Below, piece after piece: positions 1 through 64,000 of a DNA stretch of 64,000 nucleotides. The notes under the pieces were generated by a model, which did not search any database, had not been told where the DNA came from, and saw nothing but the letters and a program-made list of their open reading frames with translations. The stretch is from Epithemia pelagica (lineage: Eukaryota > Protista > Bacillariophyta), in the NCBI GenBank assembly GCA_946965045.2, contig OX337242.1, positions 1,984,001 through 2,048,000 of the forward strand. Reading direction: 5' to 3'. A program made the position numbers and the translations under genes. The first letter of the stretch is position 1, and each line of letters starts with the position of its first letter.

Positions 1-1873
1 GACGTGGACGCAAGGGGACCTTCCCTTATGGTATTACGCAATCTATGCATCCTACTGTTGAAGATCAGGTTCAAGACGTCCAACAAACTTCTGTAGCTGC
101 TGCAGTTGATATGAGCAGCAACGGTGAACATCCCGATTCCGAGTTCCTTCGCAAAGCCTTGGGTGGAGGTATTTTGTGCTCCAAATGTGTCCTTGGCGAA
201 GGTGGAGGTCGTAAGGGCGAAATTGGGAACCCAACCGAACTTTCCATTCTTCGTGCGGCCTACTTTGGTGATGTCGATGTGACTGCTGTCAAGGATAGTG
301 CTCCAGTGGTAGCGGAAGTTCCCTTCAGCTCAGAATACAAGTTCATGGCGACTGTGCATGAGCCGGTTGCCCAGAATGACACCTCTGACTACATGGACAA
401 GTTGATTGTACACGCCAAGGGTGCTCCTGACCGCATGATTCCACTTTGCAAGTACCAGGCCAAGAGCGGTAGCTTCAAGGAGGAAGACCTTGAACCATGT
501 GACAAGGACTACTGGATTGAGCAAATTGCGATCTTGTCGTCGCATGGTCTTCGTGTGTTGGCCTTGACCCGTGGTACACTTGAGAAGGGATCTATCAAGG
601 CCGGTGAACAGCTTGGTCCCGAGTTTGTGCAAGAACGCGGAGAGCCTTGGTTGACAATTGTTGGTCTTTGTGCTATTATGGACCCTCCTCGTCCGGAATG
701 TGTGGAAGCTATCAAGGTTGCACATGGTGCTGGAGTTCGTGTGGCCATGATTACTGGTGACCACAAGGACACGGCGCTTGCTATTGGAGGTATGCTCGGT
801 TTGTTGGACGAGGAGCATCAGGAGGCAGTGACGGGTCCTGAGATGGACGCCATGGACGATGAGGAACTCAAGGTAGCCGCCAAGAAGTACAATGTGTTTG
901 CCCGTGCTTCGCCTAAAACAAGATTCGCATTGTCAAGGCGTTGCAATCACAAGGCGATGTATGTGGTATGACCGGAGATGGTGTGAACGATGCTCCTGCG
1001 TTGAAGGCAGCTGATATGGGTGTTGCCATGGGCAAGGAAGGAACTGATGTGGCACGTGAGGCATCGGAAATGATTTTGGCGGACGATAACTTTGCTACTA
1101 TTGTGTCAGCCGTTCGCGAGGGTCGTGTTGTGTGGGACAATCTCCGCAAGGTGCTTTTGGTGAATACCCCAATCAACAACGCGCAGGGTATGTCAGTTTT
1201 GTTTGGTTTGTTGTTGGGTTTGAGTGAAACTCCTTTGTCATCAATCCAGGTGTTGTATTGTAACTTGATTTGTGCCGTGACATTGGGCTTTGTGTCGGCT
1301 GTGGAACCCGCTGAAGATGGCATCATGAACCAACCTCCACGTCGTGTGGGCAAGCGTTTGATTGGTCGGTTTTTGTTTTTGCGAATTGCGATTGGAACGA
1401 TCACTTTGGTTGCATGCACGGTTGGTTCAGTGTTCTGGACTGAGGACATGGGCTACACTTTGGAGGAAACGCGTTCTCAAGCGTTGAACGTGCTTTCTTT
1501 TGGTGCCATTGGAATTACGGCCAGTGCTCGTTTTGCCCGCAAGAGTGCATTGCACCCACGCAGTTTCCGTGGAAATGCCTTTGCTTGGTGGTCTTACGCT
1601 ATCATGGCCATGCTGCAAGTGTTTATCACGTACACTCCTGGTTTGAATGAAACCATTTTCACCATGGACCCAATGGATGGCACCCAATGGGGTATTGTGG
1701 CCTTGTTTATGGTTGTTGTCTTTATTGTGATGGAGGTTGAGAAGTCGATTCGTGGCTTCTTGACGGACCGTCAATACTACGAGGAAGACTACGAAGAAGG
1801 CGACATGATGGTTGACAATACGCCTCTTCCATCGGAAGTGAACCGTTTCGGACGCAACGAAATGGCTCACTAA
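1..1873 (+). CDS. P2-type cation-transporting ATPase, 5'-partial, with an apparent 1-nt frameshift at ~915-918
   Basis: Motifs [38 protein letters not shown] in ORF 45-971 continue as [13 protein letters not shown]...[12 protein letters not shown] plus C-terminal TM helices in ORF 941-1873. One extra base in cctAAAAc restores P[14 protein letters not shown]. The frame is open upstream to position 3. Confidence 0.9.
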
Positions 1874-2460
1874 GGCTATTTCATCATATCAATCTCAGAC
1901 AGACAGGAATTTTGACAACAGCACCTCTTCTTGTCTATCAGGTGCTTCAACGCCACTAGATCAATAACAACTTATGTATAGAAGTTTTACATTTATTAGG
2001 AGTAGCATGCACTGATCTTGACATAGCGGGTGAGGTAAAAGACGTGATGGCGAATGTTCGGTTGGTTGATGAGTTTTATTCATGATGATAGGTAGATTTA
2101 CATGAACGCATGACTTGTTGTTCTTCCAAAGGTGTTTCAAATTCATTGGTCCGAATGGACTCAAAAGCTTATTGCAGCTTGTAGGCCTAGTCCTAGAGCG
2201 AAAAGTCTTCTTGGGGAAACAATGATCAAAGTATACCTAGGTACTCTCCCTCCCTGGTAGAGTTAGCATCACATAGCTCAGTCATAGCACAAACTCAAAC
2301 GTGAACCCCGCGCACCAAAGAAAATCTTTCACCACATCATATAGCAATGGGCAATGGTACTACACGAATCCGAAAGTGGAGAGGGATCACCCGCAGCGCA
2401 ACATCACGACGCAAGAAGGGCTCGGTAATTTTTCAACATTTCTGACATCCAAGCGAGACA

Positions 2461-4335
2461 ATGAGCCAAAATCCTTGCTTGCCGAAATCATCGGTTGACC
2501 CTACTACTACTCCAATCAAAACACCACGTAATGGTCCCAGTGCCGAAAACAATGGTTGTGGATGGATGGTTTTGGGCCCAGCATCATTCATTCGTAAGTT
2601 GAATGGTTCAACCTTTCGCTTACCCTCAACATACGTAGGTGTTCGTCGAGTTCGGCCGTCGTCGAAATCGGTTCACCAAGCCCTAAAACAACAACAACAA
2701 CAACCAGATGATGCAAAGCGAAAGGCACCGCCAGCACCAGCAGACAAACCCAGGTTGACATCCAATGTGGTTTACAAAATTGTAGACCCTGAAACAGGGG
2801 AAGAGCGTCGCATGACTTCGATAGAGAAGAAGAAAGCCAAAAAATTGCGCAAACGAGAACTGCAACAATTAAGGGCAAGCGGCGACACTCAAGACAACCA
2901 CGATACTTCCAAGAATGATGATATGATTACAGATCGGTCTTCTTTGAACAAAGGTTGTAGTATCTCTGAAACAGGTGAACAACAAAGTGATCCTCTCACG
3001 ATTACGGAGGAAGACGATGAGATGGGGATGGAGATGGAGGTCATGCCAACACCAACACATAAAACAAGTTGGGATCCGAATTCAAAAGGCGACCCAAGTT
3101 TGGACTATGTGCAACTGAAGGTTAATCAGAATACCTTGGAAGAAGAATTGGCGGATCTACAGGGTCAGCGTGATGGAGTTCCTCCTGTTTGGTTGTCGAG
3201 TGCACAGGCTCACACGTTGGCCTCCGTCACGACCTTGGACCAATCCTCAAAGACAAGCTCGCTCGAGATGCGAACCATATCACAACTGCCAAAGGGAACA
3301 CATGTGGAATTGGATGAGGCTTATTCCAAGGCATGGGCGTCGGCCCTCAAACAAGAAAGCTTGCAGCCTGCCGAAACCACAAGACGAAATGAACAAGAGT
3401 GGCGGTCCATGCCCTACGAATTGGTACCTCAATTGTGGACAAGGTTCCGACCTAACACATCAACCGACTCGACTCACAGAGATCCACATGCGGAAGTACA
3501 GAACGAACAAGTTCAGGTCAGTGATGAAACTGGAAGTAACCAAAATGTTCAGACTTACCCGGCTTTTGAAAAGAGTCAAACGACAATCAAAACTACTCAA
3601 GCGTCTTCAGAAGTAGCTACAGATGACGCCTCTGTCGGAACGCCGGATGCTGTACAAAGTTCATGTAAAGGAACCAACATCACCTGCGCCAATGGAACCA
3701 CTTCACCTCATTCGAAGGAACATCTAGCCGAACAGGATGATACGTGCCCACCAATGACATCACTGACGATTCTCCCCTTTTCCTTGCGACCGCGTCGACA
3801 GATTTTGTACGATACAGCCTTGAATTGGTGCGTGGAATATCTACATCAATCCCTGGGCCTTCATGTGGCGTGTGGTGCAAAATTCGGGTGTGATATCTTG
3901 TTGTACGATGCGCCCCGGTCAGAACGGCATGCCTTTGCCGGATTGCGCGTGGAAGTCGTGGATAAAGATCGCAAAGACAACACGAGCTGTGCTTATCCCT
4001 TGCCCCGGGCGTATGATTTAAGTGGCTATGTTCGTTGTTTGAATACGGCCGGCAAGTTGGCATTACTGGCTACGGTGGTTCTTGACGATGAAGAGGATCA
4101 CCTACACGAAAGTAAACAAGAGGCATCAGAAAAGTGTACGGAAGCTGTTCAGGGAAGAGGGAAAGGAGACTCTTCTGGTTGTCGCCGTGTGGCCATTCTG
4201 GATCTGGCGCTGGTTCGAGTACGCAATGATGAGGAGGGGAAAAACAAGAAAACATCCAGAAAAACAAACAGTCGGAAACGGAAGACTTGGGAAGAACGGT
4301 ACCAGAATCTGACCAAACGTCCAGCCACCAAATAA
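2461..4335 (+). CDS. tRNA-splicing endonuclease catalytic subunit (Sen34/Sen2-like)
   Basis: C-terminal LHVACGAKFGCDILLYDAPRSERHAFAG...RCLNTAGK carries the Tyr/His/Lys catalytic pattern of tRNA intron endonucleases; long low-complexity middle region. Confidence 0.75.
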   Translation: MSQNPCLPKSSVDPTTTPIKTPRNGPSAENNGCGWMVLGPASFIRKLNGSTFRLPSTYVGVRRVRPSSKSVHQALKQQQQQPDDAKRKAPPAPADKPRLTSNVVYKIVDPETGEERRMTSIEKKKAKKLRKRELQQLRASGDTQDNHDTSKNDDMITDRSSLNKGCSISETGEQQSDPLTITEEDDEMGMEMEVMPTPTHKTSWDPNSKGDPSLDYVQLKVNQNTLEEELADLQGQRDGVPPVWLSSAQAHTLASVTTLDQSSKTSSLEMRTISQLPKGTHVELDEAYSKAWASALKQESLQPAETTRRNEQEWRSMPYELVPQLWTRFRPNTSTDSTHRDPHAEVQNEQVQVSDETGSNQNVQTYPAFEKSQTTIKTTQASSEVATDDASVGTPDAVQSSCKGTNITCANGTTSPHSKEHLAEQDDTCPPMTSLTILPFSLRPRRQILYDTALNWCVEYLHQSLGLHVACGAKFGCDILLYDAPRSERHAFAGLRVEVVDKDRKDNTSCAYPLPRAYDLSGYVRCLNTAGKLALLATVVLDDEEDHLHESKQEASEKCTEAVQGRGKGDSSGCRRVAILDLALVRVRNDEEGKNKKTSRKTNSRKRKTWEERYQNLTKRPATK

Positions 4336-5146
4336 GTCGACGAAGTTAGGACTGGCTCCAATGCCCATGAGGCATTCCTTACTCAATCCTAAATCAAAAC
4401 ATGGCTGTCACCATCAAGCTGAATACATCCCTTCTCTCGACTAGACACGGCTCCTTTTTTCTCTACGATTGGTTTGTTTCTACTGCATTATGATATTGAT
4501 TGAAAGTGAACCGAGACAGTCGTTGATGAAAACTGAATTGATCACAAGCATCTCAAGGAGAAAACGAGGGAAGTCGCATGAGAATGGGCACCAACAAGAG
4601 GGATAGGCACGATCCTGACTGAAAAGGTTGCCTCCACGAATCAATGACACAGCCAATCACAATATTGCACCACATAGAACGACAGTTACACAAAGCCGTA
4701 GCTGCCCATATCACCACATGGATGGCCCATAGAGCAGCCTACAAGCAAGCACCGAAGCGTGCAGGGAGAAAGCAATTGCAACACCGCAAATCCCCCATCA
4801 AAAGCCATCAACACCACCGCGATCGAGACAGGTCTCAACCAAGCGCCATTCCATTCACAGCCCCTTAACGTCAACGATCGCACAATCGCGTCCAGGCCTG
4901 CTTCTTTTTCTTCGACGATTGCTTTATTGGATGGTAGTGAAGTGAGAGAGTTGTTGACGACAACCGTATTATCAAAAGAATCTCAAAGAGAAAACCGAGT
5001 GAAGTCGCACCCAAAGGGATGAACACCATGTTTTATCAGTTCACCGTGACTGTCGCAATGGGGTAACCTTGCTCTGTCATCAGCATGATATGTCCTTCTG
5101 ATCTCTTTGTCGTGTTGAATAGTACCAAAAATTAGAAATCTCCATC

Positions 5147-7066
5147 TCAGCCGCTCTTGACTCGAGAGTAGAAACACCTGACAAAGATCAAACTGAACTG
5201 AAGCGCCACGCTACCGAGCATGAGAAAGACAGCAAGCGAACTGATTGCCATGTAGCCGAAATAAAAAGATCCCTGCAAAAAGCCTTCCATTGCACTGAAT
5301 TGGAAATAATAGTACAAGGAATAGAGGTAAATGAAACATCCGGTCATCCCACCGTTGATAAAAGTGGTCCACCACCATTGATGATGATCTTCATTTGCAA
5401 GTTGAAAGTACGAAAAGACAGAAGTGATAAGGGACGTCACGACGAGAAGAAGAAGAAGAAACGCCACTATGCGAAATCCAAACAATGTATAGGGCCAATG
5501 GCCCCACATCGAGGCAAAGATGTATTGAAGATCAACGTAGATGGCCGAACAGGGAAGAAATCCAGCAAAGACAAACTGAAAGGATCGGCTTGTGTACCAT
5601 GGTTTTTCTGTTGGAATCTCGCGTGTCAGTTCGTTTATTCTCTGTGGAGCTTTCAAGTCGGCAGTGCCGTACTTCTTGGCCATTACACCTCCCAAGACTG
5701 TCAGATGAAAGGCCAAAACAAGGAAAAGAGTCAGAGTCAAGATGCTGGTGAACGGCAAGGCCCTGGTTGATCCATGCGCCAACGCCACCGAGTTGGTGAA
5801 CGTGAACACCACCACAACTGGAATAGGGAACAGTGCCAGAGTAAGAGTGATGCAGTGTACCCAATTTTCCCCGTTCATTTGACGATAAAGACGAACTGCA
5901 GTGCATCCTCCCACAAAAGCACTAAGGCAATAGAGGACTACCGCGTCTGCAAGAAACGATCCGGCAGAATTCATCGGAATGACTTTGAATGCGGCCAACA
6001 TTAGGTGCAACAAAGTGGCCACCAAAAGATGATTTCCAGTTCCCACCGCCGCGCATAGCAGCATGGAGTTTTCAGGGAATCGGAAAACATCATCATGGAT
6101 GGCCTTGCCACCCGACTCTTCTTCTTCTAATGCATCATCGTTACGCTCCTTGAAAGGAGAGATTTGGAGCATAATGATGGTCAGCAACACTACCAGAAAG
6201 AGCAAGTTGACGATCGACGACCAATGGCCCTCATAGGAGTTGGAACCTGTCAATTTGGAGTCCGTGTAGCGTAGATGACGGTCCTTCCACATGAGATCGC
6301 GTTCCTCGTAAAACTCGACAGAATAAGAGAAGATGACAGTCTTTGCAACTGTGACGTTTGTAATATCGACTCGACGTTTCACATCCGTGGCTACTTTGGC
6401 CGCCACAATTTGATCCCCGTTGTATCCAAGATAAAAGTGCCGGTGAGGGAATAGATAGGTTGTACCATCATCCCACTCTCCAAGTGTCATATGTGGGCCC
6501 ACCACATCTCCAAGGTATCCCCACAGGGGAAGATCTTCCACCACCATTTCAAAGAAATAATTGTTCTGAATGGCATTCTTCAATCTGATCAAGTCAGCCG
6601 GTCGCAATTCCTTTGTACATAACAGACGCCACTCTGAATTCACGCCAAAATGAACTTCATAGGGTGTGGTTTCCCGTCGATATCCAATCAAGGACTCTCC
6701 CCATGTCAATGCCAGAGGCAAGGCTCCTTGGCGACGTCTCGTGTCATATGGAAACGGTCCCTTACTAGGCTCGTAGAGCTCGTCCGACAGTTCCACATCT
6801 TGTTCCTTGGCAATTCTGTGTTCTTCTGCCATGGTAGAATGCGTTTCACAAAACGGCATGGAATAGTAACGATAGGTTTCGGTCGGGTTATGGAATGGCA
6901 CAACCAGATTCACATCGATTGTAACTCTCTCATGGTGTTTGTAGAAATGTCCCGATGGCATACGCCGAACGGGTTGTGGTAAGTAGGTGAAAAGCCATTG
7001 TATCAACACCGAGGTTACCAAACACAATAGTAACAGCCTCAAAACGGAACAAGTGGTCATTCCCAT
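5147..7066 (-). CDS. Transmembrane 9 superfamily (TM9SF/EMP70) protein
   Basis: NPTETYRYYSMPFC, YFFEMVVEDLPLWGYLG, FSYSVEF, HWSSIVN, DVFRFP, REIP, nine hydrophobic helices ending FYSRVK. The first in-frame ATG is at 7066 (the ORF track starts at TTG 7087). Confidence 0.92.
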   Translation of the reverse strand: MGMTTCSVLRLLLLCLVTSVLIQWLFTYLPQPVRRMPSGHFYKHHERVTIDVNLVVPFHNPTETYRYYSMPFCETHSTMAEEHRIAKEQDVELSDELYEPSKGPFPYDTRRRQGALPLALTWGESLIGYRRETTPYEVHFGVNSEWRLLCTKELRPADLIRLKNAIQNNYFFEMVVEDLPLWGYLGDVVGPHMTLGEWDDGTTYLFPHRHFYLGYNGDQIVAAKVATDVKRRVDITNVTVAKTVIFSYSVEFYEERDLMWKDRHLRYTDSKLTGSNSYEGHWSSIVNLLFLVVLLTIIMLQISPFKERNDDALEEEESGGKAIHDDVFRFPENSMLLCAAVGTGNHLLVATLLHLMLAAFKVIPMNSAGSFLADAVVLYCLSAFVGGCTAVRLYRQMNGENWVHCITLTLALFPIPVVVVFTFTNSVALAHGSTRALPFTSILTLTLFLVLAFHLTVLGGVMAKKYGTADLKAPQRINELTREIPTEKPWYTSRSFQFVFAGFLPCSAIYVDLQYIFASMWGHWPYTLFGFRIVAFLLLLLVVTSLITSVFSYFQLANEDHHQWWWTTFINGGMTGCFIYLYSLYYYFQFSAMEGFLQGSFYFGYMAISSLAVFLMLGSVALQFSLIFVRCFYSRVKSG

Positions 7067-7374
7067 CGTGCGCTTTGCAATCCGCAATCCAAGGATTGTC
7101 TCGCCAACGATTTCCTCAATGGAAGAATCTCCACATCAAAAAAAAAAAAAAAAAAAAAAAGGTACAGTCTATTTTAACGCTGCCGCGCGGACCCGCTAGG
7201 GTACCGTCGACCGACGCGCCCGGCCTAGAAAACTAGGCGAGGACTAACAGTACTTGGGGTGTAAGAAATCACGGGGAAGAAGCAGACCGAAGTACATCAG
7301 TTGTGCCTACCAATGAAAATGCGGTCGCCGATATATATAATCCATGCCATTTCCGGATGGAAAAATCAGTCGCG
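6599..7374. repeat. Copy 1 of a ~594-bp direct duplication (TM9SF 5' coding region plus upstream), carrying a 178-bp insertion at 7131-7308
   Basis: Aligns by eye to 9955-10548 from cggtcgcaattcctttgtacat to ggaaaaatcagtcgcg, with roughly 25 substitutions by hand count. Confidence 0.95.
7138..7294 (+). mobile_element. Unclassified short dispersed element, copy 1: A23 followed by a 134-bp structured core (7161-7294)
   Basis: The core is the reverse complement of 26429-26562 with 1 mismatch. It is absent from the paralogous site at 10486/10487 and is flanked by acatca on both sides. Confidence 0.8.
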
Positions 7375-7610
7375 AAAACCATCTCAAGGGATGGAAATGC
7401 TACGTCAAGCGGGACTCAATGTGGAAGGGACGACCATCAACCATCACACAAAGAAACAAAACCCCAGCGGCAACCCCTGCCTCCCTTTCCATCCCCGCCT
7501 AATTCGGGGACTAGCTTTAGGTTAACTCCCTACTCTCTAGAGGGAAGGGAAAAAAAACACGCCGACGAATACATATTCAAAAATCATTATTCATTATATT
7601 GGTATTAACA

Positions 7611-8843
7611 ATGGCATCCCAACGACAACAACCACCCGTAATCTCAGTACCACCCCACGCATGGTCGGGGGCGAATAAGACCATCGATGAACTAATGCAG
7701 GAGAGGGATACGTTGCTAGACAGTTTGCCTTCTGGCGAGATATCGCAGCGGTTACGGGGAAAGCACTTTGCGCACATGGAGGATGTCTGGAGCAGCGAGC
7801 GTTGCCGCGTGGTTGCCCAGGATTTTAGTAGTATCAAACGGACAAGATCTCAAGGGGCACTGTATCGAAGCTGCTACAGGTACATTGACAATGAGATCAG
7901 AGATCCCGACTGGACTTCCGGTACTGCCAACCAGCAAGGTAATTCCGAGAAAGTTGATCCATTGGGTAACTTGTGTGGGCAATCTGCGCATTTGCTCTCT
8001 CATGCCAAGGTCTGCCATAGAGCTTATTCATTCCTTGCCGAAGGCGCGGTTGGAATCAACATTGATGAGTTGGATCTCGACGGTCATATGCATACAAACC
8101 GGCGGAAACTCCTGCTTGGGGTTAAGGGAGACCACCATTTTACATCATTAAAGGGTCACAAATTCAACAAAATGTACTGGAAACTACAGGGAGAGCATTT
8201 TGATTCGGATGATCCCTCCGTGTTGGTGGTGCCGCTGCTGCCTTTGGACCAAATCAAAGAGTGGGCAAAGGACGAGACACATGCGCTAGACTACGACGTA
8301 GCAGTGTTTACCTTTGGTCCACGAAAGGTAGTCGTCGCAAGTGAGACACTCGTCTATGCAAAAGGAACCTGCTCTCCACAAGAGGTGGCGCTGGCACGTG
8401 AGAATTTGACCCACTTTGTCAAGGGTATCGCCGCCCACCTTGTGTCGAAAGACGTCTTCGAATCATTGCCGACAAAATATTTCGTCCCAAGCAATCTCTC
8501 TCTACACCGATGGAAAAGCCTTGTCGATCAATTGCGAGCAAATCCGGAAATACTGATCCCGAAAAATCTTGGTACCATTCCCAATGTTCGCATTGCCAAG
8601 GCTTACATGAGCACTGGCACTTCATTACCAGATCCTTGGCTGCTCCTCGCCAAGTCTGCAATTAACTACTCGGCATCGAACAGACAAACATTGATGCCAG
8701 CTTGCCCATCGCCGGAAGAATCCGATAGTGAAGACGACAATTATGGTTTTCCAAACGAGACTAGTGGCAGGGATGAAACCATGAGTTCGCTTCCATCGGA
8801 ATTCTACCTGGGAGCATTGCACCGCGCTGGATTACGGCTGTGA
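7611..8843 (+). CDS. Intronless putative HNH/His-Me-endonuclease-derived protein
   Basis: Long open frame. GQSAHLLSH...C...NKMYWKLQGEHFD-SDDPSVLVVP resembles the AH(I/L)xP...N...H...FD pattern of HNH_2-type domains. The C-terminus has PDPWLLLAKSAINYS...LMPAC. Confidence 0.5.
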   Translation: MASQRQQPPVISVPPHAWSGANKTIDELMQERDTLLDSLPSGEISQRLRGKHFAHMEDVWSSERCRVVAQDFSSIKRTRSQGALYRSCYRYIDNEIRDPDWTSGTANQQGNSEKVDPLGNLCGQSAHLLSHAKVCHRAYSFLAEGAVGINIDELDLDGHMHTNRRKLLLGVKGDHHFTSLKGHKFNKMYWKLQGEHFDSDDPSVLVVPLLPLDQIKEWAKDETHALDYDVAVFTFGPRKVVVASETLVYAKGTCSPQEVALARENLTHFVKGIAAHLVSKDVFESLPTKYFVPSNLSLHRWKSLVDQLRANPEILIPKNLGTIPNVRIAKAYMSTGTSLPDPWLLLAKSAINYSASNRQTLMPACPSPEESDSEDDNYGFPNETSGRDETMSSLPSEFYLGALHRAGLRL

Positions 8844-9019
8844 AGCTCCAATCGAAGCAGAATCTATTTAGTCGTCGTAGTGTCTTTAGGACGGCACCAG
8901 GCGAATGGGAAAGGACAATTGCGATCATTACGTGACATAGTGAGTGTTTGTTGTTTGTTTGTTCCCTCTTCGTTCCTGCCTGCTGCTTGCTGTCTTTCAT
9001 CATCGAATCACATTATATA

Positions 9020-9576
9020 CAGGTGAAAGTTCTCCTACGGTCGAGTATGCAACACGCAACGACGAGATTGCTTCCCAAGGTTTCGGGTAGTTTGGGTTTA
9101 TTGATTGACCTGGAACAATCCCAAGGCAGCCCATGCTTTGACATTTGACATGTTGCTGCTGTCGGCCCAAGAAATCTGGAATGATTGGTTACAAAACAAG
9201 GACGTTCCTGCCATTCCATGGCAGTCCTCCTCCTCGTCTTGGTCATCTGCTGAAGAAGCAGTTGTGACGACCAAACCGACGACTCATAATACCACCCACG
9301 ACGACGGCAAATCGGGAGGAGGACAACCCGACCCAACAACAACGGCAACAACGCAACGTCGTCCACGACCAGTGTCATTTTGTGCCGGTGGAGATATCAA
9401 ATCCTTGGCGTTGGATTGTCGAGACAACGAGACAAGTCGTCCGTATCAGGGACAAGGAATGGATGGTGTCTTGACGTCTGACTTTTTTCGACACGAATAG
9501 TATCTCTCAATTATGTCCTGTCCTTGCAACGCGCAAGATCCAAATATCGTTTTGGGATGGATTGGTCATGGGCGGT
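9020..9576 (+). pseudogene. HIBCH: 3-hydroxyisobutyryl-CoA hydrolase (ECH_2 family) fragment
   Basis: GLL/TWNNPKAAHALT, SFCAGGDIK, DFFRHE*Y, QISFWDGLVMGGG. It is broken by an attg tandem duplication (9100-9107), an in-frame TAG (9498-9500) and a further frameshift, and is truncated after MGGG. Confidence 0.8.
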
Positions 9577-9954
9577 GGACGGAGGCCTCGTTTTGACTCC
9601 CTCACAATGCCGCCACGGGATACATTCACGCGGGTGGTTTGTCGAAAGAAGGCGTTGCCTGGGCTTCTACGAAAAATCAAGTGGGCTCCGACTATCACAG
9701 CAATTGACAGACGGCGCCTGTGCCCTCCACGTTCGACCCAAGCTCTTGACGAATGGTATACCCTCGTCATTTGTCATCACGGGGCCGTTGGAATTCAGGC
9801 GGTGAATTTCCGCAATTTGGTGCAAGATGTAGTGCGATGGTGCGCGGAAAATGAAGAAAAAGTGGTTTTGTTGCTGACATTGGATTATGCCTACAAAGGT
9901 TCCTCGCAAAATGATGCCATGGTGTCGGCTTTGTCGGCGAACGTCTCGCAACGA

Positions 9955-10548
9955 CGGTCGCAATTCCTTTGTACATAAAAGAGGCCACTCTGAATTCACG
10001 CCAAAATGAGCTTCGTAGGGTGTGGTTTCCCGTCGATATCCAATCAAGGACTCTCCCCATGTCAATGCCAGAGGCAAGGCTCCTTGGCGACGTCTCGTGT
10101 CATACGAAAAAGGTCCCTTACTAGGCTCGTAGAGTTCGTCCGACAGTTCCACACCGTGTTCCTTGGCAATTTTGTGTTCTTCTGCCATGATAGAATGTGT
10201 TTGACAAAACGGCATGGAATAGTAACGATAGGTCTCGGTCGGGTTATGGAATGGTCCCACCAGATTCACATCGATTTTCACTCGGTCATGGTGTTTGTAG
10301 AAATGTCCCGATGGCATACGCCGAACGGGTTGTGGTAAGTAGGTGAAAAGCCATTGCAACAACACCGAAGTTACCAAACACAATAGTAACAGCCTCAAAA
10401 CGGAACAAGTGGTCATTCCCATCGTGCGCTTTGCAATCCGCAATCCAAGGATTGTCTCGCCAACGATTTCCTCAATGGAAGAATCTACCAATGAAAATGC
10501 GGTCGCCCATATAATCCATGGCATTTCCGGATGGAAAAATCAGTCGCG
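9955..10548 (-). pseudogene. Copy 2 of the direct duplication: 3'-truncated TM9SF (ATG at 10422, ~155 codons) plus upstream region
   Basis: Near-identical to 6599-7374 apart from the insertion; the reading frame runs into unrelated sequence below 9955. Confidence 0.93.
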
Positions 10549-10598
10549 CATATCCCCTCCCTTTGTTTCAAAATTCATGACGGAGACGGATCATCACC

Positions 10599-13500
10599 AT
10601 GATGAAGGGGACCAACCGTCCACAAGAAGAAGCGCACGTAGATGTGGCAACCTTGCGATTGGACATGATTCGATTGATCGAAGTTCCGGCTCCACATGAA
10701 AACAATCACCAGGACGAACAACCGTCGGCTTTCGTATCCGCATCCTCCTCCAAGTCTCTTGCGGGAGCCGGAACGAGTCCCCCCGTTGCGAACCAAAGTG
10801 GCGTGGCATCTACTGCTGGACCTGGACTCAAAGTGCCCTTTTCGATGGGGACTCGAACAGAGAGTTTCGTTCGAAACGACGTACCAAAGAAGAGGATCAA
10901 GAATGATAAACCTACGTCATCCACCTCAGTCGCTCCACGCCACAAGAGAATACTGTATTGGCCATGTTTACTGTTTCGGAATCAGCGCCAGATGATGGAC
11001 ATTTGGGACAAATACCAAGACTTGTATTTTGGACCATCCATTGCGAGAAACAACAACAATCATCAGCTCCTCTCAGCACGGGACCAAGAGGACGCGGATG
11101 CAGCCGAACGACGAGAAAAGCGGCATATTAAAGATGCTATGGAATACGAATACGCTTTGCACATGTTGGAAGCTTCGTCGTCCAATCTCATGTACAACCC
11201 TAACGACGATATGGTCGCCTTGTTACTGGGGCCTCAAGACGAAGCGGGGACGCCCTTTCGAATGAATGCACGTTCGATACCGCGCACCCTGTATGCCTCG
11301 CAATATTCGCCACATAGTGGCTTGCCACTTCATTTCTTTCATCTTCCCCTGACATGTTGGTTACGGTCTTGGGAGAATCATACAATGCCAAAGCAGCAGC
11401 CGCCACAGTCGTCTCTGGATCTTGGTTCGAAGGGAGTCCAAGACACGGTCCGACAAATCCAACAATTGTACCAACACGTGTTGACCGGCCAAGCCCAGAA
11501 TCCTATCGTGACCAATTCACAACAACAACAAGCCACTTTGTCCTCTGTTCGTTCGGCGCCCCTCTCTGCAGTGGCACAGCCATTATTGTCCTCCAATCAT
11601 TCCAAACAACCTGCCGAAACCGATGCCGTTCCGTGGTATCTGCGAACGCCATCGGATGATGAAGACGACGACGATGATGATAAAGTGAAACTGGAGGACA
11701 ACCCTCAGATCCTGCGAACAACGATATCAAACGCCGCAGTACCCGCCGCAGCCACCACAACACCGTGCCATGGTTTGAGTGACACAACCCCACACATGAC
11801 AGACTACAAGTCGCCTCGTCCACCATCCACAAGCTTGACTAGAATCGAAGATGCAATTCCGAACAAAGTGCAGAGTGAGCCAACAGTGAATACTCCAGTG
11901 AATCCTGTCACACCATCAACGGTATCCAGCATGGGTGGAGTAGAAACACCTGGTTCCTCAACAAGGAATCCAATCACACCATTTTCATGTAGGAGTGGAG
12001 TACTAGACCAACCTTGTTCCTCAACGCTTGAATCTTGTCCACAAGTTGCTTTACAGGAATTCAAACAAACTCAAAGAAAGTTGAGCTTTGGAGAGGAAAG
12101 CCAAGATGACGACAAAGAAGTTGTCAAACCAGAAACGAAGAAACGGAAAATATATGGGGATGATACTACTTCGATGATGGAAACAAGGTCGGACTCAAAG
12201 ACAAAGGCAAGAAAAAAGGAAGTTTGGGACGACAGTAGTGATGAAGGTGATGAAATGGATCAGGTTCCCTATGCACTGCCTGCCAAAGATCAAGCCTTGC
12301 AACGCATTCTGAAGCGCGATGCCGGATTTGAATTTCAGTTGCTCCCGCATCAATTTGAAGCAGTCCGACGAGTCGCTGGTGTACCGGAGGAGTTTCCTCT
12401 CCACTCGGCGTCTCGTGTGCACGATCCACGACAGGCCCGCTTATCGTCGGCCGTTGCCGGTCTGTATCGCCCCGAAAATGTACCCGACACACGGGGACTT
12501 TGCATTGCGGATGCCATGGGATTGTACGTATATGAAAAGTCTCTCTGACATTCTGCGTCGGATTCATGCTACTAACAACTTTTTCTCTTCATGTATATTG
12601 ACAGGGGGAAAACGGTTGAAGCCAGTAAGTGACCATAAAATTACGGGCAAAACTGAACTCATTCATTCACTCATTGGTTTGATCCATTTTTGTTTCGAAA
12701 GTTGCTGGAGCCATTCTTCGGGATGCCATCTCGGTCACAAAGGGAGAGAAACGTCTACCCATTTTGATAGTCTCTCCGAATGATGCTGTACAAAACCAGT
12801 GGAGAGATACACTGCTGCAAAATGGCGTTGCAGCTCGTCGAATTATATGGTTTAACAAAGGCATGACAAAGGGCTTTGGATCCAACAATTTCGTTTTGCT
12901 GACACGCTACACAGCGCAATCGGAAATCAAGATGGTTTTCGAAAGCCTGGCGGATCAGCAAGGCTCTCATGTACCATGTCGGCAGCCCCGAAAATCCCCA
13001 TTGTTCCCGCATTTGACAGAAAATCTAGCGCGAGTACTGGAAAACGAATACGCATCTGCCAAAGGCAAACGAAGATCGTTAAAACATACGAATGAAAATA
13101 GGGAAGATTGCGTCACTCGGCTTATCCGGAAAGATATGAAGGAGTGGACACGGAATAAAAATGCGTTCCGTATGATGATCATTGATGAAGCCCACTTTTT
13201 GAAGGTAAAACGGAGAACATTGGAATGTGCGTTTTCATGTTGACACGGTCTACTTACAGTGTGATTTACGTTCTGAAATTGCTTGTCTTTTGTTCAGAAT
13301 CGACTTACTTTCTGGACAATGGCATGTGCACTTGCTGCGATGCATTCATGGCGGGTGGTGCCTTTGACTGGAACCCCGTATAACAATGGAGTGAACGATC
13401 TTGGAACGTTGATGACCCTTATCGATTCGGCCCACGAGGCATCCATGACGTCTTGGTGGGAACGGGTCCTCCGGCGAAATCCAACAATGATTCAGGAATC

Positions 13501-15112
13501 CACTGGTTTGTGGCACAAAGAGTACATATTGCGAAGGGGTAAGAAAGCCATTGAACATTTGCTGCCCGCAAAAATCACGGCACGAAAGCTCGTCCCAATT
13601 GTTGCGAATGAAATCCAGATTTACAGACTCTACGAAGACAGGCTCGCGGATGTCCTCCAGGAGTTTGCCGATGAGATCAAGGAAGGTGGTGAAGATGCTT
13701 TCCGACTTCGTAGTATGTTCCAAGTCATGATGGCTGTCATGAGTTGTATGCGCATGTCACTGACTCATCCCCTTCTGCCGGCTTCGGGTCGAGAATTGAC
13801 CAAGCGCTTTAGTCCATCCAGGAGTAAGTCATTGTCACCATATGATTGTCCGATAAAGTGTGTATGTTGTCAGGAAGGATTGCGCCCCTCAATTCCACTC
13901 AAGACAAAACAAGAGTGGAACAATGAGTGCAGCATGGCGGCACCTAATAGCAGTTCCTCAGGGGCGACATCGAACCCTGACAAAATGGAAGAAGGTGAAA
14001 ACTACAAAGACGATACAGAGGAGGCCCTTCAGAAGGATTGCCGTCCAGTGTTTGAGATACCAAAATCGGTTTGTAATGCCAAACCTCCTGTTGTGCATTA
14101 TGCACACACTGACTGCATTGAAGAGCTCAAGGCGGAACAGGCCAGAACAGGTGCGACTATCACATGCCCTCGCTGTCTCGACTTTCAAAACCGAGTCAAG
14201 CCAACGTGTACTCAATCGTCTTCTACCAAATATTATTGCAAGAATGTGCTCCCGGAGTTCCCAAATGGATTTGTTGGCTCTCCCAAGTTGGATGCTGCGG
14301 TGGAATGGGCATTGGCAGTACCCAAATCGGACAAGATGTTGATTGTGAGTTTCTTTAAAGGGAGTTTGGACTTGATGGAAGCCATTCTGGTGCACGACTT
14401 GGAGTGGAAATGTGCGCGGTTTGATGGCGACGTGAGTACGCAAACAAAGAATGAAGAACTGCGTCGCTTCAAGACGGATCCGTCCTGTCGAGTGTTACTC
14501 ATGACGGTACAAAGTGGGGGAGTCGGTTTGAATATCACCGAAGGCAACCACATTGCATTTCTGGATCGTTGGTTCAACCCATTTGTCCATCAACAGGCGG
14601 AAGACCGATGCCATCGCCTAGGTCAGACCAAGAAAGTGACGATACAGTATTTTGATTGTGCAGCAACCATTGATGAAGTCATGAATGCGATCAACAAGGT
14701 GAAACAGCAAAACTCTGCTATTTTATTGGCCGATGGAGTGGAACTGGGGACATCGGGAGGGAATGTCTCGTATACGGAACTGTCGGGATTGGTGCGTCGC
14801 TTGTTGGCGCTCATCCAAAACCATCGCAAAGCCTTTTTACGGGATACCAACAATGAAAATCTCCCGATCCCTCCCATCCCCGACACTGTCATGGAAGGCT
14901 GTGTGAACCGCCACCGGGAAGGAAAAGCCGCATGCCAAGCTCACGTGGAAAATCGAGATCGCGGCAAGATGGAGCGGACTAGCGCTTCGCATCATGCATC
15001 GATTTCTGTATCTGCATCGATATCTGTGTCGATTTCTGTATCTGTCACGGCCTCAAGTCAATCAACGGCAGTTCCAGAAACTCAGTCGTCAGGAGCCATG
15101 TACAACCATTGA
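10599..15112 (+). CDS. SNF2-family helicase (RAD5/RAD16-like, Cys/His finger between the lobes); 4 exons: 10599-12523, 12605-12624, 12702-13204, 13298-15112
   Basis: Splicing GT..AG introns at 12524-12604, 12625-12701 and 13205-13297 gives CIADAMGL-GKTVEA-I...IIDEAHFLK-NR. Further motifs: PLTGTPYNN, RFDG, GGVGLN, QAEDRCHRLGQ. Confidence 0.9.
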
Positions 15113-17040
15113 GCAAGATTAAGACTATTGCTGTTCCAGTTTTGAATCGGTGGTTGATACCGAAGCATTTTATATTTCTTATTTCGTGTGACCAGAAGCG
15201 CATGGCTAAGTACGCCGTTTCCCTGTCGCATGGGGCTTACGTTTGTTCATTCATCGCACGGCCAACTTCTGACAAAGCAAGAAGGAACAGCTTCCATTTC
15301 TTCAGCACGCGAGGGTTCATCACATAGGAAACGTGAGTTGATGAATGTTACCGTACTCTAGGAGACGTTCTCCAACAGCTCAGCCCAGCCCGTTTTATGA
15401 ATCAAGGCTGTGGATCATGGTATTGTCCGCTCCTGAGAGAGCCTGGCGAGACAATCGCTGTCAAGAGCCAATGACGGGAATAGGGGGCATTGTTCAACGG
15501 GGACACAAGGTAAGTGGATATTTCACTTTTCAATCAAGATAATCCAAAAGGCTATGATTGGTCAATCTCCTTAAAAGGCGATCTTTCTGTTGCGGGGTTT
15601 GTCGTAGAATCATCCTATTGGTTCATCTGTTAAACGAGGTTTGTGAGAGAGGATGAGATTACTCTTGTCTCCAGCCCTTGTTAGTAGGTGTACCTGATTG
15701 GGTGTAACATGCATATCTAGGTAGCTCGGAAGGAAACTCATGCCATGCGGGAATACATGCGACGAAAAAGTATCGACTTTCATTGGTTGATCCCGTCCAT
15801 GTCCCTGGGTGGCATTGCCTCTCCATGTGATATGACCAGAAAAACTACGGTCGACTTTGGGATGTGGGTAGCGACCCTAGCGACTGGTCTGTGAACAATT
15901 TGACGGGATTGGGACATGCAAGATTCCACGGATGGTTGCCCAAGCGGTTTTGATTTACTGTATGAGATTGTGTACTAGCTGGCACGCAACGTGTAAACCG
16001 CGAGATAACTGCCGTGGAGAATGACCCCCACCCGGACATCGTGACGTGGAGAGAAACTTCCGCCGACCACCAACCAAGAAAACCAAGGGACTCAATCCAG
16101 TAGAAACGATTGGGCCTAACTGATGATCTGTCGTTGAGAGAAGCACTCTGAATTTTTCAATTAAAAAGCGTTACGCCATCATCGCTTCACATACGTATTT
16201 AGGGCTTAACGGTTATCGTAGCGTTGGAACGGATGAGTCGCCCTATGCAAAACGCACCCTACGAGATAATAAAATGTCAGGAATGGGGCATGCGCTCCAA
16301 CGGCAAGTCGAGCCACCCAAGTGTGTCCCCTCGAATTGACACTGTATGGTTGCTGGCCAAATTTTGGGACCAGCCATCACAATGTAGTGTAGCTTCTCGA
16401 CGCAGCAGCTTTTTGGACAAATTCTGTGGTTCGGCGGCCGCTGCCACCACACAACATCTTCCAGTGTTGGCTGCGACACATCATCTTCCTCCATCACACT
16501 TTTTCATTCGCTGGGTGGCAAGTGTCTCGCGTGGTGGATATTTTGTCTGGACAGTTTTGGTGGAGTCGCTTTGCGAGAGTTCCTCTTTGAAAGTATTCCG
16601 TCCGAGTTTTAGGTTCTGTTTGCTGGGAACTCCATTGCAGAAGAGAGTATTGTAGTCTGCAGTTGGGTTGCTCGCTTTGGAGAACGAAGGTGCCAAATCG
16701 TGTTTGGACAAAGGTCAAGTTTTCTCGCTGGATTGTTTGTCCCCTGAAACGTGTGTGTGTGGTGGTGCGTGCGGAAGCAAACACAACCCCTCTCTCGCCA
16801 TTTCATTCTTGTTCGTCGGTTCCAAGAAACGGTGGTAGATCGATTTCGTATCCACGCAACCAACCAAACAGGCGTGATTGAGTTTTTTTGGGGCTGTTGC
16901 GCAAGCCACTTGAGAAACCCAACCCACTTATTTCTCTGGAAAACCATCCTTCTCGCACACCTTTGTGTTCGTGTGGGAACGCATAAAAACTGGCAAGTGC
17001 TGGTGTGATTCCTTGGACTGATTCCAATTTCTCGTATACC

Positions 17041-18327
17041 ATGAGACTCCGCCGCACTGGATCCACCGTCTCTTCGGAACCTCCAAGTCCCATGAATGCC
17101 TTGAAGAAGCGACCTCCTGTAATGACTCTCACTGGACCGCAGCAAGATGCTACAACGACGACTACGAGACGAAATTCGGATGTGAATCGTCGTCGCCGGT
17201 CTTCCAGTGTGGCCTCGCCTCGTCGCAGTAAGAACCCTGCAGGGTTGCGGAGTCACAGCCAAAGCAGACCTGGTCCGGACAAGGACCATAAGAAACTCAG
17301 TAGTGGCACGGAAAAGAAACATTCCGTGACACGTCGTCGGCGACGCTCCATGACCGGAAGTGGACACGGTGGCAGCAAGTCGTCTTCCTTGGCCAGCAAC
17401 AGTTTTCGAACCGTGCAGACGGTGGCTAGCACCGAATCGAGTTGGAGTCCTTCCAGTGAGGCCAATGTGCCAAGAGGAGACAAAGAGCCGCATGACATCT
17501 TTTCTCCAAGAAACAACACAGCAAGCCTGTCCTCGTCTCAGGGATCGGCCCAAGAAAAACGCAAAACGAGCCCTCCCAAAGAACTGACCTTGCCTCCCCT
17601 GGAGAAAATTGCCACCAAGAAAACTCAACCAGAGCCATCGATTAAGGAAGAGCCTTGCGAGCACACGGCCGCTGTGATTCGAGAAGAAGAAGCATCCCTG
17701 GAGCGATTTCAGCAAATGCTGCAACGCGATGATTTGACTTCCATTGATCAGATCAACTTGTTGTATGCACTCGGTCGCTTATCGGCCAAAATGGGACGCT
17801 ACGAACAAGCCTTGGAATATCACCAAGCCGAGTTGGAACTGACACAAGAGGTTGTCGATGAAACGGCGAAACAAGGAACAGTGGGTGCTGTAGTGGTTGC
17901 CAAGAATGCGGAAGGAGGAGAGGAACCGGAAGCAGCCCACGAAAATGATGCCGTGGCCCGTGTTTTGGATGGTATGGCTCGAATTGCCAAACAGGGGTTG
18001 GGAAATTTGGATTTGGCCATGAATTATCACAAGGAAGCCATGAAAATTCGTCAGGCTCTCCATGGCCGCATCTTGGAAGAAACGAAACAGTGTCGTCACT
18101 GTGCCAGTCGCCGTCAAACCCATGGTAGCGCTGCATTTTGTCGGATGCACGGACGTGCCTTGCGTGACACGGTCAAGACCATGGAAGAGACGAAGCAAAA
18201 TATGGGACGGATATTGTTTGAACAGGGTCAAGTCAATCAGGCAGTCCAATTGATCACCAAGCTGGCGCCGCCTTCGTCCGCACCGTCCATGCCGCCAGCG
18301 TCACCGCAACCCGTATCATGGCACTGA
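17041..18327 (+). CDS. TPR-repeat protein with Ser/Arg-rich disordered N-terminus
   Basis: TPR-like helices LLYALGRLSAKMGRYEQALEYHQ, VARVLDGMARIA...AMNYHKEAMKI, NMGRILFEQGQVNQA. Confidence 0.7.
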   Translation: MRLRRTGSTVSSEPPSPMNALKKRPPVMTLTGPQQDATTTTTRRNSDVNRRRRSSSVASPRRSKNPAGLRSHSQSRPGPDKDHKKLSSGTEKKHSVTRRRRRSMTGSGHGGSKSSSLASNSFRTVQTVASTESSWSPSSEANVPRGDKEPHDIFSPRNNTASLSSSQGSAQEKRKTSPPKELTLPPLEKIATKKTQPEPSIKEEPCEHTAAVIREEEASLERFQQMLQRDDLTSIDQINLLYALGRLSAKMGRYEQALEYHQAELELTQEVVDETAKQGTVGAVVVAKNAEGGEEPEAAHENDAVARVLDGMARIAKQGLGNLDLAMNYHKEAMKIRQALHGRILEETKQCRHCASRRQTHGSAAFCRMHGRALRDTVKTMEETKQNMGRILFEQGQVNQAVQLITKLAPPSSAPSMPPASPQPVSWH

Positions 18328-18634
18328 ACAATTGCTCTACAAGAATGATACCATACAGCTAAAGACACTATAATAGAAAAGAAATGTATTGGAAGAGTGA
18401 CTTGTTTTAGAGAACAACACAGACCAAGATTCAACATCAATCACTACTGTTGCAGTTTCATTTGTCGATATCCGATGATTGCATCGATGACGTGTCAGAG
18501 ACCGAGCATGCTCATATCTATATCCAGAAGCATCTCGCCTTTCGTGGTGGAACGGTCCAACCTTTAGGACGACGGTTGCCATGGTGAGGCTCACCACAAC
18601 CAACCAGTCAAGATCTGCCAACGCTTGTCATGTA

Positions 18635-19870
18635 TCAGTGTCCTTCATCAGACTCTTTCGTGACAATGCGACAAGCCCTCCAACATGCCAGGAAGGTGGG
18701 TCGTCCTTCTTTCCAGCCCTTGAGTTCGTAGGCACTAACTGCAGGAAGCCAGTCCATGCGATTGACATTTTCAATTCGTTCCCAACAAACTTGTTGTTGT
18801 TGCTCCTCCCGTTGCTGGTCATTGTGTTGTTGTACAATGTGTTGGGCCCACTCAAAGAATCCGGCATGATCCGTGGCCAAACACAAGAGTCCAATGTCTG
18901 GTACCAAGACGCGATGAAATTCCTGGACCGTATCTAGTTGAAACAGTCGATTGGAGATATTGCTGCTGGCTGGAAAGGGATCGGGGAAGGTCACGAGTAA
19001 TCGGTGGACAGAATGAGAGGCTGCATTGGTACTCAACAACTTGATTCCATCCCCTCGATAGATTCGGACATTGCGATAGGGATCGGAGTTTTTCTCGGAA
19101 CTCCATTCCTCTTTTGCAGCTTTATCCACGTGTGGAAATTCAATGGCCTTGGTCGATGAAGGAGGCAACATATCTTGTGCTTTTGTGGCAGGACGTGTTT
19201 GTTCCAGCGGTGAATTGTCAGGTTGATTTTGTTGTTGTTGTTGTTGTTGCTGCTGTACTTGCTCCATGGTCAAATCTTCTCCATAGGTGGAGTAGCCCAC
19301 CCAAAAAGCGTGATGTTGATTGACAGCATGATCCAGTTTACTAAAAATGTTTCCCACCGCCACTTGATGAATTTCGGCACCAATCAAATACAAGGGTGGG
19401 TTTTGACCATGGTAGCGATGAGCCAAGGCCAGCAAGTTTTCTCCCCTACCACATCCAATTTCAATCCACACGATGCGATCAGGAGCATCATCATCATTCT
19501 CACTCGGATGATCATGTTCCCTGGTTTCTATAGTGGAGGATTCCCCGTTTCCCGCTTCAAGATCACTTTTGATTGCTGAAGCCTTGTCTATTGAGTCATC
19601 CGAAGGCAGTGGACCGAATATTTCATCCCAGTTTCGTGACAAGTGAACGCCATAGGGCAAATGGGAGGGACGATTGAACTGATATGCGCCCATGGCGCGT
19701 ATCGATCGTCTCTGTCCCTTGGTGGCTCGACTGCCTGCCAATTTTTTCCACCAAGCAGGCTTGGAGCTTTCATACGAGTGCGAGCCCATGGTTCTCTCCA
19801 GATCAAACGTTGAAAGGACCAAAGGTGAGTGTCGCAACAAACAACGCCTCGACGACAAACTCACAACCAT
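18635..19870 (-). CDS. trmB: tRNA (guanine-N7)-methyltransferase (TrmB-like)
   Basis: WIEIGCGRGENL, IGAEIH, VTFPDPFP, LCLATDH motifs; polyQ insert. Confidence 0.85.
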   Translation of the reverse strand: MVVSLSSRRCLLRHSPLVLSTFDLERTMGSHSYESSKPAWWKKLAGSRATKGQRRSIRAMGAYQFNRPSHLPYGVHLSRNWDEIFGPLPSDDSIDKASAIKSDLEAGNGESSTIETREHDHPSENDDDAPDRIVWIEIGCGRGENLLALAHRYHGQNPPLYLIGAEIHQVAVGNIFSKLDHAVNQHHAFWVGYSTYGEDLTMEQVQQQQQQQQQNQPDNSPLEQTRPATKAQDMLPPSSTKAIEFPHVDKAAKEEWSSEKNSDPYRNVRIYRGDGIKLLSTNAASHSVHRLLVTFPDPFPASSNISNRLFQLDTVQEFHRVLVPDIGLLCLATDHAGFFEWAQHIVQQHNDQQREEQQQQVCWERIENVNRMDWLPAVSAYELKGWKEGRPTFLACWRACRIVTKESDEGH

Positions 19871-20118
19871 CTCAAGAGATGTGTCAGTTTTTTCTCAAAC
19901 GAAATCCTCATAATTTTCAGAAACTTGCCAATTGCCAAAACTCGCTCCGACCTCACTATAGTTGTTTTAGTAGGTATGGAGATCTCCATCGATTTTTACT
20001 TGTTTTACAGTTTATGCGCGACCGAATCGCGGTCACAGAAATATGAGAATGAATGGACGCAGTGCTCCCGATGACAACAGACATGAGCGATGCCCCTAGA
20101 GATTCTCTTCCATGAACC

Positions 20119-20502
20119 ATGTCCAACAGTCCTCCTATTGTTAGTCCGAAACGAAGCCCTCAGCAACAACCACAAGCAAAGCCACACAAGCGGCTGGTGA
20201 CTGGAAAACGCAAGGCATGGAAACGTCGAGTGCAACGAGGTGAATTGGCCAAGGGTGCTGGAGGCGCCATTTGTCGTCACCGGCCGCGGTTGGGGCGCCG
20301 CGGTCCAGACCTCATTCTCAATCGCAAAGGATTCATTGCCGGTGGTAATCCTAAAAAGAATAAAAAGAGAAGGACGGAAAACAATTCGCATGTCCCAGAT
20401 GCGAAGGAAATAGAGGCAAACAACACAAAGGCCGACGAGGAAAAATACGTGACCACCATGCAAGATGAATCTGCAGAATTACATGACGAAATGGAAGAGT
20501 GA
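20119..20502 (+). CDS. Small basic (K/R-rich) hypothetical protein
   Basis: ATG-initiated 127-aa ORF in a gap between genes; no motif recognised. Confidence 0.35.
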   Translation: MSNSPPIVSPKRSPQQQPQAKPHKRLVTGKRKAWKRRVQRGELAKGAGGAICRHRPRLGRRGPDLILNRKGFIAGGNPKKNKKRRTENNSHVPDAKEIEANNTKADEEKYVTTMQDESAELHDEMEE

Positions 20503-20856
20503 CCGATATTCGCATGGATGGGATTATGTCAGAGTTTTGGATATTCATTTTTTTCACGTGATTGACTCATTCACACCTCAATGTTCAATGATAAGATCAT
20601 GTTCGGCGCAACCTACTATGCCAATAAAGGAAAGCAGCATAACCAGTGGCGAAATGCATGAAACATGCAATCAGACCGGAATAGTTCTGCTATTCGTTGC
20701 GTCATGAACAAATGAAACTGAGAATGTAAAAACTCTACTTATGTTTACTGTTCCCCCGTAAACACGATGAAATATGTCTCTAAACTATGTAATATGTACG
20801 GCGATGAAATGCCAAGGACTGAAAGGTGCGTTGTAGGTACCCACCTGGTTCCACCT

Positions 20857-22349
20857 TTACGGAAGCATGACCTGATTGACAACATGAACAACGCCATTAC
20901 AGGTCTCGATATCTTTTTGTTGAATCAATGGCATTTTACCTCGAGAGTTTCGGGCACCCTTTTGATACAGACGATGTGGTCCCTCGCAGACGGTCCGACT
21001 CTTTTCACCATTGAGCATGGTCAGAAGCTGTGTACATTCCAGGTAAGAAGCATACCAGATTCCCTCCGCTCCATGAAACAAGAGAAGGTATTCCAAGGAG
21101 ATGGGATCGGCCAAAATTCCTTGGAGAGCTTCCTGTGGAAGATTACTAAACGCAGCATCGGTGGGGGCAAAAACTGTGTACTTCTTGTCTGTTGCATTCA
21201 AAGTCTCTTTGAGTCCAGCGATTCCAAGGGCTTGGCAAAGCGTCTGATGGACTGGGGATGTACAAATGGTTTCGGTAATCGTCTGGCAATCCTGTATCTT
21301 GGGAATCATGACTTCACTAACCACATGAACGACTCCATTGCATGCTTTCTTGTCCGTATCAATGATCTGAGGTCTTTTCTCATCAGAATTGCCATTTCCT
21401 TTTTGAAACACTTTATTCTCGCGACAGACGGTGCGACTGTCAATACCATTCGACATTGTTAGAAGATCCTTGCAGATCAGATCTGTGCCATGTACAGCCC
21501 CTCTGGTTGTATGGAACAATAACAGGTCGGTCAACACGGGAATGTTCTCCTGTAGTGCATCAAGCGTGCCATCGGGTAGACTGGCAAAGGCAGCGTTTGT
21601 CGGTGCAAAGACGGTAAACTCGTCCGGTCCATTGAGGACGTCCGCCAGCCCTGCTGCTTTCACGGCGGCACAAAGTGTGGAAAAGGTAGGCGAACCGCAA
21701 AGAATCTTCGTAATACTAGAACATTGTTGGGGTGGGGTAACTGGATGTACAGGGTGAGGAAGCAGAACTTGATTTACCACATGCACAACTCCGTTGCATG
21801 CATCCTGGTTCGGAGAGACAATCTCTGGCATTTTTAGAGGGGAATTGCCGTTTCCTTTTTGATAGGTTTTTGGACCTCGGCAGACTGTTCGACTATCCCA
21901 TCCATTCGCCATTGTCATGAGACCGGTGCACTGAAGCTCTGTCCACGATACTTTGGTCTCCACCACATGAAAATACAGAATGTCTTTCAAGGCTTCCGGT
22001 TCCTTCAAAAGAGCGTCGAGTACGCCGTGGGGAAGGCAGCTGAACGCTTCATCAGTCGGTGCAAAAACAGTGAGCTGTTTGGTATCCGACGAAAAATAGT
22101 CCGTCAAACCTGCAGTTTGAATGGCAGTGCAGAGCGTAGAAAAGCCATCTGTGTTGCAGGCAATATCAGCAATACTAGAACAGCCGGTTTGGGCAAACGA
22201 AAATTTGGAAGAACTCAACAGAAACGTGATACTTTGAAGGAAAAAGAAAAGCCACAAAGTGTCAGTGGTTACGGTCTCGTAGATAAGGATCTATGCATGA
22301 AACCATGGACGTACCTGAAGAGTGTGCTGTAAAGTTTGGTGCTTGTCAT
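20857..22349 (-). CDS. Secreted triple-fasciclin (FAS1) protein; exons 22349-22315 and 22231-20857
   Basis: Three TVFAPT(D/N)xAF ... CNGVVHVV units. An intron at 22232-22314 (GTACGT..AAAG) joins MTSTKLYSTLF-SITFLLSSSKFSFA into a signal peptide. Confidence 0.9.
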
Positions 22350-22874
22350 CATTGCGAGTAATTGAGGAGTCACAAAGGAGTGTATTCTTCTCACTTCGAG
22401 TCTGATGTTATGAGCGGATAAGAGAGGACAGACTTCTTTCTTGTCCACATCATACTCAATCTGGCACAAGAATGGATCAATCACTCAAGAACCGGTCCAC
22501 GAAGAAATTGTTAGAACAAAAGCTCACCCCAATCCCCCAAGAGGACCCATTCAATTATAACAAGACCAAAAGTAATTTTACTGTAGTTCGGGGAATCGTA
22601 TGTGCCACAAAATAAAACTTGTAGGACTAAATCACCTGTCCCGACTTGAATAATTAACTCATTTTGGTCCTGGTCGTGGTAATGGCGACCCTTACGAGTA
22701 TGTCCGCGCTTGCAAGCAATTGCGGTTGTTTCAAGTTGGTCCAGAAACTGCCCGTTGAGAGTTGAAATAAAAGATCCACAAAAACAAGTCTTCGATGGAA
22801 ATCTATTTTACGTTTAGTATCATGGATCATGGATCGATTTCCTTTCGTCTCAACAATTTGTATATATTCATGTT

Positions 22875-25163
22875 TCATTGTGACACCCAACCAAAACCGC
22901 TGTTGTTCATGTTCTCGATACTGCCCTTGGTTGGTTTTGCTGCCGCGGCTATTTCTCCCGTGGTGGCATTCGCTTCATCGAGAATGTGTCCACCGTAGCC
23001 TTTCATGTAGCCTTGTGCCGCTTCCATTTGGTCTTGCGTCACGGATTGGGACCACTTGAGTTCCTGTTGCATGAGCTGGGCGACACGCGGCAAGGCGGAC
23101 ATGGCTGCCTCATAATTCAAATAGGCCAAGCGAGTTCGTCGACTCAAGATATCTTCGACGCTACAGGCGTACTCGCGACACGCATAGACCACCTCGGCCT
23201 CGATATAGGGGTATCCTTGTACTAGTCGACGATCCAATACATCGCCATCTTTCTCCATGGTATCTTTGTTGTCAATGAGAGAACACACATCCCACACACA
23301 ACCACCATAGGTTTCCACCAAATGTTCACAAATATCACGATCCAAATGTTTGTACTTGGCTTGCAGATCGTCCACCAACGAGTCACTGTAACCCTTGGCT
23401 CCCATTAAGGGGACCTCGAGTGTTGTGCATGGCTTGGTGGTCAGACGGTCCACCATGTCTTGCGCCATTTCTCTCCAGGTGGTCCATTTTCCACCGGCAA
23501 TGAACCACACGCCCGTTTCGGGATGTTCGGAAATGACATGATCTCTAGAAACAGGAGCTCCTGGTGGAGCATGAGGATCGGCCGCTAAGGGCCTCCATCC
23601 TCTCCATGAGCTCATGACTTGGTCCGATTTGAAATAGGCCTGTTGGAGATGGGGTTTGTAGTATTTGGCCGATTCGCGGAGCACCCATTCCACGTCCTCG
23701 TGCGGTGCCAAGGGTAGGGTTTCCGCGTTGGAGGTCTTGTCGGTTGTGCCAATCAAGGTATGTCCCAACCAAGGCACCACAAATAAGAACCGACCGTCAC
23801 TGGTACGAGTATCCAGCAAACCCATGGGTTGACCATTGGGTCGTCCATCGGCTGTCTGGGGCATTAAGTGGCCTGGCAACACAACGTGGGTTCCTTGTGC
23901 TCCTCCCACGGCAGGCTTGAACGTGGTCGTTTGACTGGTCTGCTCCTCCTCACCCTTCTCCCCATTCGACTGTTCTAGTTTGCGAAGATTATCCGTAAAG
24001 GGCCCTCCGGCAAAGACCACTTTTTTGGCCCGAATGGTAAAGGATTCATTCGTCATGCGATCGACGACGACCGCCCCCGTCACCTTGCCGGTCGTGTCGT
24101 CCTTGGTCAAGTCGACGGCTGCCACATAATTGCAGATATGGGCTCCCTTTTGCGCGGCAGTCAGTGCAATGGCCAAATTGGTCCGAGCATCATTGTGTTG
24201 TGCCTCGTAAAAGACGGCACAATACTTGAGTTTGGTTTCATCCAATTGAGGAAAAACCTTGGAGACTGTTTTGGGGAACATGATATAACTGGGAGGACAG
24301 GTAAAGCCCGACAAGCCGTCATACACCTTAAAGACCAAGGGTGCCAAGAGAGGGAAAATGCTAAAGAGGGGGAAATTGAGAGGAGGAGGATCCATGTACC
24401 AGGATGTAAAGGGTACGGCAATGGGCAACCAATGGCACAAATGTCGGTTTTGTGTCGTCATGTATCGACGTTCGACATGACAATGATAGACCAGTTTGAG
24501 TTCGCCCATCAAATCCTCCACACTGGTTTTCAAACCCTTTTCTTTGAGTTGATTCCAATCCATAAATTTGGCCACGGCTGTTCCCATGTACTTGATACCG
24601 GCCCAAATAAGTTTGGTACTCCGCGAGGAGGTTTCCGAGGCAAAGTCGCCCCGTTCAATACAGGCTGTTTTCAATCCCCGACTGGCGGCATCCAAGGCAA
24701 CGCCCGCTCCCGTGGCACCGCCACCAATAATCAACACATCATAGTCATCTTGGTCATCGTCCTGCAAGTGTTCCAATTGTTGCGCCCGACTGGGAATGTC
24801 CTTTTGGGGACGGTCCACCGGCGCTGGATTGGACCAGGTGGCGGTCCATCGCAAACCGGGATCTTGATTTTCAAAGAAGCGACGATTGTATTGATGGCTG
24901 CGTTGATGATTATGCTGTTGATGATGGTGAGAATGACCCTGCCGGTGATTCTGAGACGAATGATCACGAGAGAAACGAAAAAAGGACCGTTTTTGATGCT
25001 GATGCTGATTTCGTGGAGCCGAGGCGAATCGAAACGAGCCTCCTCGTGTCGATGGGCGAACCGACGCTCGAGCTGTGGCGTTGGTAAAGGATCGCACTGC
25101 CGCCGTCGACCAGCGTGGATGGCTGGGAACCTTGGTTCTTGTTGCAATCGTAAGCACTGGCAT
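22875..25163 (-). CDS. GPD2: FAD-dependent (mitochondrial) glycerol-3-phosphate dehydrogenase
   Basis: DVLIIGGGATGAGVALDA, TSSRSTKLIWAG, DARTNLAIA, IGTTD, IAGGKWTT, DILSRRTRLAYL; Arg/Ser-rich transit-like N-terminus from ATG 25163. Confidence 0.95.
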   Translation of the reverse strand: MPVLTIATRTKVPSHPRWSTAAVRSFTNATARASVRPSTRGGSFRFASAPRNQHQHQKRSFFRFSRDHSSQNHRQGHSHHHQQHNHQRSHQYNRRFFENQDPGLRWTATWSNPAPVDRPQKDIPSRAQQLEHLQDDDQDDYDVLIIGGGATGAGVALDAASRGLKTACIERGDFASETSSRSTKLIWAGIKYMGTAVAKFMDWNQLKEKGLKTSVEDLMGELKLVYHCHVERRYMTTQNRHLCHWLPIAVPFTSWYMDPPPLNFPLFSIFPLLAPLVFKVYDGLSGFTCPPSYIMFPKTVSKVFPQLDETKLKYCAVFYEAQHNDARTNLAIALTAAQKGAHICNYVAAVDLTKDDTTGKVTGAVVVDRMTNESFTIRAKKVVFAGGPFTDNLRKLEQSNGEKGEEEQTSQTTTFKPAVGGAQGTHVVLPGHLMPQTADGRPNGQPMGLLDTRTSDGRFLFVVPWLGHTLIGTTDKTSNAETLPLAPHEDVEWVLRESAKYYKPHLQQAYFKSDQVMSSWRGWRPLAADPHAPPGAPVSRDHVISEHPETGVWFIAGGKWTTWREMAQDMVDRLTTKPCTTLEVPLMGAKGYSDSLVDDLQAKYKHLDRDICEHLVETYGGCVWDVCSLIDNKDTMEKDGDVLDRRLVQGYPYIEAEVVYACREYACSVEDILSRRTRLAYLNYEAAMSALPRVAQLMQQELKWSQSVTQDQMEAAQGYMKGYGGHILDEANATTGEIAAAAKPTKGSIENMNNSGFGWVSQ

Positions 25164-26428
25164 GTTGGCTTTTTCTTCACTGAAGCACAATGAGACGGGG
25201 TGGGATGGAGAAGATCTGTAAGGAAACAGAGAAAGCAACGAAAGGATACCTCTTGAAGTGCTCTTCTTGTGTGTCTTGGTTCGTCAAAGCTGACCGGGTT
25301 TCTTCTGTGTCGCCGACTAGAGAGCAGGTTGTTAATGTTCTTTGAGAGAATTGTGAGAGTGTGATTCACAACAAAAAAGAGAAAAGCGAGAGCGCGAGAA
25401 AACTCGGAGGGAGGTCGATGATGCGAGCGATCCGAATTCTTTTGCGGAATCGGAAGCGAAGTGGAGGATTGTGACGTGGTGGTGTCTGTCTCCTATTTCG
25501 AAAGACTTTCGTTTAAGACACTACGTCGACACATATGTGACATATCTGGTATACGGACACCAGTAGGAGCAGATGTCTCTACAGACACATCAAAGATACG
25601 ACGGATCCATCTGAATCTGATGTGGATGCAATTCTTCTCTGGCATCATGTTCGCATCGCATGAATCATCTACATCAGATATCAGATGACCAACCATCATC
25701 AACCCGAACGAAAATCAACATATTATGGGACAAGGAGTACAATGAGAACAACGAGATTCGACATCTGCACAGTCAATCCAACAACACACAAGATGAGAAC
25801 TGTCCGTCTGTTTCGGAAAGAACAGGCCATTGCGGTCCTTATCCTTTCGAACTTTCTCGTTTCGGTGGAGGATGCCCTCACTCTCCACTCTCTCCTATCT
25901 AGGAAAAAAAGATTCGACATGCAGGACGAATCAAAACCCACTAGGTACCAAAAGATAAAACGAACCTTTGATAAATGACAATAGGAGTAGAGGCGAGGAT
26001 GAGAGAAGTGGCTATCGACAGATCGGAGTTGTCTCCAATGCGATGCATGAAATGAGAAATTCTTTTCTAGGTCAAAGGAAACGTCCTTTCAAAGGAATGC
26101 ATGCTCCAAAGAATGTTTTTGGACGCGGCGGTGTGATGGTGCTGCATGGAGGAGTGCATCGTCCATTATCGCGTCGACAAGCTTTGCCTCTTTCTCACAG
26201 GTAGCAACAGGTAGCAACCATAGAGGTAACCATTCGGAACCTGCAGTCAGTGCGACGGATCCGCGACAAACGGGGAGGTGTCCTAAGATCCCATCCATCT
26301 CTATGCCCTCAAAGATAAAGTCCAAGCTTCAGATGTTATCCTTTTCTAGGACACTCCGGAACTCCATTTCTCCATCGACACCACCTCACTCGCTCTTCGC
26401 CACTGGCTCAACACATGGCGACCTGTTA

Positions 26429-26573
26429 TACTTCGGTCTGCTTCTTCCCCGTGATTTCTTACACCCCAAGTACTGTTAGTCCTCGCCTAGTTTTCTAGGC
26501 CGGGCGCGTCGGTCGACGGCACCCTAGCGGGTCCGCGCGGCAGCGTTAAAATAGACTGTACCTTTTTTTTTTT
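26429..26573 (-). mobile_element. Unclassified short dispersed element, copy 2 (core 26429-26562, T11 at 26563-26573)
   Basis: Reverse complement of 7161-7294 with one substitution (gacggCacc vs gacggTacc), and the same homopolymer junction. Confidence 0.8.
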
Positions 26574-26674
26574 CATCCATCACGATCCATTGACGTGTGT
26601 GTTCCCATTGATGTTCATACTTTCAACTACAAAGAAGATCACCTCATCGATAGACCCAAACTGCAGCCTGTTCC

Positions 26675-27574
26675 ATGAAAAGTTCTGCCACGCTCTCTGC
26701 GAAGCATTTGCTGCTCCTTCTTGTGATTCTTCAACTCGTGTCCGTGTTCGCCATGGCATCCGACGCACCCATCCAGAATGTGTTGGTGACGGGTGCGGGT
26801 GGTAAGACGGGCCGTTTGGTGCTGCAAAAGTTGTTGGCTCGTCCGGCGTTTGCGCCAATGGGTGTCGTCCGAACCGAAACGAGCACGCAACTGCTACTGG
26901 AAGAAGAAGACGGAGTACCGGAATCCAACATTGTGGTGGCGGACATTTGCGACGCTGCCGCCATGGAACGGGTCTGTCACGGCATGGACGCTGTCATTAT
27001 TTGCACCAGCGCCACACCTGCTCCCACGGGTGAAATGACTCCCGAAGGTCGACCCATATTTGGCTTTCCCAATGGCCAACCCGAACAGGTGGATTGGAAT
27101 GGCCAAAAGAATCAGATTGATGCAGCCTCCAAGTCGGGCGTCCAGCACGTTGTCATTTGCTCCTCCATGGGAGGTACCAACCCGGAAAATCCCCTCAACA
27201 ACCTTGGTCGCGCAAAAGATGGAACTGGTGGAAACATTTTGCTTTGGAAACGAAAGGCGGAACAGTATTTAATCGATTCCGGTCTTTGCTACACCATTGT
27301 CCATCCTGGTGGACTGCTCGACCAAGAAGGAGGCCAGCGTGAAATTGTGGTCAGTGTCGACGACCAGCAAGTTGGAACTGACAACCGAAGCATCCCCCGC
27401 GCCGATGTCGCCGAGCTGTTGATTGCCAGTTTGGAGTATGCGTCGTACCAGAACCGATCGTTTGATGCCCGAACCAAGCCCGAAGGCGAAGGCACTGTTA
27501 CGACGGACTACGAAAAACTATTGGTGGACATGACAGAAAACTGTGACTACAGTCTTGGAACAATCCCTGAATAA
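26675..27574 (+). CDS. NAD(P)H-binding atypical SDR (NAD_binding_10 type) with signal peptide
   Basis: VLVTGAGGKTG, EQVDWNGQKNQIDAA, WKRKAEQYLIDSG..YTIVHPGGLLD, IPRADVAE. Confidence 0.9.
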   Translation: MKSSATLSAKHLLLLLVILQLVSVFAMASDAPIQNVLVTGAGGKTGRLVLQKLLARPAFAPMGVVRTETSTQLLLEEEDGVPESNIVVADICDAAAMERVCHGMDAVIICTSATPAPTGEMTPEGRPIFGFPNGQPEQVDWNGQKNQIDAASKSGVQHVVICSSMGGTNPENPLNNLGRAKDGTGGNILLWKRKAEQYLIDSGLCYTIVHPGGLLDQEGGQREIVVSVDDQQVGTDNRSIPRADVAELLIASLEYASYQNRSFDARTKPEGEGTVTTDYEKLLVDMTENCDYSLGTIPE

Positions 27575-28073
27575 GAAGCTACTTATAGAAAGACAATATT
27601 ATTGACGATTGACGTGCCTTCTGCATTTCTCCTTGCGCCACGACTCCTCTTTCCCATGTGTTTGGCGCGTAAAGAAGCAGCCGCAAGCAGTCGAGCATGT
27701 TCGGATCTCGCACATTGACTACCTTCGTGAGGGCGTCCCCAAGAGTCCAGAAGAGAGACGAAACACTCTTGTATGGATCAACTTAGTTGATCAATACTGG
27801 GGACCTCTCATCACCTGTTACTCATTAAAAAGAATTGGGTCGGATGACAATAGCCATCTTTTGATGCGGATATCGGATATGGAACAGAAGCTGTATATCT
27901 CTACAATACTGCTGCAGGCCCTCGGCAAGCGGAATCGCAAACCGGGAATAGAATACCTACGCAAAAAGTTCTCCAAAAGGGAGAGAGAAGAAGAAGAAGA
28001 AGAACACTATCTGATACATACTCCTAAGTCTCCATCGTTGCGTAATCTCGCCGTGTTGTGGCTCTTTGTAGTA

Positions 28074-29282
28074 TCATTGAATGGAATCTTCTTGCGACAT
28101 GATGCGGACCAAATCCTTGGTTTGATTCCCATTGCCGCGACTTTGAAACAATCCCCCAAATCGAGTCTCATCGTGGACCTGGGCCACTTGGCGTTGCAGA
28201 ATTTGGGTCCGATTCATGGCCTTTTGCAATACATCAATGGACTCTTCAATTCGTGTACAAGCCAAATTGATATCTTGCACCTTTTCCATAATAACTTGCT
28301 TTTGGGACGATGATCCCCTTTCCTCTGAATTTTCCTTTTCCTCAGACTCGTCATCGCTCTCCAAATCCATTGCTTCCGCATCATCGTTATTGTTTTGAGC
28401 GAGGAGTATCTGTTGCTCCAAATCTTTATCAGCTTGTTTCCAAACACGTTCTTCCTTTTCCAGTTTTTGGAGTTCGGTCATGAGATAGGCCACTTCTCTC
28501 CACGTTTCTTGATTGGGTGGATATTTCTTTTTCAAATCTCTTTGGCAGGCCAATCGTTTCAAGGCTCGATATTCTTCCTGGTCCTTTTGTGCTTGAATTT
28601 TGGCCCGTTGTTGCTCCTCCTTGCGTCGCTGTCGCGAGGCTTGCGCGACCTGTCGGGCCATGGCTGTGGTTTGGTACAGAGCTTGTCGGGCCAATGTAAT
28701 TTGCGACACACATTCGGGTGCATCCCGTTGCACAATGGCTTGTATGGACCGCAAGACTTGATTGTGTTGATGCGATACTGCGGGAAGTAAGACATCTTCC
28801 AAGGACAAAATACCATAGTTGGCCAACTGGGGTTGATCGCTGTCGGAATCAGATTGCATGGCATGTTGATAGAGAGACTCGAGAAGTTCCTTGGAGGGAA
28901 GACTGACACTGGGTGGATATTCCCACACAATGCATTGTGAATTGTCAACCTCTTTCTGTTGTTTGTGAGGTTCACCATGGCCAGTGGCCAAAGGTTCATT
29001 ACTGGAATGGCCGGTCGAGGTGGGAATGGGAGACGCATTGGGCACAGAAAAGGGTGACGAGCTGTCAGATCCTCCTTCCACAACAGTAGCCATGGCAGTT
29101 GGTTTGGGATTATTCTCAAAGGATGGGGATGGATTGGCCACTGCCGCTGTGGAACATGTACTTTCACCACCGTGTGGACTCTGGATTGGAGCAAGTCCAT
29201 GACTGTGATTGTTGGTGGCGGTGGATGCTGGATGTGAACTCCTATCGTTCCGCATGGGTGAAATGTATTCCGTCGTTGTCAT
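28074..29282 (-). CDS. Coiled-coil hypothetical protein
   Basis: ~402-aa ORF from ATG 29282 with S/P-rich N-terminus and Q/E/K heptad-rich body. Confidence 0.65.
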   Translation of the reverse strand: MTTTEYISPMRNDRSSHPASTATNNHSHGLAPIQSPHGGESTCSTAAVANPSPSFENNPKPTAMATVVEGGSDSSSPFSVPNASPIPTSTGHSSNEPLATGHGEPHKQQKEVDNSQCIVWEYPPSVSLPSKELLESLYQHAMQSDSDSDQPQLANYGILSLEDVLLPAVSHQHNQVLRSIQAIVQRDAPECVSQITLARQALYQTTAMARQVAQASRQRRKEEQQRAKIQAQKDQEEYRALKRLACQRDLKKKYPPNQETWREVAYLMTELQKLEKEERVWKQADKDLEQQILLAQNNNDDAEAMDLESDDESEEKENSEERGSSSQKQVIMEKVQDINLACTRIEESIDVLQKAMNRTQILQRQVAQVHDETRFGGLFQSRGNGNQTKDLVRIMSQEDSIQ

Positions 29283-29964
29283 GATGATGTTTATCACGAA
29301 GAGATGATTGAACTCAATCTCTCTGGTTGTTCCACAAATAATAATGAGAGGGATGATAGCGATGGAGATCAATGTCGTTTGTCCTCGTCCGACTGTTGTC
29401 CAACAATGATTTCAGAAGAGAGGTCTTCCTTCCAGAATGTCTTGAATGCGCCATGTGCGCAGAAGGGGATCGCCACGCGTGCCAGATTCATGAGCCTTAT
29501 AATATTGTATCCGTTTGTGTACGATCCACCGGCCAATCGTGTGGGACAAACTTCCGGGAGAGCATGCCAGCATCGATTGATCGCGCGCCGAGCTTGTGAC
29601 CATCGGAGGTCGGTTGCTGCTTCCGAGTCCTCGTCACGGCGCACTATGCTCGACACAAACCAGGAAATTTGAACCACATTGATACATAGCGGTCCCTGGA
29701 CTCGGTCTTGGTATCACAATCCGACCGATAGGTCCATTCCGTTGACGATCCCACCTTGACTCGTGGAATATAAGAGATTGTTAGAGTTCCAAGAAAGACC
29801 TGGCTTGGAGGAGGATACAAAACAAAGTAACGACTTTGTATACGCCCAACAAGAACAACAGCAACATGTGTCGATTGATCCAGCGTTGGCGGCGTCGCCC
29901 CATTTTTTGGAGTCTCCACAAGGTTTGATCCATAGTGTCACCTGTTTCAACAAGAACGCAAACG

Positions 29965-31635
29965 ATGACCATGAAGAATTCAAATCAACATGTTTCATTT
30001 TGTGTGCGACGGTGGCTTTTCCTTGTTGTTGCACTAGTTTTGCCCATGACTGTATCTTGTTCTGCTTCGAATTTCCGAATGAAACGTGCCTCTCTCCAAC
30101 AACAACAACACAAACAAGAAGAAGGTTCCTTTCGTTCGACACACTTTCGCGGACCAAACCATGGTCGACGATTGAAATCCAACAAGAGCGAGACATCCAC
30201 GGATCCACCCACCGTGTCGCCCAGTAGGACCTCCTGGCCAGTTCTCTCTCCCACACCTGTGCCCACCTACTCACCCAGTTCGGAACCAACACCTCTTCCT
30301 TCACTGGCACCCAGTCCGAGCCCAACACGAATGCCTTCCAACGTACCCACTACCAGTTCTCCCAGTGCAGTTCCTACAACCATGGAACCAACTCGGGTCC
30401 CTACCGGGCATCCATCGACTGCGTCCCCATCCGCCACACCTGCACCCACTGTTACTGCCAGTCCGTCCCTGGCACCCACAGTCTCCACTCGTCCATCCCG
30501 TTCCAACGTTCCCTCTGTGGATCCCTGGGGGTACGACACGAACATCCTTCCAGTCAGTGGAGCTACCATTCACGAATGCCGTCGCGATCCTCCCAATGGT
30601 ATGGCGTTGCGTAACCATGTGGTTCCCTATGCGTACAATCTCACAATTTCGCCGACAACCGACACAAGTGTGAGTGAAACTGTGGGCCAAATCTATGCGC
30701 TTTTGGGACCAGCCGTTGCACAAGTGCTGTGTGAGAGAAATGATCAAGATGAAGAAGAAGAAGAAGACTTTTATCTGTTCCAGTTATCGTCCTTGGTTAC
30801 CGATTTGGAGGTTTCCCCTTGCAGCGACGATACCACTGATTGTTGGCTACTGACGGGAAGCTTTGACACGCAAGTATTTGTCAAGAATCCATCCACCAAC
30901 CGTCGACGACGAGAACAACAGCGACGACGAGTGAATTCTATAAGTTCACAAGAAGAGGATGCCGTCGCGGCATGGCTCATGAGCGTCATTGATTCAGTCT
31001 TTCCCACTATTCTATCCCAACTGCCGTCCGTGCAGCAAGGTACCTATCCGAGTACTACGGCTCCTAGTTCCATGGCCAACGACAGGAATCCAAATACGAT
31101 TACTGCTTATCAATCTCAATTGGGCAATTCCAACGAGACTCTGTCCACCGGAGCAGTGACGGCTGGTGCCATGAGTCTTGTGGTGGTTGCCATCGTTTTC
31201 GTGTCCTGGAGTCGTATCCGCAAACGATCCAAGCGTGCCATGAGATTTTATGGCAATGAATTGGATTCGGTGGAGGACGACGACAATCGCACAGCCCCAG
31301 AGGACGATGACGAGGATGACACTAGCATGACCGACCAAGACGAATCGGACGGGGACCGTAAGACAAGCCAGCATCCAACCAAGGAATTGTCTAATCGTGC
31401 CATTCCCACAGCAGGTAAGGATACGGTTTGTCCAGAAGTGAACAGTGGTGATGGGGAATTAGAACGTTCCTTTTCGTTGGTTCGATCACGGGCCACTGCA
31501 CAACAACCAACGCAGCGTAGAGGACCGTCCTGGCAAGATCTTCAGGCGACCCTTCAAGAACTGGGTCCACATCCCTATCGATCTCGAAGTGGGACGGCCG
31601 CTACGATTGTTGTTGAAGACACGGTGGATCTCTAA
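29965..31635 (+). CDS. Mucin-like type I membrane protein (signal, RRL site, PSxxP tract, Cys domain, TM, acidic tail)
   Basis: WLFLVVALVLPMTVSC signal; GRRLKS; PT/PS repeats; TM AVTAGAMSLVVVAIVFVSW followed by RIRKRSKR. Confidence 0.8.
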   Translation: MTMKNSNQHVSFCVRRWLFLVVALVLPMTVSCSASNFRMKRASLQQQQHKQEEGSFRSTHFRGPNHGRRLKSNKSETSTDPPTVSPSRTSWPVLSPTPVPTYSPSSEPTPLPSLAPSPSPTRMPSNVPTTSSPSAVPTTMEPTRVPTGHPSTASPSATPAPTVTASPSLAPTVSTRPSRSNVPSVDPWGYDTNILPVSGATIHECRRDPPNGMALRNHVVPYAYNLTISPTTDTSVSETVGQIYALLGPAVAQVLCERNDQDEEEEEDFYLFQLSSLVTDLEVSPCSDDTTDCWLLTGSFDTQVFVKNPSTNRRRREQQRRRVNSISSQEEDAVAAWLMSVIDSVFPTILSQLPSVQQGTYPSTTAPSSMANDRNPNTITAYQSQLGNSNETLSTGAVTAGAMSLVVVAIVFVSWSRIRKRSKRAMRFYGNELDSVEDDDNRTAPEDDDEDDTSMTDQDESDGDRKTSQHPTKELSNRAIPTAGKDTVCPEVNSGDGELERSFSLVRSRATAQQPTQRRGPSWQDLQATLQELGPHPYRSRSGTAATIVVEDTVDL

Positions 31636-32272
31636 CATGCATGTCCTCATGCAACATATCCTCACGCCCCAACAGTCTCGAGATTATGGTGATGATGAAG
31701 GAAACGTGGTAGCGTGTGGATGCTTTTAAGGTTTTTACTCCTAGTATTTGTAGTTTGAATGGAAGCAGCTACCTCTATCGTAGCTTGTGCAGTCATCCAC
31801 AACGGAGAAAGTACCGGCAGAGTGATTGAAAATAGAAACCCTCCATGGCGACTCTAGTAGAGAATCCAAGGGATATAACCTCTTATGGAAAAGGAGAAGC
31901 ACTTATATAAAAAATACTCGTAGGAGAGTAATATCAGAAAAACAAGGAGGCTAGCGCGAACATCTGGTTACCCCATCGGAGTGTTGGAAGGGCGCCGCCC
32001 CCTCCAACGGCGTTTGCATTTTGCAAAAGAAATTTTGGGAGCTTCGAGGCCCCCCCTTCAAATCTCAGGATCCCCCCCAAATAACTGGTGTCCGAGATTT
32101 GCGAAAAGATCGATCGTAAAAAGATACCTTCCCCCCCACTCCCCACGTTGATCGAACGCCTCTCATTTAAAAGAGCGAAAGGGAGAAGACGCAAACCCTT
32201 GCGATACCCTGCCATTACTAGGTCGATTCCCCATCCTTCTTCCGCTCTTGCTATATATATCGGATACGGAAA

Positions 32273-32755
32273 ATGTCAGCGCCACACTTATTGTTTCTTC
32301 TGGCCATTGTGATTACCCTTGTGGTTTCGTCGGCAGGCGTCCATGGCTTTGTGGCACCCACCGTGGTGAATTCCAAATCGCATGGCTCGAGGAGGGTCCT
32401 ACTGCAGATGGCAGGCGAAGGCGTGGAGCTAGCATCCAAGGAAGACTTGCAGACGGCCATTGCCAATCCTGACACGGTGGTTTTGGACATTCGATCGGTG
32501 GAAGAAATTGCCGCTACGGGTTATTGGAAACCGGGCGTGACGCGATGGGCTCATGCACCTGGTTCTCGACAAGACAATCCGTTATTGTCCACGGCTGCCA
32601 AGGCTCTAGTTGCCAAAGATCCCAACACGCCCGTCATTGTGTATTGCGCCAGAGGGTTCCGAGCCGAAGCGGCCAAGGAAATTTTGGAAGCCCAGGGCTT
32701 TACCAATGTCATGAACGCCGGTGGGTATCCTGGAGATATGGAAGGGATAGAATAG
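32273..32755 (+). CDS. Rhodanese-domain protein, predicted plastid-targeted
   Basis: Signal peptide then VHG-FVAP (ASAFAP-like); VLDIRS, VIVYCARGFRA, FTNVMNAGG. Confidence 0.85.
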   Translation: MSAPHLLFLLAIVITLVVSSAGVHGFVAPTVVNSKSHGSRRVLLQMAGEGVELASKEDLQTAIANPDTVVLDIRSVEEIAATGYWKPGVTRWAHAPGSRQDNPLLSTAAKALVAKDPNTPVIVYCARGFRAEAAKEILEAQGFTNVMNAGGYPGDMEGIE

Positions 32756-33024
32756 TCCTACTATGCAAGACTAGAAACCCAACTAAGCCATGGCATTGAT
32801 GCGAATCAGCGTACCAGAGTTATAGGAGTAGTGCCGAAGTCAATCTCTATACCAGAATGGTGGAGAATACCCTAGAGATTCTTTCAGTATTCAAGTTAGC
32901 TTGACGATATGTGTGTGGCATGTTTTCCATGCATGTCACCTCCATCTCGATTCATTTGCTCCCATGTATGTACGGAGAAACATTCTGATGATGTCCCCTT
33001 CTTGAGGAAAGGATGCAATGACTG

Positions 33025-35328
33025 TCATTGTTCTAGCTGCTGATGATGTTCTTGTGGCATGTAATGTTGCCTCCGCTCCACGGCTCGAGCGGCGGCAATC
33101 GGTATTTGGACATCCCAATCTTGAACCTCCCATCGAATCATATTGCTCGTTTCCGGTTGCGCATGACGGTCGGTATATTCCGGTCCAATTTCAAACGACT
33201 CCCATACACGACGATTCCACCCGGGATATGTGGCATAGTCGTCCGGGGGCTGATGGATGCTTGTCGTCGTACTGGTATGGTTGGAACTTGAAATGGAACT
33301 GTTAGGGTCGTGAAAGGGTGCCTCTTGCAAGGGTGGTTCGTGTCCTTGTAAGAAGACCCGTGCCCCCAAACTGCCCACATCTAAATGAAAGGTCATGGCC
33401 GTATGTGTGTCGTTGCTCGTCAGCGGTTGAGTGGGAAATCCATGTTCCCTCCATTCTTCACAGGGTAGCAATTGCAAAATTTCTTGGGGATTGGGATTGC
33501 TGTAGGGATCACAGGTTTCTCCGACTGGTGCTGTAGGATCATTGGGAGCATAACAATGCAAAAAGTAACAATGATAGGGAAATCGTTGGGTATCGTTCCG
33601 ATACACCTTGATTCCACTGGGAGGTGAACCATTTGTTCCCTCTTGCGTGGACGACGAAAACGACGACGACGACAAAATGTGATAGGGTGGACACTTGTGC
33701 AAGTTTAAAGGACTGCATCCTCGCTGGTACATGGATGGAGAAGGCAAGGCGACAAAACAAATGTACCTTGTCACATCGTCCTTGGGCCAGTCCATAGCAG
33801 GATGACCCGGTGAGCCTCCACCTCCGGTACAAGGTGAACCGTCTAATTTCCAACAACCGCCCCATTCGGGCAAATAAAATTGCATTCGAATACGGTCGTC
33901 CTCACCGTCGTTGTTGTTGTCGCTGTGAGGAATGCTTCGAAACTGTACCGTCACATGCAAGTGTGTGGATCCCAATGCTCCATAGGTTCCCACGGCATGT
34001 TGCATGACGCCAAATCCACCCCATGGATAACCGCCATATCCACCATCGAATCCATCATTCGTGGGCGAAGTGGTACGTTGTCGTTGCGCCTTGACTTGAT
34101 TGCTGCGCAAATAATTCATGAGAGAGGGATAACTGGGACTGGTCCGTACGCCTTGGTAAAAGACCAATTTGGTGGTCGCATTTGTTGTTGTGAAAGAAGG
34201 AGTAGGATCCGGTTGACGACTCCAGACGGTAAAAAGAAAGGACGAGTTGGGTGTCATGGGCCAGGGAGGTTGCGGTTCGGTCCGTGGTTCCGGTGGAACT
34301 GGTTGGTTGCCAGGCTGACGTTGTTGTTGTTCTGCCTGCCAATACTGGATCCAATCTTGCATATGCTGATGCAAGGCCGCTTCCAGTTGACGTCGTCGAA
34401 GTGAACGACGCTGATGCACGGAAGACGTGTGGTTCTCCCACTCGAGGGACGCGTAGTCGTAGTCATCGTCTTGCCCAATATCATAGGTCCCGGCATAATA
34501 TCCAGCTCCTGGTCCCAGAGAGGCTGTGGCAGGAGAATTGGTCATTCCATGGACGACAAAGGGTTGATTCATGCGTCCGGGTCCAGTGTACTTGCGTTGA
34601 CATCGATGGGGTGGCAAGGACGAACAGGGACAGGCAAACTCCAATGCCTTTTTCGTATTGACAATGCCCGATTTGAACATGACATGCCAGCCTCCTGATG
34701 TATTCCAGGAAGCATCATTGTCACCACCTTTAAGTGCTGCTGCCGCTGCAGGATATTGGCATTTGCGAGCCAAGTACCATTCCTTGTGGCGTGCCAAGGC
34801 ATTGATACTGGTGCGACGATCCTGGTCAAACCGCACCTCATTGTCGTAAGGCGTAATCCGTTGGACGTCATGGATCCAACAATCGGCCAATCGAGGAATA
34901 CGAGGATGTGTGTAGGGTTCTAAAGTGAAAGGACCTTTGGCTCCATTGCAAAAATTCCATCCACTCCAGGCAACCGCTGTGGCCCCTTGTCCTTTCATGC
35001 CTGGATCGCCCAAGACACTCGCATACGACGAAGAAGAGGAGGAGGTGGATGTGTGATCTGTCGACGTCATAAAAGATAAATGGTCGGTGGTGGGGTTGGT
35101 CTGCTTGTTGCTGGTGAAAGGAGATGATGATGAAGAAGAAGCTGCTGTCACTGCACTGATATTTGTCTGGGTGAAACCATCCCTTGTCAACGGTTGCGCT
35201 TGGACCAAGGACGATGGTCCTTGTACTCCCATGGTCACAAGCAACACACATGCGATAAAGACAGGATGCGAGGCAACACATTTCCTGACATGCTTCCTTA
35301 TCCTACTTTTACTGGACTGTGACACCAT
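33025..35328 (-). CDS. Cys-rich membrane-anchored/secreted protein resembling a land-plant uncharacterised family
   Basis: GWNFCN, PRLADC, KEWYL..KC, MFKSG, MNQP, GTYD, TS.SYP.LMNYLRS, FYL.EWGGCWK.DG.PC, DVTRY, CPPYH, RFPY, CDPYSNPNPQEILQLLP, LDVG. N-terminal hydrophobic segment. Confidence 0.7.
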   Translation of the reverse strand: MVSQSSKSRIRKHVRKCVASHPVFIACVLLVTMGVQGPSSLVQAQPLTRDGFTQTNISAVTAASSSSSSPFTSNKQTNPTTDHLSFMTSTDHTSTSSSSSSYASVLGDPGMKGQGATAVAWSGWNFCNGAKGPFTLEPYTHPRIPRLADCWIHDVQRITPYDNEVRFDQDRRTSINALARHKEWYLARKCQYPAAAAALKGGDNDASWNTSGGWHVMFKSGIVNTKKALEFACPCSSLPPHRCQRKYTGPGRMNQPFVVHGMTNSPATASLGPGAGYYAGTYDIGQDDDYDYASLEWENHTSSVHQRRSLRRRQLEAALHQHMQDWIQYWQAEQQQRQPGNQPVPPEPRTEPQPPWPMTPNSSFLFTVWSRQPDPTPSFTTTNATTKLVFYQGVRTSPSYPSLMNYLRSNQVKAQRQRTTSPTNDGFDGGYGGYPWGGFGVMQHAVGTYGALGSTHLHVTVQFRSIPHSDNNNDGEDDRIRMQFYLPEWGGCWKLDGSPCTGGGGSPGHPAMDWPKDDVTRYICFVALPSPSMYQRGCSPLNLHKCPPYHILSSSSFSSSTQEGTNGSPPSGIKVYRNDTQRFPYHCYFLHCYAPNDPTAPVGETCDPYSNPNPQEILQLLPCEEWREHGFPTQPLTSNDTHTAMTFHLDVGSLGARVFLQGHEPPLQEAPFHDPNSSISSSNHTSTTTSIHQPPDDYATYPGWNRRVWESFEIGPEYTDRHAQPETSNMIRWEVQDWDVQIPIAAARAVERRQHYMPQEHHQQLEQ

Positions 35329-35613
35329 GGTCAAGCTTCCCTTCTGGATTCTTGGGTCTGTCGCGGATCGTGTGGATCTTTTGTTGCAGTCGCACTGAAG
35401 CAGGGATCAGTCGCTTTCCCATTCCGCCCCGAGGCAACCTTGGACTTGCACGGCCTGTTTTAGCTCTCATATTGTATGTTGTATTGTACCCTGAGTCCCG
35501 CCAAGTGATCCCGCAATGTAGCGATTGGCGATTCATTTAACGGTTAAAATGAGGCTGGCTCTGATTCTGATAACATAGATTTCTCTCACATTTTTTATGT
35601 TGTCACGAGCACG

Positions 35614-37077
35614 ATGAGACGGCCTTTCAACCGGAAGATGACGAATGACTTACCAATCAACAAGAGACGTGGCGTACTCCTCAACAAGGGAACTGTAATA
35701 GTGTGTTCGCTCGTGGTCTTGGCCTTTTGCTCCTTGTCAAATACGGTTCGCCTCTGGCTGGAAGCGCAACCAGACATCCTTACGAGGAACCTACTAATAA
35801 ATATCGATTGTCCCGAACAAGTTGCGTCCTCCACTGCCTTGTCGTCGCCCTCGTTGTTGGATGCGGAGCACGTCAATTGGACGCAACGCATTCACGACAA
35901 ACGGCAATGGTTGCAGTACATCTTGTCCAGTCTGCCTCCAGAGACGGTTCAAAAATCGCGACTGGATCATGTCAATGGGACAAATGTCAATGGCTCCAAC
36001 ATATGCGAAGAAGTATCCAAGGAACTGGTGGATTCCTGGGTCATTCATGCTCCGTTTGGACAGGCCAACAGTACCAACCGAACCAATACAATGTCACAAC
36101 CATCCTCGTTCTCTCACAAAATGGTGCATCCAACAAATTCTGCAACGGGCCAGAAGGAACAGGAACGAGGAACACGCCACAAACATGCCATTATAGTCCC
36201 TTACCGTGATCGATCCTATCATTTGAAACGATTCATCGACTACATGGATTACTTCCTTCATTACCACTATCAACAAAACGACGAACGACATGAGTTCTCA
36301 TTGTATATTATGGAGCAAGTGGATGACGAACTGTTCAATCGGGCCCTGTTGCTCAATGCTGGATTGGATCATGTTTCTCCCGACACGGAATGCGTGACAA
36401 TTCATGACGTCGACTTGGTTCCGGTCATGTTTGCCAAGCCCCGTTACCATACTTGTTCCTATCCACTGCATTTGGGAGCCCTCCGACAAAACTTTCGGTT
36501 TTCCCTCCAATATCCGCAATTTGCGGGTGGTGTCATGACCATTCATCAACAGCATTGGGCCAGTATCAACGGGATGGACTATCAATATCAAGGCTGGGGC
36601 GGAGAGGACGATGATATGTTTTATCGTCTCATGTTTTTGGGATTGGTCCAATGTCGCAATCCGACGCTCCGCAACATGTCCGTGCCGCATCGGCCCGAGC
36701 CGCTATATGACCATTTGCTAACCACCATTTCTCAATCCGACGATCATCACACCCGAGGTCCACGAAATTCCCAAGCCTCCCTGAGGAACCATCACCGAAG
36801 AAAGGGCTTTGAAACCACGGGTCGGAGCCCTTCCGTCACGGGCGGAGGATGGAACGGAAGCAACTATCATGTGGTGCATCGTGAGACGTTGTCCTCGCAG
36901 CCCCCTCAGCGTTTGGGAGGCTTTGCCGAAATCATTCACATTCAACTCAAGGTGGACAAGGCATTGTTGGACCATTGTTATGTCCATTGTGACAACTCCA
37001 CCACCCCCCAACGTCCGTTCCAGGACACGATCCAAAAATTCTTTCCGTGGTACGAATCGAGAAAGGAAGACGACTAA
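35614..37077 (+). CDS. GT7 beta-1,4-galactosyl/GalNAc transferase (type II membrane)
   Basis: AIIVPYRDR, FNRALLLNAG, HDVDL, FAGGV, INGM..QYQGWGGEDDD. Confidence 0.92.
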   Translation: MRRPFNRKMTNDLPINKRRGVLLNKGTVIVCSLVVLAFCSLSNTVRLWLEAQPDILTRNLLINIDCPEQVASSTALSSPSLLDAEHVNWTQRIHDKRQWLQYILSSLPPETVQKSRLDHVNGTNVNGSNICEEVSKELVDSWVIHAPFGQANSTNRTNTMSQPSSFSHKMVHPTNSATGQKEQERGTRHKHAIIVPYRDRSYHLKRFIDYMDYFLHYHYQQNDERHEFSLYIMEQVDDELFNRALLLNAGLDHVSPDTECVTIHDVDLVPVMFAKPRYHTCSYPLHLGALRQNFRFSLQYPQFAGGVMTIHQQHWASINGMDYQYQGWGGEDDDMFYRLMFLGLVQCRNPTLRNMSVPHRPEPLYDHLLTTISQSDDHHTRGPRNSQASLRNHHRRKGFETTGRSPSVTGGGWNGSNYHVVHRETLSSQPPQRLGGFAEIIHIQLKVDKALLDHCYVHCDNSTTPQRPFQDTIQKFFPWYESRKEDD

Positions 37078-37436
37078 TCCCTTTTAAAAACGCCAACTGT
37101 ACAAAGTACCATTTGAGAAGTCGACATGGCGACACAACGAAACGTTGGCAGTGTCATAGGAGGCTGTCATGGTTTCGAGCCAACGGGGAATGAAAAAGTC
37201 AAGAATAAGACTTTGGTGGCAAAACAGATGATGATGAAACTCATCATGGTTGTAGGCCGTTTGCCAAACGAAGAATCCGTTTGGATATTATTTGGTTCGT
37301 CCAACAGAGTTGTGTGAGTTCGGACCGTCTGTTGTGTTTGCAATCGCATACTAGTGAATCAGCGTTGGTGTGAAACGTGAGGCATCGTCTTTTTTGCCCT
37401 TCTCTCGATTGGACCAACTGTGGCAGTCCATTGATG

Positions 37437-37580
37437 GACAACAATCGTGTGTTCATGATTGTCCATGCCTATGTAGACGGCACGAGATACTAGGTAGTAT
37501 AGGCAGTTGACAACAATTGCGTGTTCATGATTGCACGTGCCTAGGTAGGCGACAAGCGATACTAGGTAGCATAAGCAGTA
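37437..37580. repeat. Two degenerate tandem copies of a 72-bp unit
   Basis: Units start gacaacaat at 37437 and 37509 and share gtgttcatgattg, tgccta.gtag and gatactaggtag.ata.gcagt. Confidence 0.85.
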
Positions 37581-37868
37581 TGCTGAAAAACGTTTAATGT
37601 TGTTATCTCCACCTGTGAAAGTCGATAAAGAGAGAAAGAGGGAGCGAATAGAGGAACGTTGTCGCCTTTGTTCTTATTCCAATTCAATCAAACAACAGTG
37701 TCTGTCTGTCTCTCTCTCTCATCCGTGGTGTGTCCCTCCTCCTTATCCTCCCCCTTCCCACTAACACAGGACACACGCGCACATCAGGCAGATCATTCTT
37801 GCAAATCAAAAATGACCCGCCAGACGGAGCAACATGGACCAATTACGACTCGCCCCATTCTCCTCGTT

Positions 37869-38984
37869 TCATTCCTCCTTCTTGGAACCTTGTTGTTGTT
37901 GTGGTTGCTGGAGGGCCAATCGTGCCATGGCCACGGCATCCTCATAGGTATCGGCTCCTCCGATAAAGCCCGCCGCATGGACAAAGCGTGCCGTCGGAAC
38001 TTGGCATTGGGCCACGAGTTGGGCATCGCGCAATCCTCTCCAGGCTTGTGGCAAACTGAGCCGATTTTCAAAGGCCGTGCCTTGGACTGTTACGGCTTGG
38101 ACCCGCCACATACCGGCCGTATCGGGGTACAGGACAAATTTGATGAGGGGTGTGATATCCTGTGCGTCTTCCCAGGCATACAAGGCTTGTCGCCACGGCA
38201 TGCCCCCCGAAGCCAATGTGATGACTTCGCCCGAGGCATCGACCGTGAAGCGTTCCACGAGGGCTTGTTCCACCAAGGCGCGTGCCGGCAAATCGGCTTC
38301 GACAATGTGCGTCAAGACGGCTTCAAAGTCGTGTCCACAGAGTTGCACCGCTTGTTCAAATCGGTCATCCAACGAGGGTGCTTTTCCCGTTTCGGGATCC
38401 ACTTCATTCCATCGGGGATTGAGACGGGCGACTCGTTGCGGCAAGCTCGTCGTATCCTTGTACAAGGCCGTGACGCCCGGTGGCACCGGTTCGACACCGG
38501 TATCGACAGCATCCAAGGCTTGCAAGAGGGTATCGTACAATTGGACATAGGTCACGTCGACCAACTCGGGGGTCAAGTGGGGATAATACTGAGCAATGAC
38601 CGCCTTGCCATAATGTCGATAAATCAACCCCGCAGCCGACAATTTCGTACATCGATTCAAGTCGTTTTCAAAGCGTTCGTCGTATCCTCGTTGATGATGA
38701 TCGTACCGTAACAATTCGTGATTGTACGTGCCACCGACATCCAAGACAATGTCGGCTTGTTGATTCAAGACGGTCAAGTCGCGACTCCGAATCACGGCGG
38801 CATGGCGATAGTCGGGCAATTGCCGCAACAAAAACACACCCATGGCTTCATCGGCTTGAAAGGTACCACTGTGCGTTCCAATCACCTTGCTGCTTTTTGG
38901 TTGTTGCGTTTCGTCCGTTAATTTGGCACGTTTAAACGTCATCATGGAAGAGGACGACGAGTCATTGGCTGGAGACGTTGTCAT
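37869..38984 (-). CDS. MYG1: MYG1/UPF0160 DHH-family exonuclease (start uncertain)
   Basis: IGTHSGTFQADEA, IRSRD, VLDVGG, YDHHQRG, KLSAAGLIYRHYG, FVHAAGFIGG. Confidence 0.92.
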   Translation of the reverse strand: MTTSPANDSSSSSMMTFKRAKLTDETQQPKSSKVIGTHSGTFQADEAMGVFLLRQLPDYRHAAVIRSRDLTVLNQQADIVLDVGGTYNHELLRYDHHQRGYDERFENDLNRCTKLSAAGLIYRHYGKAVIAQYYPHLTPELVDVTYVQLYDTLLQALDAVDTGVEPVPPGVTALYKDTTSLPQRVARLNPRWNEVDPETGKAPSLDDRFEQAVQLCGHDFEAVLTHIVEADLPARALVEQALVERFTVDASGEVITLASGGMPWRQALYAWEDAQDITPLIKFVLYPDTAGMWRVQAVTVQGTAFENRLSLPQAWRGLRDAQLVAQCQVPTARFVHAAGFIGGADTYEDAVAMARLALQQPQQQQGSKKEE

Positions 38985-39602
38985 GGCGTGGTTCGTCCAG
39001 GTACGTGACGGAGAAACAACGACAAAGGAGGCGGTGGCACTGGGTCCACCCACTCGACGAATTGCAGCAACAGTCGCAGCAGCAACCAACAAGTTTGGGG
39101 AGGTTGCTGTAGCCAGCAAGAAGAAGTTGGGCAACAAGAAAGAAATCGTTTTGTGATGATACAACAACAACAACAACAACACCAACGACACTCTCTACTG
39201 ATAGATGACCACTCAAACTTGTCGCTGTGAGGGGTGAGGGGCTCATTTTTCTCGTACGCATCGCAGACGTTAATGCGACTGATGACGTCATCGTATCTTT
39301 GGATGCACGAATAAAGTGCGACCGATAGCGAACACGTGGCTTGCGTGTGTTCGGAAGCGTTTTCGGTGGAAAGAGTCCAAAATGCCGACGGTCGATGCAT
39401 TCTTTCTCTACATGGCCAGTTTCTTTTCTCTATTGTCGATATCTCTGTTTGGTTGAGGAAGAGTTGCGTGTTATTAGGCCGTAGGTTGTTGTTCCCTCTT
39501 GCGAGAAATCGACGACAACAAGACTGCAGTCAAGGTACCGACCTCTTGTGTGGAGAACTCACGTTGATCTTCTTCTCTTGGAACGACCAACCGGACGAAA
39601 CG

Positions 39603-40748
39603 ATGACTTTGCAACCAAGCCGACCAAGACGGCACCCTTCCAACGAGCACGACAATCATCACTCTCGGTTGGTGAGGTTTCAAGGGCAATGCACGATGCT
39701 GTTTCTGGTCGTCCTTGCAGTGTCATGCACCATGATACCACCAAGTGTACAGGCCTTCTCCGTCCTTCCGACTCGTAGCGGCCACCGATGTGGTGTACAA
39801 TTGTCGGCCGAGTCAGACAACCAGGACAACAACCAGGACTTGTCGGACAGTTTTTTTGTCATGGTCCAAGACACGGACGACGACGACGATCCAGTCGTTG
39901 AGAAACCAACGACAACGACGACTCCTCCACTCAATCAACTCATCCCCCAAGACGCGGTGGCGGACGAATTGGCCGATCCCTTGTTGCGACGGGGTGATTT
40001 TTGGACCGTGTCCTTGTTGCCACACCGTCCCTTGGGTTGTACCATTGAAGAATCTCTTCCGGATGGCGATTACGTCTTTGTCTCCAAAGTGACGCCCGGT
40101 GGTTTGGCCGAACAAGTGGGATTGCAAGTGGGCGATGTGGTGGTGGCCTGCAGTGACTATTTGGATCACAACGACGACGACAACCATAATGACAATGACA
40201 AGAACAGTTTGGTGTCGATTGTGACGGATACCAATGATAGCATGGGTTCGACGCGGATGGAAACCGTCTTGACGTTGATTCGAGCGCGTCCCGAATCGGA
40301 TCCCTTGGTGTTGCGAATTGCCCGTGGCTGTCCGGCGGTCCTGGAACAACACGAACAAGCCTTGGTCTCGCTGTGTTCGGACGGAGTCATTTCGGGTGTC
40401 ACGACGGAAATTGAAAACTGCATGCTCGAGTATCTCCAACAAGCCTATGTGGATGATGATGATACGACGAGTACCAAGAACAATGTCATGGACCAAGACG
40501 AGGAATTGTGCAATCCCAATGAAGATGACGATTGTGTCTTGGACAATGTCTTTGAGTTGTGGAATCAAGATTTGGATGTGATTGATCCCAAGGCGAAGAC
40601 TGTGGGTACGCAAGAGGGGGACGACGCCATGGACAATGATGCGGCGGCGACCAAACCCAAGGTCAAACCCTGGAGTTCTCGAAGTTCCCCGTCGGGTACC
40701 TTTGTGCGAGACCCCGTCACGGGCAAAATGACCAATTTGGATGCCTGA
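39603..40748 (+). CDS. PDZ-domain protein, predicted plastid-targeted
   Basis: Signal ending VQA-FSVLP; RPLGCTIEES...FVSKVTPGGLAEQVGLQVGDVVV (PDZ); C-terminal WSSRSSPSGTFVRDP. Confidence 0.75.
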   Translation: MTLQPSRPRRHPSNEHDNHHSRLVRFQGQCTMLFLVVLAVSCTMIPPSVQAFSVLPTRSGHRCGVQLSAESDNQDNNQDLSDSFFVMVQDTDDDDDPVVEKPTTTTTPPLNQLIPQDAVADELADPLLRRGDFWTVSLLPHRPLGCTIEESLPDGDYVFVSKVTPGGLAEQVGLQVGDVVVACSDYLDHNDDDNHNDNDKNSLVSIVTDTNDSMGSTRMETVLTLIRARPESDPLVLRIARGCPAVLEQHEQALVSLCSDGVISGVTTEIENCMLEYLQQAYVDDDDTTSTKNNVMDQDEELCNPNEDDDCVLDNVFELWNQDLDVIDPKAKTVGTQEGDDAMDNDAAATKPKVKPWSSRSSPSGTFVRDPVTGKMTNLDA

Positions 40749-41453
40749 AACCAAACAACAACAACCACGACAACGAGTGGAATCTAGACACTTGGGGTGC
40801 CTCGCCCTTGCATTGTATTTTTTTGTTTTTGCAACACCCTACAACCAACAAAGGACTGTACCGAGTTTGAAACAGAGACAGACATGTGCCACTGTTTGCT
40901 ATTCTACCAAGAAAGAACTCGGGCTACCAACACCACCACACCCACACGAAAAAGTGGAATGATCCCCCAATAAGAACAAGCTATGCAACATACTAGTAGA
41001 GTAATCTTTTACCACATTCAGTAACCAACGACAATTGTGTGGAGTTGCGATTCGTGACTTTTTCGTGTTGTTGGTATCGCCATATCTCGTCCATGCGCAT
41101 CTTCTTCTTGGACACTTGTAGTTGGGGGCTTCCAAACAAACTGCCCCTCTTTTCTTTCCTTGGGTTAGGTCCCAGAGAAATAGTGTGTACACACACCTTG
41201 ACGCCAAGAAGGAATCCTGCCGTTGAGACGTTGCCCCTCTTTTTTCTGTAGGCAGTGACACGTTGGACTCGTTTCACATGCAGTCCTCAATGCCTTTGGT
41301 CGTGCGTTCCTTCCACACATACCAAAAGACACACTGTTTGCCATGACCGCTTGCTTTTTGACGTACTCCTCTAGGTAGCTTGCTCGATGATTCCATGAAT
41401 AGGACCAACTAGAGGTACTCCTCCGTACATTAGCAGCAGATAGCATACATAGC

Positions 41454-43706
41454 ATGACAGAAGTCGCGGATAATTTCCAGTCGCGTGAATCGACATGGCA
41501 TTGGTCAAAAGTCAAAAGTGCAGAAGACAACCAGCCAACGCGGACCATGAACTGGGTCCAATCCACATCCACAACCACAACAACAGCAACCAAAAGAAGA
41601 AGACGACGACAAGGCCCTGCATATCGTTCCTCCTCCATTGTTGTGTGGTTTCAGTCCTTGCCCAATGTGATTCGAGCCTTGATTGGGTTGGCCGTGGTCC
41701 AATGGGCCATCTTGTCTCTGCTCTCGTCACTTTTGTGGCCCGCCACCCGTTCCGACACTCAACCAGCGACACTCGTGGCACAAACGAACGATGACGATGC
41801 GATCAATACCACGGAACCTCCACTGGACAACTACATGGATCGTCGTCGTCGTCGTGCTGCTCCTGACACTAACACTAGCCACAAGTTGCTGCCTCTGTTG
41901 ATTGTGGGAGGATCGGATGGGAGTGGCACACGTGCCGTGGTGGAATTGTTGGGTCGATTGGGCGTGCCCATGGTCTTGGACGATGTCGGTACGGGAGATG
42001 TGCATGCCACGTCCGTGGTGGATGGAGACGGCTGGCCCGCTCTGGTGCGACTGGTCTTGCAGGCCACACAGTCGGCCAATTACGAATGGGAGACCGACTT
42101 GACCTACACCCAACAAGTGATTTTGCAAAGTGCCGTCCAAGAAGGAATTCAACAACCCTATGAGGCTCGTGGTCAATCCTTGCGAAGACAAGGGGAGAAA
42201 CAAGGCATGGCCTTGGCCAACGGCGTGGCCTATGGGTTCAAGGCCCCCGTGTCCATGCTCTTGTTGCCCGTCTTGGAACATGTCTTTTCTTCACGTGGCA
42301 TTTTCTTTTTGCATGTGCTTCGCGATGGACGCGATGTCGCCTTGAGCAACAATACCAGCCCCGTCCACAAATTTTACAGAGTCTTTTATCCCAATGCGAC
42401 GCATCGCAAACAAGTTCTTGGCAATCAACTAAATGGCAGTGCTTTGGTAAAGACGGCCATGGCCATGCAATTGTGGAACGATTGGAATCTTCAAGTTCAG
42501 GAGTGGGCGCATCGTCGATTGGCCATGCCCACCAATTCTGGTTTTGACTATATGGTATTGAGGACGGAAGATTTGATGCATCCGTCGACTCGATTCACCA
42601 TGATTCGTCAACTGGCCGACTTTGTGGGATCGTCCCAACCCATGGCGCAATTGTGTTGTTTGAGTCACGAAACCATTCAAGATTTGGGACAGTCTGGGAT
42701 TGGAGTCACGAAACCATTCAAGATTTGGGACAGTCTGGGATTGGCACGACCAATGCCTCCCCCACCGCCGCCGTCCCCGTCGTGGTGGGAGCAACTGTCG
42801 TTGTGGTTGAAAACCGAGTTTGGGGTTTCGCCAACCTCCAAGAGTAGCTTTGGTCAAGGAGCCATGGGAGGAGCCTCTCGAGCGGTTCCTCCCGAGTTTG
42901 TGGCCGCTCGTCGTCAACGACAAGAACGACCGGTACAAAGCAATCACAAAGACGGTGAAGCCGTCGAGTTGCCCGACGTGTGGGGCATTCAACAGGAAGC
43001 GGACCAATTCAGTCAACGACTCTCGGGAACACGACCCGACTTGTTTGGTCAACTGCAACATCAACGCGATTTGGTACGCCGTCATCATCATTTGGGACGT
43101 CAACGGCAATTGGCACTCCAACAACACCAAGCCATGTTGGAGGAGGATGCATCGGCGGATCCACCACGCGGCAATCCTGCAGCGGTAGAAGAAGAGGGAT
43201 ACTGGGAGGACAAGGAGGAGGAACAAGCACCACACAAAGAAGAAGATGAAGAACGCTTTCCTCATGGATCGGCCCAACGCAAGCCATGGCACACTGCACA
43301 CAAACCTCCACCACCCATTGTAGTAGTTGACCATGTCAAGTACGATACCATGTTGGAACGCATTCCCCAAACTCAACCACAGCGTCCGCACCAACTATTG
43401 TCGTGGCGTCATCATCCAGAACAACAACAACAACAACAACAATTACAACCACGAGACATGCTACATCGACACCACCCCAATAGGAGGGTAGTGGTGGAAC
43501 GAGAATCTCCCGAACAAGTTCGAAAACGTTATGGCAAGTGGAGACACGCCTTGAAGGATCAACCACAACTCTTGCAGGTATTGCAACAGGAAGGAGCACA
43601 AGCGCTGGCCCGGTTTGGCTATGAACCCCGTCGACGGTTTTCCGATTTTCCCCCGAACAATGATTGCCATTCACCACCGGTCCAGTGCCACCCTGTGGAA
43701 GCGTAA
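41454..43706 (+). CDS. Type II membrane sulfotransferase (Sulfotransfer_3-like) with long low-complexity insert
   Basis: IVGGSDGSGTR (PAPS loop), GFKAP, FLHVLRDGRD, LRTEDL, terminal RYGKW...ALARFGYE; TM segment ALIGLAVVQWAILSLLSSLLW. Confidence 0.8.
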   Translation: MTEVADNFQSRESTWHWSKVKSAEDNQPTRTMNWVQSTSTTTTTATKRRRRRQGPAYRSSSIVVWFQSLPNVIRALIGLAVVQWAILSLLSSLLWPATRSDTQPATLVAQTNDDDAINTTEPPLDNYMDRRRRRAAPDTNTSHKLLPLLIVGGSDGSGTRAVVELLGRLGVPMVLDDVGTGDVHATSVVDGDGWPALVRLVLQATQSANYEWETDLTYTQQVILQSAVQEGIQQPYEARGQSLRRQGEKQGMALANGVAYGFKAPVSMLLLPVLEHVFSSRGIFFLHVLRDGRDVALSNNTSPVHKFYRVFYPNATHRKQVLGNQLNGSALVKTAMAMQLWNDWNLQVQEWAHRRLAMPTNSGFDYMVLRTEDLMHPSTRFTMIRQLADFVGSSQPMAQLCCLSHETIQDLGQSGIGVTKPFKIWDSLGLARPMPPPPPPSPSWWEQLSLWLKTEFGVSPTSKSSFGQGAMGGASRAVPPEFVAARRQRQERPVQSNHKDGEAVELPDVWGIQQEADQFSQRLSGTRPDLFGQLQHQRDLVRRHHHLGRQRQLALQQHQAMLEEDASADPPRGNPAAVEEEGYWEDKEEEQAPHKEEDEERFPHGSAQRKPWHTAHKPPPPIVVVDHVKYDTMLERIPQTQPQRPHQLLSWRHHPEQQQQQQQLQPRDMLHRHHPNRRVVVERESPEQVRKRYGKWRHALKDQPQLLQVLQQEGAQALARFGYEPRRRFSDFPPNNDCHSPPVQCHPVEA
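42662..42743. repeat. Perfect 41-bp tandem duplication inside the sulfotransferase CDS
   Basis: gagtcacgaaaccattcaagatttgggacagtctgggattg occurs at 42662-42702 and 42703-42743. Confidence 0.97.
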
Positions 43707-44663
43707 ACTGCCTTGTTGCGGTTTCTTGTGGACATGCCAGTATCCGCATTTTGTCATTTCCGGAAACAGCCATTGCGTTGGAGCAGAATCGTTGGATGTG
43801 ATTGTTCTCACGCGCAATCGCTTGAACGATCACGCTTTCCCTTCATTCTGCATGAATCTTCATCGGTCTTGTCATGTCCAGATGAGCTGACGTCAAGAAA
43901 ACCATGCGCTGTGATCGCGATTCGCGATGGGCCCCAAAGAATCAATCTCTTGAATTGACTCTTTTGTCGGGTTTCTCACCGGAAAGCAGCACTCATAAGT
44001 TGCATGACGCATTTTATGGGATGCAGTCGCGGGAGAGGAAGGGACGGCAGGCGTTTGGGGGGAATTGGGAATGAGCGTTATATCCACGTATTTCGTACGG
44101 TGAATTACCGTTAAAGCTGTTGTCTCCAGTACAAATTGCTTCTATAGTAATCATTCCATTCATGAAATCAATTAAGTGTTATGGGCAGATAACCGTTGAG
44201 GACATGAAAGAAAATATTTTGTCGATTGAGGCAATTGTAATCTGAAGGGCAGACTCGGACCATATCCTTAAGTAAGTGAACCAGTGGAAGCAGTTCTTCC
44301 ATCCGACTGCGCCCCCGGGCATTCGAGACTGTACGGAACTGAAATAATTTCTAGGACGAGTACACAAAATATAAATGGAACCCAACGAACCTACAACCTA
44401 CCGAGAACAAATTGGCAGACAGTGCCACAAAACCATCAACATCAACCACGGCCACGAAAGATTCAACCATCGTCATACAACTTCTAGACTTAGCCATAAA
44501 AAAGCCATCTCAAAGCTACCGTTCATTTATTCCACATCCATTCTCTGCTTTCAATTCGCTTGTCTATTAGTCAAGGCAAGATCCTATTGGCGGGTGGATC
44601 TGGACACTTGTTGTTGATCCTCTGTCGCCAGAACTTAAGTAACACTCAAGGCCCACCTGCATC

Positions 44664-46319
44664 ATGATCGAAGACTGCTTTCTCGAAGACTGTCCTATAT
44701 GTTTGGAGGAAATGCAAGAGGAGGATTTGACTCATCCATTGCAGTGCCAGCATCATTGTGGATACAACTTTTGTCAGGGATGTATCGAAAGTTTGATTGT
44801 TTCCTCCAAGGACGATTATATGGAAGCAAGTGATGGCAATCGTCACGTCAAGGTATTTCTTCATTGTCCCAATTGCAGGTCCAATCTCAGTGCGACCATC
44901 CGCGATACCCTACTGCTTCGCAAAGCTGACACGGTACGTCGCATCGTCAAACAACAGCAAGAGCAAGAGGAAAATGGCTTCCCAGAAGAGGAGAAACATG
45001 AAGTTCCAATCGAATTGACGGAATCCCAGAAGCGACTGCTCGACGTCTTGAACACGACGCAAGTGAAGGATGCCATCAAGAAAGCACGAAAGCTCGAGGC
45101 GGAATACATGGGTATGAAACGGATGGAGACATTGTCATGGTCGTTGCGCTCCAGTGGAGCATCCAGTTGTTCCAATGCATCTCTGGCTCAGCTGCGACAA
45201 GAAGCTCTGGCATCTTCCTTTTTTACTAGTATTGACGAATGGGGCATTGAGGCAGATTTAATCAACGGTGTTCACGAGTCGATCCGCATGCCACGAGTGT
45301 CAAACAAGAACAAAAGAGAAGAAAGCAAGGTGGACAATTCGGTCAAGGAAGATGCGACGCTGTTTGCGGGACTTGAAGACTTTTTGAATGGTGAACAAAA
45401 GAAACAGATCACGATGCAAATGACTAGTGGCGATCCTAATCAGTTGGCTGCAGCAGCTCTTGAGCTCTGGCATGTCCTCCACGACGATGGCCATGGTACT
45501 AGTACTATGAGTGACAATAATACAAGTTCCATCCCGGAGCGCCGACAACGTTTCTCGAAAAGATCCTCCGTCTTTCAACTGATTGCCGAAGCTCAAGAAG
45601 CCCATGAGAAACAAATGGGTGCGAATGGAGGAGAAGAGAAAAAGACGGCAGAGTTGCTGGATCAGCAGTATCGTGTCCTCAACTCGGCACAGTCTGCGGC
45701 GGGCAATGAACGCAGGTCGTTGGTTGGGAGTAACTTGAAGCGCCAAGTTGCCTTTCAAAAGGCGTTTCCATTGCCCGTTCGCATGCCCAAAACAGTCGAG
45801 CTGCAAGTTTCGGAGGAGTACGATTTCCACAACCAGATGATCCAGTTGGTGGACTATGAATGGGACGGCACAGTCATTGATGCCTTTCGCAAAATCTCGA
45901 TTGGATTTCTCGGCAATGTCAATCAACAGAGTCCTCCTCGAAGCAACCAAGGAGTTCAGCGCATTTTGGGCCGTGGTCTGGATGGACAGGTGGAATTTCC
46001 GGGACAAAAACGAGTGCTGATTCTTGAGGCAGGTCGACAAGCTGGCAGGCAAGGGGCTGTCCGCGGCGACGTGGTGACTCATATCAATGGACAACCCGTC
46101 CATGAGATTGTCAATGGTGCCGATGCAAAGGCAGAACATGTCACTGCCACGGATGTGGAGCGCAAATTAATGTTGCTTTTGCAGAAACAACAACATCAGC
46201 GTCAAGGACGGGAATCCAAGGTGGATAAAACTATGGTAACATTGAACGCCGAACGCTCGGTCGCAGAAGCCCTGCAGCGGCGTGCATGGACCATCGCCAG
46301 AGAAGAAGATCAGCTTTGA
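44664..46319 (+). CDS. RING-finger protein with C-terminal PDZ-like region (putative E3 ligase)
   Basis: CPICLEE...C.HHCGYNFCQGC...CPNC; AGRQGAVRGDVVTHINGQPV. Confidence 0.75.
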   Translation: MIEDCFLEDCPICLEEMQEEDLTHPLQCQHHCGYNFCQGCIESLIVSSKDDYMEASDGNRHVKVFLHCPNCRSNLSATIRDTLLLRKADTVRRIVKQQQEQEENGFPEEEKHEVPIELTESQKRLLDVLNTTQVKDAIKKARKLEAEYMGMKRMETLSWSLRSSGASSCSNASLAQLRQEALASSFFTSIDEWGIEADLINGVHESIRMPRVSNKNKREESKVDNSVKEDATLFAGLEDFLNGEQKKQITMQMTSGDPNQLAAAALELWHVLHDDGHGTSTMSDNNTSSIPERRQRFSKRSSVFQLIAEAQEAHEKQMGANGGEEKKTAELLDQQYRVLNSAQSAAGNERRSLVGSNLKRQVAFQKAFPLPVRMPKTVELQVSEEYDFHNQMIQLVDYEWDGTVIDAFRKISIGFLGNVNQQSPPRSNQGVQRILGRGLDGQVEFPGQKRVLILEAGRQAGRQGAVRGDVVTHINGQPVHEIVNGADAKAEHVTATDVERKLMLLLQKQQHQRQGRESKVDKTMVTLNAERSVAEALQRRAWTIAREEDQL

Positions 46320-46872
46320 GGTGTGTTGATAATTGACAGTGGGTGTGAAGCTATATCATGTTGCGCGTTCAAACGCAGCAACACCTTTGACGTGAAAAAG
46401 TGTTTGTTAAAAGTTGTCGTCCCATCAGATACATGTGTTCCCGATCAAATTTGTGTAAATATACGGGTGAAAAGTAAAAAGCTATAGGACAACGAAAGTG
46501 AAGAATTACTTTTTGGCCACAAACCTTTCCTTACTTGTATACATGGCCTCTGATCGCAAGCTTTCCATAGGGAGCATTCCATATTCCATAGGGCAACAGT
46601 CACAACGACCATTCATTGTGCGTTGGACAATTACTCGGAGGCATTTAGCATTGTAGTCTAGTGTGATCAGTGTATAAGAAGAATGGGAATGGGAAAACAG
46701 GATACAAACCATTCCAAAGCATCAAACTACTATAACGAGTGAGTGTTTCGGTTCGCAACTGAAAATAACTAGAGTTTTTACTGCAAGCACATGTTTGATC
46801 TACAATGAGAATCTGTTCCACTCTCGCACACACACACACCACAAGTTTCGTGTCATTCACAACAGTCCGGTA

Positions 46873-48696
46873 TTACTCAATTTCACGCTCCTTCTTCTCG
46901 TCCTCCGTTTCTTTTTCATCTGCCGCGGGCGTGGGTGTAAACATGGGTTTTCCATCCTTTTCGCGCATCACCAAGAAAATGACAAAGACCAACAATCCCG
47001 CAGCAAAGGCGGCACTAATGGTGATGCCGGCAATGGCACCCGACGACAAGCCATCGTCGCCCGAAGAGGTGGGACAATTGATAAACTGTGCCTTGGCCAG
47101 ATCGTAGCTCCACTTGGGATTCAAGTCAACGTTGGAATAGGGAGCCGAGTAGGGCAACAATTGCGTGACGGGCTGCTCCAAACCGGCAAATTCGGCCTCC
47201 AAGAATCGGCCCTTGTCGACTGCGTGAATAATGGCCTTGCGAACTTCAATATCATCCGTGGGAGTGCGGTTGGTGTTCATGACCAAATTAGCATTCTGCA
47301 AGACATCTGAATGACGCACATCCAAAATGTTGCTACTTTCCACCTTGAACTTGAGATCTTGAACTTGTTGAGCCGAGAGGGGACCTATGCCCAAGGCCAT
47401 GTCCAGCGTTTGATCCAACAAGGCCTCTTCAATTGCTTCTTTACTTTCAAAATGCAAGACTTCCAGAAAGTCAATCTCAGGAGGACCGCCCCAGTAGTCT
47501 TCAAAGCCTTGAAACAAGACCCGTTCATCAATGGCTTCGTCCGAACCTTCCTTGAACTCACGGGACACAAATCGAAAGGGCCCGGTCCCAATAGGTGCCG
47601 ACAAACCAAGACAGGTAACATCCTTCTCCAAATGATCCCACTTATCACCAAAATCTCCGGCATTGCATGAATTGTGCAAATCCGGGTCCGAATCTAGTCC
47701 TTCGGCAAAGGCCTCGGCAGAGGCAAAGGTCAAGGGACGAATGTACGACAATTCTTGAACCAAAGGATAAAACTTGGTCGAAGTTTCCAAGACAAATTGA
47801 CCCTCATCGTTGCACGTCCACGAAGTTAGCAAGGACGTCAAGCCAAACCAGGCATGACGCTGCTTGACGGTATCGGACAAGACATGGTCAAAGTTGAGCT
47901 TGGCCACGGCACAGTTCCAATCACTGCCGTCGTGAAACTTGGTGTTTTTGCGCAAATCAAAGGTTGCACGTTGGCCGCCACTTGGCAATTCTTCAACGGT
48001 CCAATTTGTGGCGAGAGCCGCTTCCAAGTCTCCATCTTGTCCATAATAAACAAGTCCTTCGTAAATCCAAGATTGCGCAAACAGCTGGTTTGGAAAGTAT
48101 TGATGAGGGTTCATGGGACCAATGGACTTGAAGAGGGATCCACCTGCTCCAGGAGCAACAGTGACATTGTTGGAGCCTTCCAAAACCTTGAGGCCAGCAA
48201 TTGGATATGAATAGGTCTGTGGACTGGGCGTGAAACCACCCAAGCGACGATTAATGACATATGGGATTCGAGTTCCCCACAAGGGCAAGAAAATGGCTTG
48301 CTGATGAATGTCATTCAAAATGGTCTTCCATTGAGCCTGAATCTCAGATTCGACCAAGGTTTGCTGCACACGGTCAATGTCATCCAACAATGCTTCACGT
48401 GTAAGAGGTGGTTCAAAACCGTCAATGGCCGAGTATTCGACGTGACTCGGTACCTCCCAAGAATTCAAGTATGTGTGGGGATCGTAGGGACTACCCCAGG
48501 TCCGGGAGAACAAGAGATTGTACTCGCCCGATCGTTCACGTTCAATGTACGTTTCTGAGTCCACAATCTGCGTCTTGACAGTGATACCAATCTTGGCCAA
48601 GTCTTCCACAATGTAAGACTCTACGGCTTGCATTTCAGGATCATCTTCCTTGACAATAAAGATCACTTCACGTTTAATGCATTGATCGGTCGACAT
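46873..48696 (-). CDS. nikA: Circularly permuted NikA-like nickel/metallophore solute-binding protein (SBP family 5) with C-terminal TM anchor
   Basis: GPMNPHQYFPNQLFAQSWIYEGLV...RHAW...YIRP...GTGP (the NikA N-terminal half) lies downstream of RTWGSPYDPH...VPSH...IHQQAIFLP (the NikA C-terminal part). TM GAIAGITISAAFAAGLLVFVIFLVM. Confidence 0.9.
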   Translation of the reverse strand: MSTDQCIKREVIFIVKEDDPEMQAVESYIVEDLAKIGITVKTQIVDSETYIERERSGEYNLLFSRTWGSPYDPHTYLNSWEVPSHVEYSAIDGFEPPLTREALLDDIDRVQQTLVESEIQAQWKTILNDIHQQAIFLPLWGTRIPYVINRRLGGFTPSPQTYSYPIAGLKVLEGSNNVTVAPGAGGSLFKSIGPMNPHQYFPNQLFAQSWIYEGLVYYGQDGDLEAALATNWTVEELPSGGQRATFDLRKNTKFHDGSDWNCAVAKLNFDHVLSDTVKQRHAWFGLTSLLTSWTCNDEGQFVLETSTKFYPLVQELSYIRPLTFASAEAFAEGLDSDPDLHNSCNAGDFGDKWDHLEKDVTCLGLSAPIGTGPFRFVSREFKEGSDEAIDERVLFQGFEDYWGGPPEIDFLEVLHFESKEAIEEALLDQTLDMALGIGPLSAQQVQDLKFKVESSNILDVRHSDVLQNANLVMNTNRTPTDDIEVRKAIIHAVDKGRFLEAEFAGLEQPVTQLLPYSAPYSNVDLNPKWSYDLAKAQFINCPTSSGDDGLSSGAIAGITISAAFAAGLLVFVIFLVMREKDGKPMFTPTPAADEKETEDEKKEREIE

Positions 48697-49157
48697 GATG
48701 TATGAGAAATAGAATGATACTGCAAATGTAGGTCACAAAAGATCTCGACCAAGAGAAAGAATCTTTGGTATCCTCCTTTTACTCTCTGCTTATTCGATGC
48801 AAAACAGGAGAAATAAACATGGATGAGTTTTCGGACAACCGTTGCCGTAGGTCAAACATGGTCAAAACGTACTCTGCAACCCTGGGTCTAAACAACGTTC
48901 CGCTTCTTCTTCGGCCTCGTTGAAAGAAATGGGGAAGGAATGGTGCCAAAGTTTCAAAAAGATTTTGGCCACAAAAGATCTGGGTTCTTTCTACCTCGAC
49001 TACCCAAACGTGCAGAGAGTTCGCGAAGAGGCCTCATTTTTTACACTTCCCCAACTTTTGACAATGGCCATAAAGCGCCTTTGTATCTTGTATCAATCAA
49101 AAAGGCCTCTCGTCGTCATCGCGAAAGAGATCCAACTAGCTAGGCCCAATTTCAACA

Positions 49158-49781
49158 GAGTGAAGTGATTGTCACACCACATCAATTCTTGCAGCAGTTG
49201 TCCAGAATCCTGCATCCTGACACAAACGTCAAAAGCCATCGAGAATCCAGTGAAAAGTGCTCTTCACGCTTCTCAGTTCTCAGTCACACTGGTTGTTGAT
49301 TTAGCCCATTCCTTCGATTTGACCGACCAACGACAATAATTATTGCGCTATTGTATTCACCAAACACACCACTTAACGTCCCTTTTTGTGTTTGACAGTC
49401 TTTTGACACAGCCTCCAGCCTCCCATTCCCAACTCTCATGGTAGTTCGCGAACAGGCCTTATTTTTCATACTCCCCAACAATGGCAACAAAGAGCCTTTG
49501 ACCGAATCACTATCACGGAGTTAAGTGATTGTCACCACATCAATTCTTGCGCTGGCAGCAGCAGTTGCCCATAATCCTGACACCCTCAAGCCATCAAAAT
49601 CTACAAGTAGAATTCAGAGACAAGTGAAAGTGTTCTGACTTCTGACGCGCTTTTCATTCATCCGTCACCCGTCACACTGATTCGCCGAGTCCGTTCATTG
49701 GATTTGACCAACGATAATTTTTGTATTCTCCACACAGCACTTAACGTCTCTTTTTGTGTTTGGCAGACACTCCCATGGTAG
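49158..49781. repeat. Degenerate direct duplication: 49158-49444 vs 49518-49781 (RecQ last codons plus 3' flank)
   Basis: Shared blocks aagtgattgtcac..cacatcaattcttgc, gtcacact, gatttgacc..caacga, cacttaacgtc.ctttttgtgtttg.cag, catggtag. Confidence 0.85.
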
Positions 49782-52440
49782 GTGGTGGTGGAGGAGGAGG
49801 AGGAGGAACCGATCGCTTGGATTGAGACTTGGCCAACAGGGCCTCTCTGGCGGCACGTACCTTGGCCAATTCCTCTTGCAAGCGAGCAGCATCCGAGGCC
49901 AGGTCTGTACTGGATTTGCTCTCGGGCTTGTTCCCCTCCGAATAGGCATTTTGAAAATGCTGCATCGGGTCTGGGGCGGACAGTCTCAAATGCTGAGGAA
50001 TGATAACGCTCTTGTTCGTTGTGGCACGCGTTTCGTCCTCATCCTGATCGTCGTCCTTTGGACCTGCTTTGACTCGGGCCCGAAAGTTTACAAACCCGCT
50101 CTTTTTGTTCTCCAGACACTCAATCGCCTGTCACGCAACAATCCAACAAGTTCCATCAGAACCAAAATCAAGCTCCAATCATTCAAGGACCATGATCGTA
50201 CCTCATACTTTGCCAACAAGGAATCTACGGACTTGGCGGATTTCTTGCCGCGTCTGCTGCTCTTGTCTTGTGCAAAATCCGGCTCTCCAACACCAGTGCT
50301 TCGAATCAAGAGCCCGTCGGCTTCCTCTCGTTCGTTATTCCACGTATCCGCTTCGTCGTCGTCCTCCGAGTCTCCATGAGGACCACTCCATTGACCATCC
50401 CATTGATTCTTGTTGGTGGTGGTGCGGTTGGTAGAAAAGGAAAACTCTTTGGTCGCATGTGCCGCCTCGATGCACCGATGTACCTTATCGGGAGTTTGGC
50501 AAAAATCGCACTTGCGTTGACAAACGGTTCGTGGATCAGTGTTGGGTTCTCCAAAGAATTGTAACAAATACTTTCGACGACATCCTGGCTTCATGCAATA
50601 TTCCATCATCCGTTCCAGTGCGCCCAAGGCCCGTTCGGGGCCCTTCTTTTGATGACTGGCAAGGTACTGAAATCGCGATGCTTCTTCCTTGGAAAAGTAC
50701 ATCAAACTCACCGAGGGAAGACCATCTCGCCCCGCTCTCCCTGACTCTTGATAAAAGGCCTCCACGCTCTGCCATGTTTCAATCAAGTTTGATATAACGT
50801 TGATCAGAAGGGCACAGTTCATTTCATTATCTCCACCTTCCGTAAGTCACGCACTTACCTTGGACAAGGTCCAATGGACGACATAGCGTACGTGAGCGAG
50901 GTCAATCCCCATGCCTGACAAAAAAGATATGGTCAGTCTCAACCAACGCAACACAAACCACTCCGAAAGTGTTGCACGTACCAAAGGCGACAGTCGCCAC
51001 GGCAATGGGCGCCGCACCGGACATCCACGCCTGTTGCATCTCCAACCGATCGACATCCTTCATTCCTCCGTGGTAGGCAATTGCGCGAATGTCCGTGTGT
51101 TTTGAGAGTTCTTGAGCCAACTCTAAGGTATCCGTTTGTTTGTGTACATAGACAATGCCATTGCAAGGACTGTTCGTGTGTTGATCTTTGATGAAGGAAA
51201 TCAGATCCCCCAGGGCTCCATGGACACGATTGTCGTTCGTTTTCTGGCTGGTATCGTCAAAGTCCAAAACTTCCTTGTATCGTACTTGGTAGGTTATATT
51301 GGTTCGATCAAAGGATCCGATATGGCAGGGTTCCTTGTCAAACCTCAATACTTGTCGAATGTCTCGAAGGACCGAGGGCGTAGCAGTGGCCGTACAAGCC
51401 ATGAGAGGAACGGTGGGAAAGGTACCTCGGACCCAACTCAATTGTTGTCGATAGGCCGTCCGGAAATCGTGTCCCCATTCACTAATGCAATGAGCTTCAT
51501 CGACCGCAAAACAAGTGAGACGTTGTTGACCGTGCAGTTCCTGCAAGACGGATCGGAATCGTTCCGTCTTGAGTTGTTCTGGTGTGCAATACAAGAGTGT
51601 GACAGGTCGTGGTGGATGAATGAGCGACGAAGTAGCGGGCGATTTGTTACCCTTTTTTTTGTTTTTACTCCGCAGCGATCTTCGAAGCAGTCGTTCGAGG
51701 AGATCCAACTTTTTGCCTTCGGACAATTGCGAAGACAAAAAGGCGGCGTCAATTTTCTTGTCCAACAAAGCTTGAACTTGATCAGCAATGAGTGCCTTCA
51801 GTGGAGAAATGACAATTGTGGTACCTCCCAGTACCAATGCCGGCAATTGAAAGCAAAGGGATTTTCCGCCTCCAGTTGCCAGGACGACAATTTGACTTTG
51901 TTGTTGCAATGCACAGTCAACGGCCTTGGGTTGCAAATTGCGAAGTTTGGCTATCCCAAATACGTCTTGCATGATTTTTTCGGACTTTTGCTTGAGCTCA
52001 GTGTTGGGAACATTCATAAGGGTTTTGAAGGGAGCCTTATAGATCGAAGAGGAACTGTCCGTAGTTGCCGAAAACATCGTTCCGATGGGTTTGGCACTCG
52101 AGGAAGTTGCATTCTTCACCACTGAATCCTTTTGTGTGGGAGAACTGTCCTTGGATTTCTTGTCGATAGCAGGTTGTGTTTTTGCCTTTTTGACTCGAGT
52201 CTGTTCCTTGGCCACAAGTGTGCCAAACAGGGTTGTTTGGCGTTTCTTTTTGTTGGTGATGGTGGTGTGTTTGGTGGATGATGTTGTTGTGGTTGTGGCA
52301 AGTTTTAACATGCCGCTGCCTTTTCTGGTCTTCTCTGTCGTTCCAGCGTCCGCATCACAAGCCGTGCCGCATATCTCGCACTGCGTTTTACCATTGTCCG
52401 CGTTCCAAAAGGTACAAGCGGAACAAGACCATCCCATCAT
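49741..52440 (-). CDS. RecQ-family DNA helicase with N-terminal RanBP2-type zinc finger; exons 52440-50982, 50914-50859, 50768-50202, 50127-49741
   Basis: WSCSACTFWN..CEICG; ATGGGKSLCFQLPA, FAVDEAHCISEWGHDFR, ACTATAT, YHGG, VATVAFG|MGID, FYQESGRAGRDG, CRRKYLLQFFGE..C..KCDFC. Introns at 50915-50981, 50769-50858 and 50128-50201 splice in frame. Confidence 0.93.
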
Positions 52441-53286
52441 TGACTACCTACCTAATACGCCGCAGAAAAGTGCGAAGAAGGATCGTTTGGGTCGCGCGTC
52501 ACGCTGACCGTCAGACAGACAGCAGTCCTGCTTGCACGCGGGCCGGTGCTTTTGATTGACCGGCGCCCAATACCCGAATTTCAGTCCCCAAAACTTGATG
52601 CCAATCTCGTTTCCAGAAACTGGTGGAGCTACCCTGCGATACATATTCAAAACTAGGAGTAGGTTGTTAGTCCAAGTCTCCGATGAAGGTCTACCTATAA
52701 CTCAAAACATTCAAGCAGTGGCCAAGTGGTACAGCAGTGGCTTTTCTGTTGTTCCTGGGCTGACACTATTCGTAGGAAGCTTCTGTTTAACGGTTATCCC
52801 GGGCCATGGTCAATCATCTCGTTTGTCAATGACATCAACCAACTACCGTGGGTGTAGGTAGGTTTTAGGACGGCAACGAAAACTCCAAAGAGGCCATGTT
52901 GCTCACCAAACTTTGCGCCGTGCGTATGGAGGATGCGCATGTCGACTTTTCCAACCGAATGGAGTCAGTTGATGGAAGTATGGTCGAGATTTTGCATCGA
53001 ATGCAATGTGGCGCATGGAACAGATTGTAGAATCAAAGGTTTCATGACAATGAAATGGATTCCTAGGGTAGCATTGCCCTCTAATGGGTACACACTTTCG
53101 GATAATGTTGGAAAGAATGGTCCTCATTTGTCAAACTTTATGGTGCGAATAGCGTAAAAAGAGGCGACACCCAAATCCATCAAACCTTCATTTAACTGTG
53201 AAAGAATATCCATTGGGCTTAACGTTGTTGCGTACCATGGTCAGTGCCTTTGGTGCCTGTTCTGTTTCATTCTGACGATTTGAATC

Positions 53287-56200
53287 TCATGTATCCGTAG
53301 TGCTGCTGGTTAACTCAGCGGACGATGGGTGATCTTTGACAAACTCAGCGGATGGGTGTTCTTTGATAGCCAAAGCGGAATGAGGTTCATCTGATGGGGT
53401 CGAGTTGATCGTATTTGCCCCCAGAAAATCTGGTTGCGGATGACTCGATCCAGCAGTCGTCGGTAAGGAGGCCTCTCCTGCATCTCCTGTTGGATACGCG
53501 GTAGTGGGTTCCATTCCTTCGGCGCTACTTGCAGTGGATAATGGAAGTTGTTGGGTCAGAACGGGCGTTTGCAGAGATCCTCCAAACCGACTTTGAATCA
53601 CCCCTTCCAGAGAGGAACTATCGTCCCGTTGATCCTCCGATGGACTACAATGTTCACTGCCCGGTGGTTGCTGATCGGGGGCAACCACTGCTTCATGGTC
53701 ATACTCGGGTTCCGTTTTGGACGGCGTTCCTCGTGTGAGAAATGGATAGTTGATGAGATTATGATGAAAGGACGGCCGCGGTGCGCCCGCCATGAATTTT
53801 GGTAAGAAATAAATCACGAGGGTGGCAATCACGTCGCAACTTGAAATCAGACTCCGAGCCGCTGCCAAGTCAGCCTTGTTCAATTCCAAGACATGGGTAA
53901 TGGTCCGAATGACGGCAAAGACAAATAGCGAATAAATCAAGGTTGCCAGAGTACGAACTTCCACCACATCGCTTCGCACTTTGCGGGTCTGAAAGGCCAA
54001 GATGGACGCACACAACAGCAACAAGGCTTGCCACGAAGCTTCCAAGAGGTTCCAAAAATCAGCATCTTGACCACAATAATATGTTTGTTCAATAATGGTA
54101 TAAGATTGTTCCCCGCGTCCATTTTCATTCTCGCCATTGGTGCTGGCTGTGAATTCATCGTCTGTGAGTTGTGCTTCACTCTTCTTGCGGGGTGGATCGA
54201 GTGCCGTCCACGCCGTCAACGAGAGACCCACAATGATGGCAATGACCAAGACGGCACCAAACAAGGATGATTTTTGTACTGTGATGCGCCGCAAATTTTG
54301 AGCCGCCAGATAAAGCCGTGAAATGGCCGCCATGCGTACCACCAGGGGCACCAACTCTAGGGTATAGCCGTAGTTGATAAGCCAAATGATAGAGACACAA
54401 ATGGCATTGGTGGGTGGTTGGACGGCCGTCATAAAGGCACCGACGGACACCAACAACAAACCGACCAACAAAAGGGTCAAAAATTCAATTGATACGTTGC
54501 GAATTTTCTTCCGATAGAGAAAGGTCACCCAACCGAATACCAAAGTCAGAAAGGTTGCCACACAGGCGGCGGTCATAGCTGCCACGACCAAAGGGTCCCA
54601 TTCCTCGTCGCGTGAATCCACTACCATCCGAGGGTAGCTTCGAGGGACAAAGGCTCCCAGATAATCGTAATTTTCCACGACCCAGGTACACACGGCATGC
54701 CTGGTATTGAAACTATATTTCTCGTCTCGATAAGTGGGATCAGAACTTCGATTTAACCAGGTTGTAAAGAGTTCACCATATTGGAGATCATTGATCAAAA
54801 AGTTTTTGACGGCTCGATAGGCAGGACTGTGTAGGGCAGAAGGTTGATCCGGAGGATTAGATTGCTGAAATAAGGAGGTACCGATAACCTTCAAGAGGGC
54901 TTGAAACTGCTCGTCGCAAGCACCCCTGCTATCTCCGATCTGAACCGATAGATTGCCATTGCACCGATCAACCGGCTTGGCTTGATGATTTACACATTCT
55001 TGTGTAGGCGGCGGTAAGCTCACGCGATGCATTTCCATATCGGTACCAATGTATTGCTGATACAAGGCTTCGGGCGTCCACCAATGCAGCAGGACATTGG
55101 ATTTGGTAGCATTAGCGGCGGCCCATATCTGGGTCATTTGTTGATAGGTGTATCCCCGTGCAATGGGATCCTGTGGTCCACTGCTCTGTAAACCAATATC
55201 CAAGTGGTACGTTTGTTGCGTAACGAAACTCGACCATCCACATGGAAAATCGACAATCTGAAAGGAGTAGCGAGTAGCACAAGGAGATACGAAACAACCA
55301 GTGAGGACAATTGTTTGAGGATGAGCAGAACCTGACTTGTCCGCATGGCAACAACGCATACCAGACAACTTGACGAGTGGTAGAAATGGATGAAATCCAT
55401 CTAATCATGGGCCAAAGTGTGCATGGGAACCCAAACCTGATAATTTGAACTTACATGGCCAGTGCAATTGTCAGACCAGGTCTCGCAATCATTTTCGGTG
55501 GTATTCCGAAAGTACCCACGAAAGGTGCCTTCCAAAAAGTACATTTTCCCTTCTTCTTTGGTCGCCGGAGCACGAGTGGCAACCTCACTGGGTGTTTCAC
55601 ATTGGTCTGGTGATTCCTCTTCACAATACTCTTTCCAGGAGGTGGGACGCGGCAGGGCGGCCGCCAATTTGTGTCGGTTGGTTGGTCCCTGCAATCCCAA
55701 ATACGTGGTAAAGGAGGTATCGTTGGCTGCCATGTGTTTGGGAATGAACCATCCCTGCCCACCCAAGGCACCCAACCCGGTGGGAGCTTCAATAGTGTTG
55801 TTGTCGTGCAATTCTCGTAATGTTAAATAGTGACCGTTCCACACTTCTGGAATGACATGCCCACAAGATTGATAATCACTGTCTTCTTCATTGCTTTGCT
55901 CGTCCTCCTCGTCCACATTTCTATTTCTTTGGGGATTCCTCAATTTTCGGGTTTTGGAATTCGCCAGTCGACAATCCTGGTATTGGACCGATGTCTTGAG
56001 GGACTTCCAATCGTTGCCCTCGCCATAATCCATGGCCATGTGTGGATCGTAAAAGTCCATTCGTCCCTGAGGAATGCCCGTTTCAATCGTGGCGGGAACT
56101 TGCAAAAATTCCACCAAGAGAATCTGCAAGATCCAGGCACTGAAAATGGCCGATTCCCAATTTTGACTCACAATTCGGACTTCAGGATATTGCAACAAGG

Positions 56201-57062
56201 AGGATTCGGGCCACATGCAGTGGCCCTCTTCCAAGGCATTGTCCGGATCTTCGGAATGACAAATTCGTTTCTTTCGAGTTTGAGGTGGCAAGGATTGTTC
56301 ATCCGTCTCGTAGTTGTTGTAATAATAATTGGCCAGACAGCCTCCCTTGTAAAACGGGTTGCTGCAGTATCCAGTCGATAAGCATTCGGAATTGGGATGC
56401 AATTTGGTCCGACAAATATCACCATCAGAACACGGTGTCAAGGCCACCACAACACAAGGAAACCACGATAGGGCAAGAATCAGGAGCCAGAGTTTTGCTG
56501 TGATTCTTTTTGTTGTCCTTGGAACATACAGAGGCCCCGTCGCAGTCCGAAACAAAGAACCGGAGGGTCTTGGATGGCGTTCTTTTCCTCTTCTCGATGT
56601 TGTTGTTATGAACGGTTCTTGTGCCGAATGAGTGCATTTCTCTACTTGTTTCAAACCTAGTAAAGATTCAACCGCAGAAAACCATACATGCCAAAAATAT
56701 CTACTGGTTGCAGCAGCACATCCACAGGTGGCACAGATCCTGGAATTCTCCATAATAGAAACATCCGAAGGAGTTTCTGTTTGCATGCTTCGTTCGCCAA
56801 GAGACTTTGGCAGAACCGCATCTCCTGTTGTTTGTCGTTTGGGAACGGGACAGCATGTGGCGTTTTCCTTCATCTCGACAGGTACGACGTGGTGGTTCAT
56901 TGGGTGGGTTCCAAACTCGGGCAACGCTCGTTGCCCACGATCCTCCAAAGAAGATGATGGATCTCGCATGGGTTGCAGTCTTTGTCGCGTGATTCCCTCT
57001 ATTGGGTCAAATGTTTGAGATCTGGAGACTGCCTCTGCCGTTGACAAGGACAAACGAAACAA
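53287..57062 (-). CDS. Class C (7tm_3)-like GPCR with large extracellular substrate-binding-like domain; intron 55258-55454; start uncertain
   Basis: Splicing gives NCTGH|IVDFPCGWSSF. Seven hydrophobic helices (e.g. WLINYGYTLELVPL, WTALDPP, LAFQTRKV, YFLPKF); signal-like LWLLILALSWFPCVVVA. Confidence 0.8.
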
Positions 57063-57502
57063 GAGAGTGCTTTGCCCCTATCGGTGTGTTGCGTTGGTTG
57101 CTGGTTGCTTCTCTACAACAGCTACGAAGCTTCGAGCTCCATGGCAAACAGCAAACAGCGGAAAATGGTTTGACTCTATTCTTCCAACTGCCGCGCTCAC
57201 CCTGGGGTTAAGTCGACCGACTGCCCTGGCGCCATATCACTCGGAATCATGGAGCGGGGGGACAGCCCGCTTGTGTGACAAGGGGCCACATAGACGAACC
57301 GTTTTTCCGGGCCCCAAACAGCGGAAAATGGAAGACTCCCAAGAAAAAGCTCGGTCGCATTTGCAGGCGCGGTGGCAATTATTTGGTAATGAGCATTATT
57401 TAAATATGACATCCCAGGACACGGACGGACGGACGGATTCAACGTTTTTCCTCCTCCAGTTCGTTGCTCCCAAACGACGACGACAACAACAACAACAAGA
57501 GT

Positions 57503-58947
57503 ATGCCTCCGAGCAGCCAACGAGAGACGATTGCCCATGTCACTTCCATCACATCGTGCTCGACCACCTTTGCCACCTCGGCACAGGGCACAGGACATGG
57601 CGGCCGTGTTGAAAACGAGTGTTGACCTGCACTCGTGGCCCGGCAACCCCCACGCCCGATATCAGAGTCAGGCCCTTGTCCTGAGTCAGGCCCTTGTCCT
57701 AGGAACAGCCGAAACGGCAAATTCTCCCTCCATTGCCGGGTTGCAACAGGCTGGCTTTGTTCACAGACAAGTTGACCTTCCCGTTCAGTTGCAGAATATT
57801 ACCCATGTTGCGGGAGCTGATGATTTGCAACAGTCCATGCCACCCAATGAATGTTGTGGGGAACAGGAATTTCTCAAATTGCACGTCTATAGCATGACAG
57901 ATTTCAAGGTTGTCATTCACTTGGACTTGGATACGCTCATCGTCCAACCCCTGGACCCTCTCTTGGATGCCATGATCTTATCGCCCAAGACTGACGAGGG
58001 GTACCAAGCACGACAGCGCTTGTTTGCCCCACCCCAAACTCACGGCGACCACGACAAGAGCAACAAGTTTCCGTATCGTCGCTTGGCCGCGGCCTTGTAT
58101 GAGCCACGTGTTTCCTTGGAACAACTTGTCATTCATGCCTATTACACGTCCGACTACAACTTGTATCCTCGTCGAGTCCAGAGAAAGGGTGGAAAGGTGG
58201 GCATACAAGGTGGAGTCATGATTGTGAAACCCAACAATGACACCCTGGCGGATCTTGTCCACTTGGTCCATTCGGGACAGTTTTTCCATGGGAGGGATGC
58301 CCGTTCCGGGTGGTTTCAAAAGGGATATGGGTAAGGCGGTGTTCTAGTTTAGCCGGAAATCGCGCATGGTGCAAGGGAACCACAAGGGCCAACTCACTGA
58401 CTCGCCTTGTCTGTTTGTTTCGATTCATTCGTTCTCGTCTATAAATAAAGCAATCATATTTGGGGCGCCAAAACCATACAAGGCATCATGGCCTATTACT
58501 ACAAGGAAGTCAAACCCGCTGAGAGCGTCGAGCTCAATCGTTGTCGTTTCAATCAGATTGCCGAGAATCCACGGCGGTCCTCCTTTGATGGACGGGGACT
58601 GTATCCACGAGGAACTCCTGTCAACTCCACAACTGCAACCTACCACGACCAGGAATGGACGGTCCAATTGTGACGACGAACAATGTCAAACGTGGCCCCT
58701 GGAGGAGTCGTACATTTTGCATTATACGTATTGCAAGCATCCCACCCGGTGTGACGACGTTGTCTACAATGAAACACTCAAAGAACAGCAATGCCGCAAC
58801 ATGCGTCGAGCGTGGTTCTTGGTCCGAAAGTTGCTCGCACAAGAGGCCCAGGAACCTCTTCCCACGGGAACCTACTTTCCCGACATTTATCAAGGCTTTT
58901 GCCAACAAGTGGGCAAATACCGTACGACTCGGGGGATGGTGACATGA
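57503..58947 (+). pseudogene. GT8-like glycosyltransferase, frameshifted
   Basis: TIAHVTSITSC / MAAVLKTSV, EFLKLHVYSMTDFKVVIHLDLDTLIVQPLD, QGGVMIVKP, intron 58331-58450 then IWGAKTIQGIMAYYY / LHYTYCKHP. Frameshifts at 57581-57594 and ~58625-58650. Confidence 0.75.
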
Positions 58948-59637
58948 GTTTTAGTATTACTACTACGAAATGACACTACTTTGCTTTCCCCATTTGGACT
59001 TTTTCCTTGGCAGTGGCTTGAGCTTGTTTGCTCTTTCGTAGTTGTCGATTTTCGATTCCGCGCCAGTTTTGGCATGGTCCTCCACGACCTCGGATCATGG
59101 ATTAGGTACTCTTTCGAACTTGTTCGTTGGTCCACTCCTAGTACTGCCTCCTACTCCAAATATCATGTCATCTCCGCTTCATAAATGTGACTACGTGGAT
59201 GAATCGTTTGGTTCGATCATGCGAAATAAAATTCAAAGGTAACCTAGATACCCGTTTAAAAATCCAAGTTGCAGTCTTTTATGGGGTGAAAGCAAGAGAC
59301 TGAATGGAAAGGAAGGAGATCGTCCTTCGCACCTCTGGACATGAATCGGCCAAGTCCCAGGATGGAAGGTCCCAACGGCTGGCCCCAAGTGCAGTATCCC
59401 GGTACCAGAGAGGTGCAGACAAAACCATAAAAGTGTGTAAGGATCCCGAAACGACACACGTGTCGAATCCCCCAAGAGCCCAAAAGAGGAGAACGTATCA
59501 ACTCCCCTTTCATCCTCGAGGGGAATGAACTATTTGAAGTATACCAGGATTCATTTTTCTCTTTTCCGAGAGAAGAACGAGTTTTTTCAGTTTGGGGTGG
59601 TCCTGTCCACCATCACCTTTGGGCTCGTCCTAGGATC

Positions 59638-62212
59638 ATGGGGTTTGCTCGGATTGCCGTCTTTGTCATCATACCATGGGCATTCGTCACGAGCACCATG
59701 GGAATGGTAGAGCACTCTGCCGCCCGGTGGACACGAGGAGCAACTTTGTCCCATAGTCATCCCAGTGGCCATGTCCGATTGTCTTCCGCACGAAGATTGC
59801 AAGATGCCTCCTTCTCGGTGGATCTTTTCTTGGCAATTTACTATGTCAACAATGAGATTGCAACCAGTATTGAATCAACCCAGCAGGATAGTAGCCAGAC
59901 AAACGATATTGCAGCTCATTTTTGCAAGTCGGTAAACAATCAAGTAAGTGTCCAAAGATATATTTTGGTTGATTTGAAGCCTGGCTGAGACGCCATTTTC
60001 TCATCGTTTTGGTCCATGAATTCAGATTCGTGGTCCCCAAGTCCAGAATGCCGCCAATGCTATTGGTGTCAGCATTGGGACTCTCGAGTTGACAACAAAT
60101 GATGGCAAGGCTGATTACCAGTGTAGGTTTGGACCAACCTCCCGTGTCAATGTTGGTCGAGAGGATGACGGTTTGTTTGTCTTGGAGGTGGCACTCGAAC
60201 AAATTGTGCACGTCTCTTCTCCTACGCCGCTTTCTGCCGACAATGTGACAGCCATTGTGCTAGAAGGATTCAATCGCGGAGCAGGGGGTCGAGTTAGATT
60301 TCGTTGGTTGCTCCGACAACAGCCTGTGTACAATACGGTTGTTACTGTTGAAGTTTTGTTACCCTCTGAGTTGTCTCCATCTAATTCGCCCACACCACAA
60401 CAGTCTGACGAATCAACTTCTCCATCCAGGATCCCCATACCTTCCATGGCTCCTTCGTTTCTTCCATCCACCAAGTTCCCCAGCTTGTCACCTTTCTCTT
60501 CTTCTTCACCAACCATCAACCAAGAGACAGAGGCACCTTCCACAACAGTCGTGAATTCTGCAGTTCCTTCTCAAATACCATCGACTCTTCCAAGTGATTC
60601 AAGTTCGACCAATCCTTCATCTGCAGTTTCTTCCCAACCAACCATCTCTCCAAGCGCATTTCTATCAGCTATCCCTTCGATTCGGCCTTCAAATTCACCG
60701 TCGTCCATTCCAGCAACTGACGGACCAGGAAGTGGTTTCCCTTCGCCGTTCCCTTCCCAGTCGCCGACCAGACAACCATACTCAAACTTGCCATCTTCAA
60801 GATCATTAGATCCAACGATTCTCACTCTGCAGAAGACATCGGCTGATCCTACTTCCGATCCAGGTCCATCATCACCTTCTGTCTATCCTTCTTTAGCTCC
60901 AAGCATCGCACAATCAAAACGTCCTGCTTCAACAGCTTCCAGTGGTACAGATCAAGTGAATGGTCTCCTCGACTGCGACCATGACGACACGTACCACCTT
61001 CCTCTTATCCTTGGAGCGATTGGGGGTTTTGTATGTTTTGTTATTTCGTGTTGCTGCATGTTTTTCATATGGCTCGTTTTTGTTCGCAAAAGACCTCTGG
61101 CAAGGTATTATCAATCCAAAAATTCTCAAGCGGATGATTCAACGCCGTTTGATCCGGCCATGATAAGTTTCACGGAAGAATCGTCGTCGGTTGCCAACAC
61201 ACCAGATGAGAAAACTGCAAAATCGAATGCACATGCAGGACGAAAAGAAAGCGATGGCTTTTGGAGTAGCTTTGATGACAGTTCCATGTTTACAAGTGAA
61301 GATGAGGGAATGATGTATTCCCTCAGTGAAGTTCCCGCTCCTTCCCATGAATCTTCAATGATTTTACCCCCTTCACCTGGTAATATTGCCGATTTTGAAC
61401 ATGACTTCGCCTTTCCAGTTATTGAAGAGGAAGATGAGTCACGCCAAGACGATGATGCTCACTCTTCTTCAAAACCGTCTCATGAAGATTCAGCACGTGG
61501 AAAAGAGAGTGAACACGCCTTGCAGTCACACGATAAGACCCAAGAGGATTCGTTCTTTTCCATAGCTTTGAAACGCAGAGCTGCGAGAGACAGAGATATT
61601 TTGGAGTTCTCCGATGAGAATGAGTCCGATCCATTCGTGGACATTGAGAGCGATGATGATGACAGCCATCCCGATATGTTCAAGAGAAGCCTTAAGTACG
61701 AACAAACCGGGCCGAAAAATGTTAGTCCTTCAGAAGTTAGCCAAGCCAACGAGGACGAAAATGCATCTGAGTTATCGCCGTATAGCTTCGCCCCCTCGGT
61801 CTCCATGGATGATAGCTCCTTCAACCCTTACAATGCAGCGAGCTGGATGGGTAGCTCCCAGACGGAAACAAATTTGAGTAACCCTGGCGACGATGCAAAA
61901 CATGTTGGCTCCTCTGAGACCGAAGCGCGGAGACGACATGTTTTGACAACCAAACCATCAGAAAACTATGTGATGACTCGACAAAATGGACAGAAAGGAA
62001 ATCGAGTTCGGAAACCGATGTGGGACAGTACCCTTCTTCGAAATGTGCTCGAACGCGGACAAGTTCTCGCTGGAACTCGACCGCAGTCACAAAAGGGGTC
62101 CACGTCGTCCAAGCAAAGCATGTCGTCTACCCCAGTTACATCACCCGGAGACGATGGATACACCGAAGACAATCGAGGCGGAGTGGGTTCGTCAAGAAAG
62201 GTGTCTCTATAG
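59638..62212 (+). CDS. Mucin-like type I membrane protein (signal, RRLQ, S/P tract, TM, long acidic tail); intron 59944-60025
   Basis: MGFARIAVFVIIPWAFVTS signal; the GTAAGT..TTCAG intron joins ORF 59638 in frame to ORF 60089; TM LPLILGAIGGFVCFVISCCCMFFIWLVFV. Confidence 0.8.
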
Positions 62213-62588
62213 CTTTTGAAGCTACAGATATCCCTCTAATTTACTTGTGCGAATACAAGGGCATTATATCGCATCTTGAATTCATCCAGCTACGCCCAAT
62301 TGCATCATTGTAGGATAGGGGGACACAAAATTCAAGGTCCCATAGGTTTTGAAGGGTTCCAGATCATAGAAAATGGAAAGATACCATCCGAAACAGAAAT
62401 TGAACGTCAACTTGACTGCGAAGCCCTTCGATCCGTCCTGAGGATCAAGAAACAAACGAGAAGTGACCAATAGTTTCTAATGAAACTATTTTAGTCGACA
62501 GAGTGGATATAGGCTGCCTCAATGTCTACAGCGCCAACATGAATGATATGATTCGATACGTCTGGATTAAGATTTCTTCTCAACCCGG

Positions 62589-64000
62589 TCACATTCCGAG
62601 ATACGCAAATTCCAACTTCCGAATAGACATGAGAGGCCGTCCTTTTTCTTCCGCGACAATAACGAAGTGTTCATTCAGTTGATCATCTCCCACCAATTCA
62701 AACTCGCCGAGACTTGCTTGAAAAAAGTGCCGCGCATCGTACGGATTACTTCCAGTCGCGTGCAAATAGTTGGCATTGGGGAGTAGCTTGCGATACTCTT
62801 GGGCTGCTTGCTTCGCCGACGGACATGACGGTGGATATTGCTTGACGATACCCGCTGATATGTACACAGATCCGCTCGACATTCCTCGATAGTAATCGAC
62901 GGACACACGATATCGACCGGGGACAAGAGATGACAAATCCCAGCCTATTATCGCATCACTGGTACAGAGTCGAACACGGGGCGGGTCAAAGGCATAGGCA
63001 CAATCTCCGAGCATGAAAGTTGCGGTTGAAGCCTGCATGTTGAGCGGATTTTCCTGAAAAATTGGGTGCAGTATAATGTGTTTGGTCGTTGAGTTATGAT
63101 TTTGGAAGGCAGTTTCCATACTCGCATTGTTGTATATGGAAACTTTATTACGGGTAGAGCCATTGGAATTGGGACTCAAATACGCCAATGCTTTGATTGG
63201 CTGCCTTTGTTCCGCGGCCATCCGAGCGCAATTGAGTAACTTGGCATAGGAAAATCGTCCGTTTTTCTCCATAAACGATCCGTAGGGAATTTCCAAGTGA
63301 GAGCCATCTGATAATGATAGAGCAGAAACATGAAATGGACAATAGGTGAGAACCCATCTTGGATCTTGGATGCACACCGATTCGGTGTGAGAAGCGTTTC
63401 GGTCAGTGGTGTGCGTACGTACCTTGTTTCCCCACAAGAACGGTGGAATCAATGACCCGAAAAATGTGCACCTTGGCGGGGAGGCTCATATCGCTTCGCG
63501 CGGTGGCTATAGCCAACTGTCGGTACAAATCTAAATCGCTGCTCACTTCTTGCATACTCGTCGATGAAGACAGTGAGATGTGAAATAAGGATATATGTTC
63601 AACCGAAGCAATATGAAAGGCTTGTGCGGCAGCTTCGACCAGTTTCCAATAGGAAGCGTTCCCATTTTCATCCAGCAAAAAATCCACATCAAATCGGACA
63701 AGGGCATTGGCTGAGTTTAGTTCAAAAGACAGAATATGGATTGTGAGATTGAATACCTGAAAAGAAATGATAGATTTAATTCACGCGAAAAATATATGCA
63801 ATCAAGCACACTTACGTCGGCGATGGAGAGACAATTCAATTTGTGTTCCTCCAATTCGACTTCTTCGAACACCGCTCGGCATTGTCCCGAATGGTCCAGC
63901 CGATGGGTGATTGGCGCTCAGGTGGTGTTGCGCTTGGGATACTGCTCGTTGTGCGATTTGTGAGGGTGGTTGCGCTCGTACCACCGTGCGACGAACCGTA
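62589..64000 (-). CDS. Multi-exon hypothetical protein, 5' end outside the window; possible ubiquitin/PB1-like domains
   Basis: The terminal exon encodes ~250 aa. A plausible intron at 63365-63422 joins VLVGKQ|DPRW; further coding-like segments lie upstream. Confidence 0.5.

What the first reader, a model, noticed from the sequence alone, without database searches (positions are those of the whole stretch)
46873..48696. Circularly permuted, membrane-tethered bacterial NikA in a eukaryote, possibly stapled by a new disulfide
Residues ~7-170 correspond to the C-terminal third of E. coli-type NikA (...RTWGSPYDPH...VPSH...LHxxAIFLP...YxxP). Residues ~176-550 correspond to its N-terminal two-thirds (GPMNPHQYFPNQLFAQ...RHAW...IRP...GTGP...YDLAKA). 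The old termini are joined by a short linker (VLEGSNN). The motifs carrying NikA's Ni-metallophore contacts (RHAW, RP, TWG, PYDP, PSH) are all retained. The new ends fall in the loop after YDxxKA, and each carries a Cys (DQC at the start, FINC before the TM), which would be spatial neighbours and could form a disulfide. A C-terminal TM and short tail replace the lipoprotein/periplasmic context, and no permease or ATPase partner lies nearby. This suggests a horizontally acquired surface nickel(-chelate) receptor feeding urease or Ni-SOD by a non-ABC route. A signal peptide could not be resolved upstream of 48696.
Basis: partly seen in the sequence, partly recalled or inferred. Interest (0 to 1): 0.86.

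Follow-up and report, generated by a model that had tools for sequence, protein, structure and literature searches.

The report
Circularly permuted NikA-like zinc receptor ZCRP-B
This diatom gene encodes the already published membrane protein ZCRP-B, made when zinc or cobalt is scarce; its bacterial NikA-type binding domain is wired in a swapped (circularly permuted) order, which appears not to have been reported, so nickel uptake is not its likely role.

Summary
ORF 46873-48696(-), 607 aa, matches NikA in swapped order: residues 6-172 = NikA mature ~337-500, a 4-residue linker, residues 177-539 = NikA ~1-318, then a C-terminal TM helix and short tail. AlphaFold is confident (pLDDT 93.6) and best fold matches are NikA/CntA. 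More than 140 algal homologues share the order; none of 80 best bacterial loci does. A tree puts the permuted clade beside canonical-order, TM-tethered algal paralogues (haptophyte included) carrying the same TM/tail module, so the permutation probably arose inside eukaryotes. Cys6 and Cys541 occur in 81/81 permuted proteins and in no canonical relative, which fits a disulfide staple; the distance could not be measured. NikA's chelate-contact residues are retained. The interpretation needs correcting: this family is published as ZCRP-B (Kellogg 2022), induced by low Zn/Co and localised to the cell membrane in P. tricornutum, so a nickel/urease role is unsupported. That paper does not mention the permutation. 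There is no signal peptide: an in-frame stop lies 13 codons upstream in the same exon, and 52/81 family members (named ones all diatoms) also lack one, leaving topology open. The scan had not noted this before.

The parts
46873..48696 (-). Complete intron-less CDS, 607 aa (P0001): ZCRP-B-type, circularly permuted NikA-like SBP5 protein
   Evidence: (PF00496, 165 bits)
48181..48681 (-). Residues 6-172, equivalent to NikA mature ~337-500 (the C-terminal third); carries W67, Y71, H85 (= NikA W398, Y402, H416)
48169..48180 (-). Residues 173-176 (EGSN): short linker joining the old C-terminus of the NikA fold to its old N-terminus
   Evidence: pLDDT 95-98 across 161-180; bridged by 112-nt contigs 48106-48217 in runs X2 and X3
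47074..48168 (-). Residues 177-541, equivalent to NikA mature ~1-318 (the N-terminal two-thirds); carries Y200, R280, H281, W283, R320 (= NikA Y22, R97, H98, W100, R137)
48679..48681 (-). Cys6 codon, at the new N-terminus, just before strand 9-16
   Evidence: 81/81 permuted proteins, 0/8 canonical eukaryotic, 0/78 bacterial
47074..47076 (-). Cys541 codon, at the new C-terminal end of the fold, just after helix 533-540 and about 10 residues before the TM
   Evidence: 81/81 permuted proteins (within +-2 columns), 0 in canonical forms
47812..47913 (-). Span holding the Cys262 and Cys295 codons: a second Cys pair specific to the permuted family
47611..47667 (-). Span holding the Cys344 and Cys362 codons: a Cys pair shared with the canonical-order eukaryotic paralogues and absent from bacteria
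46957..47043 (-). Residues 552-580: single C-terminal transmembrane helix
   Evidence: AlphaFold helix 552-580; hydrophobicity 2.69; acidic N-flank and K/R-rich C-flank
46873..46956 (-). Residues 581-607 plus stop: short tail. The conserved R-E-K-x-G-K-P-x-F motif runs across the end of the helix into the tail (residues ~578-586)
   Evidence: motif in 61/81; the same motif occurs in canonical-order P0197, P0158 and P0221
48786..48872 (-). 87-nt GT..AG intron in the 5' UTR
   Evidence: spliced contig in RNA-like run X3; intron ends GTACGT..AAGCAG
48733..48735 (-). In-frame TGA 13 codons upstream of the ATG, in the same exon; it rules out an N-terminal extension or signal-peptide exon in this transcript
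   Evidence: X3 contig is continuous from 48188 to 48785

Best explanation
The gene encodes a diatom ZCRP-B (Zn/Co-responsive protein B). It is a single-pass membrane protein whose large domain is a NikA/CntA-type cluster-C solute-binding fold in circularly permuted order: old C-terminal third, 4-residue linker, old N-terminal two-thirds, then a TM helix and a short basic tail. SHOWN here: the permuted order; its conservation in more than 140 algal proteins; its absence from the 80 best bacterial loci; a confident NikA-like fold; and retention of NikA's chelate-contact residues. Also shown: three Cys pairs absent from bacterial NikA, two of them exclusive to the permuted form, one of which flanks the new termini. 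Also shown: canonical-order algal paralogues with the same TM/tail module as nearest relatives, and no ABC partner nearby. FROM THE LITERATURE: induction at low Zn2+/Co2+ and cell-membrane localisation. INFERRED: (1) a bacterial NikA-type gene entered algae and acquired a signal peptide and TM tether; the SBP part was then permuted inside eukaryotes (for example by internal duplication N-C-N-C followed by two deletions). This moved the tether point from the old C-terminus to the excised hairpin, and the cut was closed by a Cys6-Cys541 disulfide. (2) The protein captures Zn or Co as a carboxylate-bearing chelate complex, with His85 touching the metal and R280/R320/W67/Y71/W283 holding the chelator, as in NikA-Ni(His)2. 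(3) It passes the cargo to a non-ABC route: neighbouring ZIP-type transporters, or endocytosis as for ISIP2a.
For: Swapped HSPs to NikA. Residue map and excised hairpin. SBP_bac_5 at 165 bits. AlphaFold pLDDT 93.6 and pTM 0.86. Foldseek top hits are NikA 4oer/3dp8/1zlq and CntA 5yh8. 145 retrieved proteins have a junction-spanning collinear match and 46 are canonical. 73 of 80 bacterial loci were scored canonical, the other 7 are canonical by inspection, and none is permuted. In the tree the permuted clade has support 100*, the canonical TM-tethered eukaryotic clade is sister (90), and all eukaryote-type rows are split from bacteria at 99*. Calcidiscus leptoporus sits in the canonical clade. 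The TM/tail motif is shared. Cys statistics. Ligand-site conservation: Y22, H98, W100, R137, W398, Y402 at 80-81/81, R97 at 76/81, H416 at 74/81. Family identity and Zn/Co response: PMC9010474 main text and supplement, where the printed T. pseudonana ZCRP-B has the same permuted order and a C-terminal TM. Low-Zn induction was repeated. Neighbours are eukaryotic and no ABC parts are present.
Against: No metal or ligand binding has been measured for any family member. In PMC9010474, ZCRP-B overexpression did not raise 57Co uptake. The Cys6-Cys541 distance could not be measured because model coordinates are not exposed, and the sequential Foldseek alignment covers only ~380 columns. This protein and 52/81 relatives have no signal peptide, so an exofacial domain needs an unexplained export route. 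Identity of this ORF with Phatr2 49168 is probable but unproven, because the window's own names are masked and the supplement's alignment is badly machine-read. Support for the sister relation is 90 SH-aLRT on a quick tree. Only the best 80 of 369 bacterial relatives were checked for order.
Confidence: 0.8

Rival explanations
1. One reading: a surface nickel(-chelate) receptor supplying urease or Ni-SOD.
For: NikA is the best sequence and fold match. The Ni-contacting His (NikA H416 = H85) and the chelator-contacting residues are retained. The related CntA carries Ni, Co and Zn complexes (PDB titles; PMC9010474), so a broad specificity that includes Ni is not excluded.
Against: Protein abundance follows Zn2+ and Co2+ scarcity in three diatoms. 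No nickel or urea response is reported. The TIGR02294 NikA equivalog score of 285 is below its cutoff of 393. There are no nikBCDE genes.
Confidence: 0.1
2. In the diatoms that lack a signal peptide, including this one, the protein is tail-anchored with the NikA-like domain facing the cytosol. It would act as a membrane-bound intracellular Zn/Co-chelate acceptor or buffer below the transporters, not as a surface ligand.
For: There is no signal peptide: an in-frame stop lies 13 codons upstream in the same exon. 52/81 homologues, including 'complete' MMETSP transcript ORFs, start 2-17 hydrophilic residues before Cys6. The single TM lies ~30 residues from the C-terminus. No known pathway moves a 550-residue N-terminal domain across a membrane after synthesis (general knowledge).
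Against: All six Cys are kept in 51-52 of the 52 SP-less proteins. The TM flanks obey positive-inside for a cytosolic tail (N-flank net -1.2, C-flank 3.6 K+R). The tail motif is shared with signal-peptide-bearing orthologues. The YFP fusion is at the cell membrane and the authors' topology prediction puts the bulk outside.
Confidence: 0.15
3. The swapped order is an artefact of assembly or gene modelling, such as a fusion across two tandem nikA copies.
For: Circular permutations often arise from tandem duplicates, and Logan contigs break near the junction at 48135-48188.
Against: It is one uninterrupted ORF. The junction is bridged by 112-nt contigs in two allelic forms in independent runs. 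The same order occurs in more than 140 proteins from independent genomes, metagenomes and transcriptomes, and in the published T. pseudonana protein, which was detected with 18-21 unique peptides. No NikA-like sequence flanks the ORF.
Confidence: 0.01
4. The domain binds a non-metal ligand (peptide, opine or another small molecule), and the Zn/Co response is indirect.
For: SBP5 is mostly a peptide/opine family, and no binding data exist.
Against: The NikA-specific metallophore residues, including the metal-touching His, are conserved far better than in the canonical algal paralogues, which lost R97 and H416. The nearest structures are all metal-chelate binders.
Confidence: 0.04

Closest known systems
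ZCRP-B (Zn/Co-responsive protein B) of marine diatoms, Kellogg et al. 2022, Nat Commun 13:1995 (PMC9010474); P. tricornutum Phatr2 49168, T. pseudonana Thaps3_bd 938
   Same: Same family and very probably the same gene as the P. tricornutum entry. It is a NikA-like SBP5 domain of about 30% identity to E. coli NikA (29-31% here; 30.5% in the paper) with a single TM and no NikB/C. The printed T. pseudonana sequence has the same permuted order.
   Different: The paper treats it as a plain NikA homologue and contains no mention of permutation. It places the TM 'near the N-terminus', whereas here it is C-terminal. It does not discuss the Cys pairs, the missing signal peptide of the P. tricornutum type, or the canonical-order paralogues.
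E. coli / Brucella NikA (PDB 1uiv, 1zlq, 3dp8, 4oer), the periplasmic Ni-(L-His)2 binding protein of the NikABCDE ABC importer
   Same: Same fold, and the ligand-contact residues Y22, R97, H98, W100, R137, W398, Y402 and H416 are conserved.
   Different: The segment order is permuted and an ~18-residue hairpin is deleted. There are six conserved Cys where bacterial NikA has none at those positions. It is membrane-tethered by a TM helix, has no permease or ATPase partner, responds to Zn/Co rather than Ni, and scores below the TIGR02294 cutoff.
S. aureus CntA (PDB 5yh5, 5yh8, 5yhe), the staphylopine-metal binding SBP
   Same: Second-best fold and family match. It binds Ni, Co and Zn as an opine-metallophore complex and works under Zn limitation, which is the best functional analogy for a Zn/Co-chelate receptor.
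   Different: CntA has canonical order, is a lipoprotein and feeds an ABC permease. No staphylopine-like pathway was examined here.
Canonical-order, TM-tethered algal NikA-like proteins (P0197, P0158, P0221; clade includes Calcidiscus leptoporus)
   Same: Nearest relatives in the tree. They share the signal peptide of non-diatom ZCRP-B, the C-terminal TM with the R-E-K-x-G-K-P-x-F tail, and the Cys344/Cys362 pair.
   Different: They keep the canonical N-then-C order, carry large insertions, lack Cys6/541 and Cys262/295, and have replaced NikA R97 and H416.
ISIP2a phytotransferrin of diatoms
   Same: A functional analogy taken from PMC9010474: a surface-exposed, single-TM-anchored metal-binding protein induced by metal scarcity and taken up by endocytosis.
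   Different: It has an unrelated fold, is specific for iron, and has a signal peptide.

Membership tests
Pfam SBP_bac_5 (PF00496), cluster-C solute-binding proteins | Score above Pfam's gathering threshold | tested here: met
   165.2 bits against a cutoff of 32.4, in 2 stretches
NikA (NCBIfam TIGR02294 equivalog) | Whole-protein score above the curated cutoff | tested here: not met
   285 bits against a cutoff of 393, split into 3 stretches
NikA (NCBIfam TIGR02294 equivalog) | Collinear domain order with bacterial NikA | tested here: not met
   Swapped HSPs
NikA (NCBIfam TIGR02294 equivalog) | Partnership with NikBCDE permease and ATPase genes | tested here: not met
   No ABC parts within about 12 kb. 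No NikB/C in the P. tricornutum proteome (PMC9010474).
NikA (NCBIfam TIGR02294 equivalog) | Metallophore-contact residues (R97, W100, R137, W398, Y402, H416) | tested here: met
   R280, W283, R320, W67, Y71 and H85 are all present, and are kept in 74-81 of 81 family members. The role of H416 is given by the title of PDB 3qim; the roles of the other residues are from my recollection of the NikA literature.
NikA (NCBIfam TIGR02294 equivalog) | Binds Ni-(L-His)2 and supports nickel uptake | not testable with these tools
   No binding data exist. Published expression follows Zn/Co, not Ni.
ZCRP-B (Kellogg et al. 2022) | NikA-like SBP5 domain plus a single TM in a marine alga, homologous to the published ZCRP-B proteins | tested here: met
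   Homologues of 55-65% identity in Pseudo-nitzschia and Thalassiosirales. The printed T. pseudonana ZCRP-B has the same architecture, and its peptides match the deep permuted clade P0119/P0114/P0121.
ZCRP-B (Kellogg et al. 2022) | Abundance rises at low Zn2+/Co2+ | not tested
   Literature only. Run X3 shows only that the gene is transcribed and spliced.
ZCRP-B (Kellogg et al. 2022) | Localises to the cell membrane | not testable with these tools
   YFP fusion in P. tricornutum (PMC9010474). A TM helix is predicted here.
Natural circular permutant | Two segments in swapped order relative to homologues, with the old termini joined by a linker | tested here: met
   NikA ~500 is followed after 4 residues by NikA ~1, and the new termini lie at NikA ~318/337
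Natural circular permutant | The same three-dimensional fold is retained | tested here: inconclusive
   The model is confident and compact (pTM 0.86) and NikA is the top fold hit. Foldseek aligns sequentially (~380 columns, TMt 0.55), and no permutation-aware superposition was available.
Tail-anchored membrane proteins | No signal peptide and a single TM close to the C-terminus | tested here: met
   the TM is 552-580 and 27 residues follow
Tail-anchored membrane proteins | N-terminal domain faces the cytosol | not testable with these tools
   Indirect indicators point the other way: conserved Cys pairs, a positive-inside C-flank, and a tail motif shared with signal-peptide-bearing orthologues.

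The most novel reading that the evidence does not exclude
ZCRP-B is a natural circular permutant of a cluster-C ABC solute-binding protein, and the permutation was created inside eukaryotes from an already TM-tethered canonical ancestor. The rearrangement moved the membrane tether from the old C-terminus to an excised surface hairpin. It was fixed together with a new Cys6-Cys541 disulfide that replaces the lost backbone link. A large group of diatoms then lost the signal peptide. So either a 550-residue disulfide-bonded domain reaches the cell surface by an unknown route, or the published 'surface zinc ligand' model is wrong for those species and the domain works on the cytosolic side.
Probability: 0.5. 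Interest if true: 0.72.

Novelty: new variant of a known kind. Interest (0 to 1): 0.6.

Why it matters
ZCRP-B is used as a field biomarker of zinc stress in the ocean and is proposed as the high-affinity zinc-capturing ligand of diatoms, yet nothing is known of its structure or ligand.

Three points follow from this work:
- **Ligand:** it is a circularly permuted NikA fold that keeps NikA's chelate-contact residues. This predicts that it binds Zn or Co as an organic complex rather than as free ion, which bears on which zinc pool in seawater is bioavailable.
- **Evolution:** the permutation, its private Cys pairs and the canonical-order paralogues with the same tether give a rare natural series for studying how a bilobed binding protein tolerates re-wiring.
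- **Topology:** the missing signal peptide in P. tricornutum-type proteins is a direct, testable challenge to the current surface-ligand model.

Tried and rejected
- **Upstream signal-peptide exon:** rejected. RNA-like run X3 shows only an 87-nt 5'-UTR intron. An in-frame TGA lies in the ATG's own exon. No Met-initiated hydrophobic ORF exists in 48697-50088.
- **Bacterial permuted donor:** not found. 0 of the 80 best loci from 185,579 species genomes are permuted, and none of the 46 canonical representatives is.
- **Tandem N-C-N-C intermediate:** not found among the 268 retrieved proteins. The multi-stretch hits are canonical proteins with insertions plus the shared TM/tail.
- **Shorter ~500-aa hits as soluble or bacterial forms:** rejected. 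They are N-terminally truncated models of the same TM-anchored protein.
- **Naming the organism or matching Phatr2 49168 exactly:** not possible, because the window's own names are masked and the supplement's alignment is poorly machine-read.
- **Conserved N-glycosylation site in the linker (NVT 177-179):** rejected, as it is not conserved in other diatoms.
- **Runs X1, X2 and X4:** these behave as DNA (even depth over intergenic DNA; X4 has a GATC-GATC ligation-type junction), so only X3 informs on transcripts.
- **Earlier scan notes:** none concerned this locus.
Full report
**1. What is in the sequence**

The minus strand of 46873-48696 holds one uninterrupted 607-codon ORF. Pfam finds only SBP_bac_5 (165 bits, two stretches). 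NCBIfam's best model is the NikA equivalog TIGR02294. It scores 285 bits in three stretches, below its cutoff of 393.

phmmer against all PDB sequences gives NikA of Brucella (4oer, 5.9e-61) and E. coli (1zlq, 6.4e-56) as best hits. The matched stretches are in swapped order: query 23-170 on NikA 352-498, and query 191-537 on NikA 11-316. BLASTP against E. coli NikA taken from MG1655 (L081) repeats this, with 29% identity over 352 columns and 31% over 167.

I cut the family at the junction, re-joined it in NikA order and aligned it with NikA. The map is:
- query 6-172 = NikA mature 337-500
- four linker residues, 173-176
- query 177-539 = NikA from about its first mature residue to 318
- NikA ~319-336, the hairpin after the conserved Y-D-x-x-K-A helix, has no counterpart

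**2. It is not an artefact**

The junction is covered by 112-nt contigs (48106-48217) in two allelic forms in independent public runs. The variants seen across the CDS are mostly synonymous: 9 synonymous and 5 conservative.

The word-indexed search returned 269 homologues. The best 120 have 44-65% identity, most of them over ~97% of the query's length. Named hits include Pseudo-nitzschia, Cyclotella, Conticribra, Skeletonema, Seminavis, Nitzschia, Cylindrotheca, the cryptophyte Rhodomonas salina and the prasinophyte Pycnococcus provasolii. Several come from transcriptomes.

Of the 268 proteins retrieved:
- 145 have a single HSP running across the junction, so they are permuted
- 46 show the swapped pattern, so they are canonical NikA order
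- 77 are fragments

The neighbourhood is ordinary eukaryotic nuclear DNA. It holds a galactosyltransferase, PDZ and RING proteins, a RecQ helicase with a 74-nt intron and a class-C GPCR. There are no ABC transporter parts.

**3. Fold**

AlphaFold2 with an 81-sequence family alignment gives mean pLDDT 93.6 and pTM 0.86. Confidence is high across the old-termini linker. Helix 552-580 is the TM segment.

Foldseek's best PDB matches are NikA (4oer, 3dp8, 1zlq and others), then CntA with staphylopine-Ni/Co (5yh8, 5yhe). Each aligns over ~380 columns with TM-score ~0.55 by target length. This is what a sequential aligner must give for a permuted full-length match.

A permutation-aware superposition was not available and the coordinates are not exposed. 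Retention of the whole fold is therefore very likely but not formally shown.

**4. Where the permutation arose**

A scan of one genome for each of 185,579 bacterial and archaeal species found 369 relatives. The best 80 have 29-35% identity. In 73 of them my script scored the order as canonical. In the other 7 the HSP for the C-terminal third also lies downstream. None is permuted.

Among the canonical representatives, several are not bacterial in character. P0197, P0158 and P0221 have an N-terminal signal peptide where complete. They carry large insertions and end in the same module as the permuted family: L-S-x-G-A-I-x-G-I, a TM helix, then R/K-E-K-x-G-K/Q-P-x-F. P0197 matches query 550-588 at 49% identity. 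One member of this clade's clusters is from the haptophyte Calcidiscus leptoporus.

The maximum-likelihood tree has 108 rows and 517 columns (LG+C20 PMSF, SH-aLRT). It includes permuted sequences re-joined in NikA order, the canonical representatives, 39 named bacterial NikA and E. coli NikA. It shows:
- the permuted family as one clade (100*)
- the canonical TM-tethered algal clade as its sister (90)
- both, together with P0149, P0150 and P0170, separated from all 78 remaining rows by a 99* branch

With the root among bacteria, the ancestor of the algal clade was canonical and the permuted order is derived. It arose once, inside eukaryotes.

The TM stays C-terminal in both forms, so a simple whole-gene tandem fusion does not explain the change. 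An internal duplication of the SBP part (N-C-N-C-TM) followed by two deletions, or a segment transposition, is needed. No such intermediate was found. No bacterial donor lineage can be named.

**5. Cysteines**

Cys6 and Cys541 lie directly on the two sides of the excised hairpin. Within +-2 alignment columns they are present in 81/81 permuted proteins. They are present in 0/8 canonical algal relatives and 0/78 bacterial NikA. Cys262/Cys295 show the same pattern. Cys344/Cys362 are shared with the canonical algal clade (7/8) and absent from bacteria.

So one pair predates the permutation and two pairs came with it. One of those two sits exactly where the backbone was cut. This is what a disulfide staple predicts, but co-occurrence and position are the only evidence. 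The distance was not measured.

**6. Ligand site**

The table compares the positions that hold the metal-chelate in E. coli NikA with the permuted family.

| NikA position | Residue here | Kept in permuted family |
|---|---|---|
| Y22 | Y200 | 81/81 |
| R97 | R280 | 76/81 |
| H98 | H281 | 81/81 |
| W100 | W283 | 80/81 |
| R137 | R320 | 81/81 |
| W398 | W67 | 81/81 |
| Y402 | Y71 | 81/81 |
| H416 | H85 | 74/81 |

The role of H416 is supported by the title of PDB 3qim. The roles of the other residues are from my recollection of the NikA literature.

The canonical algal paralogues have replaced R97 (by F, Y, M or W) and H416 (by E or S). The permuted family therefore keeps a NikA-like pocket. It most likely binds a metal held by a carboxylate-bearing organic chelator, with one protein histidine completing the coordination.

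**7. What is already known**

The family is published. Kellogg et al. 2022 (PMC9010474) named it ZCRP-B.
- A YFP fusion is at the cell membrane in P. tricornutum.
- The authors noted 30.5% identity to E. coli NikA, 25.6% identity to CntA and the absence of NikB/C.
- They proposed a surface-tethered zinc ligand that feeds ZIP transporters or is endocytosed like ISIP2a.

The supplement prints the T. pseudonana protein (Thaps3_bd 938, 624 aa). It has a signal peptide, the same permuted order and a C-terminal TM. The supplement lists P. tricornutum ZCRP-B as Phatr2 49168. Short T. pseudonana peptides best match the deep-branching permuted clade P0119/P0114/P0121. A 2026 preprint again finds ZCRP-B only in low-Zn cultures.

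The word stem 'permut' does not occur in the paper. Only three papers in the library mention ZCRP-B. None of the papers retrieved for 'circular permutation' with 'solute-binding protein' concerns this family, judging by their titles and abstracts. The paper places the TM 'near the N-terminus', and here it is clearly C-terminal.

Given CntA's Ni/Co/Zn range, some nickel binding cannot be excluded.

**8. The missing signal peptide**

Run X3 behaves as RNA. Its depth drops to zero 3' of the gene and its contigs are spliced. It shows an 87-nt GT..AG intron at 48786-48872 and is then continuous to beyond the ATG. An in-frame TGA lies 13 codons upstream of the ATG in the same exon, whether or not the intron is removed. 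No signal-peptide-like ORF lies upstream.

Across the family, 52 of 81 aligned members begin 2-17 hydrophilic residues before Cys6. All the named ones are diatoms, and they include transcript-derived 'complete' ORFs. The other 29 have a hydrophobic leader, and so do all deep branches.

The SP-less proteins keep the six Cys (52/52 at five positions, 51/52 at Cys362). They have an acidic N-flank and a K/R-rich C-flank around the TM. In 39/52 they keep the tail motif shared with SP-bearing orthologues. This argues for the same outside-facing topology, yet no known pathway would export such a domain without a signal peptide. The alternative is a tail-anchored protein with a cytosolic NikA-like domain. 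I give that about 15%, and it would overturn the surface-ligand model for these species.

**9. Verdict**

The gene is a member, probably the P. tricornutum member, of the known ZCRP-B family. Five things appear to be new:
- the circular permutation
- its origin within eukaryotes from a canonical TM-tethered ancestor
- the permutation-specific Cys pairs
- the retained NikA chelate pocket
- the signal-peptide paradox

Noticed in passing
window 49018-49766: The region upstream of the gene holds three pairs of direct repeats (25-35 nt, 80-91% identical) at a constant spacing of 368-425 bp. This amounts to a diverged ~400-bp duplication of the promoter region and could carry duplicated regulatory (Zn-responsive?) elements.
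   Followed up: partly
P0133 (1037 aa; cluster includes Diacronema lutheri): A haptophyte protein fuses a permuted ZCRP-B-type SBP5 domain to a second periplasmic-binding-protein domain (Peripla_BP_2, the BtuF/FhuD type, 2.6e-11) before a C-terminal hydrophobic TM-like segment. That makes two different bacterial SBP folds on one tether.
   Followed up: partly
P0021 (763 aa): One permuted family member has a signal peptide and an extra ~160-residue N-terminal domain with no Pfam match, placed before the conserved Cys.
   Followed up: no
L083:2377-3351 and L082:5718-7055: The canonical-order TM-tethered algal paralogues sit next to metal-handling genes on marine metagenome contigs. A ferroportin-family gene (FPN1) lies beside P0269, and a ferric-reductase-domain gene lies beside P0278.
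   Followed up: no
window 48106-48217 and whole CDS: Two allelic contig versions differ at 4 sites within 52 nt around the linker (K170N plus three synonymous changes). Across the CDS, 9 of 14 variants are synonymous, which is consistent with purifying selection.
   Followed up: yes
window 50127-50200 (-): Run X3 shows a 74-nt GT..AG intron in the C-terminal part of the neighbouring RecQ-type helicase gene (ORFs 50088-50822 and 50902-52440). The same contig runs on through the ~1.1-kb intergenic region towards the ZCRP-B gene.
   Followed up: no
window 53287-55368 (-): An ORF with a class-C GPCR seven-transmembrane domain (7tm_3, 1.8e-28) lies 5 kb upstream.
   Followed up: no
PMC9010474, section on ZCRP-B sequence analysis: The paper states that the single TM of P. 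tricornutum ZCRP-B is near the N-terminus. In this ORF and in all homologues the TM is C-terminal. In signal-peptide-bearing members such as T. pseudonana ZCRP-B, the N-terminal hydrophobic stretch is a leader.
   Followed up: yes
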